In this document: positions 1-64,000 of the stretch, piece by piece
Numbering within the stretch: the stretch's first letter is position 1
Layout of the letters: each line of letters starts with the position of its first letter
Translations under genes and position numbers: made by a program
Notes under the pieces: generated by a model
Told to the model about the DNA's origin: nothing
What the model saw: the letters and a program-made list of their open reading frames with translations, nothing else
The model's database searches: none
DNA from: a virus
Taxonomy: Duplodnaviria; Caudoviricetes
IMG/VR virus record: IMGVR_UViG_3300037721_000031
Location: 160,001 to 224,000 of that record
Strand: one strand, 5' to 3'
Length of the DNA stretch: 64,000 nucleotides

Positions 1-361
1 TATCTCCACTATACGTAGTTAGAAAATCTTTCATCGTCATTACTACTGGCAGATAATTACCTCGAGTACCTGACTGAACCAGTAGTTTCTGCAGACTCTC
101 TTGCGATGGTTTATTTACAGTAATAAAAAGTGCTTCTCGTTTCAGAGGAAGTGCTCTATTCACCAACGTCATTGTCTTTTCACTCTGACGAATACCACCA
201 AGAAGGATTGTCCGCCACTCACGATAAAGCGTAGGGCTTGCCGTGACAAAACCAGACATTACGCGTCTTATGCTTGTTTCTCTACTATTGATATATGTCT
301 CGAGTGTATCAAGGAGTGAACCCCAATTGATACTGGATTGATGTATGGTCGTATTAGCCAT
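1..361 (-). CDS. Hypothetical protein, truncated by window edge
   Basis: My translation from ATG at 361 (MANTTIHQSSINWG...) stays open to base 1; not in the supplied track because no stop is in view. Confidence 0.75.
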   Translation of the reverse strand, partial: MANTTIHQSSINWGSLLDTLETYINSRETSIRRVMSGFVTASPTLYREWRTILLGGIRQSEKTMTLVNRALPLKREALFITVNKPSQESLQKLLVQSGTRGNYLPVVMTMKDFLTTYSGD

Positions 362-393
362 TATTCAAATGCCTTTTTACTAGTTAAAAAAAC

Positions 394-485
394 TGGCGGA
401 TATGGTAGGATTCGAACCTACGGAACCCATTGCTGGGTTCGACGGTTTAGCAAACCGTTGCGTTAAGCCTCTTTGCCACATATCC
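394..485 (-). tRNA. tRNA-Ser(GCT)
   Basis: Cloverleaf; anticodon arm ACGGT-TTGCTAA-ACCGT; long variable arm; GGTTCGAATCC T-arm; encoded CCA. Confidence 0.95.
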
Positions 486-489
486 AATT

Positions 490-576
490 TGGCTCCACAG
501 GCTGGATTCGAACCAGCAAGACCTTTCGGAAGACGCGTTAACAGCGCGTTGCAGTACCAGTTATGCTTACTGTGGA
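490..576 (-). tRNA. tRNA-Asn(GTT) with extended variable arm
   Basis: Acceptor TCCACAG/CTGTGGA, G73, CCA; anticodon arm ACGCG-CTGTTAA-CGCGT; 15-nt variable region. Confidence 0.9.
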
Positions 577-581
577 ATTGT

Positions 582-1094
582 TCAAATCAAATTATAAGAC
601 TTAACCCATTTACGGACTGCATTATCCGATACACCATACTTCTCACCAAGCTTGACCATTGAAGTGGTTTCAATTTCTAGTGCTAAGACTTCTTTCGAAG
701 GACGTTCGGCTTTCCGACGACCAAAGTCTTGACATGGTCGAGAACAGTACTTCTCTGTATGATCAACCGGCTTATCACATGTTGCGCAACGAATACAACC
801 TAGTGCTTTTCTCTCAGCATATTCGGGCTTTGGAGTGATTATATTTTTGCTGAGCCACGTATGCAGCTTCGCATGCATCGGTCCAGAAAGAACTAGGAGA
901 TTATCTGGAGAATTATTTGTTTTATTCTCATCGAGGTGATGAACTTCTTCACCTTCTTTAAAAGGTCTGTCAAGTAACTCTTCAGCGATCAGTCGATGTT
1001 CGTACTGATAATCTTCGACAGATGCAGTTTCCAATTTTTCAGGATCAACTACAGCCACATAACCATTTTTGATTATTCTTTGTTTCTTAGCCAT
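582..1094 (-). CDS. HNH homing endonuclease with Zn-ribbon and C-terminal HTH
   Basis: YEHR...VHHLDENKTNNSPDNL HNH motif, CxxC pairs; start moved to MAKKQ because the longer ORF runs through two tRNA genes. Confidence 0.9.
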   Translation of the reverse strand: MAKKQRIIKNGYVAVVDPEKLETASVEDYQYEHRLIAEELLDRPFKEGEEVHHLDENKTNNSPDNLLVLSGPMHAKLHTWLSKNIITPKPEYAERKALGCIRCATCDKPVDHTEKYCSRPCQDFGRRKAERPSKEVLALEIETTSMVKLGEKYGVSDNAVRKWVKSYNLI

Positions 1095-1114
1095 AAAATT
1101 TTCGACCTTCTTAT

Positions 1115-1190
1115 TGGTCCGCCCGGAGGGATTCAAACCCCCGACCCGCTGAGTAGAAATCAGCTGCTCTACCAACTGAGCTACCGGGGA
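1115..1190 (-). pseudogene. Degenerate tRNA (anticodon TCT) on an Asn/Lys-type body
   Basis: D and T arms recognisable, but the acceptor has two mismatches, T-loop TTTGAAT and anticodon loop TTTCTAC. Confidence 0.7.
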
Positions 1191-1217
1191 ATAATTCGTT
1201 GTTATCAATATAACAAT

Positions 1218-1294
1218 TGGTTTCTCGACTTGGGCTCGAACCAAGGACCTACAGCTTAGAAGGCTGTTGCTCTATCCAACTGAGCTATCGAGAA
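1218..1294 (-). tRNA. tRNA-Arg(TCT)
   Basis: Acceptor TTCTCGA/TCGAGAA; anticodon arm ACAGC-CTTCTAA-GCTGT; CCA. Confidence 0.95.
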
Positions 1295-1674
1295 ATGTTC
1301 GTCATCTTCTTAATAGCTTTAAGAAGAAGTTTTAAATAGGGTGTTTCAATAGATATATTTGGCTTTGAGAACATTACTTGACCATCTGGAAAATCAAGTC
1401 GTAGCTCTGGTCTGTAGATTACCTGAATGAAACCAAGATCACTACATTTAGATTGTCCTCCTCTTTTGAAGAACTTTCTATAGTCAGATAATCTATTCCA
1501 TCCAAATACGAAATTGGCTATTTTAAGTGCCTCAAGTACTTCATCAGGAAGACTCATCGCCTTCGCCATTTTATCTGGATCATAATGCGGTGTTAGGTAA
1601 CGGACACATACTTGGTCACCATGAAAAGGTCCATTACCTTTCTCATCTTCAAGACGATATACTTTTCTAGGCAT
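1285..1674 (-). CDS. Hypothetical phage protein (VYRLE..G.GP N-terminus)
   Basis: Likely start MPRKV follows the upstream stop; its own stop lies inside tRNA-Arg. Confidence 0.7.
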   Translation of the reverse strand: MPRKVYRLEDEKGNGPFHGDQVCVRYLTPHYDPDKMAKAMSLPDEVLEALKIANFVFGWNRLSDYRKFFKRGGQSKCSDLGFIQVIYRPELRLDFPDGQVMFSKPNISIETPYLKLLLKAIKKMTNISR

Positions 1675-1676
1675 GA

Positions 1677-2108
1677 TTAACAGTATGTCTGTACGCCAGC
1701 AACTAAAATTACTTGTTTCCCGTATACTGCAGTACTGTGCCAACCTAAACGTTTGGCTATTGCTGCAAACATGTAGGTATCAAGGTACTTGCTTGTTATG
1801 TCTGGGGATTGAGTGTGACGCAAGAAATACGCGATCTCGTCGTCCCAGTTATTAGTGATGTTAGTATCGAGACGGTCCTCCCGAGCACAACTCACTGAAA
1901 AAGATTTTATTTGAGACATCAGTGTATTAATAACATTCGGCTGAATGATCACTGAAGGCTGATTTGGTGTTCTATCGTTAGGATCTGGAAACTCGAATCC
2001 GCAAGCTGATACATTACGAGCTGCTCTTAGAAAATAGGCGATAAACGCACCAGTTTCTGGATGATAGAAGTCATCGACATTGCTATTACCGTCTTTACTG
2101 TTCATCAA
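1677..2108 (-). CDS. Hypothetical protein
   Basis: 143-aa codirectional ORF. Confidence 0.65.
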   Translation of the reverse strand: MMNSKDGNSNVDDFYHPETGAFIAYFLRAARNVSACGFEFPDPNDRTPNQPSVIIQPNVINTLMSQIKSFSVSCAREDRLDTNITNNWDDEIAYFLRHTQSPDITSKYLDTYMFAAIAKRLGWHSTAVYGKQVILVAGVQTYC

Positions 2109-2256
2109 ATTACTCCATATTGCTCTAAGTCATATCACTGCTTTAGAGCGGGCTGAGAAAAAAAGAAAACACAACACATTGTGAATACATGAGATTTTGG
2201 CCTCATGTATTCATTACATGCATCTATTTAAGTGCATGTAAAGGTTTAACAAATAA

Positions 2257-2343
2257 TGGTGCCCGGAACCGGGATCGAACCGGTATGACCGTAAGGTCGA
2301 GGGATTTTAAGTCCCTTGCGTCTACCTATTTCGCCACCCGGGC
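2257..2343 (-). tRNA. tRNA-Leu(TAA)
   Basis: Anticodon arm AGGGA-CTTAAAA-TCCCT, long variable arm, CCA; no intron. Confidence 0.95.
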
Positions 2344-2384
2344 ATTCTGAAATCAATTTAACAAATTATGCAACTGTCTCAATA

Positions 2385-2460
2385 TGGTGCCCCCGGTCTG
2401 AATCGAACAGACGACCTTCCGCTTACAAAGCGGGTGCTCTACCAACTGAGCTACGAGGGC
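2385..2460 (-). tRNA. tRNA-Thr(TGT)
   Basis: Canonical cloverleaf; loop TTTGTAA; CCA. Confidence 0.95.
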
Positions 2461-2482
2461 ATTTATTATACCATACTTAAAC

Positions 2483-2806
2483 TGGAACCGATCGCCTGAA
2501 TCGAACAGACTTCTATCACCTAACGTTTATCCCAACTGTTAACTGTGTAACTCACTGCTTCTGCGTCATTGGACTGCCTGTGCTATCTCTTAGCACAGGC
2601 TTCTCTTAGAGAATTTATCCAATTGTCTAGATAGCGGAGATTACTACATTACCAGCATCAATACCCATAGACGTTTATTCACATCCGAAGATGAACGTTC
2701 AGCCAGGGCGGGCTAGGACTAGCTAAATGCTATCTGCTCCTAAGTGGGCAGACTCCTATTGATCAGACTACATACAGTGATTGCTCTACCAATGAGCTAG
2801 ATCGGC
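2483..2806 (-). ncRNA. tRNA-scaffolded RNA with 257-nt insert replacing the anticodon loop
   Basis: Acceptor GCCGATC/GATCGGT, D-arm GCTC-ATTGGTA-GAGC, stem ATCAC/GTGAT, T-arm GTCTG-TTCGATT-CAGGC, CCA; insert 2520-2776 is hairpin-rich. Confidence 0.85.
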
Positions 2807-2830
2807 TTACTACTTTCAAACAACCGTTAC

Positions 2831-3794
2831 CGTACCACTATAGTTTTCACTACCGAGGATGACTTTTCTCAAATGCGACTACAGTCATCTTGGCTGTGCT
2901 AGCCATTTCTTTGGAGACTTCAACGATCTTCTATTAGGAAGACCTCCATCTATATAAATCCAAATACTCTCGTTTGTGGTCTGGACTATGCCTTCATCCA
3001 TTGTTACTCGGCGGCAATCATATCGGCATTGTCACTCCATTTTACTGGGGATATTTCCAATATAGCTATCCACCCTAGACAAAGCACATGTTGTTCATTC
3101 CAACAACACCCGCTCTTTAAGCCTACACTTGGATGATCTCCATCTAGTCTCTACACCTTCAAGAATAATCTACGTACCTTCACAGGTATGTGTATATCAT
3201 TACTAATTCAGATACTAAAGATACCGAGAGTCGAACTCGGACCATTCCACAGCGGAGTCTACCGCTTGACCTATATCTCTAGTACAGTGCTGTGTTCACC
3301 TTCTGAATTAATACATTCAATACATCAATAGCCGGAGGAGCCCTACTCCATGGACGAATCATAGGTTTCGAAGCTACTATCGTCTGTTTATTGTCATACC
3401 TGCCGGCATGACTCAACACTCTACGTTCTTTTAATCGCTACTGAAAAATTACTCAAGCTTGGCTCGGCGTTGACATGGTAAACTTATTACATAAATGGAT
3501 CATCACTTTTGGATGTTTCCATTTTGTTAGGTCCAAGTCTACTTTAGTGTTCGCCGAATTTGAAGATATTCACCTAACAGGGTATAGGATTCTCACCTAG
3601 TACGCTTAGAGTTTGACCTCAATCGTTTCCTGCTATTTTACCGTCTCTCGATTGCATCGTTTCGTACATAGCTTCTTTTTGAAGGAAGCTACATATATCC
3701 CCAACGCATTTTTCGGTGGTGCTCATGTTTCTGCTGGATAGTCATGACTCGTGCTCACATAAGTATTCGCGAATCACTAATACCCATTCAGCAT
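2831..3794 (-). ncRNA. Group I intron (IB-like, ORF-less, large peripheral inserts)
   Basis: P4 UCGGCG/CGCCGA, P3 AUCUUCA/UGGAGAU, P7 GACUA/UAGUC, P8 CAUCCA/UGGAUG, P9.0 ACCAC/GUGGU, terminal G at 2831; core is clear, 5' splice site is inferred. Confidence 0.85.
3215..3282 (-). ncRNA. tRNA-like domain embedded in intron L6
   Basis: 9-bp acceptor-like helix, U8-A9, D-arm GGTC-AAGCGGTA-GACT, perfect T-arm CCGAG-TTCGACT-CTCGG, stunted anticodon arm. Confidence 0.75.
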
Positions 3795-3818
3795 AAGACG
3801 GTTATTTTACTAACTAAA

Positions 3819-4217
3819 CTAGATGGACATTATGAGTACATGTCCATCATCACCAACAATCATGTCTTCAACTTCTTCATGGTCGAAAGGAATGTCTCTG
3901 TAGCGCTCTCGAGCTTCAGCATGTTCCGCTCCACCATTTACTTTCTCTTGTTTTCGTCTCAGAGCTCTGGCTTCATAAGCATGCAAAGCTTGCTTTAAAT
4001 GCCAAATCGCATCTTTAGTTTCGTCACACGGAATCAATCCATCAAGGTAGACAGACCTATCCAAGAGTGCTCGAATGACTTCCTGAGTATTTGTTCCTTG
4101 GTATTCGACATCATGCCTCACATGCCGGCTACTTCTTTTACAGAATTTCAATTCCTGATGACCTGGTGTCCCAAGATTATCAAGATGGTAAATGTGACCT
4201 GCATCAATTATTTTCAT
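3819..4217 (-). CDS. Tad1-like (Tad1/Acb2 fold) anti-defence sponge candidate
   Basis: H.Y...KF.K...G....E...L.DR......P..E...A..H...AL......R...V.G pattern matches Tad1 as I recall it. Confidence 0.65.
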   Translation of the reverse strand: MKIIDAGHIYHLDNLGTPGHQELKFCKRSSRHVRHDVEYQGTNTQEVIRALLDRSVYLDGLIPCDETKDAIWHLKQALHAYEARALRRKQEKVNGGAEHAEARERYRDIPFDHEEVEDMIVGDDGHVLIMSI

Positions 4218-4234
4218 TCAATTTCTCATTAATA

Positions 4235-4490
4235 GCTTGACTCCCTATAGTCCACCAGCCGCATCTTATCCGGGTAATGGACTATAGGTTGCCCTCGTTA
4301 GACTCGTCAGTCTACAGAGAAACAGCTTCCACTCAAAATGGCTGGCAACCAAATCAAGTGACGTACAGTTTAGAAAGTGCCAACTCTCCACTTTAGATGG
4401 TTTTTGCCATCGCTTCCTCCCAGAGCCACGAGTGTCACTGTTAGTCCTCGCAGCTTGGATCATTTATACGAGTATTCCTACTCGTTTCGC
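4235..4490 (-). ncRNA. Putative structured ncRNA or 5' leader
   Basis: Several nested helices, incl. CCTATAGTCCA/TGGACTATAGG, GGTTGCC/GGCAACC, GTGAC/GTCAC, TAGACT/AGTCTA. Confidence 0.55.
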
Positions 4491-4525
4491 TCATTTATTT
4501 TTAAACCGTTGAGCTCATCAGTAAG

Positions 4526-4852
4526 TTACGGTTTCGGATGCTTTACAGCTTCCTCATATAGCTTTGCACTCTTATCAAAAAGCCAAGCAGCTTGATGAAA
4601 TCGGTGTGCTGCTTCATTAACAAGATCCTGAGCTTCCTTTGTGGACTTGTCAATTCCCTTAAGAGAAGTCATTATCTTGTCGGCTTTCTCCTTATTTTCT
4701 TTTGCCAAAGCATATGCTTGGTCAGCTTCTTCAAGGTGATTCCTGTCGTCGTTCATTTCCTGAACTTGCGAGTCTGTGTAATCTTGCTGCATTTGAGGTT
4801 CTGTTATAGTCGTGTATACATTAGTGAGGACCTTTGCATTAGGCATCTTCAT
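4526..4852 (-). CDS. Hypothetical coiled-coil protein
   Basis: 108-aa codirectional ORF, helical and charged. Confidence 0.7.
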   Translation of the reverse strand: MKMPNAKVLTNVYTTITEPQMQQDYTDSQVQEMNDDRNHLEEADQAYALAKENKEKADKIMTSLKGIDKSTKEAQDLVNEAAHRFHQAAWLFDKSAKLYEEAVKHPKP

Positions 4853-4925
4853 ACTTAATCCAGATTGAATGTTTGAATAAGAAAAGAGAATAAGTGTTGA
4901 TGTGATCTCTACTTATTCTATAAAC

Positions 4926-5004
4926 TGGTAGGCCGGGTGAGATTCGAACTCACTATCGCTGGCTTATGAGGCCAGTGCTTATACCAGGCTTATGCTTCCG
5001 GCCC
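4926..5004 (-). tRNA. tRNA(CAT), Met or Ile2
   Basis: Anticodon arm CTGGC-CTCATAA-GCCAG; acceptor GGGCCGG/CCGGCCT with C4-G69 and C5-G68 favours Ile2; atypical A8 and D-arm. Confidence 0.85.
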
Positions 5005-5400
5005 ATTTTTATTTCTATCTCTACTGTATTGTTTCATCCAGACACTCTTTGCTTCTTTGCAAAGGTCACATTTACAGTAGCGATATTCTGTAAGAGTCCC
5101 GTGTTTTGGAATTCTTTTGCTTCTGAACAACTCGTCTGCTTTTTCTCTATTTTGTGGTTTTGTCAGAATCTGCAGATTGTTAATATCGTCGTTTGTTTTA
5201 TCATCGTCTTTGTGATCGACTTCAAGACCATCTGGTACGATATATCCGAGTTTAACAGACATCAAATAACGAGCATATGAAATTGTTGTACTGGTTTCCC
5301 CAGTATTGTAGAGAATAACATTTCTTCTATTCTCTGGGTTTACAACAATGTACCCACATTTCCATTTCTCCTTGAATGGAGATTCTAGTTCTATTTTCAT
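4990..5400 (-). CDS. HNH homing endonuclease
   Basis: VDHKDDDKTNDDINNLQIL motif; stop codon lies inside tRNA(CAT). Confidence 0.9.
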   Translation of the reverse strand: MKIELESPFKEKWKCGYIVVNPENRRNVILYNTGETSTTISYARYLMSVKLGYIVPDGLEVDHKDDDKTNDDINNLQILTKPQNREKADELFRSKRIPKHGTLTEYRYCKCDLCKEAKSVWMKQYSRDRNKNGPEA

Positions 5401-5415
5401 GTTCTTTTTTTTTTT

Positions 5416-5449
5416 AAGCCGCTGCTCTAACCATCTGAGCTAACGGCCC
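5416..5449 (-). pseudogene. 5' half of a tRNA gene, broken at the anticodon loop
   Basis: GGGCCGT-TA-GCTC-AGATGGTTA-GAGC-A-GCGGC-TT, then an A11 run and the HNH start. Confidence 0.85.
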
Positions 5450-5455
5450 TAGAAA

Positions 5456-5716
5456 CTATTGCGGAATCACTACTGTGAAGTTTTCACCACAGTATCCACC
5501 TATCAAATGCTTTCCTTTGGAGCGACCAAATCCAGGGTCGGTTCCTTTACAATAATCCTTGTAACTTCCCTTGTACAACGTCATCGTGTTATCACCACCA
5601 TAGTCTGGATCGGACCACACAAAGTTACCAAGAGCTGTTTCAATGAAGAAGTGCATTCCCCACATGTAGGTGAAGTCACCGACTGCGTTAGCAATTGCTT
5701 CTTTACTAATAGCCAT
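5456..5716 (-). CDS. Hypothetical phage protein
   Basis: 86-aa ORF with SD GGAG. Confidence 0.75.
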   Translation of the reverse strand: MAISKEAIANAVGDFTYMWGMHFFIETALGNFVWSDPDYGGDNTMTLYKGSYKDYCKGTDPGFGRSKGKHLIGGYCGENFTVVIPQ

Positions 5717-5735
5717 GTTGATCTCCTAAAGTTTG

Positions 5736-5825
5736 TGGAGGAAGTGGTGAGATTCGAACTCACGGAGCCATCTCTGACCCAACAGTTTTCAAGACTGTCT
5801 CATTAAACCACTCTGACACACTTCC
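5736..5825 (-). tRNA. tRNA-Ser(TGA)
   Basis: Anticodon arm ACAGT-CTTGAAA-ACTGT, long variable arm, CCA. Confidence 0.95.
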
Positions 5826-5836
5826 AAAAATAAAAC

Positions 5837-6854
5837 TGGATTCGATGATAAAAGAAATAGTGACGGCCACGACACTGAACAATCGTCAGCGCTGCCGTCT
5901 CTACCCATAACAGGCAGCTTTACTTCCACTAAGACCAACTATGGTCTTAGTGGAAGTGGATTGTCGATCACATTCCCAATTGTAGTCAGGAATTATCAGC
6001 TCTGGCCAGATCCCTCCGGACAGCATTTGACATCATGTCTTGTGGACTAGACATCAAATAAAAGGCCATACACACAGGTCCCAGAATACTAACCTAAATC
6101 TCAGAGAACTTCTGATGAGGCTACCAACCTCAGCACTCTCACGAGTGTCAGACTCTTGCAAGATCTAATAGCTAAATATTCCTGGAGTCAAGATGATGGA
6201 AGAATATGATTAAAGTCATACCCGTATTCGTCTGTGGATGGCGAAACTGTTTACATCTATCGGATAAAAGACTACGTACAGACTCATTACTGTTACTCGG
6301 CTGTAGTATTACCGGCAACGTGTTTATCACTACGCTACCGATTCTATAAGCCTACATATTTGCCTGTACGTAGTAAAAACTGTTGAAAACACAATCTCAG
6401 TATCACGAGTAAATCTCGCCGTCTCGAAACGGCAAGACTGGTTGTTCGAGCAACCATCCAATATAAAGCTTCAGCAATATACCGAACAACTCATGATCTA
6501 GAGGCTGCATTCTCGAACCATTAGTTTAGTGGCTTCAACACTTGCGACTTTCGTCCAAGCTCCACCCTGCATCACCTAGGTTCAGACTTACAACTTGGCA
6601 GAAACAAGGAGTACCACCCCCTACGAATCTACCCATAGTGTTTCGATTAGTTGGTGCTAATCATCAGACCATATACCGTATTGAGAGTCTCAGTGTGTGT
6701 CTCCTGGACACACAACTCTCATAGTACATGACTCTTTAACACTTAAGATCAAATGACTCTCGGAAATACTCTCTGAGTCGTCTAACAAATTATAATGAGT
6801 TCGAATATTTTCTTACACATTTCAATCAAGAACAGCATACTTCTACACTATTCC
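5837..6854 (-). ncRNA. Large (~1 kb) structured ncRNA ending in CCA
   Basis: No minus-strand ORF of 60 aa or more; over 12 hand-paired helices; 5' GGAATAGTG pairs with 3' CACTATTTC; ends TCGAATCCA-GTTTT. Confidence 0.75.
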
Positions 6855-6860
6855 ACTTAT

Positions 6861-6876
6861 GTCATATGTGTTTGAA
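6861..6876 (-). promoter_or_regulatory. Putative phage promoter TCARACACA-TATNAC
   Basis: TCAAACACATATGAC; same motif upstream of genes at ~37575, 43305 and 52415; resembles the phiKZ early TATTAC core. Confidence 0.55.
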
Positions 6877-6887
6877 ATTTCTTTGAT

Positions 6888-7031
6888 TCAAGAAATAAGA
6901 TACAGATAACCAGCGAATGCTGTTAGACAAACAATCTTGACATAATGTTTACGGAGGATACCGTTAGCAGCCACCAATGTCAATCCACAGATATTTTTAC
7001 CAACCATAATTACAGTCTTAGTCAAACTCAT
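6888..7031 (-). CDS. Small hydrophobic protein (47 aa)
   Basis: My translation MSLTKTVIMVGKNICGLTLV...; below the ORF track cutoff. Confidence 0.5.
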   Translation of the reverse strand: MSLTKTVIMVGKNICGLTLVAANGILRKHYVKIVCLTAFAGYLYLIS

Positions 7032-7088
7032 TTCGTTGTGCATATGCATCCTTAAGAGTACTGCAGTAGATTACTAGCTATTACTTCA

Positions 7089-7412
7089 TCAAAGAGTTTT
7101 AAGTCGTTGCTTGACTTCTTGATACATTATACTCACACATGCAGAAATTGACCCCTCATAATCTGAAAGTTTATCCCTGAGCCAGGTGTTTAGTCCTGGA
7201 CTAAACTTTTGTTCTTCTCGAAGGTTATCAAATTCTTGCACAACCTTCATTCCAACTTTATGAAATTTCTCACAAACATCTTCGGCATGCGCAATCAGCA
7301 TTTCTTGTATATCGAAGCCGTCATACCTTTGAGCCTCTTTTATTGCTGAAAATGCAACTTTTTGCACATCAATTGCATGTCGTACCAGCTTCTTCAACTT
7401 CTTCATTCCCAT
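7089..7412 (-). CDS. Hypothetical protein
   Basis: Codirectional ORF. Confidence 0.7.
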   Translation of the reverse strand: MGMKKLKKLVRHAIDVQKVAFSAIKEAQRYDGFDIQEMLIAHAEDVCEKFHKVGMKVVQEFDNLREEQKFSPGLNTWLRDKLSDYEGSISACVSIMYQEVKQRLKTL

Positions 7413-7445
7413 GATATTTCCTAGTTAAACTCATTAAAGCGTGGC

Positions 7446-7769
7446 TTAAAACAAGCTATCTGCTGTCCCTTTGTGGTCTACCTTATTCTCTTTACTATCG
7501 CGGTAACAAAACACAATAACGTAAGCAAGATTAGACAAGGTGAATGCAGCATATAACGTTATAATAACTGCCACTGCATTATTCGTATAAACAACTGGAG
7601 ATTCTTCCGTGATACCTAAATGGTATCTGATGATCTGTGCCAATATAAGAACACACGGTGCTAGCGCTAAAGTCCAACTAGTAGCCAAAGCAAACAACAT
7701 TGTTTTACTTAGTCTTTTCCTTAAAGCTTTCTGATTAGCTAAAAGATTATTGCAGGTAGAGTTATTCAC
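7446..7769 (-). CDS. Hypothetical membrane protein
   Basis: Two hydrophobic segments. Confidence 0.7.
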   Translation of the reverse strand: MNNSTCNNLLANQKALRKRLSKTMLFALATSWTLALAPCVLILAQIIRYHLGITEESPVVYTNNAVAVIITLYAAFTLSNLAYVIVFCYRDSKENKVDHKGTADSLF

Positions 7770-8185
7770 AACGTCACCTTCCAGTTAGGTGATTGAAGAT
7801 CATGTTCTTTTTCAGAATACAGATGATTCCGAAATGTGATGTTGTAAACTGTATTCAGCTGCGCGGTGGAATGTACGAAGCTGATATCTGTTGTACCATT
7901 GATGAAATCAATTTCTTTGACTACTACCTCAAACATCAATCCAACATCAAATTCTCTTTGGAACGAGAGCTCGGCGTATTCCCTGAGCATTGTGTATAGT
8001 GGAACGAATGCAATTCTCAGCTTTGACACTCCGGGGTCATCAGTCTTGAACGAATTCATGACTGACATACATTCATGAATCGCTCGTGTCAGTCGCTTCG
8101 ATTCTGACTGAGAGATATCGACAACTCTAAAATTCTTCTTCATGATCTTGCGATTACTGGGCAATTGTGGGAGGCCGTGTTGCAT
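7766..8185 (-). CDS. Hypothetical protein
   Basis: Codirectional ORF with 4-nt overlap. Confidence 0.7.
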   Translation of the reverse strand: MQHGLPQLPSNRKIMKKNFRVVDISQSESKRLTRAIHECMSVMNSFKTDDPGVSKLRIAFVPLYTMLREYAELSFQREFDVGLMFEVVVKEIDFINGTTDISFVHSTAQLNTVYNITFRNHLYSEKEHDLQSPNWKVTL

Positions 8186-8224
8186 GATTGATTTCCTTTT
8201 TTACAGTGGATAACCGGTACTACT

Positions 8225-8608
8225 TTACTGTTGTAGTTCACCGTGAAAGATTACAGACTTACCTAGACTCTGTAGATAGGTTATGACTAGTGGTGCGAAT
8301 AAATGACGATGGCAGTAATCTCCTGCTTTGCAATAGCAGGCTAATGCCATTAGTTTATTGTCTGCTAATTTCCTCCACTCATCTAAGTTATAATCCGAAG
8401 AACTTATAACCTTGTCGTAGTACTGCTTAGTATATTCTTCTTTAGACATTAAACCTGCTTTATAAGCTCGCAGGTTCTCCCACGTAGGAGCGAATGAATT
8501 GATACCTGATTTTACCGTTACATCAATCAGTGCGATTCCGTTATCACGAGCTAATCGCCAAGCACCTATCTGAATGGTCCAGATATGATAATCTTTATCT
8601 TGAGACAT
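8225..8608 (-). CDS. DUF488/YeaO-like protein
   Basis: FAPTW..L..YK.G....EEY...Y and LACYC....YCHRH motifs. Confidence 0.7.
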   Translation of the reverse strand: MSQDKDYHIWTIQIGAWRLARDNGIALIDVTVKSGINSFAPTWENLRAYKAGLMSKEEYTKQYYDKVISSSDYNLDEWRKLADNKLMALACYCKAGDYCHRHLFAPLVITYLQSLGKSVIFHGELQQ

Positions 8609-8671
8609 GATTTAACTCGTATATAGTTTTACACTACATGAATTGTAGTTTATTGTATTTTCTATACTACG

Positions 8672-8719
8672 GCATAAACAGTAACGAAGTTCCAATACGG
8701 ACTTCGTTACTGTTTATGC
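8672..8719. terminator. GCATAAA-flanked perfect hairpin terminator
   Basis: 19-bp arms followed by T-run; member of a window-wide family. Confidence 0.75.
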
Positions 8720-8728
8720 TCTTTTTTG

Positions 8729-9031
8729 TTATACCCTGTCGACTGACGAATTAAGTGCAACATACCCTTTAATCTCAAAACCACTAGCGCAATAATGCAG
8801 AAGATCACTATTTGTGACGAAATCTTCGTGCTTCAGAACAACGCTGTCGAACATACCGTCATAGTAAACTTTTATTGTAGTGTCTTTTTGTGAAACTACA
8901 GATATGTGGACCCAGTTTCCTTCTTCAATACGTTCCAGTAAAGTTCTTGATTTAAGTAAAAGAGCTTTACATACATTCTTAAACATTTGCTGTTGAGATA
9001 CAGATGTATTATAACGAAGACAGAGTTCCAT
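8729..9031 (-). CDS. Hypothetical protein
   Basis: Codirectional ORF. Confidence 0.65.
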   Translation of the reverse strand: MELCLRYNTSVSQQQMFKNVCKALLLKSRTLLERIEEGNWVHISVVSQKDTTIKVYYDGMFDSVVLKHEDFVTNSDLLHYCASGFEIKGYVALNSSVDRV

Positions 9032-9044
9032 AACGTTAACTCCT

Positions 9045-9467
9045 TTACGGGCTACCCAGCATTTTTCCAGTTGGATCAGGACATCCTAATCGTGATACTT
9101 TCAGAGCTTCTTCCAGATCTTTAACTACTACTCCCTCAGGAGTACACCAACCCCAAACCTCGTTAGCGTGCTTTTCAACAGCGAGCGGGTTATCATCAAT
9201 CCAAATATTTATTCGAATGCCGAGAGATTCAGTTACTTTACGTTTAGCTTGCCGTCCGGTACAGATAATACCATCTACTTCTTTCAGGAAGTGATCTGGG
9301 ATAGCTCTGTTAGGAAAGTTAGGATCATTAACTTCGCTTTCATAACGCATAGTCACTACGTAGACTTTATGACCGCTAGCTCGAGCAAGTCTTACGAACA
9401 TGAGCCAGAGATTAATGTCCTCAGATACAGTACCATCATAATCTAGGCCGATAGTGAGTGTCTTCAT
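9045..9467 (-). CDS. Minimal HAD-superfamily phosphatase
   Basis: IGLDYDGT motif I, VVTMR motif II, WIDDNP motif IV. Confidence 0.8.
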   Translation of the reverse strand: MKTLTIGLDYDGTVSEDINLWLMFVRLARASGHKVYVVTMRYESEVNDPNFPNRAIPDHFLKEVDGIICTGRQAKRKVTESLGIRINIWIDDNPLAVEKHANEVWGWCTPEGVVVKDLEEALKVSRLGCPDPTGKMLGSP

Positions 9468-9513
9468 AATTACCTGGTTAAGTATGAGAGAAAAGTGGTA
9501 AATTAGTAAATTG

Positions 9514-10227
9514 TCAGTGTTCGTAACTGATTGGTATCACTTCAAATTCTTCATCATCGTCAACATACTCGTCAGCACGATGAAGTTCAGACTCGTCAGC
9601 GCCAAGAGTTTCAATGAGTTCAGCGTCTGCAGATATAGCGCTTAAGTTAAGCATGATGCTGATAAGTTGATACTTATTATTAGAATTATAAAACAGTATA
9701 ATCAACTCACCATCGTTAGTTTCATGCGTATCAAAAAAGACGTAACTGTGCTGCTGAGTACTGTTAATTACTCCGATGATCGCATAAATGAAATCAGAAT
9801 TTTGACACTCATGTCTTCGAGCATGTTCATACATTACTTCTTGAGGATCGCTGTCTAAACGCTCATATCTTTCGAACTCTAAAGGCTTATCTAAAAAAGT
9901 AACAGACATGAAAATTCTGTTGTGCGGAGAATTCTCATTATCGTCACGACAACGTCGAATGTCACTAGAGAAGAAAGCCTGTTCTCCAACATTGTTAGGA
10001 GTTAATTCTCGTCGACTGTCACCATCAACACATAGCCAATCAGTCATGTGTATTGAACAATTACGAAAAAAACTAACACCTGTTTGAATAATTGGGATGG
10101 CTTCTCTAGTGCATGCATTTGGTATAAAACTTAATAGCTCATCCAGTCTGTCATTCTTGACATCTTTAGAGTTCAGAGCGTAATCAAGCATATCTGAAAG
10201 ATTCATGTAAACTCCATGTCGTAGCAT
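9514..10227 (-). CDS. Hypothetical protein with acidic tail
   Basis: 237-aa codirectional ORF. Confidence 0.7.
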   Translation of the reverse strand: MLRHGVYMNLSDMLDYALNSKDVKNDRLDELLSFIPNACTREAIPIIQTGVSFFRNCSIHMTDWLCVDGDSRRELTPNNVGEQAFFSSDIRRCRDDNENSPHNRIFMSVTFLDKPLEFERYERLDSDPQEVMYEHARRHECQNSDFIYAIIGVINSTQQHSYVFFDTHETNDGELIILFYNSNNKYQLISIMLNLSAISADAELIETLGADESELHRADEYVDDDEEFEVIPISYEH

Positions 10228-10323
10228 TTTCTAGTATCTTGTTGAAAAGTATATGACTGTACAGTCCTACATAAAGTAAGTAGTCGTCATATACTTTCAT
10301 GCTCTAAACATTTAATTTATAAG

Positions 10324-10581
10324 TCACCCGTTATAATTCACGGCTTCTTGATTAAAGTACTCACTAAAACGTGAGAACGAAATCATTTCAAGCATAAATT
10401 CGCATTTATTTTTAAAGTCTTCGTATGCTTCAAAATAATTATTAAAATTAGCATTTTCATCGATAGTAAAGCGACTACCAGAAAATAGTACTTTAAAATC
10501 GTAACCTGTTCCTGTTTCTTTCGAAAGTAAACAGACATTATCACCCAGTAGCTCAAACTTTGAAATAAGCTTAAACGTCAT
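10324..10581 (-). CDS. Hypothetical protein
   Basis: Codirectional ORF with SD. Confidence 0.65.
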   Translation of the reverse strand: MTFKLISKFELLGDNVCLLSKETGTGYDFKVLFSGSRFTIDENANFNNYFEAYEDFKNKCEFMLEMISFSRFSEYFNQEAVNYNG

Positions 10582-10598
10582 GTAGGACCTTCTATATC

Positions 10599-11204
10599 TT
10601 AAAATGGCAACTTATGTTCGTCCATCTGAGGACAACAGTAATTCTGTCTATTACCATAATGTTCATCGATCTCTTGCGTATCTAGAGTAGAATTTGTATC
10701 GTAAAAATGAACTCTAGGTATAACGATCTTACACTCAGCTGTGATAAGATTTACTTCCATCAAGAATCTACGGTAATGGACGTTAGCCTTACTGTCTGAT
10801 TCACCACCAACATGCCACATTAAGGTGTCGGAGTTTGTACGATGAAACTCTTTACTAGAGTCTTCTCCTGGAAGAAGGGTATCTGCCCACTTAAATGTAT
10901 CTTCTAGTGACACATTTTCTGTTTTAGGAATACAAGACCAGAAAGCTAACTTCCAAGCATTATCTTGTAATTGTGGGTTTTGTTTTACTAACGGCTTCAC
11001 TCTGCAGCCAGATTTTCTATCACCGTTATGAGCCCATCCGCGGTCAGTATATGTGGCCTTAGGGTCTGCATCACGCATAGGCCGGTACCCGTCAACAGGC
11101 CAATGATGGTAATGAGGTTTATCAGTCCACAGTAAGAAGTGACGCCATCCACCCATCATAACTTCATGGTTATATGGCCTAGTAATATATATTAGCAAAT
11201 TCAT
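10599..11204 (-). CDS. Hypothetical protein
   Basis: 201-aa codirectional ORF. Confidence 0.7.
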   Translation of the reverse strand: MNLLIYITRPYNHEVMMGGWRHFLLWTDKPHYHHWPVDGYRPMRDADPKATYTDRGWAHNGDRKSGCRVKPLVKQNPQLQDNAWKLAFWSCIPKTENVSLEDTFKWADTLLPGEDSSKEFHRTNSDTLMWHVGGESDSKANVHYRRFLMEVNLITAECKIVIPRVHFYDTNSTLDTQEIDEHYGNRQNYCCPQMDEHKLPF

Positions 11205-11242
11205 CTCCTAGTAATAAGTCAGCAAAACGTCAAGATACGTTA

Positions 11243-12169
11243 TCATACACAATCATCCTGACAGGAGCTAACTTCCAAATTTTGCAGAAGAATACCGTAG
11301 TCTTTATCAAGGAATTCATTAAACTTATTTAAGAATGCTGAAAACTCCTTGTTTATAAGGCGATTGACTAAGTTAATATCCATATTAGATTTATTAAGAT
11401 TATAGATATTTTGCACAGTCACATTGTACAATTGCTCTAGAGCTGTAGGTGTCTTACGAATTAAAGAGATTCTGTGACGTGTTTGAATTTCTGATGTCTG
11501 ACGGTTCATCCCATCTTTCATCTTCTTCAGATCTTCTGCCGAGTATGTCACTTGTGTTTGTACAAAACAAATCATACGCTGACAAAAGCTAGTAAGATAC
11601 AGTGGTGGAGAAGCCACATCAGGCTCAGGAATGACTCCTCGAAGAGCATGCGTGATTGTCCAGTATTTCACACCATCTCTAACTATACGGTACCATACTT
11701 CAAATACCTTATTAGAATTCTTTTCTTTGAGAACCAGTTTTTCTTTTGTAATGATCATGACCTTATCATGACCTACAGTCATTTCCAACCTTACTTCTTT
11801 AGACTGGTTTACTTTAGATACGGTGATAGCAATAGCGCTGATGAAGCCGGAGCTTCCTGGTTGTACGCTTGTATCGTAACGACGACCGGCAGACATGTAC
11901 GCTTGATGAAATACAGTGCTGTAAATGGTGATATCACCTTCCACAATGTCCTCTGCCCACTGGATAGCGCCAACAGGATAGTTACATCCTTCTTCAGTGA
12001 ACCATTCTGCCTGAGGCTCCAGCATTACCTCCATTGGAAGACAACGTTGCTTTTGAAGCTCTACAAACTTCTCAACACTAATCATCTTACTCATGGCGAC
12101 ATGAGCAGATACTTGATTTACGGATGGATTGTTAGAAACTTGATTAGTAGTCATGATTTTCCACAGCAT
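11243..12169 (-). CDS. Hypothetical protein
   Basis: 308-aa codirectional ORF. Confidence 0.7.
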   Translation of the reverse strand: MLWKIMTTNQVSNNPSVNQVSAHVAMSKMISVEKFVELQKQRCLPMEVMLEPQAEWFTEEGCNYPVGAIQWAEDIVEGDITIYSTVFHQAYMSAGRRYDTSVQPGSSGFISAIAITVSKVNQSKEVRLEMTVGHDKVMIITKEKLVLKEKNSNKVFEVWYRIVRDGVKYWTITHALRGVIPEPDVASPPLYLTSFCQRMICFVQTQVTYSAEDLKKMKDGMNRQTSEIQTRHRISLIRKTPTALEQLYNVTVQNIYNLNKSNMDINLVNRLINKEFSAFLNKFNEFLDKDYGILLQNLEVSSCQDDCV

Positions 12170-12220
12170 TAATTAGTTACGGCATAAAGAGAGTTCTTGA
12201 CTCTCTTTACTTACAGGGTA

Positions 12221-12556
12221 TTAAGACGCAGTTACTGACTTCTGTTCTGAATGAGTAAGCTCTTGCAGTTCACTATCCTTGTTAGGCCACCCATTAATTG
12301 CTTTGACTAGACTGGTAATAACTTTCTCGTAATCACCATCTACTCTGAAGTAAGATCCCAATATATCCTTCATCCAAGCCATCCCGTACCTACTCTGCTG
12401 AATAGTCACGTGAGTGTTCAATATTTTAGAATTCCACATTCTCCGAACTATCTCGTGCGACTTATTCCGATCATCGCTGAGTGTACCTGCCAGGTGACCA
12501 ATCAGCTTATTAAAAGACACAATAGCCGCTTGATTATTTTCTTGAGTTGACGACAT
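12221..12556 (-). CDS. Hypothetical protein
   Basis: ORF with SD AGGAG. Confidence 0.7.
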   Translation of the reverse strand: MSSTQENNQAAIVSFNKLIGHLAGTLSDDRNKSHEIVRRMWNSKILNTHVTIQQSRYGMAWMKDILGSYFRVDGDYEKVITSLVKAINGWPNKDSELQELTHSEQKSVTAS

Positions 12557-12741
12557 GAGTTCTCCTGATTAGTAGGTAGGAGGTAATGAGAGTATGTGTA
12601 GGTGAATCAATACATTTGAAGTATCTGTATTCTTTTACAATCCATGATATGGGAGTTTATCGATAGTTTATATCTTAAAGAGTATAAACTCTTATAAAAT
12701 ACACTATAAGAAATACCTAAACTTTCTACAAAGGAAATATC

Positions 12742-12999
12742 ATGAAATTTGAACTGATTGAAAATTGGAAAACCTTTTACAAGATGTATTCCATGTGGGC
12801 ATTCGTGATCCTGGGTCTTACCCCGGATCTCTATAATCTCGCAGTGCAATACCATATGGTTGATGGTAGCAGCGCTCCTGCTGCTCTTGCTGGTATGATC
12901 AATACCCTTGCTTTTGCTGGCGCAGCATTGCGTCTCGTTAAGCAAAAGAAGTTAGAAGCTGATGTGGCTGAAGCTGCTGAACGTCCTGTTAGCAAGTAA
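12742..12999 (+). CDS. Holin-like membrane protein
   Basis: LIENWK.FYKMYSMW N-terminus, 2 TM segments, charged tail, SD AAGGA. Confidence 0.65.
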   Translation: MKFELIENWKTFYKMYSMWAFVILGLTPDLYNLAVQYHMVDGSSAPAALAGMINTLAFAGAALRLVKQKKLEADVAEAAERPVSK

Positions 13000-13059
13000 T
13001 ATCTTGTGTTTGTAAATAGTGGTGGGATTTCCCACCACTATTTATGCCGCATGACTTAT

Positions 13060-13842
13060 TTACTTTCTGTATCGGAGAATGATGTCTTTAACAATTGCAT
13101 TCCTGACTATTTCGTCTTCATCAAACTCACAGACACAATAGTCTTGCATTCCACGCAATCTCTCCAACATATCCACTAGGCCAGATGTTTCAGTTATGTC
13201 TATCTGTCCAATATCACCGTCCACAACTACAGTGCAGTCGTTACCTATACGGGTCAAGAAGGTCAGCATTTCCTTATTAGTAGTGTTTTGTGCTTCATCC
13301 AGAATCACAAAAGCATTCTCAAATGTACTACCGCGGAGATATTCCAGAGGAGCTATTTCAATCTGTCCGTTTTTAATCATGTTCTCTACATGACTGACAC
13401 CCAGACGCTTCTCAAGAATTACACGAACTGGCTTAAAGTACGGAGCCCACTTATCTTCGATCTCACCAGGCAAGAAACCCAGACCTCTACCTGATTCAAC
13501 AGCTGGCCTACAGATAATGATTTTAGATATCTTCTTTTCCATTAACAGCATTGACGCTGTAGTTACAGCTATGTGCGTTTTACCGGTACCAGGGGGACCT
13601 ATACCTATTGTTAAGGTATGTGACAGAATCATCTGGTGATATGTTTTTTGCTTCGGGGTCTTGTACTGAATTGGTCCTGTCTGTATGCTCTCATTGCGCA
13701 ATGAAGCGATATATGAGTGTGACTGCTGATTACCTATACCTGAGACAATGTTTCTTCCTTCACGCTTTGCTGATCGCTGTTCGCGACGCTCTGCTCTTGT
13801 GATGACACTGGAAGACCGTTTACCCCGTTGGAACTTTGCCAT
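13060..13842 (-). CDS. phoH: PhoH-like ATPase
   Basis: GPPGTGKT, RPAVESG..LGFLPG, LRGSTF, ILDEAQN motifs; start set at MAKFQ. Confidence 0.95.
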   Translation of the reverse strand: MAKFQRGKRSSSVITRAERREQRSAKREGRNIVSGIGNQQSHSYIASLRNESIQTGPIQYKTPKQKTYHQMILSHTLTIGIGPPGTGKTHIAVTTASMLLMEKKISKIIICRPAVESGRGLGFLPGEIEDKWAPYFKPVRVILEKRLGVSHVENMIKNGQIEIAPLEYLRGSTFENAFVILDEAQNTTNKEMLTFLTRIGNDCTVVVDGDIGQIDITETSGLVDMLERLRGMQDYCVCEFDEDEIVRNAIVKDIILRYRK

Positions 13843-14059
13843 AGAATGATACTTTCTATAAAGACTACCGCGATGCAAAATGAGATCCGAACCCACTCAT
13901 TCACAGTATCTATGCAACCGTTTTATCTTAATAAAAAGTACTTAATTCTATGATCCGACGCGATTATGAATTTGGTATCTTTATCTTATTTAGTAAAAAA
14001 TATTCTTTAAAATAGACTTTAATAGCCAGGGTAGTTTCCCTGGCTATTATGCCGTAATA

Positions 14060-14428
14060 TCAAACGGATAGCTCGCCATAGTCATTATAAACATCACAGA
14101 TCTTCATGATACTGAGCTTTGTAGCGTCACATGCTAGAAGTGAACTAGCGTTACATGACTGAATGAGATTTGTAGCATTGGATACAGCACGGTGTTCGAT
14201 AAGCTTAATAAATCTATCTTTACTAAGCCTAGCTTCTTCCAATGTTACTTTTATTGCAACACTCAGCTTACTTGTCTTACTGAGAGTTGGTTTGAATGGA
14301 ACAATACTGTTAGTCACTAACTCTAGATCAACTAAGTACAAGTGTCCAACGACATTAGATTTGTCAAGACCGAGAAACCTCTTAAACAAAGTAAGTTTCT
14401 TTGAAAAATAATTTAGAACAGTATTCAC
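14060..14428 (-). CDS. Hypothetical protein
   Basis: Codirectional ORF. Confidence 0.65.
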   Translation of the reverse strand: MNTVLNYFSKKLTLFKRFLGLDKSNVVGHLYLVDLELVTNSIVPFKPTLSKTSKLSVAIKVTLEEARLSKDRFIKLIEHRAVSNATNLIQSCNASSLLACDATKLSIMKICDVYNDYGELSV

Positions 14429-15048
14429 AATCCTACCCTTCCAAGTAAAGTCTTATATTCTCGTGCAATTACTGGATAACACATCGTCAGTTCTACGGTC
14501 TGTAGACCATTTGACATTTTAATCTTGAAACTTGAGTTTTCTGTCTTAACATCATCAAGTCTAATCATCAAAGTTCGATACTGATAGACCTCAGCGTAAA
14601 CGCTAATAAAGTATAAAAGGAACGAAGCAAGCGATGACAACTTTTCATCTTCTTGAATCCACTGCTTGTAGTACTGTTCTGCAGCGTATATTGAATTCTC
14701 AGGAGTAGGCTCCCTTTTCAATACATTTTCCTTTTCTCTTTCTGTAGCGGAGTAAATACGCAGTGATCCAAACTCAGGCATTCTGATCTGATCATCAGTG
14801 CGTCTAAGTAGGTTAAGATGATTATCTAGCATCTTAACTACAAAACCACTATCATCACTCGTGTAACTATACGCAATTACAGAACAACCAATAGGTCCAT
14901 TCATGTCTGCCAAAGTATCAATATAGTCAAGAAGTGCTTCTCTGTGCTGCAGAGAAAATTGTTGATTATTAATAGACAAAAACTTGTTGATATACTCATT
15001 TCGACAGTCTTCGATTGAGCTACCGACATTACCGTTATTGATACTCAT
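14425..15048 (-). CDS. Hypothetical protein
   Basis: 207-aa codirectional ORF. Confidence 0.7.
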   Translation of the reverse strand: MSINNGNVGSSIEDCRNEYINKFLSINNQQFSLQHREALLDYIDTLADMNGPIGCSVIAYSYTSDDSGFVVKMLDNHLNLLRRTDDQIRMPEFGSLRIYSATEREKENVLKREPTPENSIYAAEQYYKQWIQEDEKLSSLASFLLYFISVYAEVYQYRTLMIRLDDVKTENSSFKIKMSNGLQTVELTMCYPVIAREYKTLLGRVGL

Positions 15049-15072
15049 GGTTTACCTTGAATGGTTACCGAA

Positions 15073-15999
15073 TTAATTACTAAGTTGATTGATGAAGGTT
15101 CCACACGAAGCGTATACATCGCGACCAACGCGGGGTACAACCTTTGAACCAGAAAGCTTCATAGCAGAGCTTAGTTGCTCGAACCGCTCCTGTACTACCT
15201 CTTCAGCAGGCTCCCGCCCCTGAGCAGGACTGTAGGGGTTATAGCGTACTAAATTAAAGCGGGTGCTTAGACCTGACTTATTAACAAGATCGATAATCTT
15301 ATCAACATCTTCCTTACTATCATTCTGACCTTCAATGAAAGCCCAATGAAGAACTACTGCGTCATCAATGCCGTAGTTATCAAGACAGAAATCTTGATAA
15401 CTCTTAAGATGTTTCATAGCCTCTTTAGGAGCCATTGCTTTTGGCAGCCACCTCTTACGGAAATTTTCATCTGTACTGTATAGAGAGTAATAAATAGTAG
15501 GTAGCGATGGCTGTGTTGAAAACACCTTGAAGCCATTAAGAGGATTCTGAACATCAGGCATGATGGTAGAGATTTTGAACTTCGATTCATAAACTCCTAC
15601 ATTGTGCGCATGAAATCCGCACAATGCATCAATATATTTCCATGATGAAATCAAGTGAGGATTCAAAAGAGGTTCACCACGAGCCATCCAGTTGAAGTGT
15701 ACCTTTTTCAGCACTGGAATCTTATCGTTACCGAGTAGGCTCATGTAATGATCCGTGACATACTTCATCTGTATCTCATACTCATCCACTGTGGCTGGAG
15801 TCATATCGGTTTGTTTAGTTTGCGTCAGATGACAGAACCTACACGCTTGGTCGCAACCTCTATGAGAAGACAGATACACGATAAAGTAATCCGTACCAGG
15901 ACGGTGAACAAATCGAGCTTCAAGACCGTTAGGAAACACGAAATTAACACTAGCATCCAGGACGCTGTGTAAAATCTTAGGAGCAGTGACTAAATCCAT
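15073..15999 (-). CDS. RlmN/Cfr-like radical SAM enzyme
   Basis: SSHRGCDQACRFC (Cx3Cx2C), MARGEPLLN, NLVRYNP, GRDVYASCG. Confidence 0.85.
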   Translation of the reverse strand: MDLVTAPKILHSVLDASVNFVFPNGLEARFVHRPGTDYFIVYLSSHRGCDQACRFCHLTQTKQTDMTPATVDEYEIQMKYVTDHYMSLLGNDKIPVLKKVHFNWMARGEPLLNPHLISSWKYIDALCGFHAHNVGVYESKFKISTIMPDVQNPLNGFKVFSTQPSLPTIYYSLYSTDENFRKRWLPKAMAPKEAMKHLKSYQDFCLDNYGIDDAVVLHWAFIEGQNDSKEDVDKIIDLVNKSGLSTRFNLVRYNPYSPAQGREPAEEVVQERFEQLSSAMKLSGSKVVPRVGRDVYASCGTFINQLSN

Positions 16000-16056
16000 A
16001 ATAACGTAACCCTTGAATGCAGTGTGGATAATTAGAAATTGAAGACTTTATTCTTG

Positions 16057-16761
16057 TTATGAGTTAACTGAATTCTTCTTCTTATACTCAGGATCAGTGA
16101 AGTTTATTTTCTTTAGAACTCGATTCATTCGCTCAGTAATATCCTTCTTAGTAGGATTTACAGTTACAAATAACTCATTCGTAACTCTGCTGTATGTACT
16201 GTACGAATTCGAACTACTTGAATCAAGGCCCGCTGCAAAGTAGAATACGTCTACAAAGCTTAACTCTGACGTATTAATTCTATCTTTAAGGATATTGAAT
16301 ATAGCATTACCGCTACCAAACACGACACTACTATTACCATCTAAACAATGTTTAGTTTTTATTAAATATGTACGGGTTGTCGTTCCACCAATACCGCTTA
16401 CTGTAATACCATTATGTTTAACATCACCAGATACAATAACGCATTCTCCATCTTCTAACAGACAGACAATTTCGTAATCTGATTGATGATTACGATGAAC
16501 AGGCATTCCGTTTAATATTTTTGTAAGTGTTTCGAGTTCAAAGCCTGCAAGATCTGAATGACTCATTAATGATTTTACATAGCTACTCGAACTAACATCA
16601 CCACAAGCAGCCATAGCAACTATTCGTTTACCTTTGTGAACGACAGTGCAGTCTGTCTCTATTTTGCATTTATTATCAAAATAGGTCTTCTCATTATGCC
16701 GGAGACTAGTAACTCTACAATCAGTAATCATGAAATCACGCGTTACCAAAATAGTAGTCAT
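16057..16761 (-). CDS. Ntn-hydrolase / HslV-proteasome-beta-like peptidase
   Basis: N-terminal MTTI...TD.R.T and an internal GSG motif. Confidence 0.5.
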   Translation of the reverse strand: MTTILVTRDFMITDCRVTSLRHNEKTYFDNKCKIETDCTVVHKGKRIVAMAACGDVSSSSYVKSLMSHSDLAGFELETLTKILNGMPVHRNHQSDYEIVCLLEDGECVIVSGDVKHNGITVSGIGGTTTRTYLIKTKHCLDGNSSVVFGSGNAIFNILKDRINTSELSFVDVFYFAAGLDSSSSNSYSTYSRVTNELFVTVNPTKKDITERMNRVLKKINFTDPEYKKKNSVNS

Positions 16762-17243
16762 ACTCGCACTTTACTAGTAGAGATATCGTTAACAACCCAC
16801 TTACAGTTATTCTTCTCGTAGTTACCGTCAGTCTGTATTCTCTTCAGAATAGATTTACCTGGAGGCTTAGGACCCATGTCAGTTAGAAAATTCTGAAATG
16901 AGCTTAACCAACGATCACAAACCTCAATACCCTTTGCACCATAACACTTGTAGTTCGTAGAATTCTTATTGGTACAACGTTGAATTATTATAGACCACGC
17001 CATGTACGTCTTTGTATATGACATATCGTGGATGGTGTTAACTTTAATAGCTTGTTCTTTTCTATAACATCCACAACTAGTTGTACTTCCTCTAATAAGG
17101 TTACTGCCCGCTACAGTAACTTTGTTTCCACATTTACAGAGACAGTCCCAATGAATTGATCTACTCTTAGTTTTTACAGTGTTTTTATTTTGAACTGTTA
17201 GCTTTCCGAATATCTTATTTGTTAATTCTAAAGCTTTAGTCAT
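16758..17243 (-). CDS. Putative homing endonuclease (Cys-rich N-terminus, HNH-like)
   Basis: FGKLTV...W.C.C.CG...SCGC; YGAKGIEVCDRW; shorter paralogue of 37709 and 60151. Confidence 0.7.
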   Translation of the reverse strand: MTKALELTNKIFGKLTVQNKNTVKTKSRSIHWDCLCKCGNKVTVAGSNLIRGSTTSCGCYRKEQAIKVNTIHDMSYTKTYMAWSIIIQRCTNKNSTNYKCYGAKGIEVCDRWLSSFQNFLTDMGPKPPGKSILKRIQTDGNYEKNNCKWVVNDISTSKVRV

Positions 17244-17269
17244 TTCATACTCTTAAGTTTAAATGTTTG

Positions 17270-17926
17270 TCACTTATAAGCTATTAATAAATTTTTATAA
17301 GTGTAGAACAGATGTTTGTTGATTCTTTTAACCATTGCAAATACTCTAGACCAACGTGGCCTGACGTATACTGCATGATAAAATAAACTATTAGAGACAG
17401 GGTTATTAGACTTACCTGTCAATATTTCTAAAGCTAATTCCGTAGCTTTCAAATACGAATCTTGATCTGTAACAACATCTGGTAGGCCATCGCAGTACCA
17501 TGTGAATTGACATTTATACCTAACGGGTTTTCCCTTTACATGTTTTCCCTGCTTTACAACACCGCAGATAGTTTTTGGAAAACGATCATCGGCCACTCTA
17601 TTCAATACAACATACCCTACGGCTAGCATGCCCTCATCACCCTCTCCACGGGCTTCAAAATACATCACCTCTGTCATGCAAGCCAATTCTTTATAATCCA
17701 ACTGCAGGCTATTAATGAAAGATGATTGATTAAATAATGAAAGGATCCTACGCTTCTCATCAGAATCAGGTATATCAACTGTGGATTCAATAGCATTGTC
17801 ATTTTGGATAATGTCTGCTACGGGTGACACTACATTCAAAACTGTTCCACTATCTTCAACGTGCTTCGTTGTAGTGCATGCTGTGAATAATAGTTGCATT
17901 AATAGTAACCAGAAATATTTCTTCAT
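17270..17926 (-). CDS. SleB-family cell wall hydrolase, lipoprotein-like signal
   Basis: YFEARGE...AVGYVVLNRV.D.RFPKTICGVV.Q....CQFTW; LFTAC lipobox-like. Confidence 0.9.
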   Translation of the reverse strand: MKKYFWLLLMQLLFTACTTTKHVEDSGTVLNVVSPVADIIQNDNAIESTVDIPDSDEKRRILSLFNQSSFINSLQLDYKELACMTEVMYFEARGEGDEGMLAVGYVVLNRVADDRFPKTICGVVKQGKHVKGKPVRYKCQFTWYCDGLPDVVTDQDSYLKATELALEILTGKSNNPVSNSLFYHAVYVRPRWSRVFAMVKRINKHLFYTYKNLLIAYK

Positions 17927-18057
17927 TATATTCTTTCATTATGTTTTAAATTAACATCGTAAAACTTCATTACACACTGTATAAAGAAGCAACAAGTTTC
18001 TCTAACGTCTTGTCGTATTTGTAATATATGATTGAAAGAATATTGGCTTCAATTACG

Positions 18058-18095
18058 GCATAAAAGCTCAGGGATAGTACCCTGAGCTTTTATGC
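18058..18095. terminator. GCATAAAA-flanked hairpin terminator
   Basis: 16-bp perfect inverted repeat. Confidence 0.7.
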
Positions 18096-18100
18096 TACCG

Positions 18101-18367
18101 TCACAAATACGTTGTACAGCTTTGAACAGCATCCGGATCTACCTCAGTAATACTGGGCATACGGAACTGGATTACATTATCCTTACCATCATTACGGTAG
18201 GTGAGCTCTTCCCACCCCGATGAAGTACGAATTTTCTCTAGAGCTAATTTATCCTCTTCAGTTAATGATTTTCCAGACCGAATATCGAACTTTGGGCAAT
18301 TTCCTTGCCTAAGCTTAATTGCTTTTTCCGATAGCCGATCATAAGAACGTGAAAGATTCGAGCTCAT
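18101..18367 (-). CDS. Hypothetical protein
   Basis: Codirectional ORF. Confidence 0.6.
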   Translation of the reverse strand: MSSNLSRSYDRLSEKAIKLRQGNCPKFDIRSGKSLTEEDKLALEKIRTSSGWEELTYRNDGKDNVIQFRMPSITEVDPDAVQSCTTYL

Positions 18368-18572
18368 TACTTAATACCTTTAGAAAACTGTGTTACGACA
18401 GACTCACAGTCAGATGTCGTGGGTTATTTTGTATTTGAGGTAGATGGAGTCACTAACGCTATCCCTGAGTTAGTCTACCTCATAAGTAATACTGCCTATT
18501 TTATTAAGCAGAAATTTGTGTTACTGTATCATCGTAAACAGTGAACATTTTCTACTATATTTGTAACAATTA

Positions 18573-18923
18573 CTAATTTGATTGCACAGAGTTGCAGTTA
18601 CTGACCGCCATATCAAAAACGGTACTAAGCTTAGGAGCCACCATACCACCAATAGCGTTGTACAACTTCTCGCCATTGACGATCAATTGTAAAGTAGGTA
18701 CGGCAGCAACACCCATACTCATAACGAACTGACGATGAGTTTCACAGTCAATTGTGACTACTTTGACCAGAGGATTATCCTCAGTCATCTTCTCAATAAT
18801 TGGAGTTAACTGCTTACAAGGTCCGCACCAAGGGGTCTTAAAGTAAACAACAACTGGTTTATCAGACTTTAGTACTTCTTGCTGGTAGTTACTTGGGGTA
18901 ATTTCTTGCAGAATTGTAGACAT
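18573..18923 (-). CDS. trxA: Thioredoxin
   Basis: WCGPC active site, VPT motif. Confidence 0.95.
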   Translation of the reverse strand: MSTILQEITPSNYQQEVLKSDKPVVVYFKTPWCGPCKQLTPIIEKMTEDNPLVKVVTIDCETHRQFVMSMGVAAVPTLQLIVNGEKLYNAIGGMVAPKLSTVFDMAVSNCNSVQSN

Positions 18924-18929
18924 ATTAGT

Positions 18930-19244
18930 TCAACTAGATAATGGAATTAAGGGCATGAAGGATAAGTCTAGAAAGCACTCACCAAATCCAATCGATAACG
19001 TATAGGCTATTCGACCATGTGGTTTCTTTCCAGGCTCACCAATCACTTTAAAACTAAAGGTAGTCGCCATCTCATTCACTACTGTATCAGGAGTGCTTGG
19101 GCTCTCTACCCAGGGAATGCAGACTATATCGAAGTCACGAGCTAGTGATCCGTGAACCGATAGTGCGTAACCGTGCTTTCTAGCTATCTCAGTTAATTCA
19201 GGGTATAAAGCACAATACACCGGTGAGTAGTTAGGAGATTTCAT
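18930..19244 (-). CDS. Minimal nucleotidyltransferase-like protein
   Basis: HGSLARDFD (GS..RD.D) motif. Confidence 0.55.
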   Translation of the reverse strand: MKSPNYSPVYCALYPELTEIARKHGYALSVHGSLARDFDIVCIPWVESPSTPDTVVNEMATTFSFKVIGEPGKKPHGRIAYTLSIGFGECFLDLSFMPLIPLSS

Positions 19245-20965
19245 AGTACAACTTCAGCTTTCTCCAAGTACCTGACCATTAGCTGTAATGATCTACGGTC
19301 TTTCCAAGAATTGACATTTAACTCATAAGCTACACGGATTAGTCCGTGCGGTTCAGGGCCTTTTAATCCATTGAAGTATATCGCTTCATAACTAGAGTTA
19401 CTTTTAGGATCGATTAGCTTCATCTTTAGATGCTTTCCGCCCAGTACAACATAGTCTTCACAGTAGAAAACATTATCGAAAACAGGTTCTGGAAACGCTT
19501 GACCCCATGGTCCACAGGCTGCTAGGTGATCCGCAAAATCAATATTAATCAGGTCAGACGATAATTCACCATCACTATATATCACAGCACTTAGTAGATC
19601 ATCATTTAGAAGTTCTTTTGCCACATTATCAAAAGCAATTCTGAATCTTTCTAAATCAGCCTCTTTGATACTAAGACCAGCAGCCATAGCGTGACCACCA
19701 AACTTTTGTATTAACCCTGGATTACGTGTGTCTACTAGCACAAGTGCATCACGCATGTGGAATCCAGCAATTGACCGGCAAGATCCACGTAGAATTACTT
19801 CTGGTGATTCATCAGGTGCAAATGCTATTACCGGTCTATGCAAGTTCTCTTTTAGACGTGCAGCTACTAGACCTACGATACCGTGATGCCATGACTTATC
19901 GTAAACAACAATACCGACTTCACCAGTTTCCTTTATGTTCAAAACATGCTTTTCAGCCTGCTCAATCATATCAGTTTGCTTCTCGCGCCTATCCTGATTA
20001 ATTTCATCTAGACATTTAGCAAGTTCTAAAGCTTTAGCTGGATCAGTTTCTAATAGTGTTAAGACACCTACGCGCATGTCTTGCATTCTACCAGCAGCAT
20101 TAATGCGTGGAGCGAGACTGAATGAGATGTCCTTAGAAATGATCTTACTGTAGTCTTTCTTAGCTATCTGTGCTAACGCCAGGATACCTGGACTACAATT
20201 ACCAGAGCGTATCCGACGAAGACCTGTTTCTACTAGAATACGATTATTCTGATCTAGAGGTACAAGATCAGCAATTGTACCAAATGCTACCAGATCAGTT
20301 AGTTCCATCAATGATGGTTCTTTCTTATCTTTCCAGTGACCGATTAGTCTCAGCTTTGTCCTAATAGCCATCAAGACGTAGAACATAACACCTACACCGG
20401 CTAGCATCTTACTAGGAAACTGATCACCCTTTAAGTTAGGGTTAACGATCGCGTCAGCTGGTGGTAATGGACCTTCTGGTGGTAAATGATGATCCGTAAT
20501 AACTACCACAATACCTTTGGACTTAGCATGTATAACACCTTCTACACTAGCTACTCCGGAATCTACAGTAACTATTACATCTGGCTTGAATTCGGACATA
20601 GCGTCTACCAGAGGTACGCTGAGACCATAACCGTGCAGGAAGCGATTAGGGATGATGAACTCTGTACACGTAGCACCTAGTATACGGAGTCCTTTAATCG
20701 CCACTGCAGTGCCTGTAGCCCCATCACAGTCGTAGTCTCCAGCCACCATTATTCTCTTATTCTTTAGAATAGCGTTGATCAGTATTTCTACTGCTGTATC
20801 TATACCACCTAGACGACTAGGAGATATTAAATCAACTAGTCGCTGACTTAAACCTTCTGGAGAAACTACACCACGAGCAGCATAGATACGCTGCATAACG
20901 TCAGGAGTATCTGTTGACCAATTAATTGGTTTTCCAAATAACTTTCTTCTTTTGATAGTTGTCAC
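19241..20965 (-). CDS. recJ: RecJ ssDNA exonuclease
   Basis: GDYDCDG, TVDSG, TDHH, GTIADLVPL, APRINAAGR, GGHAMAAG. Confidence 0.97.
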   Translation of the reverse strand: MTTIKRRKLFGKPINWSTDTPDVMQRIYAARGVVSPEGLSQRLVDLISPSRLGGIDTAVEILINAILKNKRIMVAGDYDCDGATGTAVAIKGLRILGATCTEFIIPNRFLHGYGLSVPLVDAMSEFKPDVIVTVDSGVASVEGVIHAKSKGIVVVITDHHLPPEGPLPPADAIVNPNLKGDQFPSKMLAGVGVMFYVLMAIRTKLRLIGHWKDKKEPSLMELTDLVAFGTIADLVPLDQNNRILVETGLRRIRSGNCSPGILALAQIAKKDYSKIISKDISFSLAPRINAAGRMQDMRVGVLTLLETDPAKALELAKCLDEINQDRREKQTDMIEQAEKHVLNIKETGEVGIVVYDKSWHHGIVGLVAARLKENLHRPVIAFAPDESPEVILRGSCRSIAGFHMRDALVLVDTRNPGLIQKFGGHAMAAGLSIKEADLERFRIAFDNVAKELLNDDLLSAVIYSDGELSSDLINIDFADHLAACGPWGQAFPEPVFDNVFYCEDYVVLGGKHLKMKLIDPKSNSSYEAIYFNGLKGPEPHGLIRVAYELNVNSWKDRRSLQLMVRYLEKAEVVL

Positions 20966-20981
20966 TTGGAATTCCTATAAT

Positions 20982-21449
20982 TTAAGGTTTATACTGACCG
21001 ATAGACAACGGCTTGCCTGATAGCGTGATAGGCTGAATGAACGTGGCCTTCTTACGTGGATCAAACACAGGAGCTGGATCATTTGCACGGGTTGTCAATG
21101 CTGAGATACCACCAGGGTCACGAGACAGCGACACAGGTTGAATTGTAACTGTCTTAACTGCCTTGCTGACAGGTGTAGTACTCTTAGCAGCTTTAGAACT
21201 ACTAACCGCAGTCTTCTTAGGAGCTGACTTCTTAGCAACTTGCTTTACAGCCACAACGTTCTTTGTCTTCTTTTCGGAGACCTTCGATACAGTTGTCAGA
21301 TTTGTATTGACTTCAGCTAGTGCTTTCTTAGCCAAGTCTTTGGCCTTTTTCAGACCGGCAACATTCTTATCAGTCTTCACAGACGTATCCACGATAAAGT
21401 TTACTTTACCGAGAGGTACTTTGTTGACACTAGTGGTATTTTTCTTCAT
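20982..21449 (-). CDS. Lys/Ala/Val-rich low-complexity basic protein
   Basis: KK-rich middle segment. Confidence 0.6.
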   Translation of the reverse strand: MKKNTTSVNKVPLGKVNFIVDTSVKTDKNVAGLKKAKDLAKKALAEVNTNLTTVSKVSEKKTKNVVAVKQVAKKSAPKKTAVSSSKAAKSTTPVSKAVKTVTIQPVSLSRDPGGISALTTRANDPAPVFDPRKKATFIQPITLSGKPLSIGQYKP

Positions 21450-21464
21450 GATTGTTTCCTATTA

Positions 21465-21710
21465 TTAATCCGGTGTGTCCGAATAAGGAGTTGATGGTAG
21501 ATACTTCTTAATCTCTGTATTAAACTCATCAATTAGTTGGTCAATTGGATTATTGTATCCAATTAGTCCTCTAGTAATTCTGAGTTCGTGTACAGTATGT
21601 GGTGACCCTGTAAGTGCAGTTAAAACTTCATTCAAAGCCTTTGCACTTACGCTGACTTTTAAATCAGTTTCGTTTGAAGACGTTACTGATTTATTTTCAT
21701 TATTATCCAT
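21465..21710 (-). CDS. Hypothetical phage protein
   Basis: Codirectional ORF. Confidence 0.65.
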   Translation of the reverse strand: MDNNENKSVTSSNETDLKVSVSAKALNEVLTALTGSPHTVHELRITRGLIGYNNPIDQLIDEFNTEIKKYLPSTPYSDTPD

Positions 21711-21878
21711 GAATATTTTTTCCTGTGGAGAATTAGTTAAGTCGTATTATTGAAACTCTAAATAAAAAAATAAGTAAGACACCTCTGTATATTACTAGTT
21801 ATAACTAGTAATATACAGATAGTGACTATGTCCCTTTATTTATTGTTTTGCAGCATAAAAGAAAAGTAAATATGGCAG

Positions 21879-22235
21879 TCAGGCAGATACCCTGATAGTA
21901 GTACCGTTGAACCTCAATGTAATACTATTAGCTTCAATAAACGGTACTTCAGTCACATCACGCGTAAGCTTTACATGCATACTGTCAAAGCTCCTCATTG
22001 GGAAGTTCATACCGTCAAAAACTTTAAGATCAACCGAGTGAATCTTAGTTACGGATCCATTCGTTTCAACAGTACATACTGCCATATCCACTGCATCGCT
22101 TTTGTCAATGGTTATTCCGTATTTTCCATCTGACTCAGGCAGCATTGAATTATTTTCAAAGTACGTGATAATGGAAGCTGCGTACCTACGAACAGCTGCG
22201 CCATCCACTACATTAGTCTGCTTAACTACAGTCAT
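21879..22235 (-). CDS. Hypothetical protein
   Basis: Codirectional ORF. Confidence 0.7.
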   Translation of the reverse strand: MTVVKQTNVVDGAAVRRYAASIITYFENNSMLPESDGKYGITIDKSDAVDMAVCTVETNGSVTKIHSVDLKVFDGMNFPMRSFDSMHVKLTRDVTEVPFIEANSITLRFNGTTIRVSA

Positions 22236-22382
22236 TTTACTTACCTAATTAATTTAATAACTGAAGATAGTTCATCGAAATTAAATACAATAAACTTCGA
22301 TGAACTATGCCGTATACTACACGCTATGTCTTAGAACTTTAGATACTCATTCTTTATTAAACACTACCCGAACACTCTAGTG

Positions 22383-22703
22383 TTAGAGTGTCTTCATGAG
22401 AATGCGTCCTTGCTTATGAGTCTGGTAAATAACAGGGTTACCAGACTCTTGAGCCCATTGTAAACGTATGGTACTAAGAAAACTCTCATCGTTTAAATGG
22501 TGTTTTGATAACACATCCTGAACAGTCTCAGCATTTATCCACATTCCGTCACCTCTAAGGAACTGGGGCGACCAGCTACTTTTGATCGTGACGATGTTAT
22601 GTTTAGGGACCACTATGTTCATCAAGCTCTCAGCTTTAACAACTGCAGGCGCGGCAACTATCAAGCTAAGTCCACGTAAGAAGTTCCTACGACTATTAAC
22701 CAT
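22383..22703 (-). CDS. Protein with twin-arginine (Tat) signal peptide
   Basis: SRRNFL consensus, hydrophobic stretch, VKA cleavage-like site. Confidence 0.7.
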   Translation of the reverse strand: MVNSRRNFLRGLSLIVAAPAVVKAESLMNIVVPKHNIVTIKSSWSPQFLRGDGMWINAETVQDVLSKHHLNDESFLSTIRLQWAQESGNPVIYQTHKQGRILMKTL

Positions 22704-22847
22704 TTTAGCCTTCTTTCTTTAATGGAGTTCGCTGACTCATAGACTTGTCCTTAAAATACTCAGTATAGAGCTTCAAGTTTAGACCAAGAATAATGAGATT
22801 AGCAATTAAAATTACTGAGTTAAAGATGGCGAAAGATATCTCCACTA

Positions 22848-23051
22848 TTAAACCTTTGAGATTATGATTATCTCTTTAGCTTTACGACGCAGTTGTATCT
22901 GGCTGTCCAAGAAATCTTTTAACGAAGTCTTAATTGAAACTGCCTTGGCCTTTTCCCACATACGTTCATGAAATGCACGACGTTGTTCTTCTGTAGATTG
23001 TCCAAGAGGATGATTCTCTAAAGGAGTTGACATTACTTTTAGTTGCTGCAT
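22848..23051 (-). CDS. Hypothetical protein
   Basis: Short codirectional ORF. Confidence 0.55.
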   Translation of the reverse strand: MQQLKVMSTPLENHPLGQSTEEQRRAFHERMWEKAKAVSIKTSLKDFLDSQIQLRRKAKEIIIISKV

Positions 23052-23054
23052 TAT

Positions 23055-23654
23055 TTACACCTTTGGAAGAACAATTTCAGCTGCTTGTCCTTGATACTTA
23101 CCACTACGATCGCGATAAGTCACACTCGGCCTAGCTCCTCGAAAGAACTGAATTTGCAGACCGCCTTCATTAGCATAAATTTTTGCAGGCGAAGGAGTTG
23201 TATTTGCAAACTCAAGAGTGAGGTATCCTTCCCACCCAGGCTCTAGAGGAGTAACTAAGCAGTTAATACCGACTCTAGCAATTGTAGACTTACCAACGCA
23301 GATCCCGACTACATCTTCCGGCATACTGAAACGATCCAATGTTCGTGTCAGAATAAATGAGTTCGGAGGGATGATGCAGTAATCGCCTTCTTTTTCTACG
23401 TAATTCTTAGGATTGAAGTCCTTTGGATCGACAATTGTAGAGTGTACGTTAGTGAAGACTTTAAACTCAGGGGCGACTCGTGCATCATAACCAAACGATG
23501 ATAGTCCGTAACTAATGATGCGCTCATTCTTATCATTAGCTTTTACAGAATGATCAACGAAGGGTGAAATCATTGGATTAGGACCCTGACAGAGCTCAGC
23601 AATCTGCCAGTCTGCTAAGATACCATAGTGATTTTCTGTAGATGACATGATCAA
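23055..23654 (-). CDS. dcd: dCTP deaminase
   Basis: [39 protein letters not shown]. Confidence 0.97.
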
Positions 23655-24163
23655 TGTACCAACCTAAGATGAGGACGCGGCTTCTCCACAGTAGCTTCAG
23701 ATGTCTTATCTTCTCTCAGCTCGGTAGCTTCGCCTGCAACCTTACTGCTCACAGCCAGTGTTTCTTGACCATAGTACAGTGAGAAGTTAGATGCCGCAAT
23801 GTTACGAATATCGTCAGGTGATGAAATCGCTACAATTGATTCAAACGGAAGAAACACGTCAGTAGAGTTTCCGTTAAAACGCATTTTGGCACCAAATCCC
23901 TTATCATTCTGATAAAAAGAACTAGTTGCCATTAAACCAAAGTTTAGCGTCAGTATCTCTACATAAATCATCTCATGATGGCTGTCGCCGTTAGCGTCTT
24001 TAGTCATCACTGGACATGGAGCGGTTCGCATAGCGACACCAGCAGGGGCGACTACGCCAGGGCACTTACCTGCAGCATGCAGGTGAACCTTCTCGAAGTT
24101 TTCACACATCCATGAAAACAGTGCCGGAAGCATGTGGCGGCGCGGATCAGTCATGTCGATCAT
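23651..24163 (-). CDS. sspB: SspB-like ClpXP adaptor
   Basis: R.HML.ALFSW, LTLNF, MRFNG....V.LP..SIVAI, C-terminal RPHLRLVH resembling the ClpX-binding LRVVK tail. Confidence 0.8.
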
Positions 24164-24194
24164 ATTCGTTATCCTTTTTTGATTAATATTCAGT

Positions 24195-24434
24195 TTATAC
24201 TGAACCAGGGTTTACAATGTTCCAACAAGCATCAGGAAGCTGACTTTTCTCAACGGTGAAATGTAAAGCTGAATCTTGTTTTATACGGCGCAGTACTTCG
24301 GCTTCAACGTCGCGCATAACTTTCAGCGCGTCAGTCTGCGTAAGCCAGATTTGAGTTTTTGGCTTATCGTTATTAAGCGATATTGTAGGAAGTAATGCGA
24401 ACATCTCCGCATCAGTTAATGTTTTACTAGTCAT
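24195..24434 (-). CDS. Hypothetical protein
   Basis: Start set at MTSKT. Confidence 0.55.
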   Translation of the reverse strand: MTSKTLTDAEMFALLPTISLNNDKPKTQIWLTQTDALKVMRDVEAEVLRRIKQDSALHFTVEKSQLPDACWNIVNPGSV

Positions 24435-24480
24435 TTTATATCCTATCAGAAAACACAAACTAAATGTTATCAATGTAATT

Positions 24481-24897
24481 TCATCGTTCTAGAAACATTT
24501 TCCATTTCGATGGGAATGAGCAGTTAATAGCTTCTGCGAAGAACGGTGCAATTTGTGAAGCAGAATGACCAGCATACCCGCAAGCAACACCAGTTACCCA
24601 CCACTTTAATTCTAAGTGTTTCTTTGTGAAATCAGAAAAGAGCATGACTGATTTTCTTATGTTAGTCAAAGGTAGTGTTATTATATCTTTCGTAGACCTA
24701 ATATACAGTCTTGTAGGGATAGCGTATGCTTCACCAGTCATGCCTTCAGAAACACCTATCTTTGCACCGAACGATACTCTGGCTTTTAAAGCAGCACCAG
24801 CACCATGAATGCCACCAGTATTACTTCCGAATACAAAGATCTCACCTTGTTCTGGTAAAGTACCATCAGTGTGGTACGCGCGCTTTATCGTTTCCAT
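24481..24897 (-). CDS. A1S_2505-family macro-domain-like protein
   Basis: IFVFGSN..G.HGAGAA..A...FGA..G...G..G.AYAIPT signature. Confidence 0.75.
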   Translation of the reverse strand: METIKRAYHTDGTLPEQGEIFVFGSNTGGIHGAGAALKARVSFGAKIGVSEGMTGEAYAIPTRLYIRSTKDIITLPLTNIRKSVMLFSDFTKKHLELKWWVTGVACGYAGHSASQIAPFFAEAINCSFPSKWKMFLER

Positions 24898-25214
24898 TGT
24901 TTATAATGCTGTTCTATGAGTACAGGTATACAAATGAAGATCTGAAAAATGTAGAACGCTATAATAACTATTGATAATACTGGTACTAGTCCAGCAAACA
25001 AGATAGTAAACGCGTCTGACATTTTTGGCTTCGTATACAACTTCATTTCGAAAGGACCATAGATGAATAATAGGTAACCTACACCTATAATCACAGGTAC
25101 CTTCGTTCCAGTCGGTATCATCCACACATACACTAAAGTATACAATGTATGAATGGTGAGTAATGTGCTTGGAAGTAACCATGCGTAGACTACTACGTTT
25201 TGAAAGTTTTCCAT
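24885..25214 (-). CDS. Hypothetical membrane protein
   Basis: Three hydrophobic segments. Confidence 0.65.
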   Translation of the reverse strand: MENFQNVVVYAWLLPSTLLTIHTLYTLVYVWMIPTGTKVPVIIGVGYLLFIYGPFEMKLYTKPKMSDAFTILFAGLVPVLSIVIIAFYIFQIFICIPVLIEQHYKQWKR

Positions 25215-25312
25215 AAAGTTCCAATAATACTGTTTCTCAACAAATAAACCGATCCATTATTACATTTATGTAATATAGGCTTAAAAGAATCTAGATTCTT
25301 ACTACTACAGGT

Positions 25313-25678
25313 TCAGTTTAGGGACTTACTATCGTCGATCCCTGTTAATACACTAACATCCTTAGGATCAATATTGGCATCCATGAGTAACGCAGGTAAC
25401 GCCATACTGAACATCATGTTTTGTCTAGCATTCTCATCAGAGTCCATAAATTTTTGACGTAATTCTAAAGACCATCCTAACTGTGACTTACAACAAGAGA
25501 AATCTGGACAACACTCACCACCTTCAATCTTCATTATACGAATTACGTTATCATTGTCATCCACTATCTTTATGTCTGCATCGTTATTGTGAATAGAAAC
25601 ACCCTTAACCCATTCACTGAGTTGATGATCATGCGATTGCTTATAGGTCATGTTTATATCTTCTGCATAGTTGAACAT
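25313..25678 (-). CDS. Hypothetical phage protein (GECCPDFSCC motif)
   Basis: Cys cluster in a codirectional ORF. Confidence 0.7.
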   Translation of the reverse strand: MFNYAEDINMTYKQSHDHQLSEWVKGVSIHNNDADIKIVDDNDNVIRIMKIEGGECCPDFSCCKSQLGWSLELRQKFMDSDENARQNMMFSMALPALLMDANIDPKDVSVLTGIDDSKSLN

Positions 25679-25803
25679 TATAATTCTAGCACTCTTGTAA
25701 AAAATATAAAACGACAGAATACGTTAGTTGAATCTTATGAAATCGATTAACGTATTCTGTTTAATTAGTTGAACATTAATTATAACTCTAAGGAAGTTCT
25801 GGT

Positions 25804-27240
25804 ATGAGTATAGTGAAACCGTATCTTGGTCTTAGCAGAAATAGACTCACTGATTTAATTAATACTGATAACAATCCAGATCGTGTAGAAGGAGTGGACT
25901 TTACATACGGTCTTCCTCAGACGGTAACTGGTCCTAATGATGAAAACACCACTGTTACACTAACACCAGTGCAAGGAACTAACTATCGTAGTCCTGTAAA
26001 TGTTTTCTATAATAGACTCTCGATAGCTGTAGTAGGTGACCTACCGTATAACTCTATCGAACCAGCTGTGATTTCTAGTGCCCCATTCTGGATCAGAAAT
26101 GTTCTTCCAGAGATAAATAGAGCACTAGGACTAAACCTTGTGCCAGATGAAGTTGTTAACAGGTTATATACCTCTATACAACCAACTTACGAACTAACAA
26201 TCAACGGTAGTAAATCTTTAGCTTGGCTGTCTAGCACATTACAGTTTGACGCAGTTACTACCCCACTATTTAGGCTTGATACCTCAATAACAACTAGTCT
26301 ACTGTCAGGTTTTAATAGCCAAAGCATACAGCTTAATAGTAAAATCACATTAAGTACTTTAGACGGATTTGATTTAGGTCTTATAAATATCAATAGTCTT
26401 ATTACAAGTGATAATCTGGATGGATTTGATGTACAGAAGATGTCTCTTACAAGTACTATAACTGATGAGAGTTTAGATGGATTTGATATAGCTGCTGCAA
26501 CGTTGAATAGTTCAATGGTTAGTAACCTTGACGGATTTGATATAGTCTATGCTGATATTAACAGTACAATCAATACTGAGTATCTAGATGGCTTCGATAG
26601 CGCGGAAGTCGATGTCTCAAACTTTATCACATTTACTAACTTTGATGGCTTTAGTATTACGACAGTAGATATTAATCAGTTGATATCTCAAGATGATCTA
26701 GATGGATTTGATAAAGTAACTGCTCCACTATCTAATTCGATATCTACTAATTTAGATGGATTTGACAGTACACTCGCTAGTATTAATACCGTTATAAGTA
26801 CACCGAATTTAGATGGATTTGATAGCCAACTTGCTAATGTCTCCGAGTTAATAACATTAACAAATTTTGATGGTTTCAGTCCTACAACTGTTAGTATAGA
26901 ACAACTGGTGCTTGAAGAAATACTTGACGGATTTGATAAAGTCACTGAATCAATAGATAACTTAGTATCAACAGATGTATTAGATGGTTTCGATCTAATG
27001 CCGGAATCAATGGATAATCTGATACCTGAAGAAGTCTTAGATGGATTTGATAAGGTTACAGAAACTATAAGTAATCTAATGCCGGTAGGTCAGTTAGATG
27101 GGTTTACACCAGTGACTGTATCCCTTGATGAACTTATACTTAGTGAGTCACTTGATGGATTCGACAAAGTGACTGCGTCAATGGATGAATTAGTACTTGA
27201 TGACGTTCTTGACGGATTTGACCCAGAGATTATGATTTAA
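25804..27240 (+). CDS. Putative virion structural protein with LDGF repeats
   Basis: N-terminal KPYL...RL..LIN.DN domain, then ~19 LDGF/FDGF repeats about 16-17 aa apart. Confidence 0.8.
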   Translation: MSIVKPYLGLSRNRLTDLINTDNNPDRVEGVDFTYGLPQTVTGPNDENTTVTLTPVQGTNYRSPVNVFYNRLSIAVVGDLPYNSIEPAVISSAPFWIRNVLPEINRALGLNLVPDEVVNRLYTSIQPTYELTINGSKSLAWLSSTLQFDAVTTPLFRLDTSITTSLLSGFNSQSIQLNSKITLSTLDGFDLGLININSLITSDNLDGFDVQKMSLTSTITDESLDGFDIAAATLNSSMVSNLDGFDIVYADINSTINTEYLDGFDSAEVDVSNFITFTNFDGFSITTVDINQLISQDDLDGFDKVTAPLSNSISTNLDGFDSTLASINTVISTPNLDGFDSQLANVSELITLTNFDGFSPTTVSIEQLVLEEILDGFDKVTESIDNLVSTDVLDGFDLMPESMDNLIPEEVLDGFDKVTETISNLMPVGQLDGFTPVTVSLDELILSESLDGFDKVTASMDELVLDDVLDGFDPEIMI

Positions 27241-27364
27241 AGAAGTTAACTACAACTTCTGTAATGAATTCTAATTAAGGGAATTTAGGGTTCAGGTGGT
27301 AATATTTCTTTTTGTACAGTACTGACGTTAGTCATCGTACATAATTTACTTTTTTGGAAACAAC

Positions 27365-27826
27365 ATGCCTCACCAAATTGATAGAACCAAGACAGCCAGA
27401 CAAAATTTTATTGATCTCGTCAATACGGGGTCCGATTATGTTTTTGTTGGAACAGAATTTACAGAATCTGGTAGTCCTGAATTGTACACAGGGCAACCTG
27501 AAGTCAGTAATACTCAAATCACCTTAGAATCCACGCCTAACTCGGGATTTGTAGGAACGAAGACTGTGTATTATAGAAGACTAGATGCCGGTAACACTCG
27601 TACCGCAGCAGCTCTTGATTTCGATATTACTGAAACTGACGACTTAGCTAGCTTAAAGAATTTAATTTGTATTGAACATAATCTGGTAGCTAGCGAAGTT
27701 AACATCGTCGGTGACTTACCTACTGAAGTCGATGAGACTACGGTAATAAACGTATTCTTAGACCCATTTAGCCTTCTTTATACTGGTGGTACGTTTGAAG
27801 TTAATGTTACGTTAGTTGATATCTAA
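27365..27826 (+). CDS. MPHQID-family putative virion protein
   Basis: MPHQIDRTK...NFIDLVN and Y.RL motif; one of four paralogues. Confidence 0.8.
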   Translation: MPHQIDRTKTARQNFIDLVNTGSDYVFVGTEFTESGSPELYTGQPEVSNTQITLESTPNSGFVGTKTVYYRRLDAGNTRTAAALDFDITETDDLASLKNLICIEHNLVASEVNIVGDLPTEVDETTVINVFLDPFSLLYTGGTFEVNVTLVDI

Positions 27827-27916
27827 TGTAATTACTAGAATTAATGAGCGCATAAATGATGAGGACTTTTTCCTCATCATTTATATTATTTAAATAGATC
27901 ATTATACTAGGAAATT

Positions 27917-28390
27917 ATGCCTCACCAAATTGATAGAACTAAAAGCAGTTACCAGAATTTTATTGACCTTGTAAATACAGGATCGACACACACATTTACT
28001 GGTGATGAGTTTTTTGAGATTAGTACTCAGAATGTACAACCTTATACAGAAGAGCCTGGGATTGTTAATACTCAAGCAGAATTAATAGCTGCACCAGGCT
28101 CAGGATTTACAGGATCTAAGTTTATTCGATATAATCGTTTAGAGCCTGGCAATACTCGTTTCGGTGCATCTCTAGATTATGAGATTACATCTGAAGACAA
28201 TGATGCTTCTTTAAAAGAAAAGATCTGTGTGGAACACAATCTTATATTTAACGAAGTCAGTGTGGATGGTCAGATTCCTGAAATAGTCGGTGATACAAGT
28301 CAGATGACTGTGGTCTTTCCAGAGTTTAGTCTTATATACATCGCAGGCAGTATGCTTATCAATGTGACATTAGTAGAATCTAATCCTTAA
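27917..28390 (+). CDS. MPHQID-family putative virion protein
   Basis: Paralogue of 27365. Confidence 0.8.
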   Translation: MPHQIDRTKSSYQNFIDLVNTGSTHTFTGDEFFEISTQNVQPYTEEPGIVNTQAELIAAPGSGFTGSKFIRYNRLEPGNTRFGASLDYEITSEDNDASLKEKICVEHNLIFNEVSVDGQIPEIVGDTSQMTVVFPEFSLIYIAGSMLINVTLVESNP

Positions 28391-28524
28391 ATAATAATAA
28401 TAATAATAATAGTTATAATAAAGACATAATCAGTGGAGGCATAAATAGCTAGAATATATTCTCGTTATTTATGACGTTTGAGTTTAGCCGACTTCGTAAC
28501 TCTCGTCATAAAGGAGTCTCACAC

Positions 28525-29523
28525 ATGAGTCTTTTGAAGCCTTATTTAAGGTTAACACGCGACAGATTAACATCTCTCATAAATAACGACAGCGATCAAG
28601 ATAGAGTAGAAGGGGTTGACTTCGTATATAGCGACCCACAACAAGCTTTGGGTCCAAACGGTACAAACACAGTAGTTACTTTAATTCCGTTACCTGGATC
28701 TAGCTATTACGAACCTACTCAAGTTTACTATAACAGATTACATATATCTGTAGCTGCACAGTCATTTTATAACGCTGTTGAACCTGTTATTATTTTAAAT
28801 GTTCCGTTTAGGATGCACGATGTCCTAAACGAGATTAATAGAGTATTTGGATTGAGTCTTACTACAGACGACGTGATTAATACTGAACATACGTCTGAGG
28901 AAAGCTCGTATACTTTATTTACGAATGGTGATAAATCGTTAATCTGGATGTCAAGTACATTACAGTTTAGAGCTACAGTAGTGACAACAGGTACTGATTC
29001 TTTAGATAATCTAATACCAGTTGATTGTCTTGATGGATTTAGTCTACAATCAGCATCTTTATGCGAATTACTTGATGTGACTATTCTTGATGGATTCGGT
29101 TTGACCAATATGGTCCCACATGGTGATTTGGGTGGTATGGTTAATAGTCCATTAGATGGATTTGATTCAGACTGTATAGTTTTATCGCAAGCTATCAGCA
29201 ATACATTTCTAGACGGGTTCAGTGCCGGCACTGCAGTTCTGGATGATGTTATTGAATTGAGTTACCTGGACGGATTCAGCACTCTTAAAGTAAGTTTAGA
29301 AGATGTCTTTGAAAGTAATAATCTAAACGGCTTTACTAGCTATCCTTCAGAGCTAAGCTCAGTGTTGAATTCAAATATTCTTGATGGATTTACTTTTACG
29401 ATAGCCAGTCTTAGTGATATACTGAGTCAAGATGTATACGATGGCTTTGACCCTATCGAAACCGATTTGGAAGAAGTAATTCTTAGTACAAACTTTGACG
29501 GTTTTAACCCTAATGCATTATAG
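28525..29523 (+). CDS. Putative virion structural protein with LDGF repeats (paralogue of 25804)
   Basis: SD AAGGAG before MSLLKPYL; ~11 (L/F)DGF-type repeats. Confidence 0.8.
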   Translation: MSLLKPYLRLTRDRLTSLINNDSDQDRVEGVDFVYSDPQQALGPNGTNTVVTLIPLPGSSYYEPTQVYYNRLHISVAAQSFYNAVEPVIILNVPFRMHDVLNEINRVFGLSLTTDDVINTEHTSEESSYTLFTNGDKSLIWMSSTLQFRATVVTTGTDSLDNLIPVDCLDGFSLQSASLCELLDVTILDGFGLTNMVPHGDLGGMVNSPLDGFDSDCIVLSQAISNTFLDGFSAGTAVLDDVIELSYLDGFSTLKVSLEDVFESNNLNGFTSYPSELSSVLNSNILDGFTFTIASLSDILSQDVYDGFDPIETDLEEVILSTNFDGFNPNAL

Positions 29524-29582
29524 TAAAGCATTAGTACTAAGTAGTCCAATCAGTAATTAACCTTATTTTTCGTAGAAACAAT

Positions 29583-30635
29583 ATGCCACATCAAATTGAT
29601 AAAACTAAAACTGCCGAACAGAACTTGATTGATCTTATTAACGCTACATCTGAGTATACTTTTACAGGAGAAGAATTTACACATGGTACTCCTGAAGAGT
29701 ATACTCCTGAATCACCAGATATAAGCAACACACAGGTACTATTAACAGCTGTACCTGGATCTGGCGTTACTGGTACCAAGATTATTACGTATCGTCGTCT
29801 GGAAATGGGTAAGACTGTTACAGCGGCACCTCGGACTTTCGAAGTCACTTCTTCTGATAATCAAGCTAGTGTTGAAGAACTTATTGCTGAAGCGCATAAC
29901 TTAGTATATGGTCAGTTTTACCTGTCTGGCTCTATCCCGTCACCAGGTGGTTCAGATACAAACTGTACATTACACGCCTACAGTGATAGCTTGCTGTATT
30001 TCGGCACATGTCCAATTACATTAACCTCAGAAGAAGTTGCACCTCCTGCTGAACAAAATGTGTTTCAATTGAGAACACGTACACCGAATATACAGTATAC
30101 AAGTGTGTATTTAGCAGATGTTCCAACTGCGATTGTTATTGGTAATGATGCGAATACTGCTACAGAAGAGTGGAGTACTGCGTTTAATCCGAATATTACT
30201 ACGGATGAATCAACTGTATCGTTAAGTGGTCCAGGTACTGCAGCAGATTTCTTCACCACGCGCCAACCTTCCACAGAAGGTCCTCGTTATTGGGAAATAC
30301 TTATTGTTAACGTCGCACCTGAATTGGGTACTTTTGCTATTGGCTTGTACGGTCATCCGTTTAATGATTTCAATGAAAATCTTTATGTTGGTGGTGCGCC
30401 AGATATCGGCGGCAGTGCAACTTATTACGAGTCGACTGGCTTTATTGTAAACAACAATAGCACTGTTACATCAGGTCCTGTACTTGCAGAAGGTGACGTT
30501 GTTGGTATTGTTGTTAGTAATCCGGCAGTGCCTAATGCAGCTAGGTTCTATGTTAATGGTGTATTTATTGGTACAGCAGACGTAGCCGCTTCATCAGTAA
30601 CACCAATTGCTTCACAGAAACAAATTGAAGTTTAA
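29583..30635 (+). CDS. MPHQID-family protein with C-terminal SPRY-like domain
   Basis: RYWEI...IGL...GDVVGIVV...FYVNG pattern. Confidence 0.75.
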   Translation: MPHQIDKTKTAEQNLIDLINATSEYTFTGEEFTHGTPEEYTPESPDISNTQVLLTAVPGSGVTGTKIITYRRLEMGKTVTAAPRTFEVTSSDNQASVEELIAEAHNLVYGQFYLSGSIPSPGGSDTNCTLHAYSDSLLYFGTCPITLTSEEVAPPAEQNVFQLRTRTPNIQYTSVYLADVPTAIVIGNDANTATEEWSTAFNPNITTDESTVSLSGPGTAADFFTTRQPSTEGPRYWEILIVNVAPELGTFAIGLYGHPFNDFNENLYVGGAPDIGGSATYYESTGFIVNNNSTVTSGPVLAEGDVVGIVVSNPAVPNAARFYVNGVFIGTADVAASSVTPIASQKQIEV

Positions 30636-30685
30636 GTACTCTATAACGTTTTTAATAATTTAACTTCTTAAAGAAGGAAAAAAAC

Positions 30686-31699
30686 ATGCCTCATCAAATC
30701 GACAGAGCAAAGACTGCTGATGAAAATCTGATTGACCTTATTAATACGGCATCTACTTATACTTTTACAGGAACCGAATTCACACACGGTGATCCTGCTG
30801 AGTATACTCCAGAGTCACCTGACACGAGTAATACTCAAATTACTCTTACATCAGTACCCGGGTCTGGTGTTACTGGTGCGAAGACCGTAAGATATCGCCG
30901 CTTAGAGATGGGTGAAACGCGAACTGGTGCTTCAACTACTTTTACAGTTGAAGATGGTGACGATAGAACTAGTCTCGAAGCAAAGATCGCTGTTGAACAT
31001 AACTTAGTTATTGGTCAGTTTACCTTAGTAGGTACTATACCTGAATACGGTGACGCTGATTCTAATTGTACAATAGAAGCTGTAACTAACAGCGTTCTCT
31101 ACTATGGGACAGCGGCTGTAGTTCTGAGTGAAGATTTGAGTGAACCGGTACCAGCTGGATATTCAGTCCGCATGCGTACAGTGCTGGAAGACATGATATA
31201 TGAAAGTAGTTATGTCGCTGCAGTAGCGGATGTTACAGGGCGAGCAGGCACTATAGATCCAGCGTCTATTGGTCCAGGCGTTACGTTGTCTGAACTGGAT
31301 ATGACGGCTGAATCTTCTGGTCTTGCTGCCTCTTGCCATGGTACTGAGAATAGCTTAGTACCAAATGGTATTGTCTGTGAGTGGGAGATTATTGGATCTG
31401 GTGATGCAAGAATGTCTGTTGGATTCTTATCTGGATCAGGTTCGTACGACAACAGTGCATTCCGTGCTGGCGATGATAACTTCCCGGGACCGTTCGGTAC
31501 GTGGTACGACAGTGATGGACAGGTAGTAGCTGCAGGTCAATCATCACTTGTTGCACCGACATACACTGTGGGTGATGTCATCGGTATTATCAATCGCTCT
31601 GGTACCGGTACTTTATTCTTCAAAAATGGAACTCAAGTACTTAACCCATCAGGCACATTGAACTTCCCAAGAGCTGCAATCTCTTTTGAAGCTGTTTAA
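30686..31699 (+). CDS. MPHQID-family protein with C-terminal SPRY-like domain
   Basis: EWEI...VGF...GDVIGII...FFKNG pattern. Confidence 0.75.
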   Translation: MPHQIDRAKTADENLIDLINTASTYTFTGTEFTHGDPAEYTPESPDTSNTQITLTSVPGSGVTGAKTVRYRRLEMGETRTGASTTFTVEDGDDRTSLEAKIAVEHNLVIGQFTLVGTIPEYGDADSNCTIEAVTNSVLYYGTAAVVLSEDLSEPVPAGYSVRMRTVLEDMIYESSYVAAVADVTGRAGTIDPASIGPGVTLSELDMTAESSGLAASCHGTENSLVPNGIVCEWEIIGSGDARMSVGFLSGSGSYDNSAFRAGDDNFPGPFGTWYDSDGQVVAAGQSSLVAPTYTVGDVIGIINRSGTGTLFFKNGTQVLNPSGTLNFPRAAISFEAV

Positions 31700-31747
31700 T
31701 ATCTGATTAAGAAGTTAATGTAGTTTTTATAAAGAAAAAAAGATGTC

Positions 31748-31778
31748 ATAAGAGCCCGGGGAATTCCCCGGGCTCTAT
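31748..31778. terminator. Bidirectional hairpin between convergent genes
   Basis: AGAGCCCGGGGA-AT-TCCCCGGGCTCT with CATA/TATG flanks. Confidence 0.7.
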
Positions 31779-31785
31779 GCTGTAA

Positions 31786-32313
31786 TTAAACAGAATGATG
31801 ATCAACATCTGAAGTAGTATCAATGCTGGTGCTAATGACAATACTATCTATTAGAAATAGTTTAGCGTCACTTGTCCTACCGCAGTAACCTAAGTCTCTG
31901 TAGAATATACCAGCCACTTTAGTATAGATACTAGCTAGACCAGAAGTAGTCTGAATTACAGTTAGCGCAGTATCGCTAAAGAAGCTAAGTAAAAGGTCTT
32001 CTTGACGTATGTAGTGCTGACCTGAGAAACAGAAACTAGTGCAATAGTTACCATTAATGAAGCTAAACGGAATCAGTGTCTCCAACTTAAATAACTTATC
32101 GTTTTCATCACGGAAGACTACTGCTGTGATTTTAGAATCACGCATCATATTTTCAACTACATCATCAGCAGGCAGTGTGTCAGACACTGCTTTTGATATA
32201 TCAACATTACTAAACGGGAACTGCTGAAGAGTATCGATAGAATCATATCCCTTTAACGGACGTAAAGGTTTTTGGTATACTGAAACCTCGGAAGTATAAT
32301 TTACCAGAGTCAT
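31786..32313 (-). CDS. Hypothetical protein
   Basis: Codirectional ORF. Confidence 0.65.
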   Translation of the reverse strand: MTLVNYTSEVSVYQKPLRPLKGYDSIDTLQQFPFSNVDISKAVSDTLPADDVVENMMRDSKITAVVFRDENDKLFKLETLIPFSFINGNYCTSFCFSGQHYIRQEDLLLSFFSDTALTVIQTTSGLASIYTKVAGIFYRDLGYCGRTSDAKLFLIDSIVISTSIDTTSDVDHHSV

Positions 32314-32321
32314 GATTAGGT

Positions 32322-32558
32322 TTAAAATTTAATATCGGTAGATTTCAACGTTAATTTAACGGTCTTCAAAAAGGAAGAAGTAGCTAGTTCATCCGTTTGA
32401 TCTTTCTTCACTTTTCGAATTAATGCCGATATAGCTCTCTTAGCACCTAAATACTCTGGAACCATACTGTAAGAGGGTCTTTCCGAATCACTGGCTAGTT
32501 CTATAGCGTCTTCAGTTTCTTCTAAGGCTTCTTCAAGGTATTCTAATGTTGTTTTCAT
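32322..32558 (-). CDS. Hypothetical protein
   Basis: ORF with SD GGAG. Confidence 0.65.
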   Translation of the reverse strand: MKTTLEYLEEALEETEDAIELASDSERPSYSMVPEYLGAKRAISALIRKVKKDQTDELATSSFLKTVKLTLKSTDIKF

Positions 32559-32577
32559 ACATACTCCAATATTACAT

Positions 32578-32904
32578 TCAGAAACAAGCTCTCCTTATAC
32601 GATCATCATCATAGTCTGAGATCATTGCGAGCAGTTTCTGTTTCTTAAGCAATACGACAGAGACTACTATTGTACTTACAGAGAGTATAAGACATAAAAC
32701 TTTAATATCACATGTAAAAGCTACAGTAATATTAACGATAATTGCTAGTGCGAAAATGCATTGACGTACAAAGTTAATAGTAAATAATGCATCTTGGAAC
32801 AGCTGAAAATTCGCCTCATGCTCAATCGATGGAGATAGATTCTCTTTAGGGAGAACATGCCAGTAATAAACATGTTTCAATAGAGGAAGATTATAAAGTT
32901 TCAT
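32578..32904 (-). CDS. Hypothetical membrane protein
   Basis: Two TM segments. Confidence 0.65.
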   Translation of the reverse strand: MKLYNLPLLKHVYYWHVLPKENLSPSIEHEANFQLFQDALFTINFVRQCIFALAIIVNITVAFTCDIKVLCLILSVSTIVVSVVLLKKQKLLAMISDYDDDRIRRACF

Positions 32905-32921
32905 GAGATCTCTTTAATTAA

Positions 32922-33467
32922 TTACCAATAATCTCTAGAACACATTGTATCCGAAAATTCTTCTACATCTCTTGGAAGAATAAGAAGCAGACTGTAGTCA
33001 GGCAAGATAGTCTCGTAAAGATACGGCATCCATCTATCTTGAATATAGCAGCCATTAGCTTTCAAGATATCAGATATGTCTAAACTAGCTTGCTCTAGTC
33101 CTATCATCTTGTCTAGATAAGCTACTCGATTCTTTGGACCTCTTACACCCATTGAGAGCCCATCATAAATCTCTCCAGCTATTCTGGATATCTTAATGCT
33201 AGATGTAATTTTGTCTGACAAAGCATTGAGTATCTTAGAAACTACTAATTCGCTATCTGATCCGAATATGAGAGATATTTGCTTGATAGGAACACTAGTA
33301 GGAATGATTACCTTGGACGGAAGTGATTGAATATATGCCTGATACAAACTGTATCTACTTTCAAGATTATCGGATAGCTCAATATCAGGCAACTCATATC
33401 CAGCATTACAGATATCGCTATTTACTCTAAATGGCCAGGGTTGTGACGAGTCATGAGTTGGATACAT
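32922..33467 (-). CDS. Hypothetical protein
   Basis: Codirectional ORF. Confidence 0.65.
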   Translation of the reverse strand: MYPTHDSSQPWPFRVNSDICNAGYELPDIELSDNLESRYSLYQAYIQSLPSKVIIPTSVPIKQISLIFGSDSELVVSKILNALSDKITSSIKISRIAGEIYDGLSMGVRGPKNRVAYLDKMIGLEQASLDISDILKANGCYIQDRWMPYLYETILPDYSLLLILPRDVEEFSDTMCSRDYW

Positions 33468-33732
33468 TCTTCTCTGGCTCCTTTACATCTGTTACAAGTG
33501 ACCATCCGTATGGGCTAGAATCTGTATAACAATCGTACCTCATGAATACACGACCATCTTGTACTTCCACATACTCTTTTCCAGATGTACGTAAGTTATC
33601 AGAAGGCTCATGCCAGTATTTAACTACAAGAGAATTGATGAATTGGGGATAATTCTTTCTACTTCCTGTTGAAGTCGGTAGAAAATTATCTACAGCAATA
33701 GTCTTACCAATGTGACTAAATAGACTAAGCAT
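33451..33732 (-). CDS. Hypothetical protein
   Basis: Codirectional ORF. Confidence 0.65.
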   Translation of the reverse strand: MLSLFSHIGKTIAVDNFLPTSTGSRKNYPQFINSLVVKYWHEPSDNLRTSGKEYVEVQDGRVFMRYDCYTDSSPYGWSLVTDVKEPEKNVSNS

Positions 33733-33796
33733 TTTATTCCCTCAACAATAGGTTATCTGAACGTAGGCTTTTCTACACTACTTTATTAAAGCCAGA

Positions 33797-34306
33797 TTAA
33801 TTCATTGTAGGAAAAACGTCGACTCTTATCAATTTGAAATCACTAACGTAACCAGCACTATCTGAGCTCCCGACACCGTATGCTCTGAAGTCTGCTAGAC
33901 CGAGCCTGACGAGTTCAGTAAGAACACCGCCCGTTGGACTTGGTAGAATTTCAATATCACAAACCAACAGCTCGCCAGAAATACGCAAGTTACTGGCAAT
34001 GTGTGATGATTCTGAGATAGGTGGTTCTGTCCAACTAACTTTACCACTTTCAGACAGATAGTCGTCAACCACTAAACGACCTCGGATTTTCTTTCCACGC
34101 CAAGCAGTCACAACTTTCTGAATTTCGGCTGTACTATAGGTTCTTCCGCTACCCATTGGTTTATCAAGCTCAATAAGAATTGCACCAATAATACATGTTG
34201 GACTAGGACAACTTCGCATGTTTGCTGCCGGTACAGCATTAGCCAATCCTACCGACATCATGATAGCCATTACAGCAATAGCGGTATTTCGAATAAAATT
34301 AAGCAT
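33797..34306 (-). CDS. Degenerate T4 gp21-like prohead protease paralogue with signal peptide
   Basis: GRTY, SH....L...G......EIL.SP.G..L..L...G, G.GS, V.DF.L...DV pattern; N-terminal signal ending in ANA. Confidence 0.55.
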   Translation of the reverse strand: MLNFIRNTAIAVMAIMMSVGLANAVPAANMRSCPSPTCIIGAILIELDKPMGSGRTYSTAEIQKVVTAWRGKKIRGRLVVDDYLSESGKVSWTEPPISESSHIASNLRISGELLVCDIEILPSPTGGVLTELVRLGLADFRAYGVGSSDSAGYVSDFKLIRVDVFPTMN

Positions 34307-34366
34307 TTAATTTCCTTTTCAAATAACAAATAAGAGGTCTGTCTATTATAAATGTAAAGCTGTTTT

Positions 34367-35122
34367 CTAGCTCTTGGATGACACTAGAGTACGAACTAAT
34401 GACAAACAACTAATTGTAGACAAGATATAACCTAGGTTTACATCATCTATAAAAGGAAGTGTCTTCATTAATACATCTTTAGTCATCATTGCCATTACGC
34501 TACTCAGCTCAGAAGTAGACACTAAGCAAATAACTAAAGCGACATGCTGCCCTGTCATAAGTGAAAAAGTTTCCACCAGCCTATTACTACTCGTTAAGCA
34601 CGAAACAATCAAACTAACTCTGCGAGTTTTATCTTGTAATGCAATATCTGTAGTAGCGGCAGTAACTAACATCCGAACTAACAATACATCATTAGCCTTG
34701 GTTATAATGGATGTTAGTGTCGGCTTATTCAATATACTAAGCATTCGTATAAGTATATTAGCGTTACGATCTCTTAAGATAGTCGGTAACGCCTGATCTA
34801 GTGTCTCTGTATTTTTAAATGATAAGATATTTTCAAAGATTTCGTCATTCATCAAATAAAGTAAATCGACCAATCTTTCCGGGCTTACACATTGGAGTAC
34901 CTTAAAACACACGTTGTCTCTAAGAACGCTAAGAGCTGTAACAATGCCGGCATCACTAGTCTCGTTAACGATCTTAAGAAGACTCTCGTCTGTAGCGCTC
35001 CGTAGTCTATCGACCTCGTTTAAATATCTTAGCTTTGAGATATCGGGCGTAGAAGTTATTGACACAACGTTTCCTTTAGAAGTTAAGTGAATCGCGTTAG
35101 CAAAGATTAGATCGTCCACCAT
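34367..35122 (-). CDS. Helical-repeat protein (MgtE-N/FliG-like)
   Basis: About 12-aa helical periodicity (S.E.L..LL..M). Confidence 0.5.
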   Translation of the reverse strand: MVDDLIFANAIHLTSKGNVVSITSTPDISKLRYLNEVDRLRSATDESLLKIVNETSDAGIVTALSVLRDNVCFKVLQCVSPERLVDLLYLMNDEIFENILSFKNTETLDQALPTILRDRNANILIRMLSILNKPTLTSIITKANDVLLVRMLVTAATTDIALQDKTRRVSLIVSCLTSSNRLVETFSLMTGQHVALVICLVSTSELSSVMAMMTKDVLMKTLPFIDDVNLGYILSTISCLSLVRTLVSSKS

Positions 35123-35451
35123 TCAATAATAAATTCATCTGATAGTTCTTTTACACCAGTACGCAGACCTATAAGCGCTACATCCTTTGGTTGTAATTTG
35201 AAATCAGCGCCACCAGTTTGCAGAGGAATGCGAAGAATATCACTGTAAACAGCAGCTACATCAACATCGCTAATAGTGGATACTCTGTTATCGCTATAGC
35301 TAACGAGCTTACGAGCTTGTTCGGAAGTAATAGGAACAGGTACGCGCGTACTGCGCACTATTGTGTCATCCCAATGCCCTGATCTAGGAGCATGCTGAGT
35401 ATCTCTATTAATAGCTGACAGATTAAACTGATCACACACGTAAATCGTCAT
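35107..35451 (-). CDS. Hypothetical protein
   Basis: ORF with SD AAGGA. Confidence 0.7.
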   Translation of the reverse strand: MTIYVCDQFNLSAINRDTQHAPRSGHWDDTIVRSTRVPVPITSEQARKLVSYSDNRVSTISDVDVAAVYSDILRIPLQTGGADFKLQPKDVALIGLRTGVKELSDEFIIEWWTI

Positions 35452-35488
35452 GACAATTCCTTATTAAAAATAAACTATAGCTAGTTTA

Positions 35489-35683
35489 CTACTTTACTTT
35501 ATTTAAAGCTTTTTCTAAACGATCTTTTATGCCGTGAATATTATCAGGGTCATACCAGGAACCTTGGAGCCAGAGCATAGGGGATGATTCCGCTAGACGC
35601 TTTATAAGGTCAAGAGACTCACTAGCAGCATTCTCTAATTCAATTTGCTCGGCTGTCTTAACAGTATTATTACCAGTACTCAT
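35489..35683 (-). CDS. Hypothetical protein
   Basis: Short ORF. Confidence 0.6.
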   Translation of the reverse strand: MSTGNNTVKTAEQIELENAASESLDLIKRLAESSPMLWLQGSWYDPDNIHGIKDRLEKALNKVK

Positions 35684-35715
35684 TTGTGTAATGTATGTTT
35701 ATAAAAAGCTAAATA

Positions 35716-35985
35716 TCAGATAGCTGTTTGAGTGTTAAAATTATGTTCTTTAGCTGTACGCCAAGTCTTGATGTTAGCCATGGCGAAACTACGTACCTTA
35801 CCGCTCTTAAAATCATAAGCACTAAGCAACCATTGTTCTTCTGGGAACTCTTTCGTTTTAGTAAACTGCATAGGAGGGTATGCAGATACTGGTACAACAT
35901 TATGCCAGGTCCGAGTACCATCACCTGATATATAGTCGATCCAAATTGATGTCTTAACAATAGCTTCCAAAGATTCAGTACACAT
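35716..35985 (-). CDS. Stand-alone WYL-domain protein
   Basis: I.Y....G......V.P.......PEEQWLL.AYD......RSFAM..I. Confidence 0.75.
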   Translation of the reverse strand: MCTESLEAIVKTSIWIDYISGDGTRTWHNVVPVSAYPPMQFTKTKEFPEEQWLLSAYDFKSGKVRSFAMANIKTWRTAKEHNFNTQTAI

Positions 35986-36105
35986 GGCTTATACCAATTC
36001 AAAAATAAAAGTTATGTAAACTATTCAGTAGACTAGCCCTTTTAGGCTAGTCTACTGAATTACGTTTTATGTCGAAGCGACGAAATCGTATTCTTTTAGA
36101 TTTCA

Positions 36106-36705
36106 TCAACCACGGCTAGTGATACCGTCACCACGTACTCGAACGTACTTTGAGATGAACTCTTCAATACCGCCTACGCGTTGACTCAAGTTTGGTGATT
36201 TATGAGCTATGGCTTGATTACAGTAGTGAAGGATGCTTTTCACAATCTTGTCGTCTTGAAGTAGAAGACTTTTTGCCATTCCATCTGCTTGCTGATAAAG
36301 CTCTCGCAACTCTGTCGGAGTAAACTCAGACTCATCAACTGCTTTCTGCAAAGAGATAAGAGTAGGCATGAACAACGCACTCTTCATCATTGGAAAAGGA
36401 AGTTCCTCTACACCAAGTTCCTGACATAGTAACAAGTAAACTTGATTGTACTTGACAGATGCTTCACGAATAGCGTTAACCATCCGCGTAGTTCCGCCAT
36501 CCGCTGAAGAGAAGTACCCTGGCTTACTTGGGTTATATCCCTTCATACGCATCTGAATGACTTCGCTGCATTCATTGAACAACTGATCAGTTTGGTCACA
36601 CCAGTCTTTATAAGCTTTCTCTGCTTCTTCAGTAGAGTTATTCATTAACTCAAGAACTTTTTGAGCAAAAGGTTTCATCTGTTCTACGAATTGCTTGGGT
36701 TTCAT
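36106..36705 (-). CDS. Hypothetical protein
   Basis: 199-aa ORF with SD. Confidence 0.7.
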   Translation of the reverse strand: MKPKQFVEQMKPFAQKVLELMNNSTEEAEKAYKDWCDQTDQLFNECSEVIQMRMKGYNPSKPGYFSSADGGTTRMVNAIREASVKYNQVYLLLCQELGVEELPFPMMKSALFMPTLISLQKAVDESEFTPTELRELYQQADGMAKSLLLQDDKIVKSILHYCNQAIAHKSPNLSQRVGGIEEFISKYVRVRGDGITSRG

Positions 36706-36736
36706 GTGGGCTTCCTTTCTACAAGAATTAACTAAT

Positions 36737-37492
36737 TCACAGGTAGATAAACTGCAATGACTCAGTGTTAATTACCTGCATTACCTTGTCGATATCGAAC
36801 TGATCGTCAGTACGAATACTACTTTCCATGTCAATAACGTAAGGAGACCGTTGATTTGCATCTGTGAACCGCTTGTAAGTATCTGAAATGTTATCTGCAT
36901 TAATGCCTCCAGCGATCCTAATACGATAATCTTTCAGACGCTCAGGAACCTTCCAGTCATTCCTAGTTATACCTTTTCCACGACTCTCGTCCAGGAGAAT
37001 TTGAATTCTATTATGAACATCGCCAGGACCATATTTCTTTTCTGATTTATCAAGATATGAAAATATGTCTTTCTCAGACTTAGAGTGAAGTTGAAGTACT
37101 GTCTTACTTTCATAGCGGTCATAGCACACCCTATCGTAGATGCTATGGACATCATTCGTATCGAATACTCTACTGCGAGCATTGATATTTAATTGAATGC
37201 ATGGGAATGTCTTCAACTCTTCAAGAATTATCGATGTACTATGGTGGTCTGTTTCCAGAATTGAATTGAAGATACTTTTACCACACAAATGCGCTGTACT
37301 GTAAAATTGTCTTACAACTTCTAGGCGTTTGAAATATCCTGGATTACGAGGCATACCTTGTTTCTCAGGGAAGAATAGTACTCCGAAGTCAAGCTCTATA
37401 CAACCGCCACTATTTCGGTATTTAGAGATTTCTCTGATAAGGCGATCTACATCAGTTGAATCATCAATACCTGTGAAACTAAGTATAGTCAT
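36737..37492 (-). CDS. TrpF/PRAI-like TIM-barrel protein
   Basis: HLCG, QLN, LLDESRGKG, IAGGINADNI, IDMESSIR motifs. Confidence 0.7.
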   Translation of the reverse strand: MTILSFTGIDDSTDVDRLIREISKYRNSGGCIELDFGVLFFPEKQGMPRNPGYFKRLEVVRQFYSTAHLCGKSIFNSILETDHHSTSIILEELKTFPCIQLNINARSRVFDTNDVHSIYDRVCYDRYESKTVLQLHSKSEKDIFSYLDKSEKKYGPGDVHNRIQILLDESRGKGITRNDWKVPERLKDYRIRIAGGINADNISDTYKRFTDANQRSPYVIDMESSIRTDDQFDIDKVMQVINTESLQFIYL

Positions 37493-37565
37493 CCGTTTAC
37501 CTCTTTAAGTGTTTACAACTAGGAGTTTAATTAATAAAACAAAGCTTTTGCTTTAAATATGTATC

Positions 37566-37589
37566 TCAGTATGGTAATATGTGTCTGAG
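37566..37589 (-). promoter_or_regulatory. Putative phage promoter (TCAGACACA-TATTAC)
   Basis: Exact TATTAC core, ~80 bp upstream of the gene at 37492. Confidence 0.55.
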
Positions 37590-37708
37590 AAAATTCTGAT
37601 TCAGTAAAAAAAAAACATATAGTAGATAGATGGGTCTCTGTGAGACCCATCTATCTACTCATCATCAAGTGAATTACTTCACGTAGTGTAGATAACCGAA
37701 ATCATCCA

Positions 37709-38476
37709 TTATATTTTAGAAAATGCTTTCTCAATAGACCAGTTATACGAATATAATCTAGCATGAAGTTTACTGTACGGGATACCTAAATATTCAGACC
37801 ATTCTTTCAAAGACTTTGTCATTCCATTGAAAGTAATTGATTCACGATTCACCTTTCCTGAGTCATACTCGACAGCTTGTTCTATTGTTAAATTCATTTC
37901 TCTAACACGCTTCTCAAGAGTCCACTTATTAATATCCGTTCTTCTACTAATCTCTGGTATTGTCAATTGTTCACCTTGATATTCATAGCGAACATTGTTT
38001 CTTTTATTATTGGATTGTTCTGTGGGTGTAGCCCACCGACAGTTGTCTTTATTATAATTACCATTGACTTCTCCGCGATCTAGAGAATACCCAGGACCAG
38101 GTTTAGGTCCCATGTCTCTATAAAAAGCTTCGAACGAATTCATCCATTCATCACAGACAGTAATTCCTCTGCCACCGTAGTCAGGGTAGTCTTGATTATT
38201 CTCATTGGTGCATCTGCTTTTCATAGACTGCCAAGAATTATACTCTTGACTACCAAACATACCGTGTGTTTTAGGGCTATTACTAGAAGCTACTTCTTTT
38301 TGTAAACATCCGCAGCTCTTAGTACTACCATTGTTTAAGCTAGCGGTAATTACAACAGTTAGATTACCGCATTCACATCGACAATTCCATCTAGTTTTAC
38401 CAGATAAGCTTTTAACTGGATCCTCAGAAACCACTGCCAGTCTACCAAACACTTTTCCTGTTAAATCTATCTTCAT
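37709..38476 (-). CDS. Putative homing endonuclease (Cys-rich/HNH-like with DNA-binding repeats)
   Basis: FGRL.V...W.C.CECG...SCGC; YGGRGI.VC.EW; SLDR...NGNY...NCRWAT. Confidence 0.8.
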   Translation of the reverse strand: MKIDLTGKVFGRLAVVSEDPVKSLSGKTRWNCRCECGNLTVVITASLNNGSTKSCGCLQKEVASSNSPKTHGMFGSQEYNSWQSMKSRCTNENNQDYPDYGGRGITVCDEWMNSFEAFYRDMGPKPGPGYSLDRGEVNGNYNKDNCRWATPTEQSNNKRNNVRYEYQGEQLTIPEISRRTDINKWTLEKRVREMNLTIEQAVEYDSGKVNRESITFNGMTKSLKEWSEYLGIPYSKLHARLYSYNWSIEKAFSKI

Positions 38477-38714
38477 AATTTAATCCTGATATCTTTTTAA
38501 TGTAATAATAGTTTTAATGTAATATCATCTTGACATCATTCACTTGTGTTCATCACTCACCCAGTGACGACGATCTTCTGATCGGACGAGTGTTGCGCTG
38601 GCATAGCGTGAATATCCTTGTCCTGATGGAAGATGCCATTCCTCTACATAGTTAAATGGCTGTTCCATGATAAGGCCCTTTCTTTCTAAAAGAGAGTTGA
38701 TGGATAGTTCTTAA

Positions 38715-38942
38715 CTAGGCGGCCAGACAATAGAGCGGCATTATTTCGTGTTTCCACTCCTGCTCATTGAACTCACGGAACATCATGCGGCTACGATCTC
38801 TTTCACTACTTTTCTTTTTATCCGCAAAGAGCTCAACTTCATAGTCCTTTAAGCCAGAAGGAATTTCAGTTACGGAAGAGACTACCCAATCGGTACCAGG
38901 TAACATCTTGCGAGATACAATAACAACTTTCTTATCAGACAT
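38715..38942 (-). CDS. Hypothetical protein
   Basis: ORF with SD. Confidence 0.65.
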   Translation of the reverse strand: MSDKKVVIVSRKMLPGTDWVVSSVTEIPSGLKDYEVELFADKKKSSERDRSRMMFREFNEQEWKHEIMPLYCLAA

Positions 38943-38957
38943 GATGCCTTCTTTCTG

Positions 38958-39200
38958 TCAAAAGTAAATGATTAGCTCGTTCTTAGCCGGAGTTTGCTCT
39001 GCAGGATCTTCAGGTAGCGGCATCAAGTGCTCCGGAAGAAAGAACAGCGGATTGCCATTCAGAGACTGGTACTCAGAAAGTTGTCTAAGCACACACATCA
39101 TGCCATTCACTCGTTGAGCCACCACAGCGTTGCATTGAGTACCCACTCTTCCAATCAGGTGAGTTGTCTTATTACCACCAATAATCAACCATTTCCGCAT
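38958..39200 (-). CDS. Hypothetical protein
   Basis: Codirectional ORF. Confidence 0.6.
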   Translation of the reverse strand: MRKWLIIGGNKTTHLIGRVGTQCNAVVAQRVNGMMCVLRQLSEYQSLNGNPLFFLPEHLMPLPEDPAEQTPAKNELIIYF

Positions 39201-39237
39201 GGATTTTCTCCAAAGAAGGAAGTTTCAAGACCAGATG

Positions 39238-39723
39238 TTAATGAGAATGAAAATGACTGTGGACTTCTTGGACAATCTCTTCGTATATTGTCCATTCGTT
39301 AAGGAGATCTTCTCTGTCAAATCCAGCTTCAGGCTTGCACTTACCGGCACCTTCAGGCGAAGGAACCAAAGCACGACATTCCCTCGGACGTTCATCGGAT
39401 GACAGAGTACAACCAGTTTCACCAAGGTTGATACACTGACCGTAGTTAAACGGCTGGTACCAGTTCTTAGTACGGTTGCCTGCGCGCGGAACCAAGGATT
39501 CCACCCTGATAGAGTATACGCCTCTCTGGTCGGTAATCTCATTGTCAGTGAAGACAATTGTTCCGCTTTCGAGCATGGAGATCATCTTGTTCTTGATCTC
39601 CACATCAGACATGTTCGAGAACAGATCGTCCGGGTGGTAGATACCCGGCATGCCCTTGCAACATTGGCCTCCGCAAGGAGTACACACTGAAGCATTTTCA
39701 TTTGCAATGTTAATGACTTTCAT
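39238..39723 (-). CDS. YkgJ/CxxCxCC-family Cys-cluster protein
   Basis: CTPCGGQCC...CINL...GC.L...RP.ECR. Confidence 0.75.
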   Translation of the reverse strand: MKVINIANENASVCTPCGGQCCKGMPGIYHPDDLFSNMSDVEIKNKMISMLESGTIVFTDNEITDQRGVYSIRVESLVPRAGNRTKNWYQPFNYGQCINLGETGCTLSSDERPRECRALVPSPEGAGKCKPEAGFDREDLLNEWTIYEEIVQEVHSHFHSH

Positions 39724-39759
39724 ACGCTATCCTCACGGGTTGATTGTTGAACAATGAAT

Positions 39760-40221
39760 TTACTGTCTATTTTTCGGTCCAAGGATGATGACTTGCTTAC
39801 CTTTAAGCCACTTCTCCATTTGGATGACACTGACTTGCTCGATGTTGGACCTGAGTGTGTTCTTAGTCTTATACTCACCACTCATGTTGTTGAATTGATT
39901 ATTCACCTTTACCCAACCATCCCTCTGATCAAACCTGATTGTATAAACATAGGTTTGGAGCTTCAGTAGATCTTCAATAGTTGGTAGTTGACCTTCACTA
40001 ACTGTGATCCGAATAACATCGCCATGATGCTGAAATCGATCGAGTAAATAACTCTGCTCCACAGTAGAAGCTAAAGACATACCTATCGCAGCTTCCTTAG
40101 ATACTGTTGCGTACAGATATTCATTCGATTCAGTCTCATCCCAGTTAATCGTCTTACCTACTCTTTTATAACCGGGTTTAAGTTCAGTGTGATTGTATTT
40201 AGAGCCGTGATGTAATTTCAT
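39760..40221 (-). CDS. ADP-ribosyltransferase-like (Arr-like) protein
   Basis: LHHGS...L.PG, YLYAT, EYKT; paralogue of 54590. Confidence 0.5.
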   Translation of the reverse strand: MKLHHGSKYNHTELKPGYKRVGKTINWDETESNEYLYATVSKEAAIGMSLASTVEQSYLLDRFQHHGDVIRITVSEGQLPTIEDLLKLQTYVYTIRFDQRDGWVKVNNQFNNMSGEYKTKNTLRSNIEQVSVIQMEKWLKGKQVIILGPKNRQ

Positions 40222-40294
40222 AAACCCCTCTAATTTGATTTAAAAGAATAAGCTTTGTATTGCAGGCTATATTACTAACCTGCAAGGTGAAAAC

Positions 40295-40585
40295 TTACGA
40301 GGTCTTAGGTTCGTATTCGTTAAGACGGAATCGCTTGAGTACCTGCAGTCCGATGTCACACTGCAGATCACTACATGTACCGTCCAAGTATCGAGTATCA
40401 CCGACCTTCACGGTCTTGATCATCATTTCGATGGCTTCGCTCACGTAGTTATCGTAGTACGTCCGACCGAAAGTATCCTTCGTGGTCAGCATCGTCGGAT
40501 CGACTCTGAGAACGTATTGCGTGATCGCACCCATGACAAACCACGTCAGATGCTTGAGAGTATCGGGATGGAGATTGGTGTCCAT
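40295..40585 (-). CDS. Hypothetical protein
   Basis: ORF with SD AGGAG. Confidence 0.7.
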   Translation of the reverse strand: MDTNLHPDTLKHLTWFVMGAITQYVLRVDPTMLTTKDTFGRTYYDNYVSEAIEMMIKTVKVGDTRYLDGTCSDLQCDIGLQVLKRFRLNEYEPKTS

Positions 40586-40613
40586 TTCTAAAACTCCTTA
40601 AACGTTGAAGTAT

Positions 40614-41138
40614 TTAACTTACAAGACCCATGACTTCATTGATGTCTTGTTTCTCCAAGTACACCAGATCGAAGATCGGGAACAAGTTCTTGAGACTCAG
40701 CTTCTTCAGCTGATCATTATGTTCTTTCGAACCAATGAGGTGCAGCATGGTTGCCTTTACAGGGAGTTCACCCATGATGATACCGGCACCTAGCTTGACC
40801 ATCAAAGCCTTCCCACCAGTCGCTTTCATGACTTTCTCTACCAAGATATCGTGAACCGGCCCTTCCTTGGTTCCCTCCAGAAAAGCAACATATACAGCAA
40901 TGATGTCCAGGATGATGGCACCTTGCTCTTTGTTCCATTCGATTGTTGTGGTATCGATACAATTCATGACACGAGTTCTGACAACCACTTTCGTTTCTTG
41001 CAGGTCAACGATTTGACCGCCGAAGCCAAATTCATAAAGCAGTAGTCCTTCAATGGCATCAGACAACTTTCTGTTGTGCATCATCGGATCGAATACTTCA
41101 TGGCCACGGTTACGCTGATTTGTGCACTTTACAATCAT
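40614..41138 (-). CDS. Hypothetical protein
   Basis: 174-aa ORF with SD. Confidence 0.75.
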   Translation of the reverse strand: MIVKCTNQRNRGHEVFDPMMHNRKLSDAIEGLLLYEFGFGGQIVDLQETKVVVRTRVMNCIDTTTIEWNKEQGAIILDIIAVYVAFLEGTKEGPVHDILVEKVMKATGGKALMVKLGAGIIMGELPVKATMLHLIGSKEHNDQLKKLSLKNLFPIFDLVYLEKQDINEVMGLVS

Positions 41139-41240
41139 GATGAATCCTTGGTTAACAAATACGATTGAACAGTCTTACTAGTTACGTTTATGGAGGGTAA
41201 ATATACCACTTCCACCGCGTAATCATCTAGCGTCAATAGG

Positions 41241-41576
41241 TCAGAGTGAAAGATGATCTTTCGAATTAATCACTCTCCACAAATTCTTACCAGGTCCGTT
41301 CACGTGAGTGTATTTCCATATCTTCCTGTACTGAACATTACCTCGGTGATCCTTTTCGGTTACCTCATCGAAACCTATCAATTCGAGGAAGCCGCGATGA
41401 CTTTTGACATTATTTTCAGAAAAACCATTAGTTGTATCTGTAACACAGTAGAACTTGAGCGGCTTATTATAGTGTCTACAGTTATCTTTATTTTCGTCAA
41501 CATAAAAGATATCACCATCTCGGCTGAGAACATGTCCATTCGGACACAGATACTCATAAAGCTTTTTGCTTTCCAT
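41241..41576 (-). CDS. Hypothetical protein
   Basis: Start set at MESKK. Confidence 0.6.
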   Translation of the reverse strand: MESKKLYEYLCPNGHVLSRDGDIFYVDENKDNCRHYNKPLKFYCVTDTTNGFSENNVKSHRGFLELIGFDEVTEKDHRGNVQYRKIWKYTHVNGPGKNLWRVINSKDHLSL

Positions 41577-41657
41577 ATTCTTTCCTTTAGTTGTAACATT
41601 CTCTACATTGTGGAAGTTAAGAAACTTCCACAATAGAAAGACTGCTTCTCTATTATT

Positions 41658-42056
41658 CTAATCAAACTTCAAGTTCCAGATCTTTTCAAGATCCTGAGAC
41701 ATGACGATGAAGCTTCCGTTTTGTTGTTGATCGAAGTAGATCTTTTCTTTTGAAAGAGCTCCAGTCAGGAAATGAAGATGGAAGTCCAAGAACTTCTGAC
41801 CCATCACAGTCATCTCAGTGAGATTCGTGTAGGTTGCTGGAGTAATCTGAAGCCATTTCTTTTCAGTAGCGTTCCATCCGTAGGCTTGATCCAAGCCAGG
41901 TGTATAGAAGTCTACAACCCTTAATGCACCCTGACCAATGCCAGCGGCGTTGAAAGCGTCAGAGATCGTATCGCCGACGATATGTTGCTTACGACCGTCA
42001 ACCCAATAAACAGTCCAGTAACGTGTGTTCATTTCAGTGCTCCTAGAGGAAAACAA
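41658..42056 (-). CDS. Hypothetical phage protein
   Basis: Codirectional ORF. Confidence 0.7.
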   Translation of the reverse strand: MFSSRSTEMNTRYWTVYWVDGRKQHIVGDTISDAFNAAGIGQGALRVVDFYTPGLDQAYGWNATEKKWLQITPATYTNLTEMTVMGQKFLDFHLHFLTGALSKEKIYFDQQQNGSFIVMSQDLEKIWNLKFD

Positions 42057-42372
42057 TTACTTCTGACTTCTTTGCGGCAGTACTCAGTACACGTCGTGCT
42101 GCGTGAAAATCTTCACTATGCATGTCTAGTAACAGAAAGCCAGTTCCACCGCAGCAATTAATAGTTCCCAACCAGCTGTGAAAAGCCTTTGGATCTTTAG
42201 GAATCTTAGACTCCATTTCATGAACAACGCTTTCAGGAAAGAAATCATTATTTTCAAAAGGTACTTTCCACTTCCAGCACATCAGTCGCATAATTTCAGT
42301 CTGCAAACGTGTGTTTGTACATTCGCCCGCATCCGCAGAAGCATCATGACCTGCGTAAGCTCGAATAGACAT
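42043..42372 (-). CDS. Hypothetical protein
   Basis: ORF with SD GGAG. Confidence 0.65.
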   Translation of the reverse strand: MSIRAYAGHDASADAGECTNTRLQTEIMRLMCWKWKVPFENNDFFPESVVHEMESKIPKDPKAFHSWLGTINCCGGTGFLLLDMHSEDFHAARRVLSTAAKKSEVIVFL

Positions 42373-42439
42373 GTCAAATTCTCCAGAGAAGTTTATTAAG
42401 CTCTTATTTTACAAAGAGCTTAATAGATAAGTTTTCAGA

Positions 42440-42856
42440 TTATGCTTCAGCAGCCTTGACGTATTCTTGCAACTTACTCCAATTCTGATGATGAACATAA
42501 GACCTATTTTTCAGAATATCGTGATGTCTATCCTTCCACGCATTCATGTAGTCTTTCACAATTTGCAGAAGGTTGTTAGGCGTGTAGTCATAGACACATT
42601 TCAACTCACCTTCAAAGAAGGTATAGGCCGCATCCAGACAAACAATCTTCATCACTTCATCAAGCAATTCCAGACTTGCCTTTTCAGAAGAGATGTAAAG
42701 ATGCTTACCATTTGTGTAGGCACCGACAGCAACGTATTTATTCACGGTTACTCCAAGGTTAATCACAGGTTGGGAAAACATACTAAAATAAAATTTAGAA
42801 TAATTGGCATTGGGAATTACCCCAATGCCAATTATACCGTTATTATTAAAATACAC
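42440..42856 (-). CDS. Hypothetical protein
   Basis: Codirectional ORF. Confidence 0.7.
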   Translation of the reverse strand: MYFNNNGIIGIGVIPNANYSKFYFSMFSQPVINLGVTVNKYVAVGAYTNGKHLYISSEKASLELLDEVMKIVCLDAAYTFFEGELKCVYDYTPNNLLQIVKDYMNAWKDRHHDILKNRSYVHHQNWSKLQEYVKAAEA

Positions 42857-42899
42857 ATAACAGTAAATCGCACCTTAAATGCGATAAAAGAATTTAATC

Positions 42900-43142
42900 T
42901 TAAACTTCTTCCTCAACAAGTTGAACTGATTGAAGCTTAATCTCAGGACAGACTTGTTTTAATTTCTCAAAAACTTTACTTGCTTTGTCTTTATTGAAAA
43001 ACCACTCAGCATTAGTCAAACACATATTCCATCGAATGACTAAGTTCTGATTGCCTTTATTTCCTTGATCCTGTTTTTCGTAGTAAAGAACTCCGTCCTT
43101 AGAATCATCGAACGGGGTAGTAATCACATTAAAGAGCTTCAT
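42900..43142 (-). CDS. Hypothetical protein
   Basis: ORF with SD AGGAG. Confidence 0.7.
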   Translation of the reverse strand: MKLFNVITTPFDDSKDGVLYYEKQDQGNKGNQNLVIRWNMCLTNAEWFFNKDKASKVFEKLKQVCPEIKLQSVQLVEEEV

Positions 43143-43297
43143 GCTTTCTCCTAATAAAAGTTATTTTAGTAAGACCTCACTTCTGTGAAGTTAGAAGCCT
43201 TACGAATACGACTATCTTCTTATTCTTATTCACCTTCAATACAAGTTAAAGAAAAAAACTACAGAACTCAACATAGAGGACATATACTGTCTCTAGT

Positions 43298-43321
43298 TCA
43301 GTTATGCTATATGTGTTTGAA
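43298..43321 (-). promoter_or_regulatory. Putative phage promoter (TCAAACACA-TATAGC)
   Basis: Same motif as at 6861, 37566 and 52406. Confidence 0.5.
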
Positions 43322-43401
43322 ATTAAATACGATGAAATATTCGAATGAGTTCTATAGTTTATTACTAAGACGGTATTTTATTAGGACACCGTCTTAAGTT
43401 C

Positions 43402-43740
43402 CTACGTTAACAGAGGCAGCCGCGGATCATTCTCACCGAAGTAAGTCCGTGTCTTCGACTCTTGCTTAACTCTTTCAATCACGAGGAAGCATGTGTAGTC
43501 GCATGCATCCCACATGTCGTGACTCAGGCAGTCAGTCTGAATGTATTCCGTGGTAATTTGGATATCACCGAGATTGGAGAGATCCATATCAGGCCACTTC
43601 GCCTTGATCCGAAGCATCAACTCTTCCATGCTTTCGCCCCTGGCAATATAAAACTTTGAATCCGTATCGTCAGGCCAGAACGTACGAATTTGTCCGTTGT
43701 TACGAGTTCCGTGTGTCACAATGTTTCCTTTTTTAACCAA
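43402..43740 (-). CDS. Hypothetical phage protein
   Basis: Codirectional ORF. Confidence 0.65.
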   Translation of the reverse strand: MVKKGNIVTHGTRNNGQIRTFWPDDTDSKFYIARGESMEELMLRIKAKWPDMDLSNLGDIQITTEYIQTDCLSHDMWDACDYTCFLVIERVKQESKTRTYFGENDPRLPLLT

Positions 43741-44041
43741 TGTATCTGTTGATGTATTTCTGACGCCGTTCGATCAATTCCGCCAAAGTGAGCCAAAACT
43801 GAGGGTCAGACCGATAATGCTGCAAATAGTGATTGCGCTTCGATGTAGTCATCAGTTGTTCAGCACTGATTGCTTGTTCAAGAATCTGTTCAACTGACAA
43901 TGACAGAACCTCAATTTTTTCCTTTTCTGAAAGGATCTGTGAGATAGAAGAGAATAACTTGTTCTCGTTCTCTAGATCACCTCCTGTTAAATACCGGTTG
44001 TTAAATATCGGTATCTTAATCTGTTTTACATCCTTTAACAT
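43733..44041 (-). CDS. Hypothetical protein
   Basis: Codirectional ORF. Confidence 0.65.
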   Translation of the reverse strand: MLKDVKQIKIPIFNNRYLTGGDLENENKLFSSISQILSEKEKIEVLSLSVEQILEQAISAEQLMTTSKRNHYLQHYRSDPQFWLTLAELIERRQKYINRYIG

Positions 44042-44072
44042 GATTAACTTATCCTTTCAGTCTAGTGACACG

Positions 44073-44105
44073 GCATAAAAGCTAGGCTCGAGCCTAGCTT
44101 TTATG
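44073..44105. terminator. GCATAAAA-flanked hairpin
   Basis: CATAAAAGCTAGGCT/AGCCTAGCTTTTATG. Confidence 0.7.
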
Positions 44106-44118
44106 TTGTACTTATTCC

Positions 44119-44397
44119 TTACCTTGAGATAGATCCTTCATCAATCATCTTCGCAATAAGACGTCGTTCTTTAGCTGCATCAAATTCAGCTGTCCCCTCG
44201 ACTTCTTCAAGCTTGATTGAACACTTTCCTTCAGAAAGCCTATCGCCGTTCCATTGATGAACCTCGGTACGATCATTCGTATTAGGTTCAATATATGCGC
44301 CAACAATTTGCCCAGTATCGTCTTCGTACTTAGAAATAATTTCTCCGATTTGTTGGAGAAACTGCTCTTTGGTCATCGGTGATGAGGATTGAGTCAT
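44119..44397 (-). CDS. Hypothetical protein (paralogue of 44830)
   Basis: Shared KE.L..QI.....YE..T...TEV..W.G.R. Confidence 0.7.
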   Translation of the reverse strand: MTQSSSPMTKEQFLQQIGEIISKYEDDTGQIVGAYIEPNTNDRTEVHQWNGDRLSEGKCSIKLEEVEGTAEFDAAKERRLIAKMIDEGSISR

Positions 44398-44467
44398 GAT
44401 GAGCTTCCTTTATTCATATTCAGTAACTAGGGAGTCTTCAAAAACTCCCTAGTTGGCTTCCAATATC

Positions 44468-44737
44468 TCAGCTGGCGCAGTAACGCTTCAGCTTTTCAGC
44501 CATGCGATACGACTTGTTGCTGATGCTTTGTGCCGGATCGTACTGCTTGCTGGACGAGAAACTGTCACTCTGAATCTGATTCAGAACATTCACACGGTGA
44601 GCCTTGATCCGACGATTGTGTTGAAACACACGTGCAGATTCCGTAGCTCGCTTCACTTCACGTCGTTGCTCGACGGTTAAACGATCGTTACCAGAGAGAT
44701 TGATCTTGCCAGCAGAAGACTTAGATGCATTCGACAT
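44468..44737 (-). CDS. Basic hypothetical protein
   Basis: ORF with SD AAGGA. Confidence 0.7.
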   Translation of the reverse strand: MSNASKSSAGKINLSGNDRLTVEQRREVKRATESARVFQHNRRIKAHRVNVLNQIQSDSFSSSKQYDPAQSISNKSYRMAEKLKRYCAS

Positions 44738-44829
44738 TTTAATTTCCTTGAGATTGATGAAGAAAAAGCTTTACCTAGTTAGCCAGAGTAAAGTACGGTT
44801 ACGAGTTTTTAGGAAGCTAATAGATATTT

Positions 44830-45105
44830 CTAACTATTAAGCGACCGTAACTCAATTTCACATGTAGATGGATATCGATCACGCAAATCGCTATTAGACT
44901 GCTTATCAGCAGTCGCGAACCTGATGTTGCAGTCCCTCTTCAAGAAGCGTTCACCAGTCCACTCCAGTACCTCAGTCGGTTTCGACGCATCTGGAATCAG
45001 AATTACTCCTGCAACGAGATGTGTTTCTTTCTCGTACTGATCTGCCAACTTTGTAATTTGCTCGATCAGCATTTCTTTGGTTAGTAGTGTTGGTACTTCG
45101 TTCAT
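44830..45105 (-). CDS. Hypothetical protein (paralogue of 44119)
   Basis: Motif shared with 44119. Confidence 0.7.
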   Translation of the reverse strand: MNEVPTLLTKEMLIEQITKLADQYEKETHLVAGVILIPDASKPTEVLEWTGERFLKRDCNIRFATADKQSNSDLRDRYPSTCEIELRSLNS

Positions 45106-45168
45106 ATGGCTTTCCTTCTGTAACTTTATTGATAAGGTAAAAGTAGTAGTCCTCTTACCTCACTCACT

Positions 45169-45927
45169 TCAGTAAACGTAGTTCTTGAATGCCGGGATAT
45201 CAGCTGCTCGGAGTGAGTTGTAAAGCTCGTGAGCGTCTTCGATGCTATCGAAGTCAGCCATCACTTGATTGTTAGGTTCTTTTGTCCTGGTAAAGAACTT
45301 CGAGTACTTGGGATAGGCAGCAACACGATGAGCGTAAGTGCTGATGGTATAGACTTGCTGAGGAAATGCGTGCTTCTGAACCTTATAATTTTTATTGACA
45401 TAGTCTACGAAAAACTGGGCGCCTTCCGAATTCCAAAACACGATATGGATGCGCTTACCTTCTCTATCTTTACTGCCGTCTTGGAAAGTAGCTCCTGAAT
45501 CCATCGTCAGCGAGTACCGTTCATCATCCACATCGCCATTGAGGTTCAGCATCATTCTCATGAAGTCATGAAGCTCAGGTGTAGCAATATCACCAAAGAC
45601 AGAAAGACCTGCAGTGTCTTCATGTACTGACAGGTTCAGCCTGAACATTGGTTTAATAGAACCAGTTTCAGGATCAACCGCAACAGGTTGTTTCATGTAG
45701 TTGGGGTTATTGAAATAAAACAACGGATTATCGATACCAGAAAAATATCGATACTTACCGAATACATTTCCCTTTCCAGTAGTGATAATTCCATTGACAA
45801 CATCTTGGACTTCTTCTTTAACAATGCGAGTAGGAATGCCGTACTGTACCATCGCATTCAAGACATGTCCGACAGATGTTCTCTGACAGACACCGAAAGG
45901 GCCATTATTCGTAGAGATGGAGTCCAT
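45169..45927 (-). CDS. Tandem paralogue 1 (STN.GPFG family)
   Basis: GPFG...R.S..H.LNA, YRYF.GID.PLF, FW...AQ.FVD..N.NY. Confidence 0.8.
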   Translation of the reverse strand: MDSISTNNGPFGVCQRTSVGHVLNAMVQYGIPTRIVKEEVQDVVNGIITTGKGNVFGKYRYFSGIDNPLFYFNNPNYMKQPVAVDPETGSIKPMFRLNLSVHEDTAGLSVFGDIATPELHDFMRMMLNLNGDVDDERYSLTMDSGATFQDGSKDREGKRIHIVFWNSEGAQFFVDYVNKNYKVQKHAFPQQVYTISTYAHRVAAYPKYSKFFTRTKEPNNQVMADFDSIEDAHELYNSLRAADIPAFKNYVY

Positions 45928-45985
45928 TTGCTTCTTTCAAGGATTTGTTGAAGACATTACAATTCAGATTGTAATGCAGAGACTA

Positions 45986-46540
45986 TCAGCTTGACTTCAA
46001 AGGTGCAGTGTAATTTTCGTTTACATAATCCACAAAAGCTTGTGCGTGAATGTGATCCCAGAATTCAACACAAGAGTACTTCTTTTGCTCGTAGGCATCG
46101 ATGTACTCATTCATCACCGCCCCTGAATTCACTTTCAGTTGACTACCCAATGACAGGTTACCTACAGTAACCAGCTTCTTGACGTAAAATTCAAAGAATT
46201 CTACAGAATTGATATCTTCCTCAACAGTCATACAGGGAGAGCCACGCGGTGAAAAGGTCAAGCGAAACACAGGTTTAGAGATACCCGTTTCCGGATCTAC
46301 CACAACTGGATTTCTCATGTAATGCTTATCCATGACAAGAAACAGCGGTTGATCAATTCCATCAAAGTACCGATATTTCGCCACTACTTGACCATTCAGA
46401 GTGATATCTTCACCGCCTACTTGAACACCTTGAGTAACACCCAGTGGTACACCGAAATGATTCAGTGCGTTGAGAATGTGGTTGACGGAGCCACGTTGAG
46501 CAGTACCAAAAGGACCAGAATTCGTACTGACAGAGTTCAT
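45986..46540 (-). CDS. Tandem paralogue 2 (STN.GPFG family)
   Basis: Same motifs. Confidence 0.8.
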   Translation of the reverse strand: MNSVSTNSGPFGTAQRGSVNHILNALNHFGVPLGVTQGVQVGGEDITLNGQVVAKYRYFDGIDQPLFLVMDKHYMRNPVVVDPETGISKPVFRLTFSPRGSPCMTVEEDINSVEFFEFYVKKLVTVGNLSLGSQLKVNSGAVMNEYIDAYEQKKYSCVEFWDHIHAQAFVDYVNENYTAPLKSS

Positions 46541-46604
46541 TTGTTTCTTTCAAGTTTAGGAAAACATTAGGGTCTTACTGCTCTAACAGTAAGACCCTTC
46601 GTTA

Positions 46605-47168
46605 TTAAACCGAATCAGACTTCGTGTTCACTACGTAATTGTTATTGATGAAGTCCACGAAAGCCTGAGCGCCCTTCGGCTTCCAGAACTCAATGAAGAT
46701 AAACTCGCCATCAGGACGTTCAGAACCACCTTGAAAGAATGCTCCTGAGTCATTCTTCAGCTTGTAGCCAGGTTGATTCATGAAATTGGACAGACATGTG
46801 TAGCGGATGAACTCATGCAACTCGACACTTGCTTCAGGACCATCGATCATCAGACCAGGAGTATCCTGAACTGACAAGCCCAGATGAAACTGCGGACGCC
46901 TAGTACCAGCTTCCGGATTAACCACCATCCGTTGCTTTCCGTAGGTTGTACCTTGGAAGCGAAACAGAGGTTGATCGATGCCGTCGAAATACTTGTACTT
47001 GCAGAATTCCTTACCGTTATACATCAGGTCTGAACCGTTGCTGAAGCTTACATCTTCGATGATGCGAATGGGAACACCGCACTCATGCAATGCATTCATC
47101 ACATGACCGGCAGAACCGCGTTCATACTTGCCGAAAGGACCACTGTTAGTTACCTTGGAAACATTCAT
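46605..47168 (-). CDS. Tandem paralogue 3 (STN.GPFG family)
   Basis: Same motifs. Confidence 0.8.
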   Translation of the reverse strand: MNVSKVTNSGPFGKYERGSAGHVMNALHECGVPIRIIEDVSFSNGSDLMYNGKEFCKYKYFDGIDQPLFRFQGTTYGKQRMVVNPEAGTRRPQFHLGLSVQDTPGLMIDGPEASVELHEFIRYTCLSNFMNQPGYKLKNDSGAFFQGGSERPDGEFIFIEFWKPKGAQAFVDFINNNYVVNTKSDSV

Positions 47169-47220
47169 TTCATTTCTCCAATGAGTTACGTGACGTTTGA
47201 AAGTTGAAACCAGACATTTA

Positions 47221-47838
47221 CTATAGACCTAGTAAACGGCGTAAATTCATAAATCTTTGTGTGGTGCTTGGATGAGTTGGAGTTGCTGGCAGTATTTTAA
47301 ATCCTTGGACTGCTAGCAAGATCTCTTCCTTCTTATACCCGAGCTTTTGTAGTATAGCTGCAGCGGCTTCATCAGCTTCTAGCTCTACACGCCATGCTTG
47401 ATCTTTAGCCTCTGGATGAAGCAGTACCCATTGCATTTTTGTTTTTATTTCAGTATCATCAATATCGCCAGGCACTAGTCTGCTGAGAAGTGCTGTTCGT
47501 TGTTCGTGATGGTTAAACCTTATATGTGAAAGCTCATGCGCAATAACGAAGCATCTTTGGATTTCAGTCATGACTTCCAAACTAATATCCGTAATCATTA
47601 CCCCCGGTAATGACGCGGCACCAATAGGCATCTTAATGATGTATAGTTTGGCGTCTACATTGTACACATCGTTAACACGTTTGAACGATTCAGCAATTGC
47701 CGTATTAGCTTTAACTTCGCTCGCAATATTTGCAATGTCGGCAATGTAAGCTTTGTTACCATTGGTTATGGCTTCATGCAAAGTGCGTGCCTCCAAAGAA
47801 AAGCAGAACAGAAAGAGTAACGAAGTCAGTAATTTCAT
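47221..47838 (-). CDS. Secreted M48-family zinc metallopeptidase
   Basis: Signal peptide MKLLTSLLFLFCFSLEA; AHELSH; ELEAD; THPS...R. Confidence 0.85.
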   Translation of the reverse strand: MKLLTSLLFLFCFSLEARTLHEAITNGNKAYIADIANIASEVKANTAIAESFKRVNDVYNVDAKLYIIKMPIGAASLPGVMITDISLEVMTEIQRCFVIAHELSHIRFNHHEQRTALLSRLVPGDIDDTEIKTKMQWVLLHPEAKDQAWRVELEADEAAAAILQKLGYKKEEILLAVQGFKILPATPTHPSTTQRFMNLRRLLGL

Positions 47839-47885
47839 AAGTACACCAATTGATTTATCTACTGTTGATGAAATATCAATATATG

Positions 47886-47924
47886 GCATAAATACGCGGA
47901 ACTCTGAGTTCCGCGTATTTATGC
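47886..47924. terminator. GCATAAA-flanked hairpin
   Basis: Near-perfect palindrome with 19-nt arms. Confidence 0.7.
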
Positions 47925-47934
47925 TCTGTTCTTT

Positions 47935-48495
47935 CTACATGTAAGTAACGCAGCGGGCACCCATCAAGGTAAGTGTCGAAGCATACCAACCAGGGTCTGA
48001 AATGTGTTCATTACGAAGAACTGGACAAGCGTCATAAAAGTCACTAAAGTACAACGCATTATTCGCATTATCAGACAAGGCTGCAGTCAGAAGCACTGAA
48101 CGACCACCTTCAGAAACTCCAGCAAGTGACGGAGTTATGAAAAGCCCAATTCCGGTATCATCAGCAGTACGAATGCAAGTCACTGACATGATTCTGCTTG
48201 TATTCTGAAGAATGTCCATAGCCATTTCTTCTGATTCATTCTTAGGCGCTTTTTCAAGCAATGTGGTTCGGACAATACGCCCAGAAACCAATCCCTCATG
48301 CGCATATGCCAGTGCAGCAGTACCAGGCATCCTATCGCAGTAATCCGTGAATACCTTGATACCACGTGGATGACGACCTGTCACCATAGTCGTATGTGAC
48401 TTACGATAGCCTGTCACAAATGTACAGACGGACGAAACAGTTGGGACTACCGGATTACTCAATTCATTCTCCAAGTTGATTAAAGACACGACCAT
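47935..48495 (-). CDS. Hypothetical protein
   Basis: Codirectional ORF. Confidence 0.65.
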   Translation of the reverse strand: MVVSLINLENELSNPVVPTVSSVCTFVTGYRKSHTTMVTGRHPRGIKVFTDYCDRMPGTAALAYAHEGLVSGRIVRTTLLEKAPKNESEEMAMDILQNTSRIMSVTCIRTADDTGIGLFITPSLAGVSEGGRSVLLTAALSDNANNALYFSDFYDACPVLRNEHISDPGWYASTLTLMGARCVTYM

Positions 48496-48533
48496 GAATA
48501 CAGTGTAAATGTAAAACGGTGAGTAAGATCTGA

Positions 48534-48764
48534 CTAATGGTCACAAGTAGCTGTAACTCGACCATGAAGCTTCATTTGAGCTTCCTGTACTGTTTCAGTG
48601 TAACCGATTATCTCGTAAACTTCTTCGCCACTTGCCAGCTTTGTAGGTTCTTTATCTTCTTTGTTATAGATACAAAAGAAACTTTGTCTTACTCCAAACA
48701 AAGTTTCTTTGATGCGTCGAAACAAAATGTACTTACTCTTATCTGTCGGTTGAACTGTGAACAT
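48534..48764 (-). CDS. Hypothetical phage protein
   Basis: Codirectional ORF. Confidence 0.6.
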   Translation of the reverse strand: MFTVQPTDKSKYILFRRIKETLFGVRQSFFCIYNKEDKEPTKLASGEEVYEIIGYTETVQEAQMKLHGRVTATCDH

Positions 48765-48803
48765 GAACGGTTCTTTCTCAGATGAATTTATACAACATAT
48801 AAA

Positions 48804-48837
48804 GCATAAAGACGGTGAGAATTCACCGTCTTTATGC
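48804..48837. terminator. GCATAAA-flanked hairpin
   Basis: GCATAAAGACGGTGA-GAAT-TCACCGTCTTTATGC. Confidence 0.7.
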
Positions 48838-48843
48838 TACTTT

Positions 48844-49209
48844 TCACCACCACGCCATGTAAGCGCTCTTCTTCAGGTTGGGAATCACCATCGGCTCATA
48901 CTCGCCGTTGAGATTCTGCCACTTCCTCAGCTCACGCTTATTGAAAGTCTTCAGATCCTGATTCTCCACCTCACGGTCCTTGTGATTCGGACCCCACGAA
49001 CGATTGCTCTTGGACTCACCATGGATGCCCCAATAGCGATCGGCAATCTCCTCCTTGGTCATGGCACGGTAATCCTGACAACCACCGTGACCGTTCTTGC
49101 ACGGATACTCCACCAAGGTGTCCCAGGTGGTGTAGAAGCCGTTGATCTTGCTACCGCTGATCTGGTTGTGGATCTTTTCGAAGTTCTTGCGACGAATGGT
49201 TCTGCTCAT
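48844..49209 (-). CDS. Basic phage protein (MSRTIRRK family)
   Basis: ORF with SD AGGAG. Confidence 0.75.
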   Translation of the reverse strand: MSRTIRRKNFEKIHNQISGSKINGFYTTWDTLVEYPCKNGHGGCQDYRAMTKEEIADRYWGIHGESKSNRSWGPNHKDREVENQDLKTFNKRELRKWQNLNGEYEPMVIPNLKKSAYMAWW

Positions 49210-49310
49210 GATTACTCCTGTTTGGCCTAGATCGACCTAAATGACAGGAGCAATAAACACACTCAAGATACCTTTTCATGAAAATTCCTTATATTGAATC
49301 AAGAAATACA

Positions 49311-49544
49311 TTACAGTGCAGGAGGAGGACATGGAGCCACATACTTCCAGTATGTGGTATTGACAGGCTTGACAGCCGCTCCAACACATCCGGACACAAA
49401 CCACCTTTTCTGAACTGGATTCCACTGAAGCACTACCTCTTCGAAGGTATTACCATCAACTGAGCGTTGTTGCAACCAATGATGACCTGCGTGGCGAACA
49501 TGTTCTTTTGGCGGACACGGTTCAACTGGATCTATTATTGACAT
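49311..49544 (-). CDS. Hypothetical protein (paralogue of 61627)
   Basis: Shared E.VVL.W.P..K.WF.SG...PVNT..WKY. Confidence 0.7.
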   Translation of the reverse strand: MSIIDPVEPCPPKEHVRHAGHHWLQQRSVDGNTFEEVVLQWNPVQKRWFVSGCVGAAVKPVNTTYWKYVAPCPPPAL

Positions 49545-49584
49545 TATACCACCATACTTAACTGGGGTGATTGTTAAGTTTACT

Positions 49585-50202
49585 TCAGAGAATAATATCT
49601 GGATTCTTATTGACCTCTTGACCGAGATGAATATCTACGTACATCTCTTTCTCTTCTACAGAAAGGATAGGTTCATCATCCCGGCCAGTATTGATCAGAA
49701 GCTCTTTTGAAGAAAGCAATTGATCTACTGTGATTGTTGCAACGCCAGATACAGTACCATCACCGATAAAGGATTCGGCTTTTGCATTCTTTTGGAAAGC
49801 TTCAGTAACATCGTCTCCATCACAATTGTCTGCTTGCTTAAAGCCAGAACCATAACCAGGGACATCCATGAAATGATGGGGAACTTGCCGATACTTAAAG
49901 CCGTTTTTATCTACGATCTTTACATCTTCGAAGATCTCATTCAGCTCAGAACGAAGATTGAGATCATAAACAGTACCGAGATAGAATCCTTCTTGACGGT
50001 CGAATTGGATAAATACGTGACGAATGTCACCAACTATATTTACCAACTTAGTCTCAGCAATCAGCGCTTTCGCAGCATCATCTGACATCCTGACAGAGAC
50101 GCGATCATCACACATTGTCTCCACACTACATTCACCGATGACTTGGTTATCACGAATGAGTAGTGCGGGACGACCAACATACTTAATCGCAGGATAATTC
50201 AT
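49585..50202 (-). CDS. Hypothetical protein (paralogue of 50261)
   Basis: Shared PALL.RDN.VIGEC. Confidence 0.75.
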   Translation of the reverse strand: MNYPAIKYVGRPALLIRDNQVIGECSVETMCDDRVSVRMSDDAAKALIAETKLVNIVGDIRHVFIQFDRQEGFYLGTVYDLNLRSELNEIFEDVKIVDKNGFKYRQVPHHFMDVPGYGSGFKQADNCDGDDVTEAFQKNAKAESFIGDGTVSGVATITVDQLLSSKELLINTGRDDEPILSVEEKEMYVDIHLGQEVNKNPDIIL

Positions 50203-50260
50203 TTCAGCTCCTATAAAAGACGGTTGTGTAAATAGGTCGGATTACGTAATTGGTAACGGC

Positions 50261-50632
50261 CTAAGAAAAGAAAGACCTATAACCTTCAACATCTTTAAAC
50301 CAATGCGGACAAGTTCCCATTTCAAAATTATTCTTATCAACAATCCGCACACCGTTAAAGATACCATTCATTTCTTTTAGTTCTTGACCCTGAAGTGCAC
50401 ATCCAACGTACTCACCAGTAATCGTGCCAAAATGAGGACGAATGTATTCAGCATCTGCGAGTCTTTTCATCACTTCGCTATTGGAGATCAAAGTCTTCGC
50501 GCGATCATCAGTCATTTTTACGACAGCGCGAGCACAATTATCTACCATATAACAAACAAAGCATTCCCCAATAACCTTGTTATCACGAACAAGCAGAGCA
50601 GGTACTTCAGCTGCATTAACTGCATAAGACAT
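50261..50632 (-). CDS. Hypothetical protein (paralogue of 49585)
   Basis: Shared N-terminal domain. Confidence 0.75.
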   Translation of the reverse strand: MSYAVNAAEVPALLVRDNKVIGECFVCYMVDNCARAVVKMTDDRAKTLISNSEVMKRLADAEYIRPHFGTITGEYVGCALQGQELKEMNGIFNGVRIVDKNNFEMGTCPHWFKDVEGYRSFFS

Positions 50633-50658
50633 ATCTAACTCCTTTGAAACGCGACTGA

Positions 50659-51030
50659 TTAATAATTATCATATCTGGGCGCAAGTTCAGCTAAAACACC
50701 AGATGTCAGCTGAGTCTTGGAGAGATCATCCCACATTTCTTTCAATTCTTTCGGACCTGTCGGATGTGACGAATGGATGATGACTTTCTGGACCTTATTT
50801 AAATCAAGGTGACCGTCAAGATGTTGTCGACGCAACCACATTATGAATCTCTTCGTGGTCGGGTACATGTCGCCGAGATGATAATCGAGCATCATGACGC
50901 TGGGAATGCCTAGCAAACTCACTAGATCAATCGCTTGCTGAGAACTACGTGCAATCCTCACATCTTCAGATCTGTGGCATTCGTCAGTTGGATTTCTGAC
51001 ATCATCAAGGAAAAGAGTATATGAGATCAT
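50659..51030 (-). CDS. Cyclic-phosphate-processing receiver-like (cREC) protein
   Basis: LFLDDVRNP...ARS..QAI......LDYHLG; IHSS.P.G. Confidence 0.7.
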   Translation of the reverse strand: MISYTLFLDDVRNPTDECHRSEDVRIARSSQQAIDLVSLLGIPSVMMLDYHLGDMYPTTKRFIMWLRRQHLDGHLDLNKVQKVIIHSSHPTGPKELKEMWDDLSKTQLTSGVLAELAPRYDNY

Positions 51031-51035
51031 GTCGT

Positions 51036-51239
51036 TTAGTCGTAGAAACGAGTGTCGTCAATGATCCGTTCTGCGAGGTTGCTCGCTTCTTCTATCGTGA
51101 TCTCTTCATTCGGATCACGACCACTTACTGCATTAGAACAGTAAGTGGTTACGCCTTTTTCTTTCAGGACACTCTTGGCATTCGCGATTGCAGCAGCCAC
51201 AGTAGTGTTCTTGAGAGTCTTTTCACGATGGGTGAACAT
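51036..51239 (-). CDS. Hypothetical protein
   Basis: Short ORF with SD. Confidence 0.55.
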   Translation of the reverse strand: MFTHREKTLKNTTVAAAIANAKSVLKEKGVTTYCSNAVSGRDPNEEITIEEASNLAERIIDDTRFYD

Positions 51240-51317
51240 GATGATTCCTTTGTGAGATGAATGATTAATGATGGTGGAAGATCAATCTATTTATGAAACT
51301 TCCATCATCAGTTAGTT

Positions 51318-51647
51318 TTAAATACCAGCGTCTTCTCGTGTTTCGTATCTCCGAACTGAATCAGTGGAGTTAGGAATTACAAATGCTGTAAACTCACGTC
51401 CTCTACCAGTCTTGGAGTCACCTTCCATGATCTGCTGTTTAGCAGCATCGATGAATGAAGTGTTTGCAAAACCAAGAGTGATAATAAGCTCCTTTGTACC
51501 CCAGATGTGCGCGACGATGTTAGTTACATACTTACCGCCACCATGCTTTCCAGAGCACTCCTTATAGTCATACCCAAGACTGACCACTTCATTACAACGA
51601 GCGCAACAGAGTAACTTCATGATATCAGTTCCTTTAGAATGACTCAA
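51318..51647 (-). CDS. Hypothetical Zn-finger-like phage protein
   Basis: MKLL.C..C.EV......C. Confidence 0.65.
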   Translation of the reverse strand: MSHSKGTDIMKLLCCARCNEVVSLGYDYKECSGKHGGGKYVTNIVAHIWGTKELIITLGFANTSFIDAAKQQIMEGDSKTGRGREFTAFVIPNSTDSVRRYETREDAGI

Positions 51648-51653
51648 CCTATG

Positions 51654-51947
51654 TCACAGTGGGGCACGCCCCCAAGCGCAACGAGTTCCTTTTCGATCTA
51701 AACGACTACCGCATTGTGGCGGCTTGAACTTAATTACTGTTTCTGCATTGTTTCTATTAGTTGTTGCGACACATCCAGTACTAACGATGAGTCCGTACAC
51801 CGTGTTCTGACCAAGTGGAAATGCATCTGCTTTTATGCCAGTGCAATGAGACATATCTTCAAAGCCAGTGATGTATCGAGTCACAGGTATCTGATCTGAG
51901 CCTGGTTGACCCACTAAGAATACTACAATAAGCATAATCTCTGTCAT
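51654..51947 (-). CDS. Small secreted or membrane-anchored protein
   Basis: Hydrophobic N-terminus, Cys pairs. Confidence 0.6.
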   Translation of the reverse strand: MTEIMLIVVFLVGQPGSDQIPVTRYITGFEDMSHCTGIKADAFPLGQNTVYGLIVSTGCVATTNRNNAETVIKFKPPQCGSRLDRKGTRCAWGRAPL

Positions 51948-51982
51948 GATTACTTCTCCGTTATAACGATTGATGGGAAGTC

Positions 51983-52315
51983 TCAGTATTTTCTTTTATT
52001 TATTTTTGATTTGATAGCATCTTCAACAGAGAAATCCTGAAGCTGAGACATTCCTGATGTGCCTGAGGCATCTATACATACTGTTCCAATAACAGTACGA
52101 TTACCAACCAGGTACGGCTTGTCAGTAAGTAACTTAGCCGACTTATAACACGAATCAAGAGTCTGTCCACGAATGAAGTACGTTTCCGGTTTCTGTACTT
52201 CACCAGTACCGACTGTAATGGACGAGAGTACAATAACAATCAGCATGATAGATGATTCCAATTCAACTCTCCTAGATACTTCACAAGTTAATGAGGATTT
52301 GTAACTTATATACAT
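51983..52315 (-). CDS. Small secreted or membrane-anchored protein
   Basis: Hydrophobic segment and Cys pair; resembles 51654; true start may be the internal M. Confidence 0.55.
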   Translation of the reverse strand: MYISYKSSLTCEVSRRVELESSIMLIVIVLSSITVGTGEVQKPETYFIRGQTLDSCYKSAKLLTDKPYLVGNRTVIGTVCIDASGTSGMSQLQDFSVEDAIKSKINKRKY

Positions 52316-52405
52316 TTTCTTTTACTTAATAGTTAATACTTTTTAAACTATTAAGTAAAAGAAAAATATGTAATCGTGAACATAAAAGCACATCCTGCCT
52401 TTATT

Positions 52406-52429
52406 TCAGATTTGTTATATGTGTCTGAA
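52406..52429 (-). promoter_or_regulatory. Putative phage promoter (TCAGACACA-TATAAC)
   Basis: Same motif family, in a divergent intergenic region. Confidence 0.5.
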
Positions 52430-52508
52430 ATAATCTGTGTTTAAAATAAGAATAAATATTAAATAATAATCTTTTCTTATGTAGCTTCCAATTATCCAAG
52501 AGAACAAG

Positions 52509-54593
52509 ATGTCAATACTTAAACGCCTATTCAACGTTATTTACGCCCAAGAGAACGAGACTAGCATTACATTGCGAGGTATGCGAGTAGCGCCGTTAGC
52601 TCAGGATATCATGGGTACATGGGGAACAAGCAAAATCGAAGCGCATATGTTCACCAGATTCAGAAGCTCTGAGATTTCTTTCCCTAAGTTCTTCGCGCCA
52701 GACTTTCATTACATGCTCGGTGCCATTAGAGATAAGTACCGGTATAGAAGAACTAATAAGAGTGTTATTAACCGTGCATTAGAAGAGCTTGAACAATTTA
52801 CATGGTTAAAGAAGCTTACCGAGTCTACTGCAAAAATACTTGATCGTAGTAAGTTAAATTTATTCAAGTTAACACCCTTGAAGCATCAGCTTGATTTCTT
52901 TGACATCTATGAAGATCGAGTACAACGTTACGGCCTAACAGGTTACTTGTTATCCGCTATAGCTGGTAGCGGTAAAACTCTGATGAACCTTATGCTGGCT
53001 GAAATGCTTGGAGCCGATCTAGTTGTACTAGTGGTGCCGAAGAATTCAGTACATAAAGTCTGGTCTCGTCATTTAAAGGAAGAGTATAAGACTCCTCAAG
53101 ATCACTGGATAGTAGCTGATGGTAAGCAGTACAATAAAGAACGTTTTGTCATCACTCACTACGAAGCGTTAGATAAAGCATTACCTGAAATAAAGCGTGC
53201 TGGTAAAAGTAATGTTGTGGTTATTCTAGACGAAAGTCACAACATGAATGAGTCTGAGTCATTACGTACTCAGACATTTGTTGAACTGTGTCGTACTACA
53301 AAATCTAAGAATGTAATATGGGCCTCAGGTACACCAATTAAAGCATTGGGATATGAATCTATTCCACTACTGCGTACAATAGATCCTTTGTTTACACCTG
53401 ATGTTGAGGAACGTTATAAAAAGATTTTTGGACGCAATGCTAAACGAGCATTAGATATCCTTCGTAACCGTATGGGTATGATCTCTTTTAAAGTAGAGAA
53501 GTCTGAAGTAATGGATAATAAGCCAACTTCCAGAACAATTAAAGTAAAGATACCGAATGGTAGCGATTACACGTTAGATACAGTACGTCGTGAAATGAGT
53601 ACTTTTATAACTCAACGTTTAAAGTACTACAAAGATAACTTCAAGAAATATGAGGGTATCTACAATGAGGGTATTTCTGATTTCAAGAAGACGTTAGAAA
53701 CAAAAGAAGATAAAGACGATTTTGATACTTATAAAGAATACATCAAGACTATTCGTTCCGGCTATGATCCTAAGACAATGCAAGCTGAAGTAAAGTACTG
53801 TAACATCTACGAACAACGTAAGATACTCCCGACTCTAGTAAGAACTTTACGTGCAGACTTTAAGAATGCTAGATCGGTAGTAAAGTATGCTGATCTTAAA
53901 GTTTTAGGTGAGGCATTGGGTGGTATTCTTGGACGTAAACGGGCTAAGTGTCACGTAGACATGATTCCTCACATGACGCTTCCAGAGATTGTAGAAAGTG
54001 CAGTTAAGAAGACTGTGATCTTTACAAGCTATGTTGAAGTAGTTAATGGGATTGATGAGTTCCTAAAGAAACAAAAACTAAAACCAGTACTTGTATATGG
54101 CGACACAACTCACGACTTAGCTGGACTTGTTACTAAGTTCGAGAAAGACGATACTGTTAATCCATTAATAGCCACGTATCAATCTCTGTCCACTGCAGTA
54201 CCATTGATCATGGCTAATGTAGCTGTGTTTGTAAACACTCCGTTTAGAGATCATGAGTTGACTCAAGCAAAAGCACGGATAGATAGACTAGGTCAAGATA
54301 CTCCTGTAGAGTTTGTGTTTATAGAGTTAGATACTGGTGAAGAGCCAAATGTTTCTACTCGTTCACGCGATATCATGGAGTGGAGTCGCGAACAGGTAAC
54401 AATGATTCTTGGTAAGAGTTATTCTGACGACGTTATTGGTGCAGCTGTTGCAGTTGAATCTATTAATGACGAAACATTACCTGACTATAGATCGATATCG
54501 TTAGCAATGGAATATTATAACGATTGTGGCTGTGAAGATCTATCTACAGCTGAAGAGCTTCCAGAAGACATCGATACGGATATTACATTATGA
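52509..54593 (+). CDS. SNF2/SF2 helicase-like protein
   Basis: AGSGKT Walker A, LDESH Walker B, SGTP, QAKARIDRLGQ motif VI. Confidence 0.9.
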   Translation: MSILKRLFNVIYAQENETSITLRGMRVAPLAQDIMGTWGTSKIEAHMFTRFRSSEISFPKFFAPDFHYMLGAIRDKYRYRRTNKSVINRALEELEQFTWLKKLTESTAKILDRSKLNLFKLTPLKHQLDFFDIYEDRVQRYGLTGYLLSAIAGSGKTLMNLMLAEMLGADLVVLVVPKNSVHKVWSRHLKEEYKTPQDHWIVADGKQYNKERFVITHYEALDKALPEIKRAGKSNVVVILDESHNMNESESLRTQTFVELCRTTKSKNVIWASGTPIKALGYESIPLLRTIDPLFTPDVEERYKKIFGRNAKRALDILRNRMGMISFKVEKSEVMDNKPTSRTIKVKIPNGSDYTLDTVRREMSTFITQRLKYYKDNFKKYEGIYNEGISDFKKTLETKEDKDDFDTYKEYIKTIRSGYDPKTMQAEVKYCNIYEQRKILPTLVRTLRADFKNARSVVKYADLKVLGEALGGILGRKRAKCHVDMIPHMTLPEIVESAVKKTVIFTSYVEVVNGIDEFLKKQKLKPVLVYGDTTHDLAGLVTKFEKDDTVNPLIATYQSLSTAVPLIMANVAVFVNTPFRDHELTQAKARIDRLGQDTPVEFVFIELDTGEEPNVSTRSRDIMEWSREQVTMILGKSYSDDVIGAAVAVESINDETLPDYRSISLAMEYYNDCGCEDLSTAEELPEDIDTDITL

Positions 54594-55072
54594 TTTCAAA
54601 ATTACTTTACCACGGCTCTACTTATAAGCAGGATGAGTTAATGCCTGGCTATATGCATTCTGGTGAATTGGTTAGGTGGGATAAGACTGAATCTAATAAA
54701 TATCTGTACGCTACGACTCAAAGAGAAAAAGCTATAGAACTAGGATTCGCTTCCGCAGTAGATAAAAAGTATAGGATGGATAGATTTAGCTCCGATAATA
54801 ATACTTTTAGCTTTATTATTGATGAGAAGAAATTACCATCTAAAAGCGAGTTAGAAAAGCTTGATGTTTACTTATACGAGATCGAGTTTGATCAAGGTAG
54901 TGGATGGATTAAAAACCATAATCAGCATAATGGCTTAACGACTGAGTATAAAACTAATGAAGTTATTAAGCCAGAGTTAATTAACCGTTGTATTAAGATA
55001 GATTTAAGAGGTTGGTTAAAGAATAAAGAAATTTTAATAGCTTCACCAAGACCTTCTTACCTTGAATGGTGA
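54590..55072 (+). CDS. ADP-ribosyltransferase-like (Arr-like) protein, paralogue of 39760
   Basis: LYHGS...LMPG, WDKTESNKYLYAT, EYKT. Confidence 0.5.
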   Translation: MISKLLYHGSTYKQDELMPGYMHSGELVRWDKTESNKYLYATTQREKAIELGFASAVDKKYRMDRFSSDNNTFSFIIDEKKLPSKSELEKLDVYLYEIEFDQGSGWIKNHNQHNGLTTEYKTNEVIKPELINRCIKIDLRGWLKNKEILIASPRPSYLEW

Positions 55073-55128
55073 ATAGATACATATTTACATTTAAGACACA
55101 TTCTATACTTAACCACTAGGTGCTAACT

Positions 55129-55284
55129 ATGTTTCTTCCATTTACATTTGCAGTGAACGTTCTTAACTTTTGGATGACCGGTTCACAAAAGAGTGTTTCT
55201 GAAACTAGAGATATTCTGACTGTTCAGCTGCAGAAAAACTTCAGCACGTGGAATGCTTTTAAGAAGTCGTATAACATTCAGTAA
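55129..55284 (+). CDS. Small protein (51 aa)
   Basis: My translation MFLPFTFAVN...; SD AGGTG. Confidence 0.45.
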   Translation: MFLPFTFAVNVLNFWMTGSQKSVSETRDILTVQLQKNFSTWNAFKKSYNIQ

Positions 55285-55332
55285 AAAAAAAAATAACAGC
55301 ATACAGAGCTAGGACAATTGTCCTAGCTCTGA

Positions 55333-55863
55333 TTATGCCGCAACAAGGAACGAGCTCATCCTGAACTTATAGTTCCATAAAGCATGTTTTGAAGTAAAGC
55401 CTTGCTCTCTTAACTTTAGACGTAGAGCATCACTCCATGTTCTCACTTCTTCTGGCGAGTTACACCATTCGTGAGTAATGTATTCCTCATCAACAAAGAT
55501 ACCTAATCTGTTATAGAACTGAAAAGACTCACGGTCTTTATTTCCAAGAAATGCGTAACAGTCATTATTATCACGTGCTGATTTCTTAATAACCTCAAGC
55601 ACTAATCTCTCACCGATTTTATTTCCACGGTGATCTGGTCTAACATAAGTACCGATTCTACCATTATGTTCTAGAACACAGACACCAATATCATTTCCAT
55701 TAATATCGGTTGCTAGAGAGACTACTGCTTTAGTTTTCTCATTCTCAATAACTACGTCCCATAACGTAACGCGTAACGTACCGTCATTTCCGTTATGTAA
55801 AGAGGCTGACAATGCTCTTTCAGCGTTAGACTTTGCATTATCAGCTTGTACAAAAACATTCAT
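55333..55863 (-). CDS. GNAT-family acetyltransferase
   Basis: YVRPDHRGNKIG (R..G.G) acetyl-CoA motif; FY..LG. Confidence 0.8.
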   Translation of the reverse strand: MNVFVQADNAKSNAERALSASLHNGNDGTLRVTLWDVVIENEKTKAVVSLATDINGNDIGVCVLEHNGRIGTYVRPDHRGNKIGERLVLEVIKKSARDNNDCYAFLGNKDRESFQFYNRLGIFVDEEYITHEWCNSPEEVRTWSDALRLKLREQGFTSKHALWNYKFRMSSFLVAA

Positions 55864-55896
55864 CTCCGCTTCCTTAAAGATTTTCTGCGGGCTGTA

Positions 55897-56310
55897 TCAA
55901 ATCAGCTTACTGATATAGCTTTTACGCTTTTCAATATGCAGTTTGAATTGTCGCCAAAAATCTTGCTTCCCTTCAAACTGCACAAACCTTGGATGACTCA
56001 TGTCAAAGCATTCTTTCAAGTGCTTAGCAGCATTCTCGTGACCTGTAATTTCTTCAACCGACATGTTCACCATCGAAAGCTGCTTTTCCTGAGAGTGTCC
56101 GGAAATCAACGCAGACAGTACGTTCTCATTCAGCTTATCGAATGCTGTCAATCGATTATCATTGAGCTGAGGAAGTGGCATGGTAGCATCATTAGGTTCG
56201 TGGTCAGGGAAGAAGGCAGAATAACGTTTCTTTCCAACCATCAAAAGTGTATTCGACTCAACTCCACCATTTAGCATTTCGTTCATGATCCTAATCCTTT
56301 TATAAGACAA
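55897..56310 (-). CDS. Hypothetical protein (shares C-terminus with 56527)
   Basis: E.RKSYI.KL ending. Confidence 0.65.
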   Translation of the reverse strand: MSYKRIRIMNEMLNGGVESNTLLMVGKKRYSAFFPDHEPNDATMPLPQLNDNRLTAFDKLNENVLSALISGHSQEKQLSMVNMSVEEITGHENAAKHLKECFDMSHPRFVQFEGKQDFWRQFKLHIEKRKSYISKLI

Positions 56311-56320
56311 GTAAAGAGAA

Positions 56321-56524
56321 CTACCTGGGCTTCACGCAAGACAATGGACTACGTTTCCATTGTGCTTTACGTTTAACTTTATCATGATCTCTTTTGGGAG
56401 GCATCTTAAGAGCCTCAACCCATCTACCAAGAAATCCAGTATACTCGTTTGAGTAAGTTATTGTACCATCTGAATTCATGATAGATGCTATCGACCCAAC
56501 ATGACGTCTTTGATGAAAAGACAT
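56321..56524 (-). CDS. Basic hypothetical protein
   Basis: Short ORF. Confidence 0.55.
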   Translation of the reverse strand: MSFHQRRHVGSIASIMNSDGTITYSNEYTGFLGRWVEALKMPPKRDHDKVKRKAQWKRSPLSCVKPR

Positions 56525-56526
56525 AG

Positions 56527-56859
56527 TTAGTCCTCCGTGACAGGCGTAAGTTTATGAATGTAACTTTTCCGTCTTTCCATTAGCACTTTTAACTTCGACA
56601 GTCTTTCTTTACTAGACAATAAATGAATAGTCATTCTGTCATCTGGACCTCTTTTAGCTGCTATCCTATCCATACTCATTTCTAGCTTATGGATGTTTTC
56701 AGAGGACATTCTCATATACTCAATCTGCTCTTTATACGAGAAATCTCTTAACAGCATGAATAAGTCACACTCATTTACACTGTCATTTCCAAATAGATTT
56801 GGATTATTAAACTGAGGTAAAAGCCAATCATCATCTAAAGAGTCTTTTTCAGGTGTCAC
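56527..56859 (-). CDS. Hypothetical protein
   Basis: Paralogue of the 55897 C-terminus. Confidence 0.65.
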   Translation of the reverse strand: MTPEKDSLDDDWLLPQFNNPNLFGNDSVNECDLFMLLRDFSYKEQIEYMRMSSENIHKLEMSMDRIAAKRGPDDRMTIHLLSSKERLSKLKVLMERRKSYIHKLTPVTED

Positions 56860-56879
56860 GATAATTCCTAGCTGTGTAT

Positions 56880-57077
56880 TCAGTGACGCGGTTTCGACAC
56901 ATACTTATATTCGAATGTCTCAACTGAACGAGTCGGATCGGTACGACGACGATAAACTGTAGTAAACCATACCCAGTCTCCATAAATACAGACTGGGTAC
57001 CAGGCAAACCATTTATGCCAAGCAGTCCTAAGCATGAAATTAGCTCCTTCAAAATTTCTTACGGTAGTCGTAACCAT
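56880..57077 (-). CDS. Trp-rich small protein (W.KWFAW.PV family)
   Basis: Tandem paralogue of 57049. Confidence 0.7.
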   Translation of the reverse strand: MVTTTVRNFEGANFMLRTAWHKWFAWYPVCIYGDWVWFTTVYRRRTDPTRSVETFEYKYVSKPRH

Positions 57078-57318
57078 TTTTCATTGTTGTGCTACCGCAA
57101 AAGCCAATAAACGTCATAAAACCATGGCTCCAATGAGAAGTGAAGGATACGTATCTTCGTCTTTCAATTACTTTTAACCATGTCCACTTACCGCCGACGA
57201 GTTTTACAGGATGCCAAGCGAACCATTTATTCCATACATGTGAATACATTTTTTTGCATCTTTCTCTATTTATATCTATTAATTCGACGCGATTGTAACG
57301 ATATCTTGGCTTTAACAC
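57049..57318 (-). CDS. Trp-rich small protein (W.KWFAW.PV family)
   Basis: Tandem paralogue; start uncertain. Confidence 0.65.
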   Translation of the reverse strand: MLKPRYRYNRVELIDINRERCKKMYSHVWNKWFAWHPVKLVGGKWTWLKVIERRRYVSFTSHWSHGFMTFIGFCGSTTMKNGYDYRKKF

Positions 57319-57481
57319 GCTTCTGAGTCTTACTCATTCTCTTCTTATTGCCTGTCCGTGTTCTTCCATTAGATTGTGTCCAAATGCTAGGAAAACTCCC
57401 AGATACCTGTTGGTAAGCACCTGTAACTGACGATGTATCAACATACTTAGAAAGACTTGCACGTTCAACACTTTGTAGCAT
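57266..57481 (-). CDS. Basic hypothetical protein
   Basis: ORF with SD GGAG. Confidence 0.55.
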   Translation of the reverse strand: MLQSVERASLSKYVDTSSVTGAYQQVSGSFPSIWTQSNGRTRTGNKKRMSKTQKRVKAKISLQSRRINRYK

Positions 57482-57719
57482 TTTAAACTCCGTTGTGAAA
57501 AGTAGATTAAAAGTTCACCTCTAATCTACATGAAACACTTACTTACGCTTTAATCCAGCTCTTTGTTTATGCTTACTTGGACGATGTGGCTTGAGGATAA
57601 CTCCCGACATACCTAACCAATGAGGATGTGTCTTACCGACAATGATGGGATATCCCTCACTATTACTTAGCTTGGGATGATCCGGAACACTCAATGTTTT
57701 ATTTTTAGGCATGTTGATT

Positions 57720-58292
57720 CTACTGTAGGTTAGCTGGGTTTTCCATGATCACCTCTAGCTTCAGATGTGGCATACAAACTGTTTCAGTCTCAACAGTATC
57801 GTCGAGAAAGAAAGCGGTGATGGTCGGAAGCGGATTACCGAGCTGGACGTGTTTCCTTTGATTCCAGCTCATCCAGTCACGAAATGCTTTTTGTTTATTC
57901 CAGAAATCATTGATATCCATCCTACTGACGGAATCCTTAGAGATAAAGTTATTTACGTCAGCAAGAACCTCACGTACATGCTCCATGTGAGGGACAATCG
58001 TAAACTTACATCCAAGTGCTTTCTCGAGAAACGGTTGGACATGTTCCTGGAATTTAAACAAATCAGCGTCGTCATCGATAGCGAAAGAGAAAACACTGAC
58101 TGTGTCTGGACTGAACTCTTCGATAACTCTCTTTACTAAGTCGATGTTGATGAAGTCCACATCCTGCCAGCTACCGAGACATGGTGTGATGACTGTATCC
58201 TCAAGGTCAAGAAACAAATGTTTACCATCACCAAGCAGCATACTTTTGAGAACACTGCTAAAACCAAGAGCCGATTGCATGATTAACTCCAA
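57720..58292 (-). CDS. HAD-like phosphatase
   Basis: LFLDLEDT motif I, FFLDD motif IV. Confidence 0.65.
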   Translation of the reverse strand: MELIMQSALGFSSVLKSMLLGDGKHLFLDLEDTVITPCLGSWQDVDFINIDLVKRVIEEFSPDTVSVFSFAIDDDADLFKFQEHVQPFLEKALGCKFTIVPHMEHVREVLADVNNFISKDSVSRMDINDFWNKQKAFRDWMSWNQRKHVQLGNPLPTITAFFLDDTVETETVCMPHLKLEVIMENPANLQ

Positions 58293-58327
58293 TTGATTAA
58301 AGAGGTTTGTAAGTAGCTAACTAGAGA

Positions 58328-58801
58328 TTACGAATCTCCGATGTGTGCGTGTGAGAACTGTACCAAGATAGGAGCTACGATCCACTCGTGTTTACTACCT
58401 TGCATCGTAATAGCACTTTCTGCTTGCTCCGCAGTTGTAAACTTTATCGCATCACGAAACTTTACCGAATTGTCAGGAGATGTAAATGCGTGTACTGACA
58501 CATACTCCGTAATACTCACACTAGCTGGTTTCTTATTCATACCCATATAACGATATGTTCCTGTGTCAAGAGAGTCTCGCAGACACACCACATACATTTC
58601 CTGATCATACATTTCGACATGACCAATAGTTTCCCAACTTACACCTGGAAAAATCTCCATACACTTCAAGCAAACATCTCGTGAAGTGTCATGTTCCATA
58701 AGTTGAGGGTGAAACCTACCATCAACAAGCATAAGGTATTTACCATTACTGGTATGATGGAGTTGCAATGTGGGTTTGCGATTGTCAATCAAATTACTCA
58801 T
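58328..58801 (-). CDS. Hypothetical protein
   Basis: ORF with SD. Confidence 0.7.
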   Translation of the reverse strand: MSNLIDNRKPTLQLHHTSNGKYLMLVDGRFHPQLMEHDTSRDVCLKCMEIFPGVSWETIGHVEMYDQEMYVVCLRDSLDTGTYRYMGMNKKPASVSITEYVSVHAFTSPDNSVKFRDAIKFTTAEQAESAITMQGSKHEWIVAPILVQFSHAHIGDS

Positions 58802-58950
58802 TTGTTATTCCTTTGAAGTAAAAGAAGTACTCATCACAGCATAAAAGATAAAAGGCTTGTGGAAATAATCCACAAGCCTTTTATGACGCATTAACAGTAC
58901 ACCATTCTCAGTCACGAGAATGGTGTACTCAACATCACCATTTACTACCT

Positions 58951-59217
58951 TCACTCTTTCAAGATATGACTCTTCTTAATGATCTGGATATCAGACAACT
59001 CCTGAATAGTTTTCGAAGCAGATCCATTACCGTAGAATTTACGAGGATTCCCACAAAGGTGGCAACTGCAATTCTTGGCCGTACTAACAACCATTCCTAA
59101 AAACCTATTAAGATTATCAGGAAAATTCTTAGCATACCCGTGATAACTTTTGCGATTATTACGTAAACGCTTTACTTCGTGACGACGTTCCGACCTCTTG
59201 AAAGACTTCTGTTGCAT
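58951..59217 (-). CDS. Basic Zn-binding protein (CSC.LCGNPRK family)
   Basis: CSCHLCGNPRK motif. Confidence 0.75.
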   Translation of the reverse strand: MQQKSFKRSERRHEVKRLRNNRKSYHGYAKNFPDNLNRFLGMVVSTAKNCSCHLCGNPRKFYGNGSASKTIQELSDIQIIKKSHILKE

Positions 59218-59414
59218 ATTGACTCTCCGAATAGATCGGCGGCCCGGTGGACAGCATCGATCTGATCAGAGAACCAAAAATTAAACTTGATTTCATATTT
59301 ACTCCATTGCACGGGAGACACAGTAACCGAAACCTATGATTATAACTCCAGTAAATATCAACGTTTCGATAACCATTATGATCTCACTTAAGCTGATTTC
59401 TCACATGTATCTAT

Positions 59415-59765
59415 CTAACTTATCTGTTTTCGACAATATTGGATATTCAAATAATCCTTAGATGTCAGTCCAAACCATAGAAGAATACGGCTCCAGTAAC
59501 TAAGTCCAACATACTCATTTAAAGACGAATACAACATAGGTCGGCCATGACTAGCATCCCACGTAATGTATGGTGCAACTCTTCCTCGAAAGTAGAATTT
59601 GTTTTTGATAGACCATACTCTAATGTCAGTATAAAGCTTTTCATACTGCCTATCTATACTGTCTCTAGAAAGTACTTCTTGTCTCTTCAATAAAAGAACT
59701 ACTGATATTGGTACAATAAGAACCAATACAGAAATCACAATCATACTGATAGTAACACTTTCCAT
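59415..59765 (-). CDS. Membrane-anchored protein, family member 1
   Basis: N-terminal TM; V.PYI...LLW...L.I.YC shared with 60741 and 61178. Confidence 0.7.
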   Translation of the reverse strand: MESVTISMIVISVLVLIVPISVVLLLKRQEVLSRDSIDRQYEKLYTDIRVWSIKNKFYFRGRVAPYITWDASHGRPMLYSSLNEYVGLSYWSRILLWFGLTSKDYLNIQYCRKQIS

Positions 59766-59797
59766 GAGATGATCACCTTGTATTAATGAGTAATTCT

Positions 59798-60136
59798 CTA
59801 AACATTTAAACCGCGACGTGTCTCTCTCAGTGTACTCAATTTCTTTTCGTATTCAGAAATGAGTTCATCTAAAAGTTGCTTTGCATGAGCCTCAGCTTCT
59901 TGCTTTTTATCAAAATGCTGACGCTTGCAACGTCGCAGTAGTGGCATTCCATCCATAGGTCCATACTTACTAGGAACTGTAGCGTACTTCTTATCGTATT
60001 CACCAACTTGAATAACTTGATAGTTATTCTCAGTTTCCACAATCCACTTCTTAGTGTCTTGATTAGGTACGTACGTGCATGTGCAGCGAAGCTTACCACA
60101 TTTGTTACACATCATCTCGGCGTAATAATGTCCCAT
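59798..60136 (-). CDS. Hypothetical Zn-finger phage protein
   Basis: MGHY..EM.C..C....C.C. Confidence 0.7.
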   Translation of the reverse strand: MGHYYAEMMCNKCGKLRCTCTYVPNQDTKKWIVETENNYQVIQVGEYDKKYATVPSKYGPMDGMPLLRRCKRQHFDKKQEAEAHAKQLLDELISEYEKKLSTLRETRRGLNV

Positions 60137-60150
60137 CTTTTACTCCTTAA

Positions 60151-60762
60151 CTAGACAAATGTTTTCGACTTATATTCAACTGCTTGTTGTACTGACAAAT
60201 TCATCACATTAATTCTATTTTGCAGAGTGCTTTCAGCCACGCTAGTTCTTCTAGATATTTCAGGTAATGTTAATTGCTCACCTTTATATTCATAGAAAAC
60301 GTTTCTTCTTGTATTACTTTGTTGTTCTACCATGGTAGCCCATCTGCAATTATTTTTTTCGTAATCACTATTATTTTCTTTTCTATCCAGTGTATGCTCT
60401 GGGCTAGGCTTCTGACCCATGTCACGGTAGAAAGCTTCAAAACTATTCATCCATTCGTCACAGACTCTTATACCTCTACCGCCATAATCATGATATTGTT
60501 GATTATTAGGGTTAGTACAGCGAGCCTTCATTGATTGCCAAGAAATATACTCTGGAGTGCGGTACATGCCATGAATAGCAACCAGACATCCACAGTTTTG
60601 AGTGTGTCCGCTATTTAAATTACTAGAAATTACTGTAGTAATCCTACCACACACACATTGACAATTCCATCTTGATGTCCTGTTCTTACTACTAACAGGA
60701 TCTTTAGATATTACAGTCAATCTACCAAATACTTGTCCTATTAAATAAGCTGTACTACCCAT
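60151..60762 (-). CDS. Putative homing endonuclease (paralogue of 37709)
   Basis: FGRLTV...WNC.C.CG; YGGRGI.VCDEW; TLDR...NCRWAT. Confidence 0.8.
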   Translation of the reverse strand: MGSTAYLIGQVFGRLTVISKDPVSSKNRTSRWNCQCVCGRITTVISSNLNSGHTQNCGCLVAIHGMYRTPEYISWQSMKARCTNPNNQQYHDYGGRGIRVCDEWMNSFEAFYRDMGQKPSPEHTLDRKENNSDYEKNNCRWATMVEQQSNTRRNVFYEYKGEQLTLPEISRRTSVAESTLQNRINVMNLSVQQAVEYKSKTFV

Positions 60763-61172
60763 TTCTTCTTCCTTAAATGAGATTTAGAAGCTAAAAGAAA
60801 TCTCTTAGATGACTTCATCATCTCTTTACAGTACTTAATATCCAACTTATCAACTGAACTAAATCTAGCCCAGAGTAAAAAGCGATCAATATAGGTAAGC
60901 CAATGCACACTACCTACGATCGTATAAATATATGGTCCGTCCACATGATCTCGCTGAATATACGGAACAGTATCTCGCTCATATGTGAAACCTTTTGAGC
61001 TGATAAACATTCGAATTTTACTCTTTACGAGATCCTTTTCGAAGTCAAGTTCAATCCTGGACATTCGTACATGATCGTAAATAATAATACTAAGCAGTAA
61101 AAGCAAAAGTAACGGTACAATGATAGTGGACATTAGTGCACTAAATATCTCTTGAAATAACGATGTTTCCAT
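60741..61172 (-). CDS. Membrane-anchored protein, family member 2
   Basis: Motifs shared with 59415 and 61178. Confidence 0.7.
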   Translation of the reverse strand: METSLFQEIFSALMSTIIVPLLLLLLLSIIIYDHVRMSRIELDFEKDLVKSKIRMFISSKGFTYERDTVPYIQRDHVDGPYIYTIVGSVHWLTYIDRFLLWARFSSVDKLDIKYCKEMMKSSKRFLLASKSHLRKKKWVVQLI

Positions 61173-61177
61173 TTTAT

Positions 61178-61582
61178 TTACTCCTTAAGAGCATAAATGT
61201 TTAAGACCGCACGTGAGTATTTCTGAATGCATTGACGACTGTACTTAATATCTAAACGATCAACAGAGCTCAACTTAAGACAAAGTAAAAGACGATCCAA
61301 CAAAGACATCCAGATAAACCCACCTGAAGACAAATGCAGCAAGTGTCCAAATGCAGACACTCGTTCAATATGTGGGTCGATGTATCCGATAGACTTGAGA
61401 TCGTGCTTAAACAAGAATGCTTCGATCTCACCTTTCAACTTTTGCTTCTCTATGACTAACTTTGTCCGAGACATAAATATATCACTCTGCGCAAGCAGTA
61501 TCAAAAGTAAAATGATAGCTAAAGGCGCAATGAAGATACCGATTACTGCTTTGAGTACAGCTACTGACAGTAGAGTTTCCAT
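61178..61582 (-). CDS. Membrane-anchored protein, family member 3
   Basis: Shares SSVD.LDIKY with 60741. Confidence 0.7.
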   Translation of the reverse strand: METLLSVAVLKAVIGIFIAPLAIILLLILLAQSDIFMSRTKLVIEKQKLKGEIEAFLFKHDLKSIGYIDPHIERVSAFGHLLHLSSGGFIWMSLLDRLLLCLKLSSVDRLDIKYSRQCIQKYSRAVLNIYALKE

Positions 61583-61626
61583 GTAATTTCCTTGTGGTTA
61601 ACTGCAGAATCTTTGATAAGCTCTAG

Positions 61627-61866
61627 TCAGAAAAGCTTAGGTGGACGACATACACCAATATACTTCCAGCCAACTGTATTTACAGGAGATGTATTCGTAC
61701 CGTCATCTCCTGACATAAACCATTTCTTTAAACTAGGTGACCACCTTAAAACAACTGACTCGTATACACCATTACGACCATCAAAGCAGGGCTTCAAATA
61801 GTAGTACCCTACCGAATCAATATACTCTCTTGGTGGTGAGGGTTCAGTAAGAATTAAAGTGGTCAC
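61627..61866 (-). CDS. Hypothetical protein (paralogue of 49311)
   Basis: Motif shared with 49311. Confidence 0.7.
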   Translation of the reverse strand: MTTLILTEPSPPREYIDSVGYYYLKPCFDGRNGVYESVVLRWSPSLKKWFMSGDDGTNTSPVNTVGWKYIGVCRPPKLF

Positions 61867-61897
61867 TATATTCTCTCAGTATTGTTTAAGATCCAAC

Positions 61898-62128
61898 CTA
61901 GTACTTCGGTATCCATTTCTCTGGAACTTCTGTTCCTTTAATCTTATCTGCTTCAGTCTTATCTATAACTGGATTCGGTACTTTCTTTGTATTATAGACA
62001 AGAGGTTTATTCACACGTAATGGACCTGTCTCAACCGGCTTATTATTTTTTCCTTTATAATTAGGATTTTTTCTCTCATTGATCAAGTCCATTACTGACT
62101 TTGTCTTGATAACGATAGGTCGTCTCAT
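61898..62128 (-). CDS. Basic hypothetical protein
   Basis: Short ORF. Confidence 0.6.
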   Translation of the reverse strand: MRRPIVIKTKSVMDLINERKNPNYKGKNNKPVETGPLRVNKPLVYNTKKVPNPVIDKTEADKIKGTEVPEKWIPKY

Positions 62129-62173
62129 CTTGAAAGACTTTCTCAGCTAAGTTAGTAGATGTCTTTATAAGGA

Positions 62174-62695
62174 TTACTTGATGACCTTAAAGACCCTATT
62201 CACCACATCAATAGTTTTACCATTGATAACGCAGCTCATACGGTCATCTTCACGTACAAGTTGCATTCTACCTTCAAACTTGTAGTATGTATCCCCCACT
62301 ACATCATTGGACATGACAACAGTCTCGTAGACTTCAGTGACAAGTCCAGAAAATGCTTCATAAACTGAAACACCACCAATCAACCACGGCACTGCTGTTT
62401 CTTTACACGGTGATGCATTTTCATAACTGCGTACGATCTCCATCACTCTAGCCGGTGAACCAGCAAGGTGCATGTCAGCATGACCAAAATGATCTCGCGA
62501 TTGTGAAGACAGTACAATATTGATACGACCGTCCAAAGGTTTCTTTGGTAGCGAATCCCAAGTCTTACGACCCATAACGACAATACCGCCATTCGTCAAC
62601 TGCTTAAATCGAGTCAAGTCACCCGGGATGCGCCAGGGCAATTTATTGTTAAGACCGATAACGTTGTTCAAAGAGCGGGCGTAAATTAATTTCAA
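62174..62695 (-). CDS. folA: Dihydrofolate reductase
   Basis: IG...LPW.IPGD...FK..T....VVMGRKTWDSLP..PL.GR.NIVLS; IGG. Confidence 0.95.
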   Translation of the reverse strand: MKLIYARSLNNVIGLNNKLPWRIPGDLTRFKQLTNGGIVVMGRKTWDSLPKKPLDGRINIVLSSQSRDHFGHADMHLAGSPARVMEIVRSYENASPCKETAVPWLIGGVSVYEAFSGLVTEVYETVVMSNDVVGDTYYKFEGRMQLVREDDRMSCVINGKTIDVVNRVFKVIK

Positions 62696-62765
62696 GATAG
62701 GCTCCTAATTACCTAAATTTAAGATGGACTAGTATGTGTCTAAATTTAGACACATACTAGTCCTA

Positions 62766-63347
62766 TTACTTTTCAACCTTATACTGAGTAGTTTCACCGC
62801 CATAACCAAGATTTACAGAAGTGTTCTTGTCTTGTGAGAGAATGTGCTCACGTCCAAGATCCCATGCTTCACATTCTGGCGATCCAGAAGCATAAGGATT
62901 GTTCAGCTCTTTCCTTCGTGCTTGACCCACGCCTTGCTCGTAAGCAGTAGTAATACGTAGTATCAGAGAAGATGATACTCTTTGAGCACTGTGCCAATGA
63001 CCAGGCGTAACCTCAATCATCGGATTACCCAGAATGTCTACTGGAAACCAAGCTCCAGGAGCTGGAAACGGCTTCGGTGTATCTGGCTTTTCACGACAAC
63101 GAATGCCTGCACTAAATGCAGAAGCTATCTGAGGTGTCCATTCCAAATCTGGCGTTAGACTATACACGACTGTCGCTGTCTTGATCTCATCATTAGACCA
63201 CGGTACGAGAGAAGTTGTTGGGTACTTATTCTCCCACTTTTCAGGATATGGTTGCGGATTCTGAAAAGATCCTACACTACTACGTGCTCCTGACTTTATG
63301 TCCTCGATACCTTCTTTCATAACTTTTTCATACAGCGAATTACTCAT
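62766..63347 (-). CDS. Hypothetical protein with RMF-like C-terminal motif
   Basis: AYEQG.......NPY......AW..G. Confidence 0.55.
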   Translation of the reverse strand: MSNSLYEKVMKEGIEDIKSGARSSVGSFQNPQPYPEKWENKYPTTSLVPWSNDEIKTATVVYSLTPDLEWTPQIASAFSAGIRCREKPDTPKPFPAPGAWFPVDILGNPMIEVTPGHWHSAQRVSSSLILRITTAYEQGVGQARRKELNNPYASGSPECEAWDLGREHILSQDKNTSVNLGYGGETTQYKVEK

Positions 63348-63398
63348 GACATATCCTGGTTAGGTTCAAGAGGTTTAAGAACTATCAGTTTAAAGAAA

Positions 63399-63704
63399 TT
63401 ACTGAATCAGATTCTCGAAGAATAGCTCAATGTAGACTGAGACCTTCACAACAGACATGATTGCAAAGCGAGTCTGAATGATAGGATCTTGTTGTGACCA
63501 GTAAGGATCTGTCTGAACAAAATGACAAAATGCAACCTGAATGTCCTTACTCCATCCACCATCTAAATTACTTTTATTAAATTTGTTCTTTATCAGTGAA
63601 TCGAGAACAAACTGATAACATTCTTTTTCCAACTTAGTCAGCATCTCGCTACCAAGTACACTCATGGAGAATATATTTTCAGCAGTAAGAGATTGACTAA
63701 GCAT
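63399..63704 (-). CDS. Hypothetical protein
   Basis: ORF with SD. Confidence 0.65.
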   Translation of the reverse strand: MLSQSLTAENIFSMSVLGSEMLTKLEKECYQFVLDSLIKNKFNKSNLDGGWSKDIQVAFCHFVQTDPYWSQQDPIIQTRFAIMSVVKVSVYIELFFENLIQ

Positions 63705-63797
63705 CTTCTTTCCTTTATTACAAGTAATAAATAGATAGGAACTTACAGACTATGTTTCTTAGGGCGATAGCTAAAAAATCATTATTATTTTATTTCT

Positions 63798-63992
63798 TTA
63801 AATAATTCTAATACTACCTTGACCTTCAGAATTACCAACTCGATATGTTGCTTCAACCTCAAACTCACCAGGTTTCAGATCTTCACCCATAACTGAATAG
63901 CTAATCCGTCCTTCCATTGAATCGTTATTCTCAATGGACTTCTTGATGTCTTCAAGTACCGCTAGTAACTGTTGTTTATTCAGAGTTTTCAT
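63798..63992 (-). CDS. Hypothetical phage protein
   Basis: 64-aa ORF. Confidence 0.65.
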   Translation of the reverse strand: MKTLNKQQLLAVLEDIKKSIENNDSMEGRISYSVMGEDLKPGEFEVEATYRVGNSEGQGSIRII

Positions 63993-64000
63993 TTTACATA

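What the first reader, a model, noticed from the sequence alone, without database searches (positions are those of the whole stretch)
5837..6854. ~1-kb ornate non-coding RNA with paired ends and a tRNA-type CCA terminus
Seen: the longest non-coding stretch in a gene-dense window, packed with helices. Examples are a perfect 16-bp stem at 5922-5957 with no U-tract, an 11-bp long-range stem, GAC-GAAA-GTC, CACTC-GTGA-GAGTG, TGGTTG/CAACCA and GTGTGTC/GACACAC. A promoter-like TATGAC at 6866-6861 puts +1 near 6854, where GGAATAGTG can pair with CACTATTTC (5862-5854). The 3' end is CCA followed by GTTTT, the same trailer as tRNA-Ser(GCT), tRNA(CAT) and the scaffold RNA. Known: GOLLD (~800 nt) and ROOL (~600 nt) are tRNA-associated giant phage RNAs. 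I cannot match this sequence to either from memory. Inference: a new or highly divergent giant RNA class.
Basis: partly seen in the sequence, partly recalled or inferred. Interest (0 to 1): 0.9.

Follow-up and report, generated by a model that had tools for sequence, protein, structure and literature searches.

The report
New giant structured phage RNA
A jumbo phage carries a gene for a roughly 1,000-base non-coding RNA with a conserved fold at the head of its tRNA cluster; it matches no known RNA family, so it looks like a new class of the rare giant phage RNAs (like GOLLD and ROOL) whose job is still unknown.

Summary
The stretch 5826-6880 (minus strand) is a real gene for a structured non-coding RNA.

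- **Fold.** It folds far better than shuffles (z = -8.6), and better on the minus strand than on the plus strand.
- **Homologues.** I fetched homologues from seven metagenome contigs, representing 3-4 lineages. RNA length ranges from about 955 to 1,640 nt.
- **Conservation.** A 288-nt core and the 3' domain are 86-97% identical between lineages. The flanking protein genes drop to 50-65%.
- **Covariation.** In the core, 9 of 100 predicted pairs show compensatory double changes, against 2.0 in shuffles (0 of 500 reach 9). In the 3' domain it is 7 of 53.
- **Coding.** No small ORF survives across the lineages.
- **Known families.** No Rfam family matches, GOLLD, ROOL and the introns included, even at E ≤ 10.
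- **Ends.** A promoter-like motif that recurs nine times in the genome, always on this strand, precedes the RNA. A tRNA-Ser or a degenerate tRNA follows it directly.

Best reading: a new class of giant tRNA-island phage RNA, probably released by RNase P. It may self-associate through two invariant complementary loops. Its function is unknown and the family is narrow.

The parts
6888..7049 (-). Upstream neighbour, not part of the RNA: a small conserved 47-53-aa hydrophobic ORF that sets the 5' boundary.
   Evidence: It is conserved as a protein at only 45-51% identity between lineages. It is followed by a terminator-like hairpin in the homologues.
6845..6877 (-). Promoter-like motif (TTTCA[AG]..ACATAT.AC followed by a TGGAATAG-like box). 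The transcript start is inferred at about 6855-6837.
   Evidence: It is conserved in all seven homologues that include this end. It occurs 9 times in the 266-kb genome, all on the minus strand and all but one (148605-148621, inside a 433-aa ORF) intergenic. At 7 of the 8 other sites it lies 49-163 nt upstream of an ORF.
6725..6855 (-). 5' domain, moderately conserved (73-77% nt identity), with local helices.
   Evidence: 21 predicted pairs, 3 of them with compensatory changes.
6673..6731 (-). Variable peripheral hairpin (contains the seven-base arms at 6695-6713).
   Evidence: It is the same in L008. In L015/L016, L017/L018 and L022 it is replaced by a 150-200-nt structured extension at the same site.
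6385..6672 (-). Conserved core of ten helices. It includes the GNRA hairpin (loop 6552-6549) and a long G.U-rich stem (6514-6489 with 6410-6385) that closes a junction of three hairpins.
   Evidence: - Nucleotide identity is 93.8%, 88.5% and 85.6% to L008, L015 and L017, against 65% and 51% for the flanking genes in L017.
- Of 100 predicted pairs, 98.8% of cells are paired.
- 9 pairs show double compensatory changes, against 2.0 +/- 1.2 in shuffles (0 of 500) and 0-1 in slid controls.
- The covariance model scores 148.9 bits on the minus strand and 34.7 on the plus strand.
6440..6455 (-). Invariant 5-bp hairpin with hexaloop CUCGAA (6450-6445).
   Evidence: Stem and loop are invariant in all six sequences. 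The loop is the exact reverse complement of UUCGAG in the next hairpin.
6412..6439 (-). 12-bp hairpin with loop UCGA (6427-6424; UUCGAG at 6428-6423 if the closing U.G pair opens).
   Evidence: Four stem pairs carry compensatory double changes in L015, while the loop stays invariant.
6271..6384 (-). Variable linker region. Its sequence is replaced between lineages.
6058..6263 (-). Optional 206-nt structured module bounded by a 7-nt direct repeat (CTTTTAT on the RNA strand, at 6270-6264 and 6064-6058). It contains the GTGA-capped hairpin.
   Evidence: It is cleanly absent from L008. It is 97-99% identical in L015/L016 and L022, and a diverged version is present in L018. Short contigs covering it occur in freshwater and sediment runs.
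5826..6030 (-). 3' domain of seven helices. It includes the 16-bp hairpin 5957-5922, which is a variable peripheral stem. The last ~96 nt are 97% conserved.
   Evidence: - Of 53 predicted pairs, 97.5% of cells are paired.
- 7 pairs have compensatory changes, against 2.9 +/- 1.3 in shuffles (1 of 500) and 0-2 in slid controls.
- In L008 the hairpin keeps pairing through U.G wobbles. In L015 it is replaced by a longer stem.
5736..5825 (-). tRNA-Ser(UGA) directly abutting the RNA's 3' end. It is the inferred RNase P site that releases the RNA.
   Evidence: ARAGORN and Rfam call it. The same junction occurs in L008 and L014, and a degenerate tRNA sits at that place in L015.

Best explanation
It is a gene for a large, highly structured non-coding RNA of a family not yet described. 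The RNA is about 1.0 kb here and about 0.95-1.64 kb in relatives.

It is carried by a small clade of uncultured jumbo phages, distantly related to Xanthomonas jumbo phages.

**Shown**
- The RNA lies on the minus strand.
- It has a conserved modular fold: 5' domain, variable hairpin, strongly conserved core, a mosaic of optional modules, and a conserved 3' domain.
- It is under stronger purifying selection than the neighbouring protein genes.
- It does not encode a conserved peptide.
- It matches no Rfam family.

**Inferred**
- It is transcribed from its own copy of a recurring phage promoter-like motif, as the first product of the tRNA operon.
- RNase P cleavage at the 5' end of the abutting tRNA-Ser frees it.
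- It then acts in trans as a stable folded RNA particle, as GOLLD and ROOL do.
- It may self-associate through two invariant, mutually complementary hairpin loops (CUCGAA and UUCGAG).

I put about 0.9 on 'genuine conserved structured ncRNA of a new family'. The lower figure given as the confidence covers the whole statement, including the trans-acting particle mechanism.
For: - **Fold.** z = -8.6 on the minus strand against -5.1 on the plus strand.
- **Rfam.** No hit at the gathering threshold or at E <= 10, in the window or in the homologues.
- **Homologues.** They come from seven metagenome contigs, fetched through the flanking proteins.
- **Conservation.** The core is 86-94% identical and the 3' end 97%, while the flanking genes are 51-90%.
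- **Covariation.** Core: 9 of 100 pairs compensatory, 0 of 500 shuffles reach this, slid controls give 0-1. 3' domain: 7 of 53 pairs, 1 of 500 shuffles.
- **Peripheral stems.** They are replaced by different sequence at the same sites.
- **GNRA loop.** It is kept as GNRA (GAAA to GAGA in L022).
- **Strand.** The covariance model scores 148.9 bits on the minus strand and 34.7 on the plus strand.
- **Coding.** Every small ORF on the RNA strand is broken by a frameshift or stop in at least one lineage.
- **Promoter-like motif.** Nine copies, all on the minus strand, all but one intergenic.
- **tRNA junction.** A tRNA or degenerate tRNA abuts the 3' end in every homologue that reaches it.
- **RNA libraries.** Short contigs of close relatives of the core occur in a soil metatranscriptome and two wastewater cDNA libraries. 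No contig from those runs lay on the protein genes at 7200-12000.
- **Loops.** The complementary loops are invariant in all six sequences.
Against: - **Transcript.** No direct evidence exists for a discrete transcript or for its ends. The RNA-library evidence consists of assembled contigs only. The absence of flanking genes there could simply reflect their divergence beyond the 85% mapping threshold.
- **Covariation depth.** It rests on 3-4 lineages, so many core helices are invariant and therefore untested.
- **Long-range pairing.** No long-range pairing tying the domains into one fold is supported. The region could be several independent RNAs or a processed leader.
- **Loop complementarity.** It is only suggestive: 3 antiparallel candidates against 1 in a parallel-orientation control.
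- **Breadth.** The family was not found in four cultured Xanthomonas jumbo phages, four other IMG/VR records, or any of the collection scans by exact-match pattern. It is narrow.
Confidence: 0.5

Rival explanations
1. It is a cis-acting structured 5' leader of the tRNA operon. In this reading the RNA has no trans function. It controls transcription, processing or stability of the downstream tRNA-Ser, the 86-aa gene, the HNH gene and the tRNA-Met transcript, and it is degraded after RNase P cleavage.
For: It lies directly between the promoter-like motif and the first tRNA, with no terminator before the tRNA. The junction with a tRNA is conserved.
Against: One kilobase of ornate, modular structure that is more conserved than the flanking genes is far beyond any known tRNA leader. 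In L015 the downstream tRNA is degenerate, yet the RNA is fully conserved and even enlarged. Contigs of the core alone appear in RNA libraries.
Confidence: 0.17
2. It is an anti-defence or host-takeover decoy RNA. The folded RNA would bind and sequester a host protein, for example a tRNA-targeting nuclease, a ribosome-associated factor or an RNA-binding immune sensor, during infection.
For: The context is a tRNA island. Phage tRNA sets are thought to counter host tRNA depletion (my own knowledge, not tested here). Strong selection acts on the core. GOLLD has been reported to pull down ribosomes (10.1101/2024.12.08.627333, read).
Against: No tRNA-like element is detectable inside the RNA. The CCA is not conserved. 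No partner protein is indicated by the conserved neighbours. The adjacent ORFs have no informative Pfam or PHROG hits.
Confidence: 0.15
3. It is a degenerate or ORF-less self-splicing intron, another mobile ribozyme, or a mosaic of such elements that has lost its host gene.
For: - The neighbouring RNA at 3173-3694 gives a weak group I hit (22.8 bits, E = 0.006).
- HNH homing-endonuclease genes lie nearby.
- Insertion sites are variable. They include a 206-nt module bounded by a 7-nt direct repeat and a 736-nt insert in one relative.
- Two short colinear words are shared with the neighbouring RNA.
Against: - No group I or group II model matches, even at E <= 10.
- No interrupted host gene or exon-like flanks are present.
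- It has its own promoter-like motif and ends at an intact tRNA.
- The GNRA hairpin is too short to be a group II domain V (8 bp with a 1-nt bulge, read).
Confidence: 0.07
4. It is non-functional spacer, decayed genes or small ORFs, or a DNA-level element such as an origin or packaging site.
For: Many small ORFs of 32-52 aa can be drawn in the region. The plus strand also folds better than shuffles (z = -5.1).
Against: - The core is more conserved than the flanking genes.
- Compensatory changes occur, as do A-U to G.U changes that only make sense on the minus-strand RNA.
- All small ORFs are broken in some lineage.
- The covariance model is strongly asymmetric between strands.
Confidence: 0.03

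Closest known systems
[quoted passage not shown]
   Same: Both are very large (over 800 nt) ornate non-coding RNAs encoded by phages or prophages next to tRNA islands. Both combine strongly conserved and variable regions, lack a known protein partner and have no known function (10.1101/2024.12.08.627333).
   Different: No sequence or structure match to the Rfam model, even at E <= 10. Here the conserved parts are a central core and the 3' end, separated by optional modules, rather than a conserved 3' half. The hosts are environmental jumbo phages. Multimer formation is untested.
ROOL RNA (Rfam family; rumen-originating, ornate, large)
   Same: Both are phage or prophage RNAs near tRNA islands with a complex multi-helix fold and unknown function. 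ROOL assembles into an RNA-only cage, which is the model for the mechanism proposed here.
   Different: ROOL is smaller, by my recollection ~580 nt. There is no covariance-model match. The secondary structure is unrelated. Self-assembly is inferred here only from two complementary invariant loops.
Stable 'species 1' and 'species 2' RNAs of the phage T4 tRNA gene cluster (my own knowledge, not checked here)
   Same: These are non-tRNA stable RNAs co-transcribed with phage tRNAs and released by tRNA-processing enzymes. Their function is still unknown.
   Different: They are only about 120-140 nt, against about 1,000 nt here. No homology was tested or expected.
Group I intron-like RNA 2 kb downstream in the same island (window about 2831-3794)
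   Same: It lies on the same strand in the same tRNA island. It is large and ORF-free, it is also represented in the soil metatranscriptome, and it shares two short colinear words with this RNA.
   Different: It gives a weak Intron_gpI hit. The RNA studied here gives none, and the core model R1 finds no second copy in the genome.

Membership tests
GOLLD RNA | Matches the Rfam GOLLD covariance model (conserved 3' region with its pseudoknots) | tested here: not met
   cmscan of the window at the gathering threshold, and of 5700-7100 at E <= 10 with lax filters, gave no GOLLD hit. Scanning the homologue loci (at E <= 1) gave the same result.
GOLLD RNA | Encoded by a phage or prophage, often beside tRNA genes | tested here: met
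   The contig is a 266.5-kb viral record. The RNA abuts tRNA-Ser inside an island of eight tRNAs.
GOLLD RNA | Forms a homo-oligomeric (14-mer) cage | not testable with these tools
   This needs purified RNA and cryo-EM or SEC-MALS. Only loop complementarity was seen here.
ROOL RNA | Matches the Rfam ROOL covariance model | tested here: not met
   No hit at E <= 10 in the window stretch, or at E <= 1 in the homologue loci.
ROOL RNA | Phage or prophage location near a tRNA island | tested here: met
Group I intron | Conserved P3-P9 catalytic core detectable by the Intron_gpI model | tested here: not met
   No hit in 5700-7100 at E <= 10. The neighbouring element at 3173-3694 does give 22.8 bits, so the search can detect weak cores in this island.
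Group I intron | Interrupts a host gene, with exon flanks | tested here: not met
   The 5' flank is a terminator-like hairpin plus a promoter-like motif after a complete small ORF. The 3' flank is a complete tRNA-Ser.
Group II intron | Domain V and other domains detectable by the Rfam group II models | tested here: not met
   No hit at E <= 10. The GAAA hairpin has only 8 bp with a 1-nt bulge.
   CCA in the window is TCA in L008 and TGA in L015/L016. No tRNA model or ARAGORN hit lies within 5826-6880.
Conserved structured non-coding RNA (generic) | Secondary structure conserved with compensatory changes, strand-specific, and not coding | tested here: met
   covariation; strand; no conserved ORF.

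The most novel reading that the evidence does not exclude
This is a third, structurally unrelated class of giant phage tRNA-island RNA. It would assemble into an RNA-only homo-oligomer (a ring or cage). Assembly would run through the invariant, mutually complementary CUCGAA and UUCGAG loops, which sit on stems of unequal length (5 and 12 bp). Lineage-specific optional modules would decorate the outside. That would make cage- or scaffold-forming RNAs a recurrent, convergent invention of tRNA-carrying phages.
Probability: 0.2. Interest if true: 0.9.

Novelty: new variant of a known kind. Interest (0 to 1): 0.72.

Why it matters
Only a handful of bacterial and phage RNAs above 500 nt with unknown function are known. 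GOLLD and ROOL, both linked to phage tRNA islands, were recently shown to build RNA-only nanocages (10.1101/2024.12.08.627333).

An independent ~1-1.6-kb class in the same genomic niche would show that giant structured RNAs are a general accessory of tRNA-rich phages. It has a different fold, a very strongly conserved core and swappable peripheral modules.

It would also offer:
- a new target for cryo-EM;
- a fresh comparative handle on what these RNAs do;
- a natural example of modular growth of a large RNA, since the same core carries from about 955 to 1,640 nt.

Tried and rejected
- **Rfam.** cmscan at the gathering threshold on the whole window, at E <= 10 on 5700-7100, and at E <= 1 on five homologue loci gave only tRNAs and noise.
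- **GenBank phages.** Distant-mode blastn of 5700-7100 matched only the tRNA-Ser.
- **Other phages with the 86-aa protein.** Synteny loci L004-L007 and L009-L013 carry no homologue of the RNA by blastn, nhmmer or model R1.
- **Flanking proteins as bait.** The search for related loci with the 107-aa and 308-aa proteins found nothing in viral contigs.
- **Exact-pattern scans.** Invariant core and 3' blocks gave zero hits in viral contigs (3 scans), metagenome contigs (2) and genome contigs (1). Near relatives may be masked in those collections.
- **Cultured relatives.** R1 found nothing in Xanthomonas jumbo phages RTH11, LucasX, XacN1 and Xoo-sp13.
- **Long-range pairing.** The 5'-3' closing stem and other long-range helices proposed by a three-sequence alifold have uncompensated breaks. 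I rejected them as unsupported.
- **Group II domain V.** I considered this reading of the GAAA hairpin and rejected it because the stem is too short and no model matches.
- **Type-B 3' module.** The alternative 3' module seen in L014 and L015 has no copy in this genome.
- **Technical.** A first 300-nt sliding z-score scan timed out. A lighter one ran: mean z = -3.4 inside the RNA against -1.0 in the coding background.

Full report
**What is there**

The window is bases 160001-224000 of a 266.5-kb IMG/VR viral contig, a jumbo phage estimated 98% complete.

Between a small ORF (7049-6888) and tRNA-Ser(UGA) (5825-5736), all on the minus strand, lies about 1.06 kb with no ORF above 52 aa on that strand.

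- The minus strand folds at -356.9 kcal/mol against -289.8 +/- 7.8 for dinucleotide shuffles (z = -8.6).
- The plus strand folds at -275.8 (z = -5.1).
- In 200-nt windows the region averages z = -3.4, against -1.0 for the coding sequence beyond 7100.

**Not a known family**

cmscan against Rfam 15 finds only tRNAs at the gathering threshold. Within 5700-7100 at E <= 10 it finds nothing credible: no GOLLD, ROOL, OLE, RNase P, tmRNA, or group I or II intron. The homologues give the same result. A distant blastn search of 50,697 GenBank phage records matched only the tRNA.

**Relatives**

A search of public sequencing runs showed that parts of the stretch occur in root, soil, freshwater, wastewater and sediment samples. 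Laying contigs on the window showed conserved blocks alternating with replaced blocks. One relative carries a 736-nt insert.

I fetched real homologues through the flanking 86-aa, 107-aa and 53-aa proteins:
- L008, L015 and L016 are full length.
- L017, L018 and L022 lack the 3' part.
- L021 has the 5' end only.
- L014 has a variant 3' domain plus the tRNA-Ser.

RNA length from the promoter-like motif to the tRNA is about 955 nt (L008), about 1,030 nt (window), about 1,400 nt (L016) and about 1,640 nt (L015). L015's 1.8-kb gap has no ORF above 53 aa on the RNA strand.

**Architecture**

1. A promoter-like motif at 6877-6845.
2. A 5' domain, 73-77% identical between lineages.
3. A peripheral hairpin (6731-6673) that three lineages replace with a 150-200-nt extension.
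4. A core at 6672-6385.
5. A variable linker.
6. A 206-nt optional module (6263-6058) bounded by a 7-nt direct repeat and cleanly absent from L008.
7. Further optional hairpins in L008, L015 and L016.
8. A 3' domain (6030-5826) whose 16-bp hairpin is itself a variable stem.

**Selection**

Against L017, the core is 85.6% identical, including a 17-nt hairpin extension. The adjacent 107-aa gene is 65% identical and the 53-aa gene 51% at the DNA level. Against L008 and L015, the core is 93.8% and 88.5% identical and the last 96 nt are 96.9% identical. The small upstream protein is only 45-51% identical.

**Structure is conserved, on this strand**

- RNAalifold on six core sequences predicts 100 pairs in ten helices.
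- 98.8% of cells are paired.
- 9 pairs carry double compensatory changes, against 2.0 +/- 1.2 in shuffles (0 of 500) and 0-1 when partners are slid by 1-3 columns.
- One 12-bp hairpin carries four compensatory pairs between the window and L015, while its loop stays invariant.
- The 3' domain has 53 pairs, of which 7 are compensatory (1 of 500 shuffles; slid controls give 0-2).
- The 5' domain has 21 pairs, of which 3 are compensatory.
- Many changes are A-U to G.U or G-C to G.U, and the 24-bp core stem holds 6 G.U pairs. On the plus strand these would be mismatches.
- A covariance model of the three-hairpin junction scores 148.9 bits on the minus strand and 34.7 bits on the plus strand.
- The GNRA loop GAAA becomes GAGA in L022.

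**Not coding**

All nine small ORFs on the RNA strand are broken by frameshifts or stops in at least one lineage. The indels are not multiples of three.

**Ends**

The upstream motif TTTCA[AG]..ACATAT.AC, followed by a TGGAATAG-like box, occurs nine times in the genome. All copies are on the minus strand and all but one are intergenic; that copy (148605-148621) overlaps the first codons of a 433-aa ORF. At seven of the eight other sites it lies 49-163 nt upstream of an ORF. It is conserved upstream of the RNA in every homologue that includes this end. I read it as a phage promoter, which places the start at about 6855-6837.

At the 3' end the RNA runs without a terminator into tRNA-Ser (window, L008, L014) or into a degenerate tRNA (L015, 37.7 bits to a tRNA-clan model). 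RNase P cleavage is therefore the likely maturation step. This is an inference.

The proposed end-closing stem loses two pairs in L008 without compensation, and its 5' arm belongs to the promoter-like motif. No other long-range pairing is supported.

**Expression hints**

A soil metatranscriptome (X4) holds a 233-nt contig on 6570-6760 with 2 differences, and another on the neighbouring large RNA (2913-3139). Two wastewater cDNA libraries (X10, X11) hold contigs on 6468-6605, 6625-6746 and 6633-6774. None of these runs gave contigs on the protein genes at 7200-12000.

This is only suggestive. These are contigs rather than reads, X10 and X11 may contain DNA, and diverged coding flanks would fall below the 85% mapping threshold.

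**Mechanism**

The closest analogues are GOLLD and ROOL. Both are giant ornate phage RNAs beside tRNA islands. Their function is unknown, and both form RNA-only cages (10.1101/2024.12.08.627333).

In the core junction here, two adjacent hairpins carry invariant loops: CUCGAA on a 5-bp stem and UCGA/UUCGAG on a 12-bp stem. The two loops are exact reverse complements, and each contains the palindrome UCGA. The stems are of unequal length and have no linker between them, which makes an intramolecular kiss unlikely. I therefore propose intermolecular kissing and self-association.

The statistical support is weak: 3 antiparallel candidates against 1 in a parallel-orientation control. This is a hypothesis to test, not a finding.

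**Breadth**

The family is narrow. Model R1 and the pattern scans found no member in four other IMG/VR jumbo phages that carry the 86-aa protein, in four cultured Xanthomonas jumbo phages, or in the viral, metagenome and genome collections. The Xanthomonas phages were chosen because RecJ is about 50% identical to those of RTH11 and LucasX. The tools warn that near relatives may be masked in those collections.

**Verdict**

This is a genuine, conserved, strand-specific, modular structured RNA of about 1 kb that belongs to no described family. It is of the same general kind as GOLLD and ROOL but unrelated to them in sequence and fold. Its function is unknown.

Noticed in passing
window 2831-3794 (minus); Rfam hit at 3173-3694: A second large ORF-free RNA lies in the same island. 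It gives a weak group I intron match (22.8 bits, E = 0.006, below the gathering score of 50). It is also represented by a 225-nt contig (2913-3139, 4 differences) in the soil metatranscriptome.
   Followed up: partly
genome coordinates 243645, 227061, 212414, 203306, 166861, 158178, 148605, 21211, 15897 (all minus strand): A recurring 17-nt promoter-like motif, TTTCA[AG]..ACATAT.AC, is followed by a TGAAATA-like box. It lies upstream of ORFs in intergenic regions and is probably a phage-specific promoter class.
   Followed up: partly
window 6888-7049 (minus): A conserved 47-53-aa hydrophobic ORF always sits just upstream of the RNA. It is followed by a terminator-like hairpin in the relatives. 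It has no Pfam hit.
   Followed up: partly
window 6058-6270 (minus): A clean 206-nt presence/absence module inside the RNA is bounded by a 7-nt direct repeat. It looks like either an insertion with target duplication or a microhomology deletion. The module is 97-99% identical between lineages whose neighbouring linker sequence is unrelated.
   Followed up: partly
window 6347-6356 and 6291-6301, against 3118-3127 and 3002-3012: Two short words (10 and 11 nt) are shared, in the same order, between this RNA and the neighbouring group I-like RNA. On their own they are marginal (E = 1.1 and 0.27). They are kept in L008 and lost in L015.
   Followed up: partly
L015 12227-12313 and 12345-14104: In one lineage the tRNA-Ser after the RNA is degenerate (37.7 bits to a tRNA-clan model). 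It is followed by an extra 262-aa ORF with no Pfam hit and by an HNH endonuclease gene.
   Followed up: no
L008 864-2717 (also L020 and the P0004 contig): In some relatives PhoH is 617-618 aa, against 278 aa here (13060-13896) and 260 aa in L015. It carries a faint LAGLIDADG hit, which suggests an intein or homing-endonuclease insertion.
   Followed up: no
window 4929-5004 (minus): A tRNA found by Rfam (51.4 bits) was missed by ARAGORN. The homologous position in L008, L015 and L016 is called tRNA-Met(CAT).
   Followed up: no
window 8601-8800 (minus): A local folding z-score of -5.5 falls in or near the short intergenic gap between the genes ending at 8608 and 8729.
   Followed up: no

Follow-up and report, generated by a model that had tools for sequence, protein, structure and literature searches.

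Can a radical SAM enzyme built like RlmN and Cfr work when the cysteine that resolves its covalent adduct is replaced, and what would it then do? The question is raised by an open reading frame at positions 15073-15999 (-) of the window analysed here, a stretch of 64,000 nucleotides that represents positions 160001-224000 of a 266,566-bp virus record, 98% complete, from a jumbo phage. Methylation via a protein-bound methylene radical has its textbook example in RlmN and Cfr, whose second cysteine is regarded as indispensable. A first SAM methylates C355 and a second yields a 5'-dA radical, leading to a Cys-S-CH2 radical that attacks C2 or C8 of adenine; resolution of the covalent adduct then requires C118 (C105 in Cfr), and M176 adjoins the resulting thiyl radical (PMC9692996). 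RlmN and Cfr mutants that lack the resolving cysteine remain cross-linked to RNA (PMC9692996; structures 5HR6 and 5HR7). The initial annotation of this locus gave the RlmN facts correctly, with one point to update: C118 is now seen mainly as a general base, removing a ring proton and so triggering fragmentation and release (PMC9692996).

The gene and its predicted fold

The ORF is confirmed as a real gene. It encodes 308 aa from an ATG start, with a weak Shine-Dalgarno sequence (AAGGG) ~10 nt 5' of the ATG and at most 16 further in-frame codons open 5' of the start. It belongs to a run of closely spaced, co-directional genes (13060-17926), one of which encodes a PhoH-like ATPase, and a terminator-like hairpin with a 12-bp stem (14020..14049, -) closes this block. 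Apart from PhoH, its neighbours in the window gave no Pfam or PADLOC match; these include the two ORFs upstream (16057-16761, - and 16758-17243, -), the second of which is Cys-rich. PADLOC assigned neither the radical SAM enzyme nor its neighbours to a defence system. Eight tRNA genes were identified in the phage, seven of them 9-15 kb from the gene. Those seven form a cluster at 394-5825 (-) with two tandem copies of tRNA-Arg(UCU), and the eighth, Val-UAC, lies beyond the window at genome position 226664. The phage genome encodes neither a CCA-adding enzyme nor AbiEii, and an adjacent DUF1814/AbiEii nucleotidyltransferase was found neither in the window nor in the whole 266-kb genome. Megablast of the region against phage records gave zero matches, and no close cultured relative of the phage was found. 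The PhoH-like ATPase gene (13060-13896, -) is within 1-5 kb of the radical SAM gene, as it is in at least three other distinct contigs (L019/L051:3885-4658, L078:3324-4343 and L081:3238-4299); PhoH is common in phages, and the proximity may be due to chance.

Domain models recognize the protein only faintly. Pfam gave a sub-threshold radical SAM domain and nothing else, so that RlmN_N (PF21016) is without a match. NCBIfam gave weak matches to the RlmN, Cfr and PRK14464 models (E 1e-9 to 1e-11), with scores of 35.0 and 35.4 bits against curated cutoffs of 290 (TIGR00048) and 550 (TIGR04432). The one full-length match was to PHROG 27142, a group labelled Fe-S-cluster redox domain-containing (E 2.3e-95, residues 11-303 on profile positions 10-299 of 300). 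A profile of the family searched against all PDB sequences retrieved only Cfr (9e-15), RlmN (1e-10) and 6FZ6 (1e-8), and hhalign matched this profile to E. coli RlmN with 97.8% probability.

An AlphaFold2 model built on 116 homologues reached a pLDDT of 91.8; the last ~20 residues, which carry C299, average only ~57, as expected of a loop predicted to be mobile. Foldseek placed the model with RlmN-type structures (E 5e-14, TM 0.72). Its best match was 6FZ6 (E 5e-14), a probable RlmN of Sphaerobacter thermophilus deposited as an RlmN homologue, which resembles the model in fold (Z 26.7) while its profile E-value is only 1e-8. With VIA-align, residues 1-307 of the model align over 278 residues to RlmN 76-363 in tRNA-bound 5HR7 (Z 27.6). 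RlmN chains score 24.6-27.6 and Cfr, in its apo structure, 18.4; the next family, PFL-AE, scores 15.8, and spore photoproduct lyase (SPL) 13.2, a generic radical SAM level. As modelled, the 308-aa protein has an RlmN-type fold and is nearer to RlmN than to other radical SAM families.

The resolving position and the active site

Pairing of the protein with E. coli RlmN by hhalign is in agreement with the structural alignment, and both uphold the residue readings of the initial annotation. The radical SAM [4Fe-4S] cluster ligands of the CX3CX2C motif (15832..15855, -) are kept, C49/C53/C56 pairing with C125/C129/C132, as is the C-terminal cysteine of ASCG (15100..15111, -), C299, which pairs with the methyl-carrier C355 and sits in the low-confidence, mobile tail. 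The C118 position does read IVYLSS, and MGMGEP does read MARGEP. The first of these motifs is strand beta1 (15865..15882, -), in which Y42 (15874-15876) occupies the column of RlmN C118 and Cfr C105. The second belongs to strand beta2 (HFNWMARGEP, 15670..15699, -), where M105 pairs with M176, R107, a residue peculiar to the Tyr family, with M178, and G108-E109, of the SAM-binding GGE-type motif, with G179-E180; A106-R107 replace Gly-Met. E27 pairs with E105. In the model, the barrel strand that carries Y42 (38-44) is next to the one with M105/R107 (99-107).

Compared with E. coli RlmN (3RFA, 5HR7), the protein thus shares the core fold, the beta extension that precedes it, the CX3CX2C and GGE-type motifs, and the equivalents of E105, M176 and C355, at ~17-19% identity. 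It differs in having Tyr for C118 and Arg for M178 and in lacking the first ~75 residues (RlmN_N). Three further motifs are also changed. YYSLYS (15475..15492, -) is the family version of the RlmN ISLHAP strand, with SLY for SLH and an invariant Y174 in place of His; FRKRWLP (15442..15462, -) is an invariant basic motif at the place of IRDEIVP; and NLVRYNP (15235..15255, -) stands for NLIPWNP, with VRYNP for IPWNP and an invariant R252 in place of Pro. A Glu of RlmN is replaced by H218.

These replacements are properties of a family. Homologues were gathered by a word-indexed search (2,408 clusters at E<=1e-3) and by an exhaustive profile search (421 clusters at the 50% identity level at E<=1e-30). 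In an alignment of 267, each of the 263 sequences that span the column has Tyr42, as do 119/119 close members, a constancy far greater than chance would give; C299 is likewise invariant (265/265), and both hhalign and HMMER align it with the methyl carrier. A total of 41 columns are invariant among 116 members with 45-80% identity to the query, which carries all 41. They include E27, C49/C53/C56, M105, G108 and C299, and the invariant motifs are HFNWMARGEP, YSLYS, FRxRWLP, H218, ND, NLVRYNP and RVGxDVxASCG. The query has every feature by which we define the Tyr family: Y42, MARGEP, YSLYS, FRxRWxP, NxVRYNP, ASCG and no N-terminal domain. Invariance of 41 columns at such divergence points to purifying selection on a complete catalytic set, and the pattern reads as the signature of an active rather than a decaying enzyme. 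Tyr42 is, on this alignment evidence, a fixed trait of a large family and no lesion.

Another cysteine in the resolving role would have offered a simple way out, and the initial annotation had named it, along with formation of normal m2A, as the finding that would overturn its view. The only conserved Cys columns in the family are the three cluster ligands and C299; C127 and C205 of the query are not conserved. No alternative resolving Cys is therefore left, and the view stands against this objection.

The pocket around the substrate base appears to be rebuilt. In a model of Cfr with rRNA, D150, S151, S153 and M155 are among the residues within 5 A of A2503 (preprint 10.1101/2025.09.18.677109), and these correspond to V100, H101, N103 and M105 of the conserved HFNWM region. 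Cfr (9P0P), a C8 methylase of A2503, has the same two-SAM methyl-Cys scaffold and gives the best sequence-profile match (9e-15); it keeps C105 and the N-terminal domain, unlike the Tyr family, which has V/H/N for its D150/S151/S153. The RlmN and Cfr equivalents of Y42 and M105/R107 line the adenine pocket. Five invariant arginines (R29, R33, R107, R183 and R252) are new to the family. On residue correspondence, the substrate pocket of the Tyr family is different from that of RlmN, and the new arginines together with the remodelled base pocket make a polyanionic substrate likely, one that differs from the RlmN site.

Relatives, distribution and gene neighbourhoods

Two distant homologues from phages lie on the route to the Tyr family. 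Tunturiibacter phage Tunturi_5 gp170 keeps the cysteine (ILCLPTQ) and reads MGVGEP. Klebsiella phage 05F01 gene_104 (L115:4992-5921) has Val in the C118 column and a Cys three residues later (SLVLSCSHGC), with LGEGEP; it is flanked by an ADP-ribosyltransferase gene and by anaerobic ribonucleotide reductase genes. A search seeded with the Tunturi_5 protein recovered 118 clusters (P0268-P0385) that form a short, Cys-retaining group. Like the query, these proteins are N-domain-less (41 residues ahead of the C118 column in both, versus 117 in E. coli), have CH[LT]T after the cluster motif and a C-terminal SCGMF, and are mostly encoded on phage-like contigs. They differ in keeping Cys118 (107/113) and MG[C/V/A/S]GEP, contain the C355 equivalent, and are ~25% identical to the query. 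MGCGEP, found in 64/118 members, places an extra Cys in the M178 column, which is Arg in the Tyr family.

A FastTree phylogeny with canonical RlmN as root, which left out L117 and L122 and is read for topology only, places all Tyr-type sequences in one clade. Its deepest lineages are viral, and beneath it diverge first Tunturi_5 and next 05F01. By sequence, the Tyr family is distinct, a sister to the class A methylases RlmN and Cfr. Because the Cys-retaining short group is already N-domain-less, loss of the N-terminal domain came first, with Cys to Tyr and Gly-Met to Ala-Arg afterwards. Neither mixed form, Cys with MARGEP or Tyr with MGxGEP, occurs in the Tunturi_5-type group, which indicates that Tyr42 and Ala106-Arg107 changed together, as one unit.

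The family is for the most part carried by phages, and the annotated ones are all large. Matches were identified in 23 annotated phage records; apart from Klebsiella phage 05F01 (147 kb), these are jumbo phages >200 kb (22 records). They include Caulobacter phages CcrColossus and CcrPW, Brevundimonas phages, and Pseudomonas phages 201phi2-1, Phabio, Psa21, D6 and RVTF4, with homologues 41-48% identical to the query among those listed. IMG/VR added 34 loci, many on contigs of 100-620 kb, and the nearest ESM Atlas clusters are ~75% viral. To call this a phage enzyme, as the initial annotation did, is nevertheless too narrow, as 75 species-representative bacterial genomes carry the gene. Complete chromosomes with the gene come from Pirellulaceae, Rubripirellula and Polyangiales, and other bacterial carriers are ~1-Mb Pseudomonas megaplasmids, Nocardia, Achromobacter, Acetobacter and CPR bins. 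All five carrier genomes tested also encode a canonical RlmN above the curated cutoff, so the Tyr-type protein is an extra enzyme and no substitute for RlmN. Some carrier genomes encode a third RlmN-like paralogue that scores ~220 bits against TIGR00048, below the cutoff (L123, G002:C1:4532361-4533170; and G004:C4:63017-63817); L123 keeps the Cys and reads MGMGE. Given this third paralogue, RlmN-like paralogy is richer than the RlmN/Cfr pair.

Genomic context differs between phages and bacteria. In annotated phages the flanking genes are hypothetical, and a Pfam tally of 97 non-redundant viral neighbours contains no recurrent family; its singletons include RtcB, dCTP and dCMP deaminases, Nmad5 and RNase T. 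No fused longer forms of the Tyr family were found, a blank that is weak evidence for the search used, and the N-terminal extensions of longer members contain no Pfam domain. In one 491-aa member (P0071) an HNH endonuclease domain (PF01844/PF14279) is inserted, probably through a homing endonuclease or a fusion. With no fusions and no recurrent phage neighbour, a standalone enzyme fits a ubiquitous substrate.

In bacteria, the sole recurrent family in the Pfam flank tally is an LRR protein of one clade, and Rfam detected nothing upstream of the bacterial copies. At ~36 loci in Planctomycetota, Myxococcota and related bins (e.g., L069:7135-8025, - and L057:7151-8062, -, with ~34 further loci), the radical SAM gene is divergently paired, across ~100 bp, with a gene for an AbiEii/DUF1814 nucleotidyltransferase (NTase) of 270-300 aa (Pfam 65-91 bits versus a cutoff of 22.5). 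Next in order after the NTase gene come those for the LRR (LRR_6) protein and a sulfotransferase, and in many cases one for a sulfatase. No AbiEi-type antitoxin gene was found upstream of the paired NTase, an unusual setting for a toxin-family NTase. On the FastTree topology, the paired radical SAM copies group in a single derived clade whose sister is the set of 201phi2-1-type phage genes, from which it appears that the link arose once; the pairing is absent from every viral locus examined. The MenT1-4 toxins, which are DUF1814 enzymes, act on tRNA acceptor ends, either extending or blocking them (PMC7450476, PMC10435456, PMC11375011), and AbiEii, from the same superfamily, is a growth-blocking NTase toxin (preprint 10.64898/2026.01.19.700257). 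The pairing is only a hint of tRNA and translation conflicts. The sulfatase and sulfotransferase genes near the Planctomycetota and Myxococcota copies also led us to consider a role as a sulfatase maturase. This role was discarded on three grounds: the two genes come only after those for the NTase and the LRR protein, the family is without auxiliary-cluster cysteines, and phages carry the radical SAM gene without any sulfatase.

Possible reactions and substrates

Of the three options raised initially, new chemistry and a different substrate, singly or combined, are those favoured by the family-wide swap, the coupled Arg, the remodelled pocket, the missing N-terminal domain and the co-carriage of RlmN. 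Compared with RlmN and Cfr, the Tyr family probably has another way of working or another target. Our preferred reading, to which we give a probability of roughly 0.5, is an active standalone class-A-type methylase variant with Tyr42 as the resolving base and a nucleic acid or nucleotide as substrate. The enzyme would methylate its own C299 using one SAM, and a second SAM would produce a Cys-S-CH2 radical at C299 that adds to an sp2 carbon of a nucleobase. Tyr42 would then take the role of C118, removing the proton and triggering release, probably after activation by the neighbouring Arg107 on beta2. Arg107 could lower the pKa of the Tyr or bind a substrate phosphate. Tyr42 may also quench the C299 thiyl radical, much as in the Cys-Tyr relay of SPL. 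Candidate substrates are RNA (tRNA or rRNA), a nucleotide, or DNA.

A tyrosine can in principle fill the general-base role of C118. Every member retains the SAM-binding elements, the equivalent of M176 and the loop that bears the methyl carrier, and this is read most simply as methyl-Cys radical chemistry kept intact, with Tyr42 as the base. Several points count against it. A Tyr that resolves a class A adduct would be without known precedent, and its greater bulk than Cys means that the geometry of the substrate must differ. The scores are 35 bits against cutoffs of 290 and 550, RlmN_N is missing, and the NTase link is limited to one clade. The other pocket changes (Y174, H218 and R252) would equally fit a change of reaction type.

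Such a change defines the best-surviving alternative, which we consider doubtful: the same scaffold used for other chemistry, with C299 and Tyr42 relaying a hydrogen atom or an electron and no methyl transfer. A nucleic acid or nucleotide would then undergo radical rearrangement, repair, lyase chemistry or cross-linking. The analogue would be SPL, a radical SAM enzyme that acts on nucleic acid through an active-site Cys and a Tyr radical relay. Replacement of C118 by Tyr, M178 by Arg, SLH by SLY, Glu by H218 and Pro by R252 all changed together, and the positions that in Cfr lie near the base are taken by family-specific invariant residues, as a new reaction would lead one to expect. SPL-family clusters are also among the Atlas feature neighbours of the protein, at scores of only 0.85-0.86, which is a lead only. 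The likeness to SPL is one of working principle alone: SPL has no methyl-carrier loop, and its Z of 13.2 is generic. Against it, two features particular to the methyl-carrier mechanism, the ASCG loop and the counterpart of M176, are invariant here, all significant sequence relatives are class A methylases, and no positive evidence points to any particular reaction.

A suicide protein that traps RNA, stuck covalently to its target like RlmN C118A and thereby inhibiting host RNA, was the third option raised initially, and we judge it the least likely of the three and improbable in its own right. It would follow directly from the cross-linking of RlmN and Cfr mutants that lack the resolving Cys, and a toxin-type NTase does adjoin the gene in one bacterial clade. 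However, mere loss of the Cys would tolerate many residues, whereas an invariant Tyr with a coupled invariant Arg suggests a new catalytic residue, and the full catalytic apparatus is conserved across hundreds of phage and bacterial lineages. The gene is stable in bacterial chromosomes, no conserved immunity-type partner was found beside it outside the one clade, PADLOC gave no match, and a stoichiometric trap of tRNA or rRNA would harm the phage's own translation too. An ordinary RlmN or Cfr orthologue that makes m2A or m8A at A2503 or A37, with some other residue or Cys compensating, is very improbable despite the RlmN-like fold and the automatic naming of relatives as 23S rRNA (adenine2503-C2)-methyltransferase, given the lack of any other conserved Cys, a score of 35 bits against a 290-bit cutoff, the absence of RlmN_N, the genuine RlmN kept in carrier genomes, and a clade of its own, parted from canonical RlmNs by the Cys-retaining short group.

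The database label 23S rRNA m2A2503 methyltransferase is very likely wrong for the Tyr family. Public annotations name its members RlmN, Cfr-family or Fe-S redox domain proteins, and in the literature searched, whose coverage excludes many subscription journals, we found no description of a Tyr-for-Cys family or its function. Through this family, jumbo phages, megaplasmids and several bacterial phyla probably make a nucleic-acid modification that has gone unrecognised. With Tyr and a coupled Arg in every member, the family also offers nature's own experiment on how covalent enzyme-substrate adducts can be resolved.

A broader proposal, possible but tentative, is that Tyr-type enzymes carry out a reaction that RlmN and Cfr do not, a new C-methylation or other radical modification on a different target at a Cys/Tyr(-Arg) site, and that they are a phage-spread tool in conflicts over tRNA and translation. 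In Planctomycetota and Myxococcota they would act beside an AbiEii/MenT-type NTase of tRNA ends; in jumbo phages they would act alone, possibly marking or protecting RNAs. A Bacillota cluster of 491-aa proteins in the ESM Atlas joins a CDA/TadA-type deaminase (PF00383 + PF14437) to a query-like fold (TM 0.85 over 290 residues), a model-based lead that may point to RNA or nucleotides.
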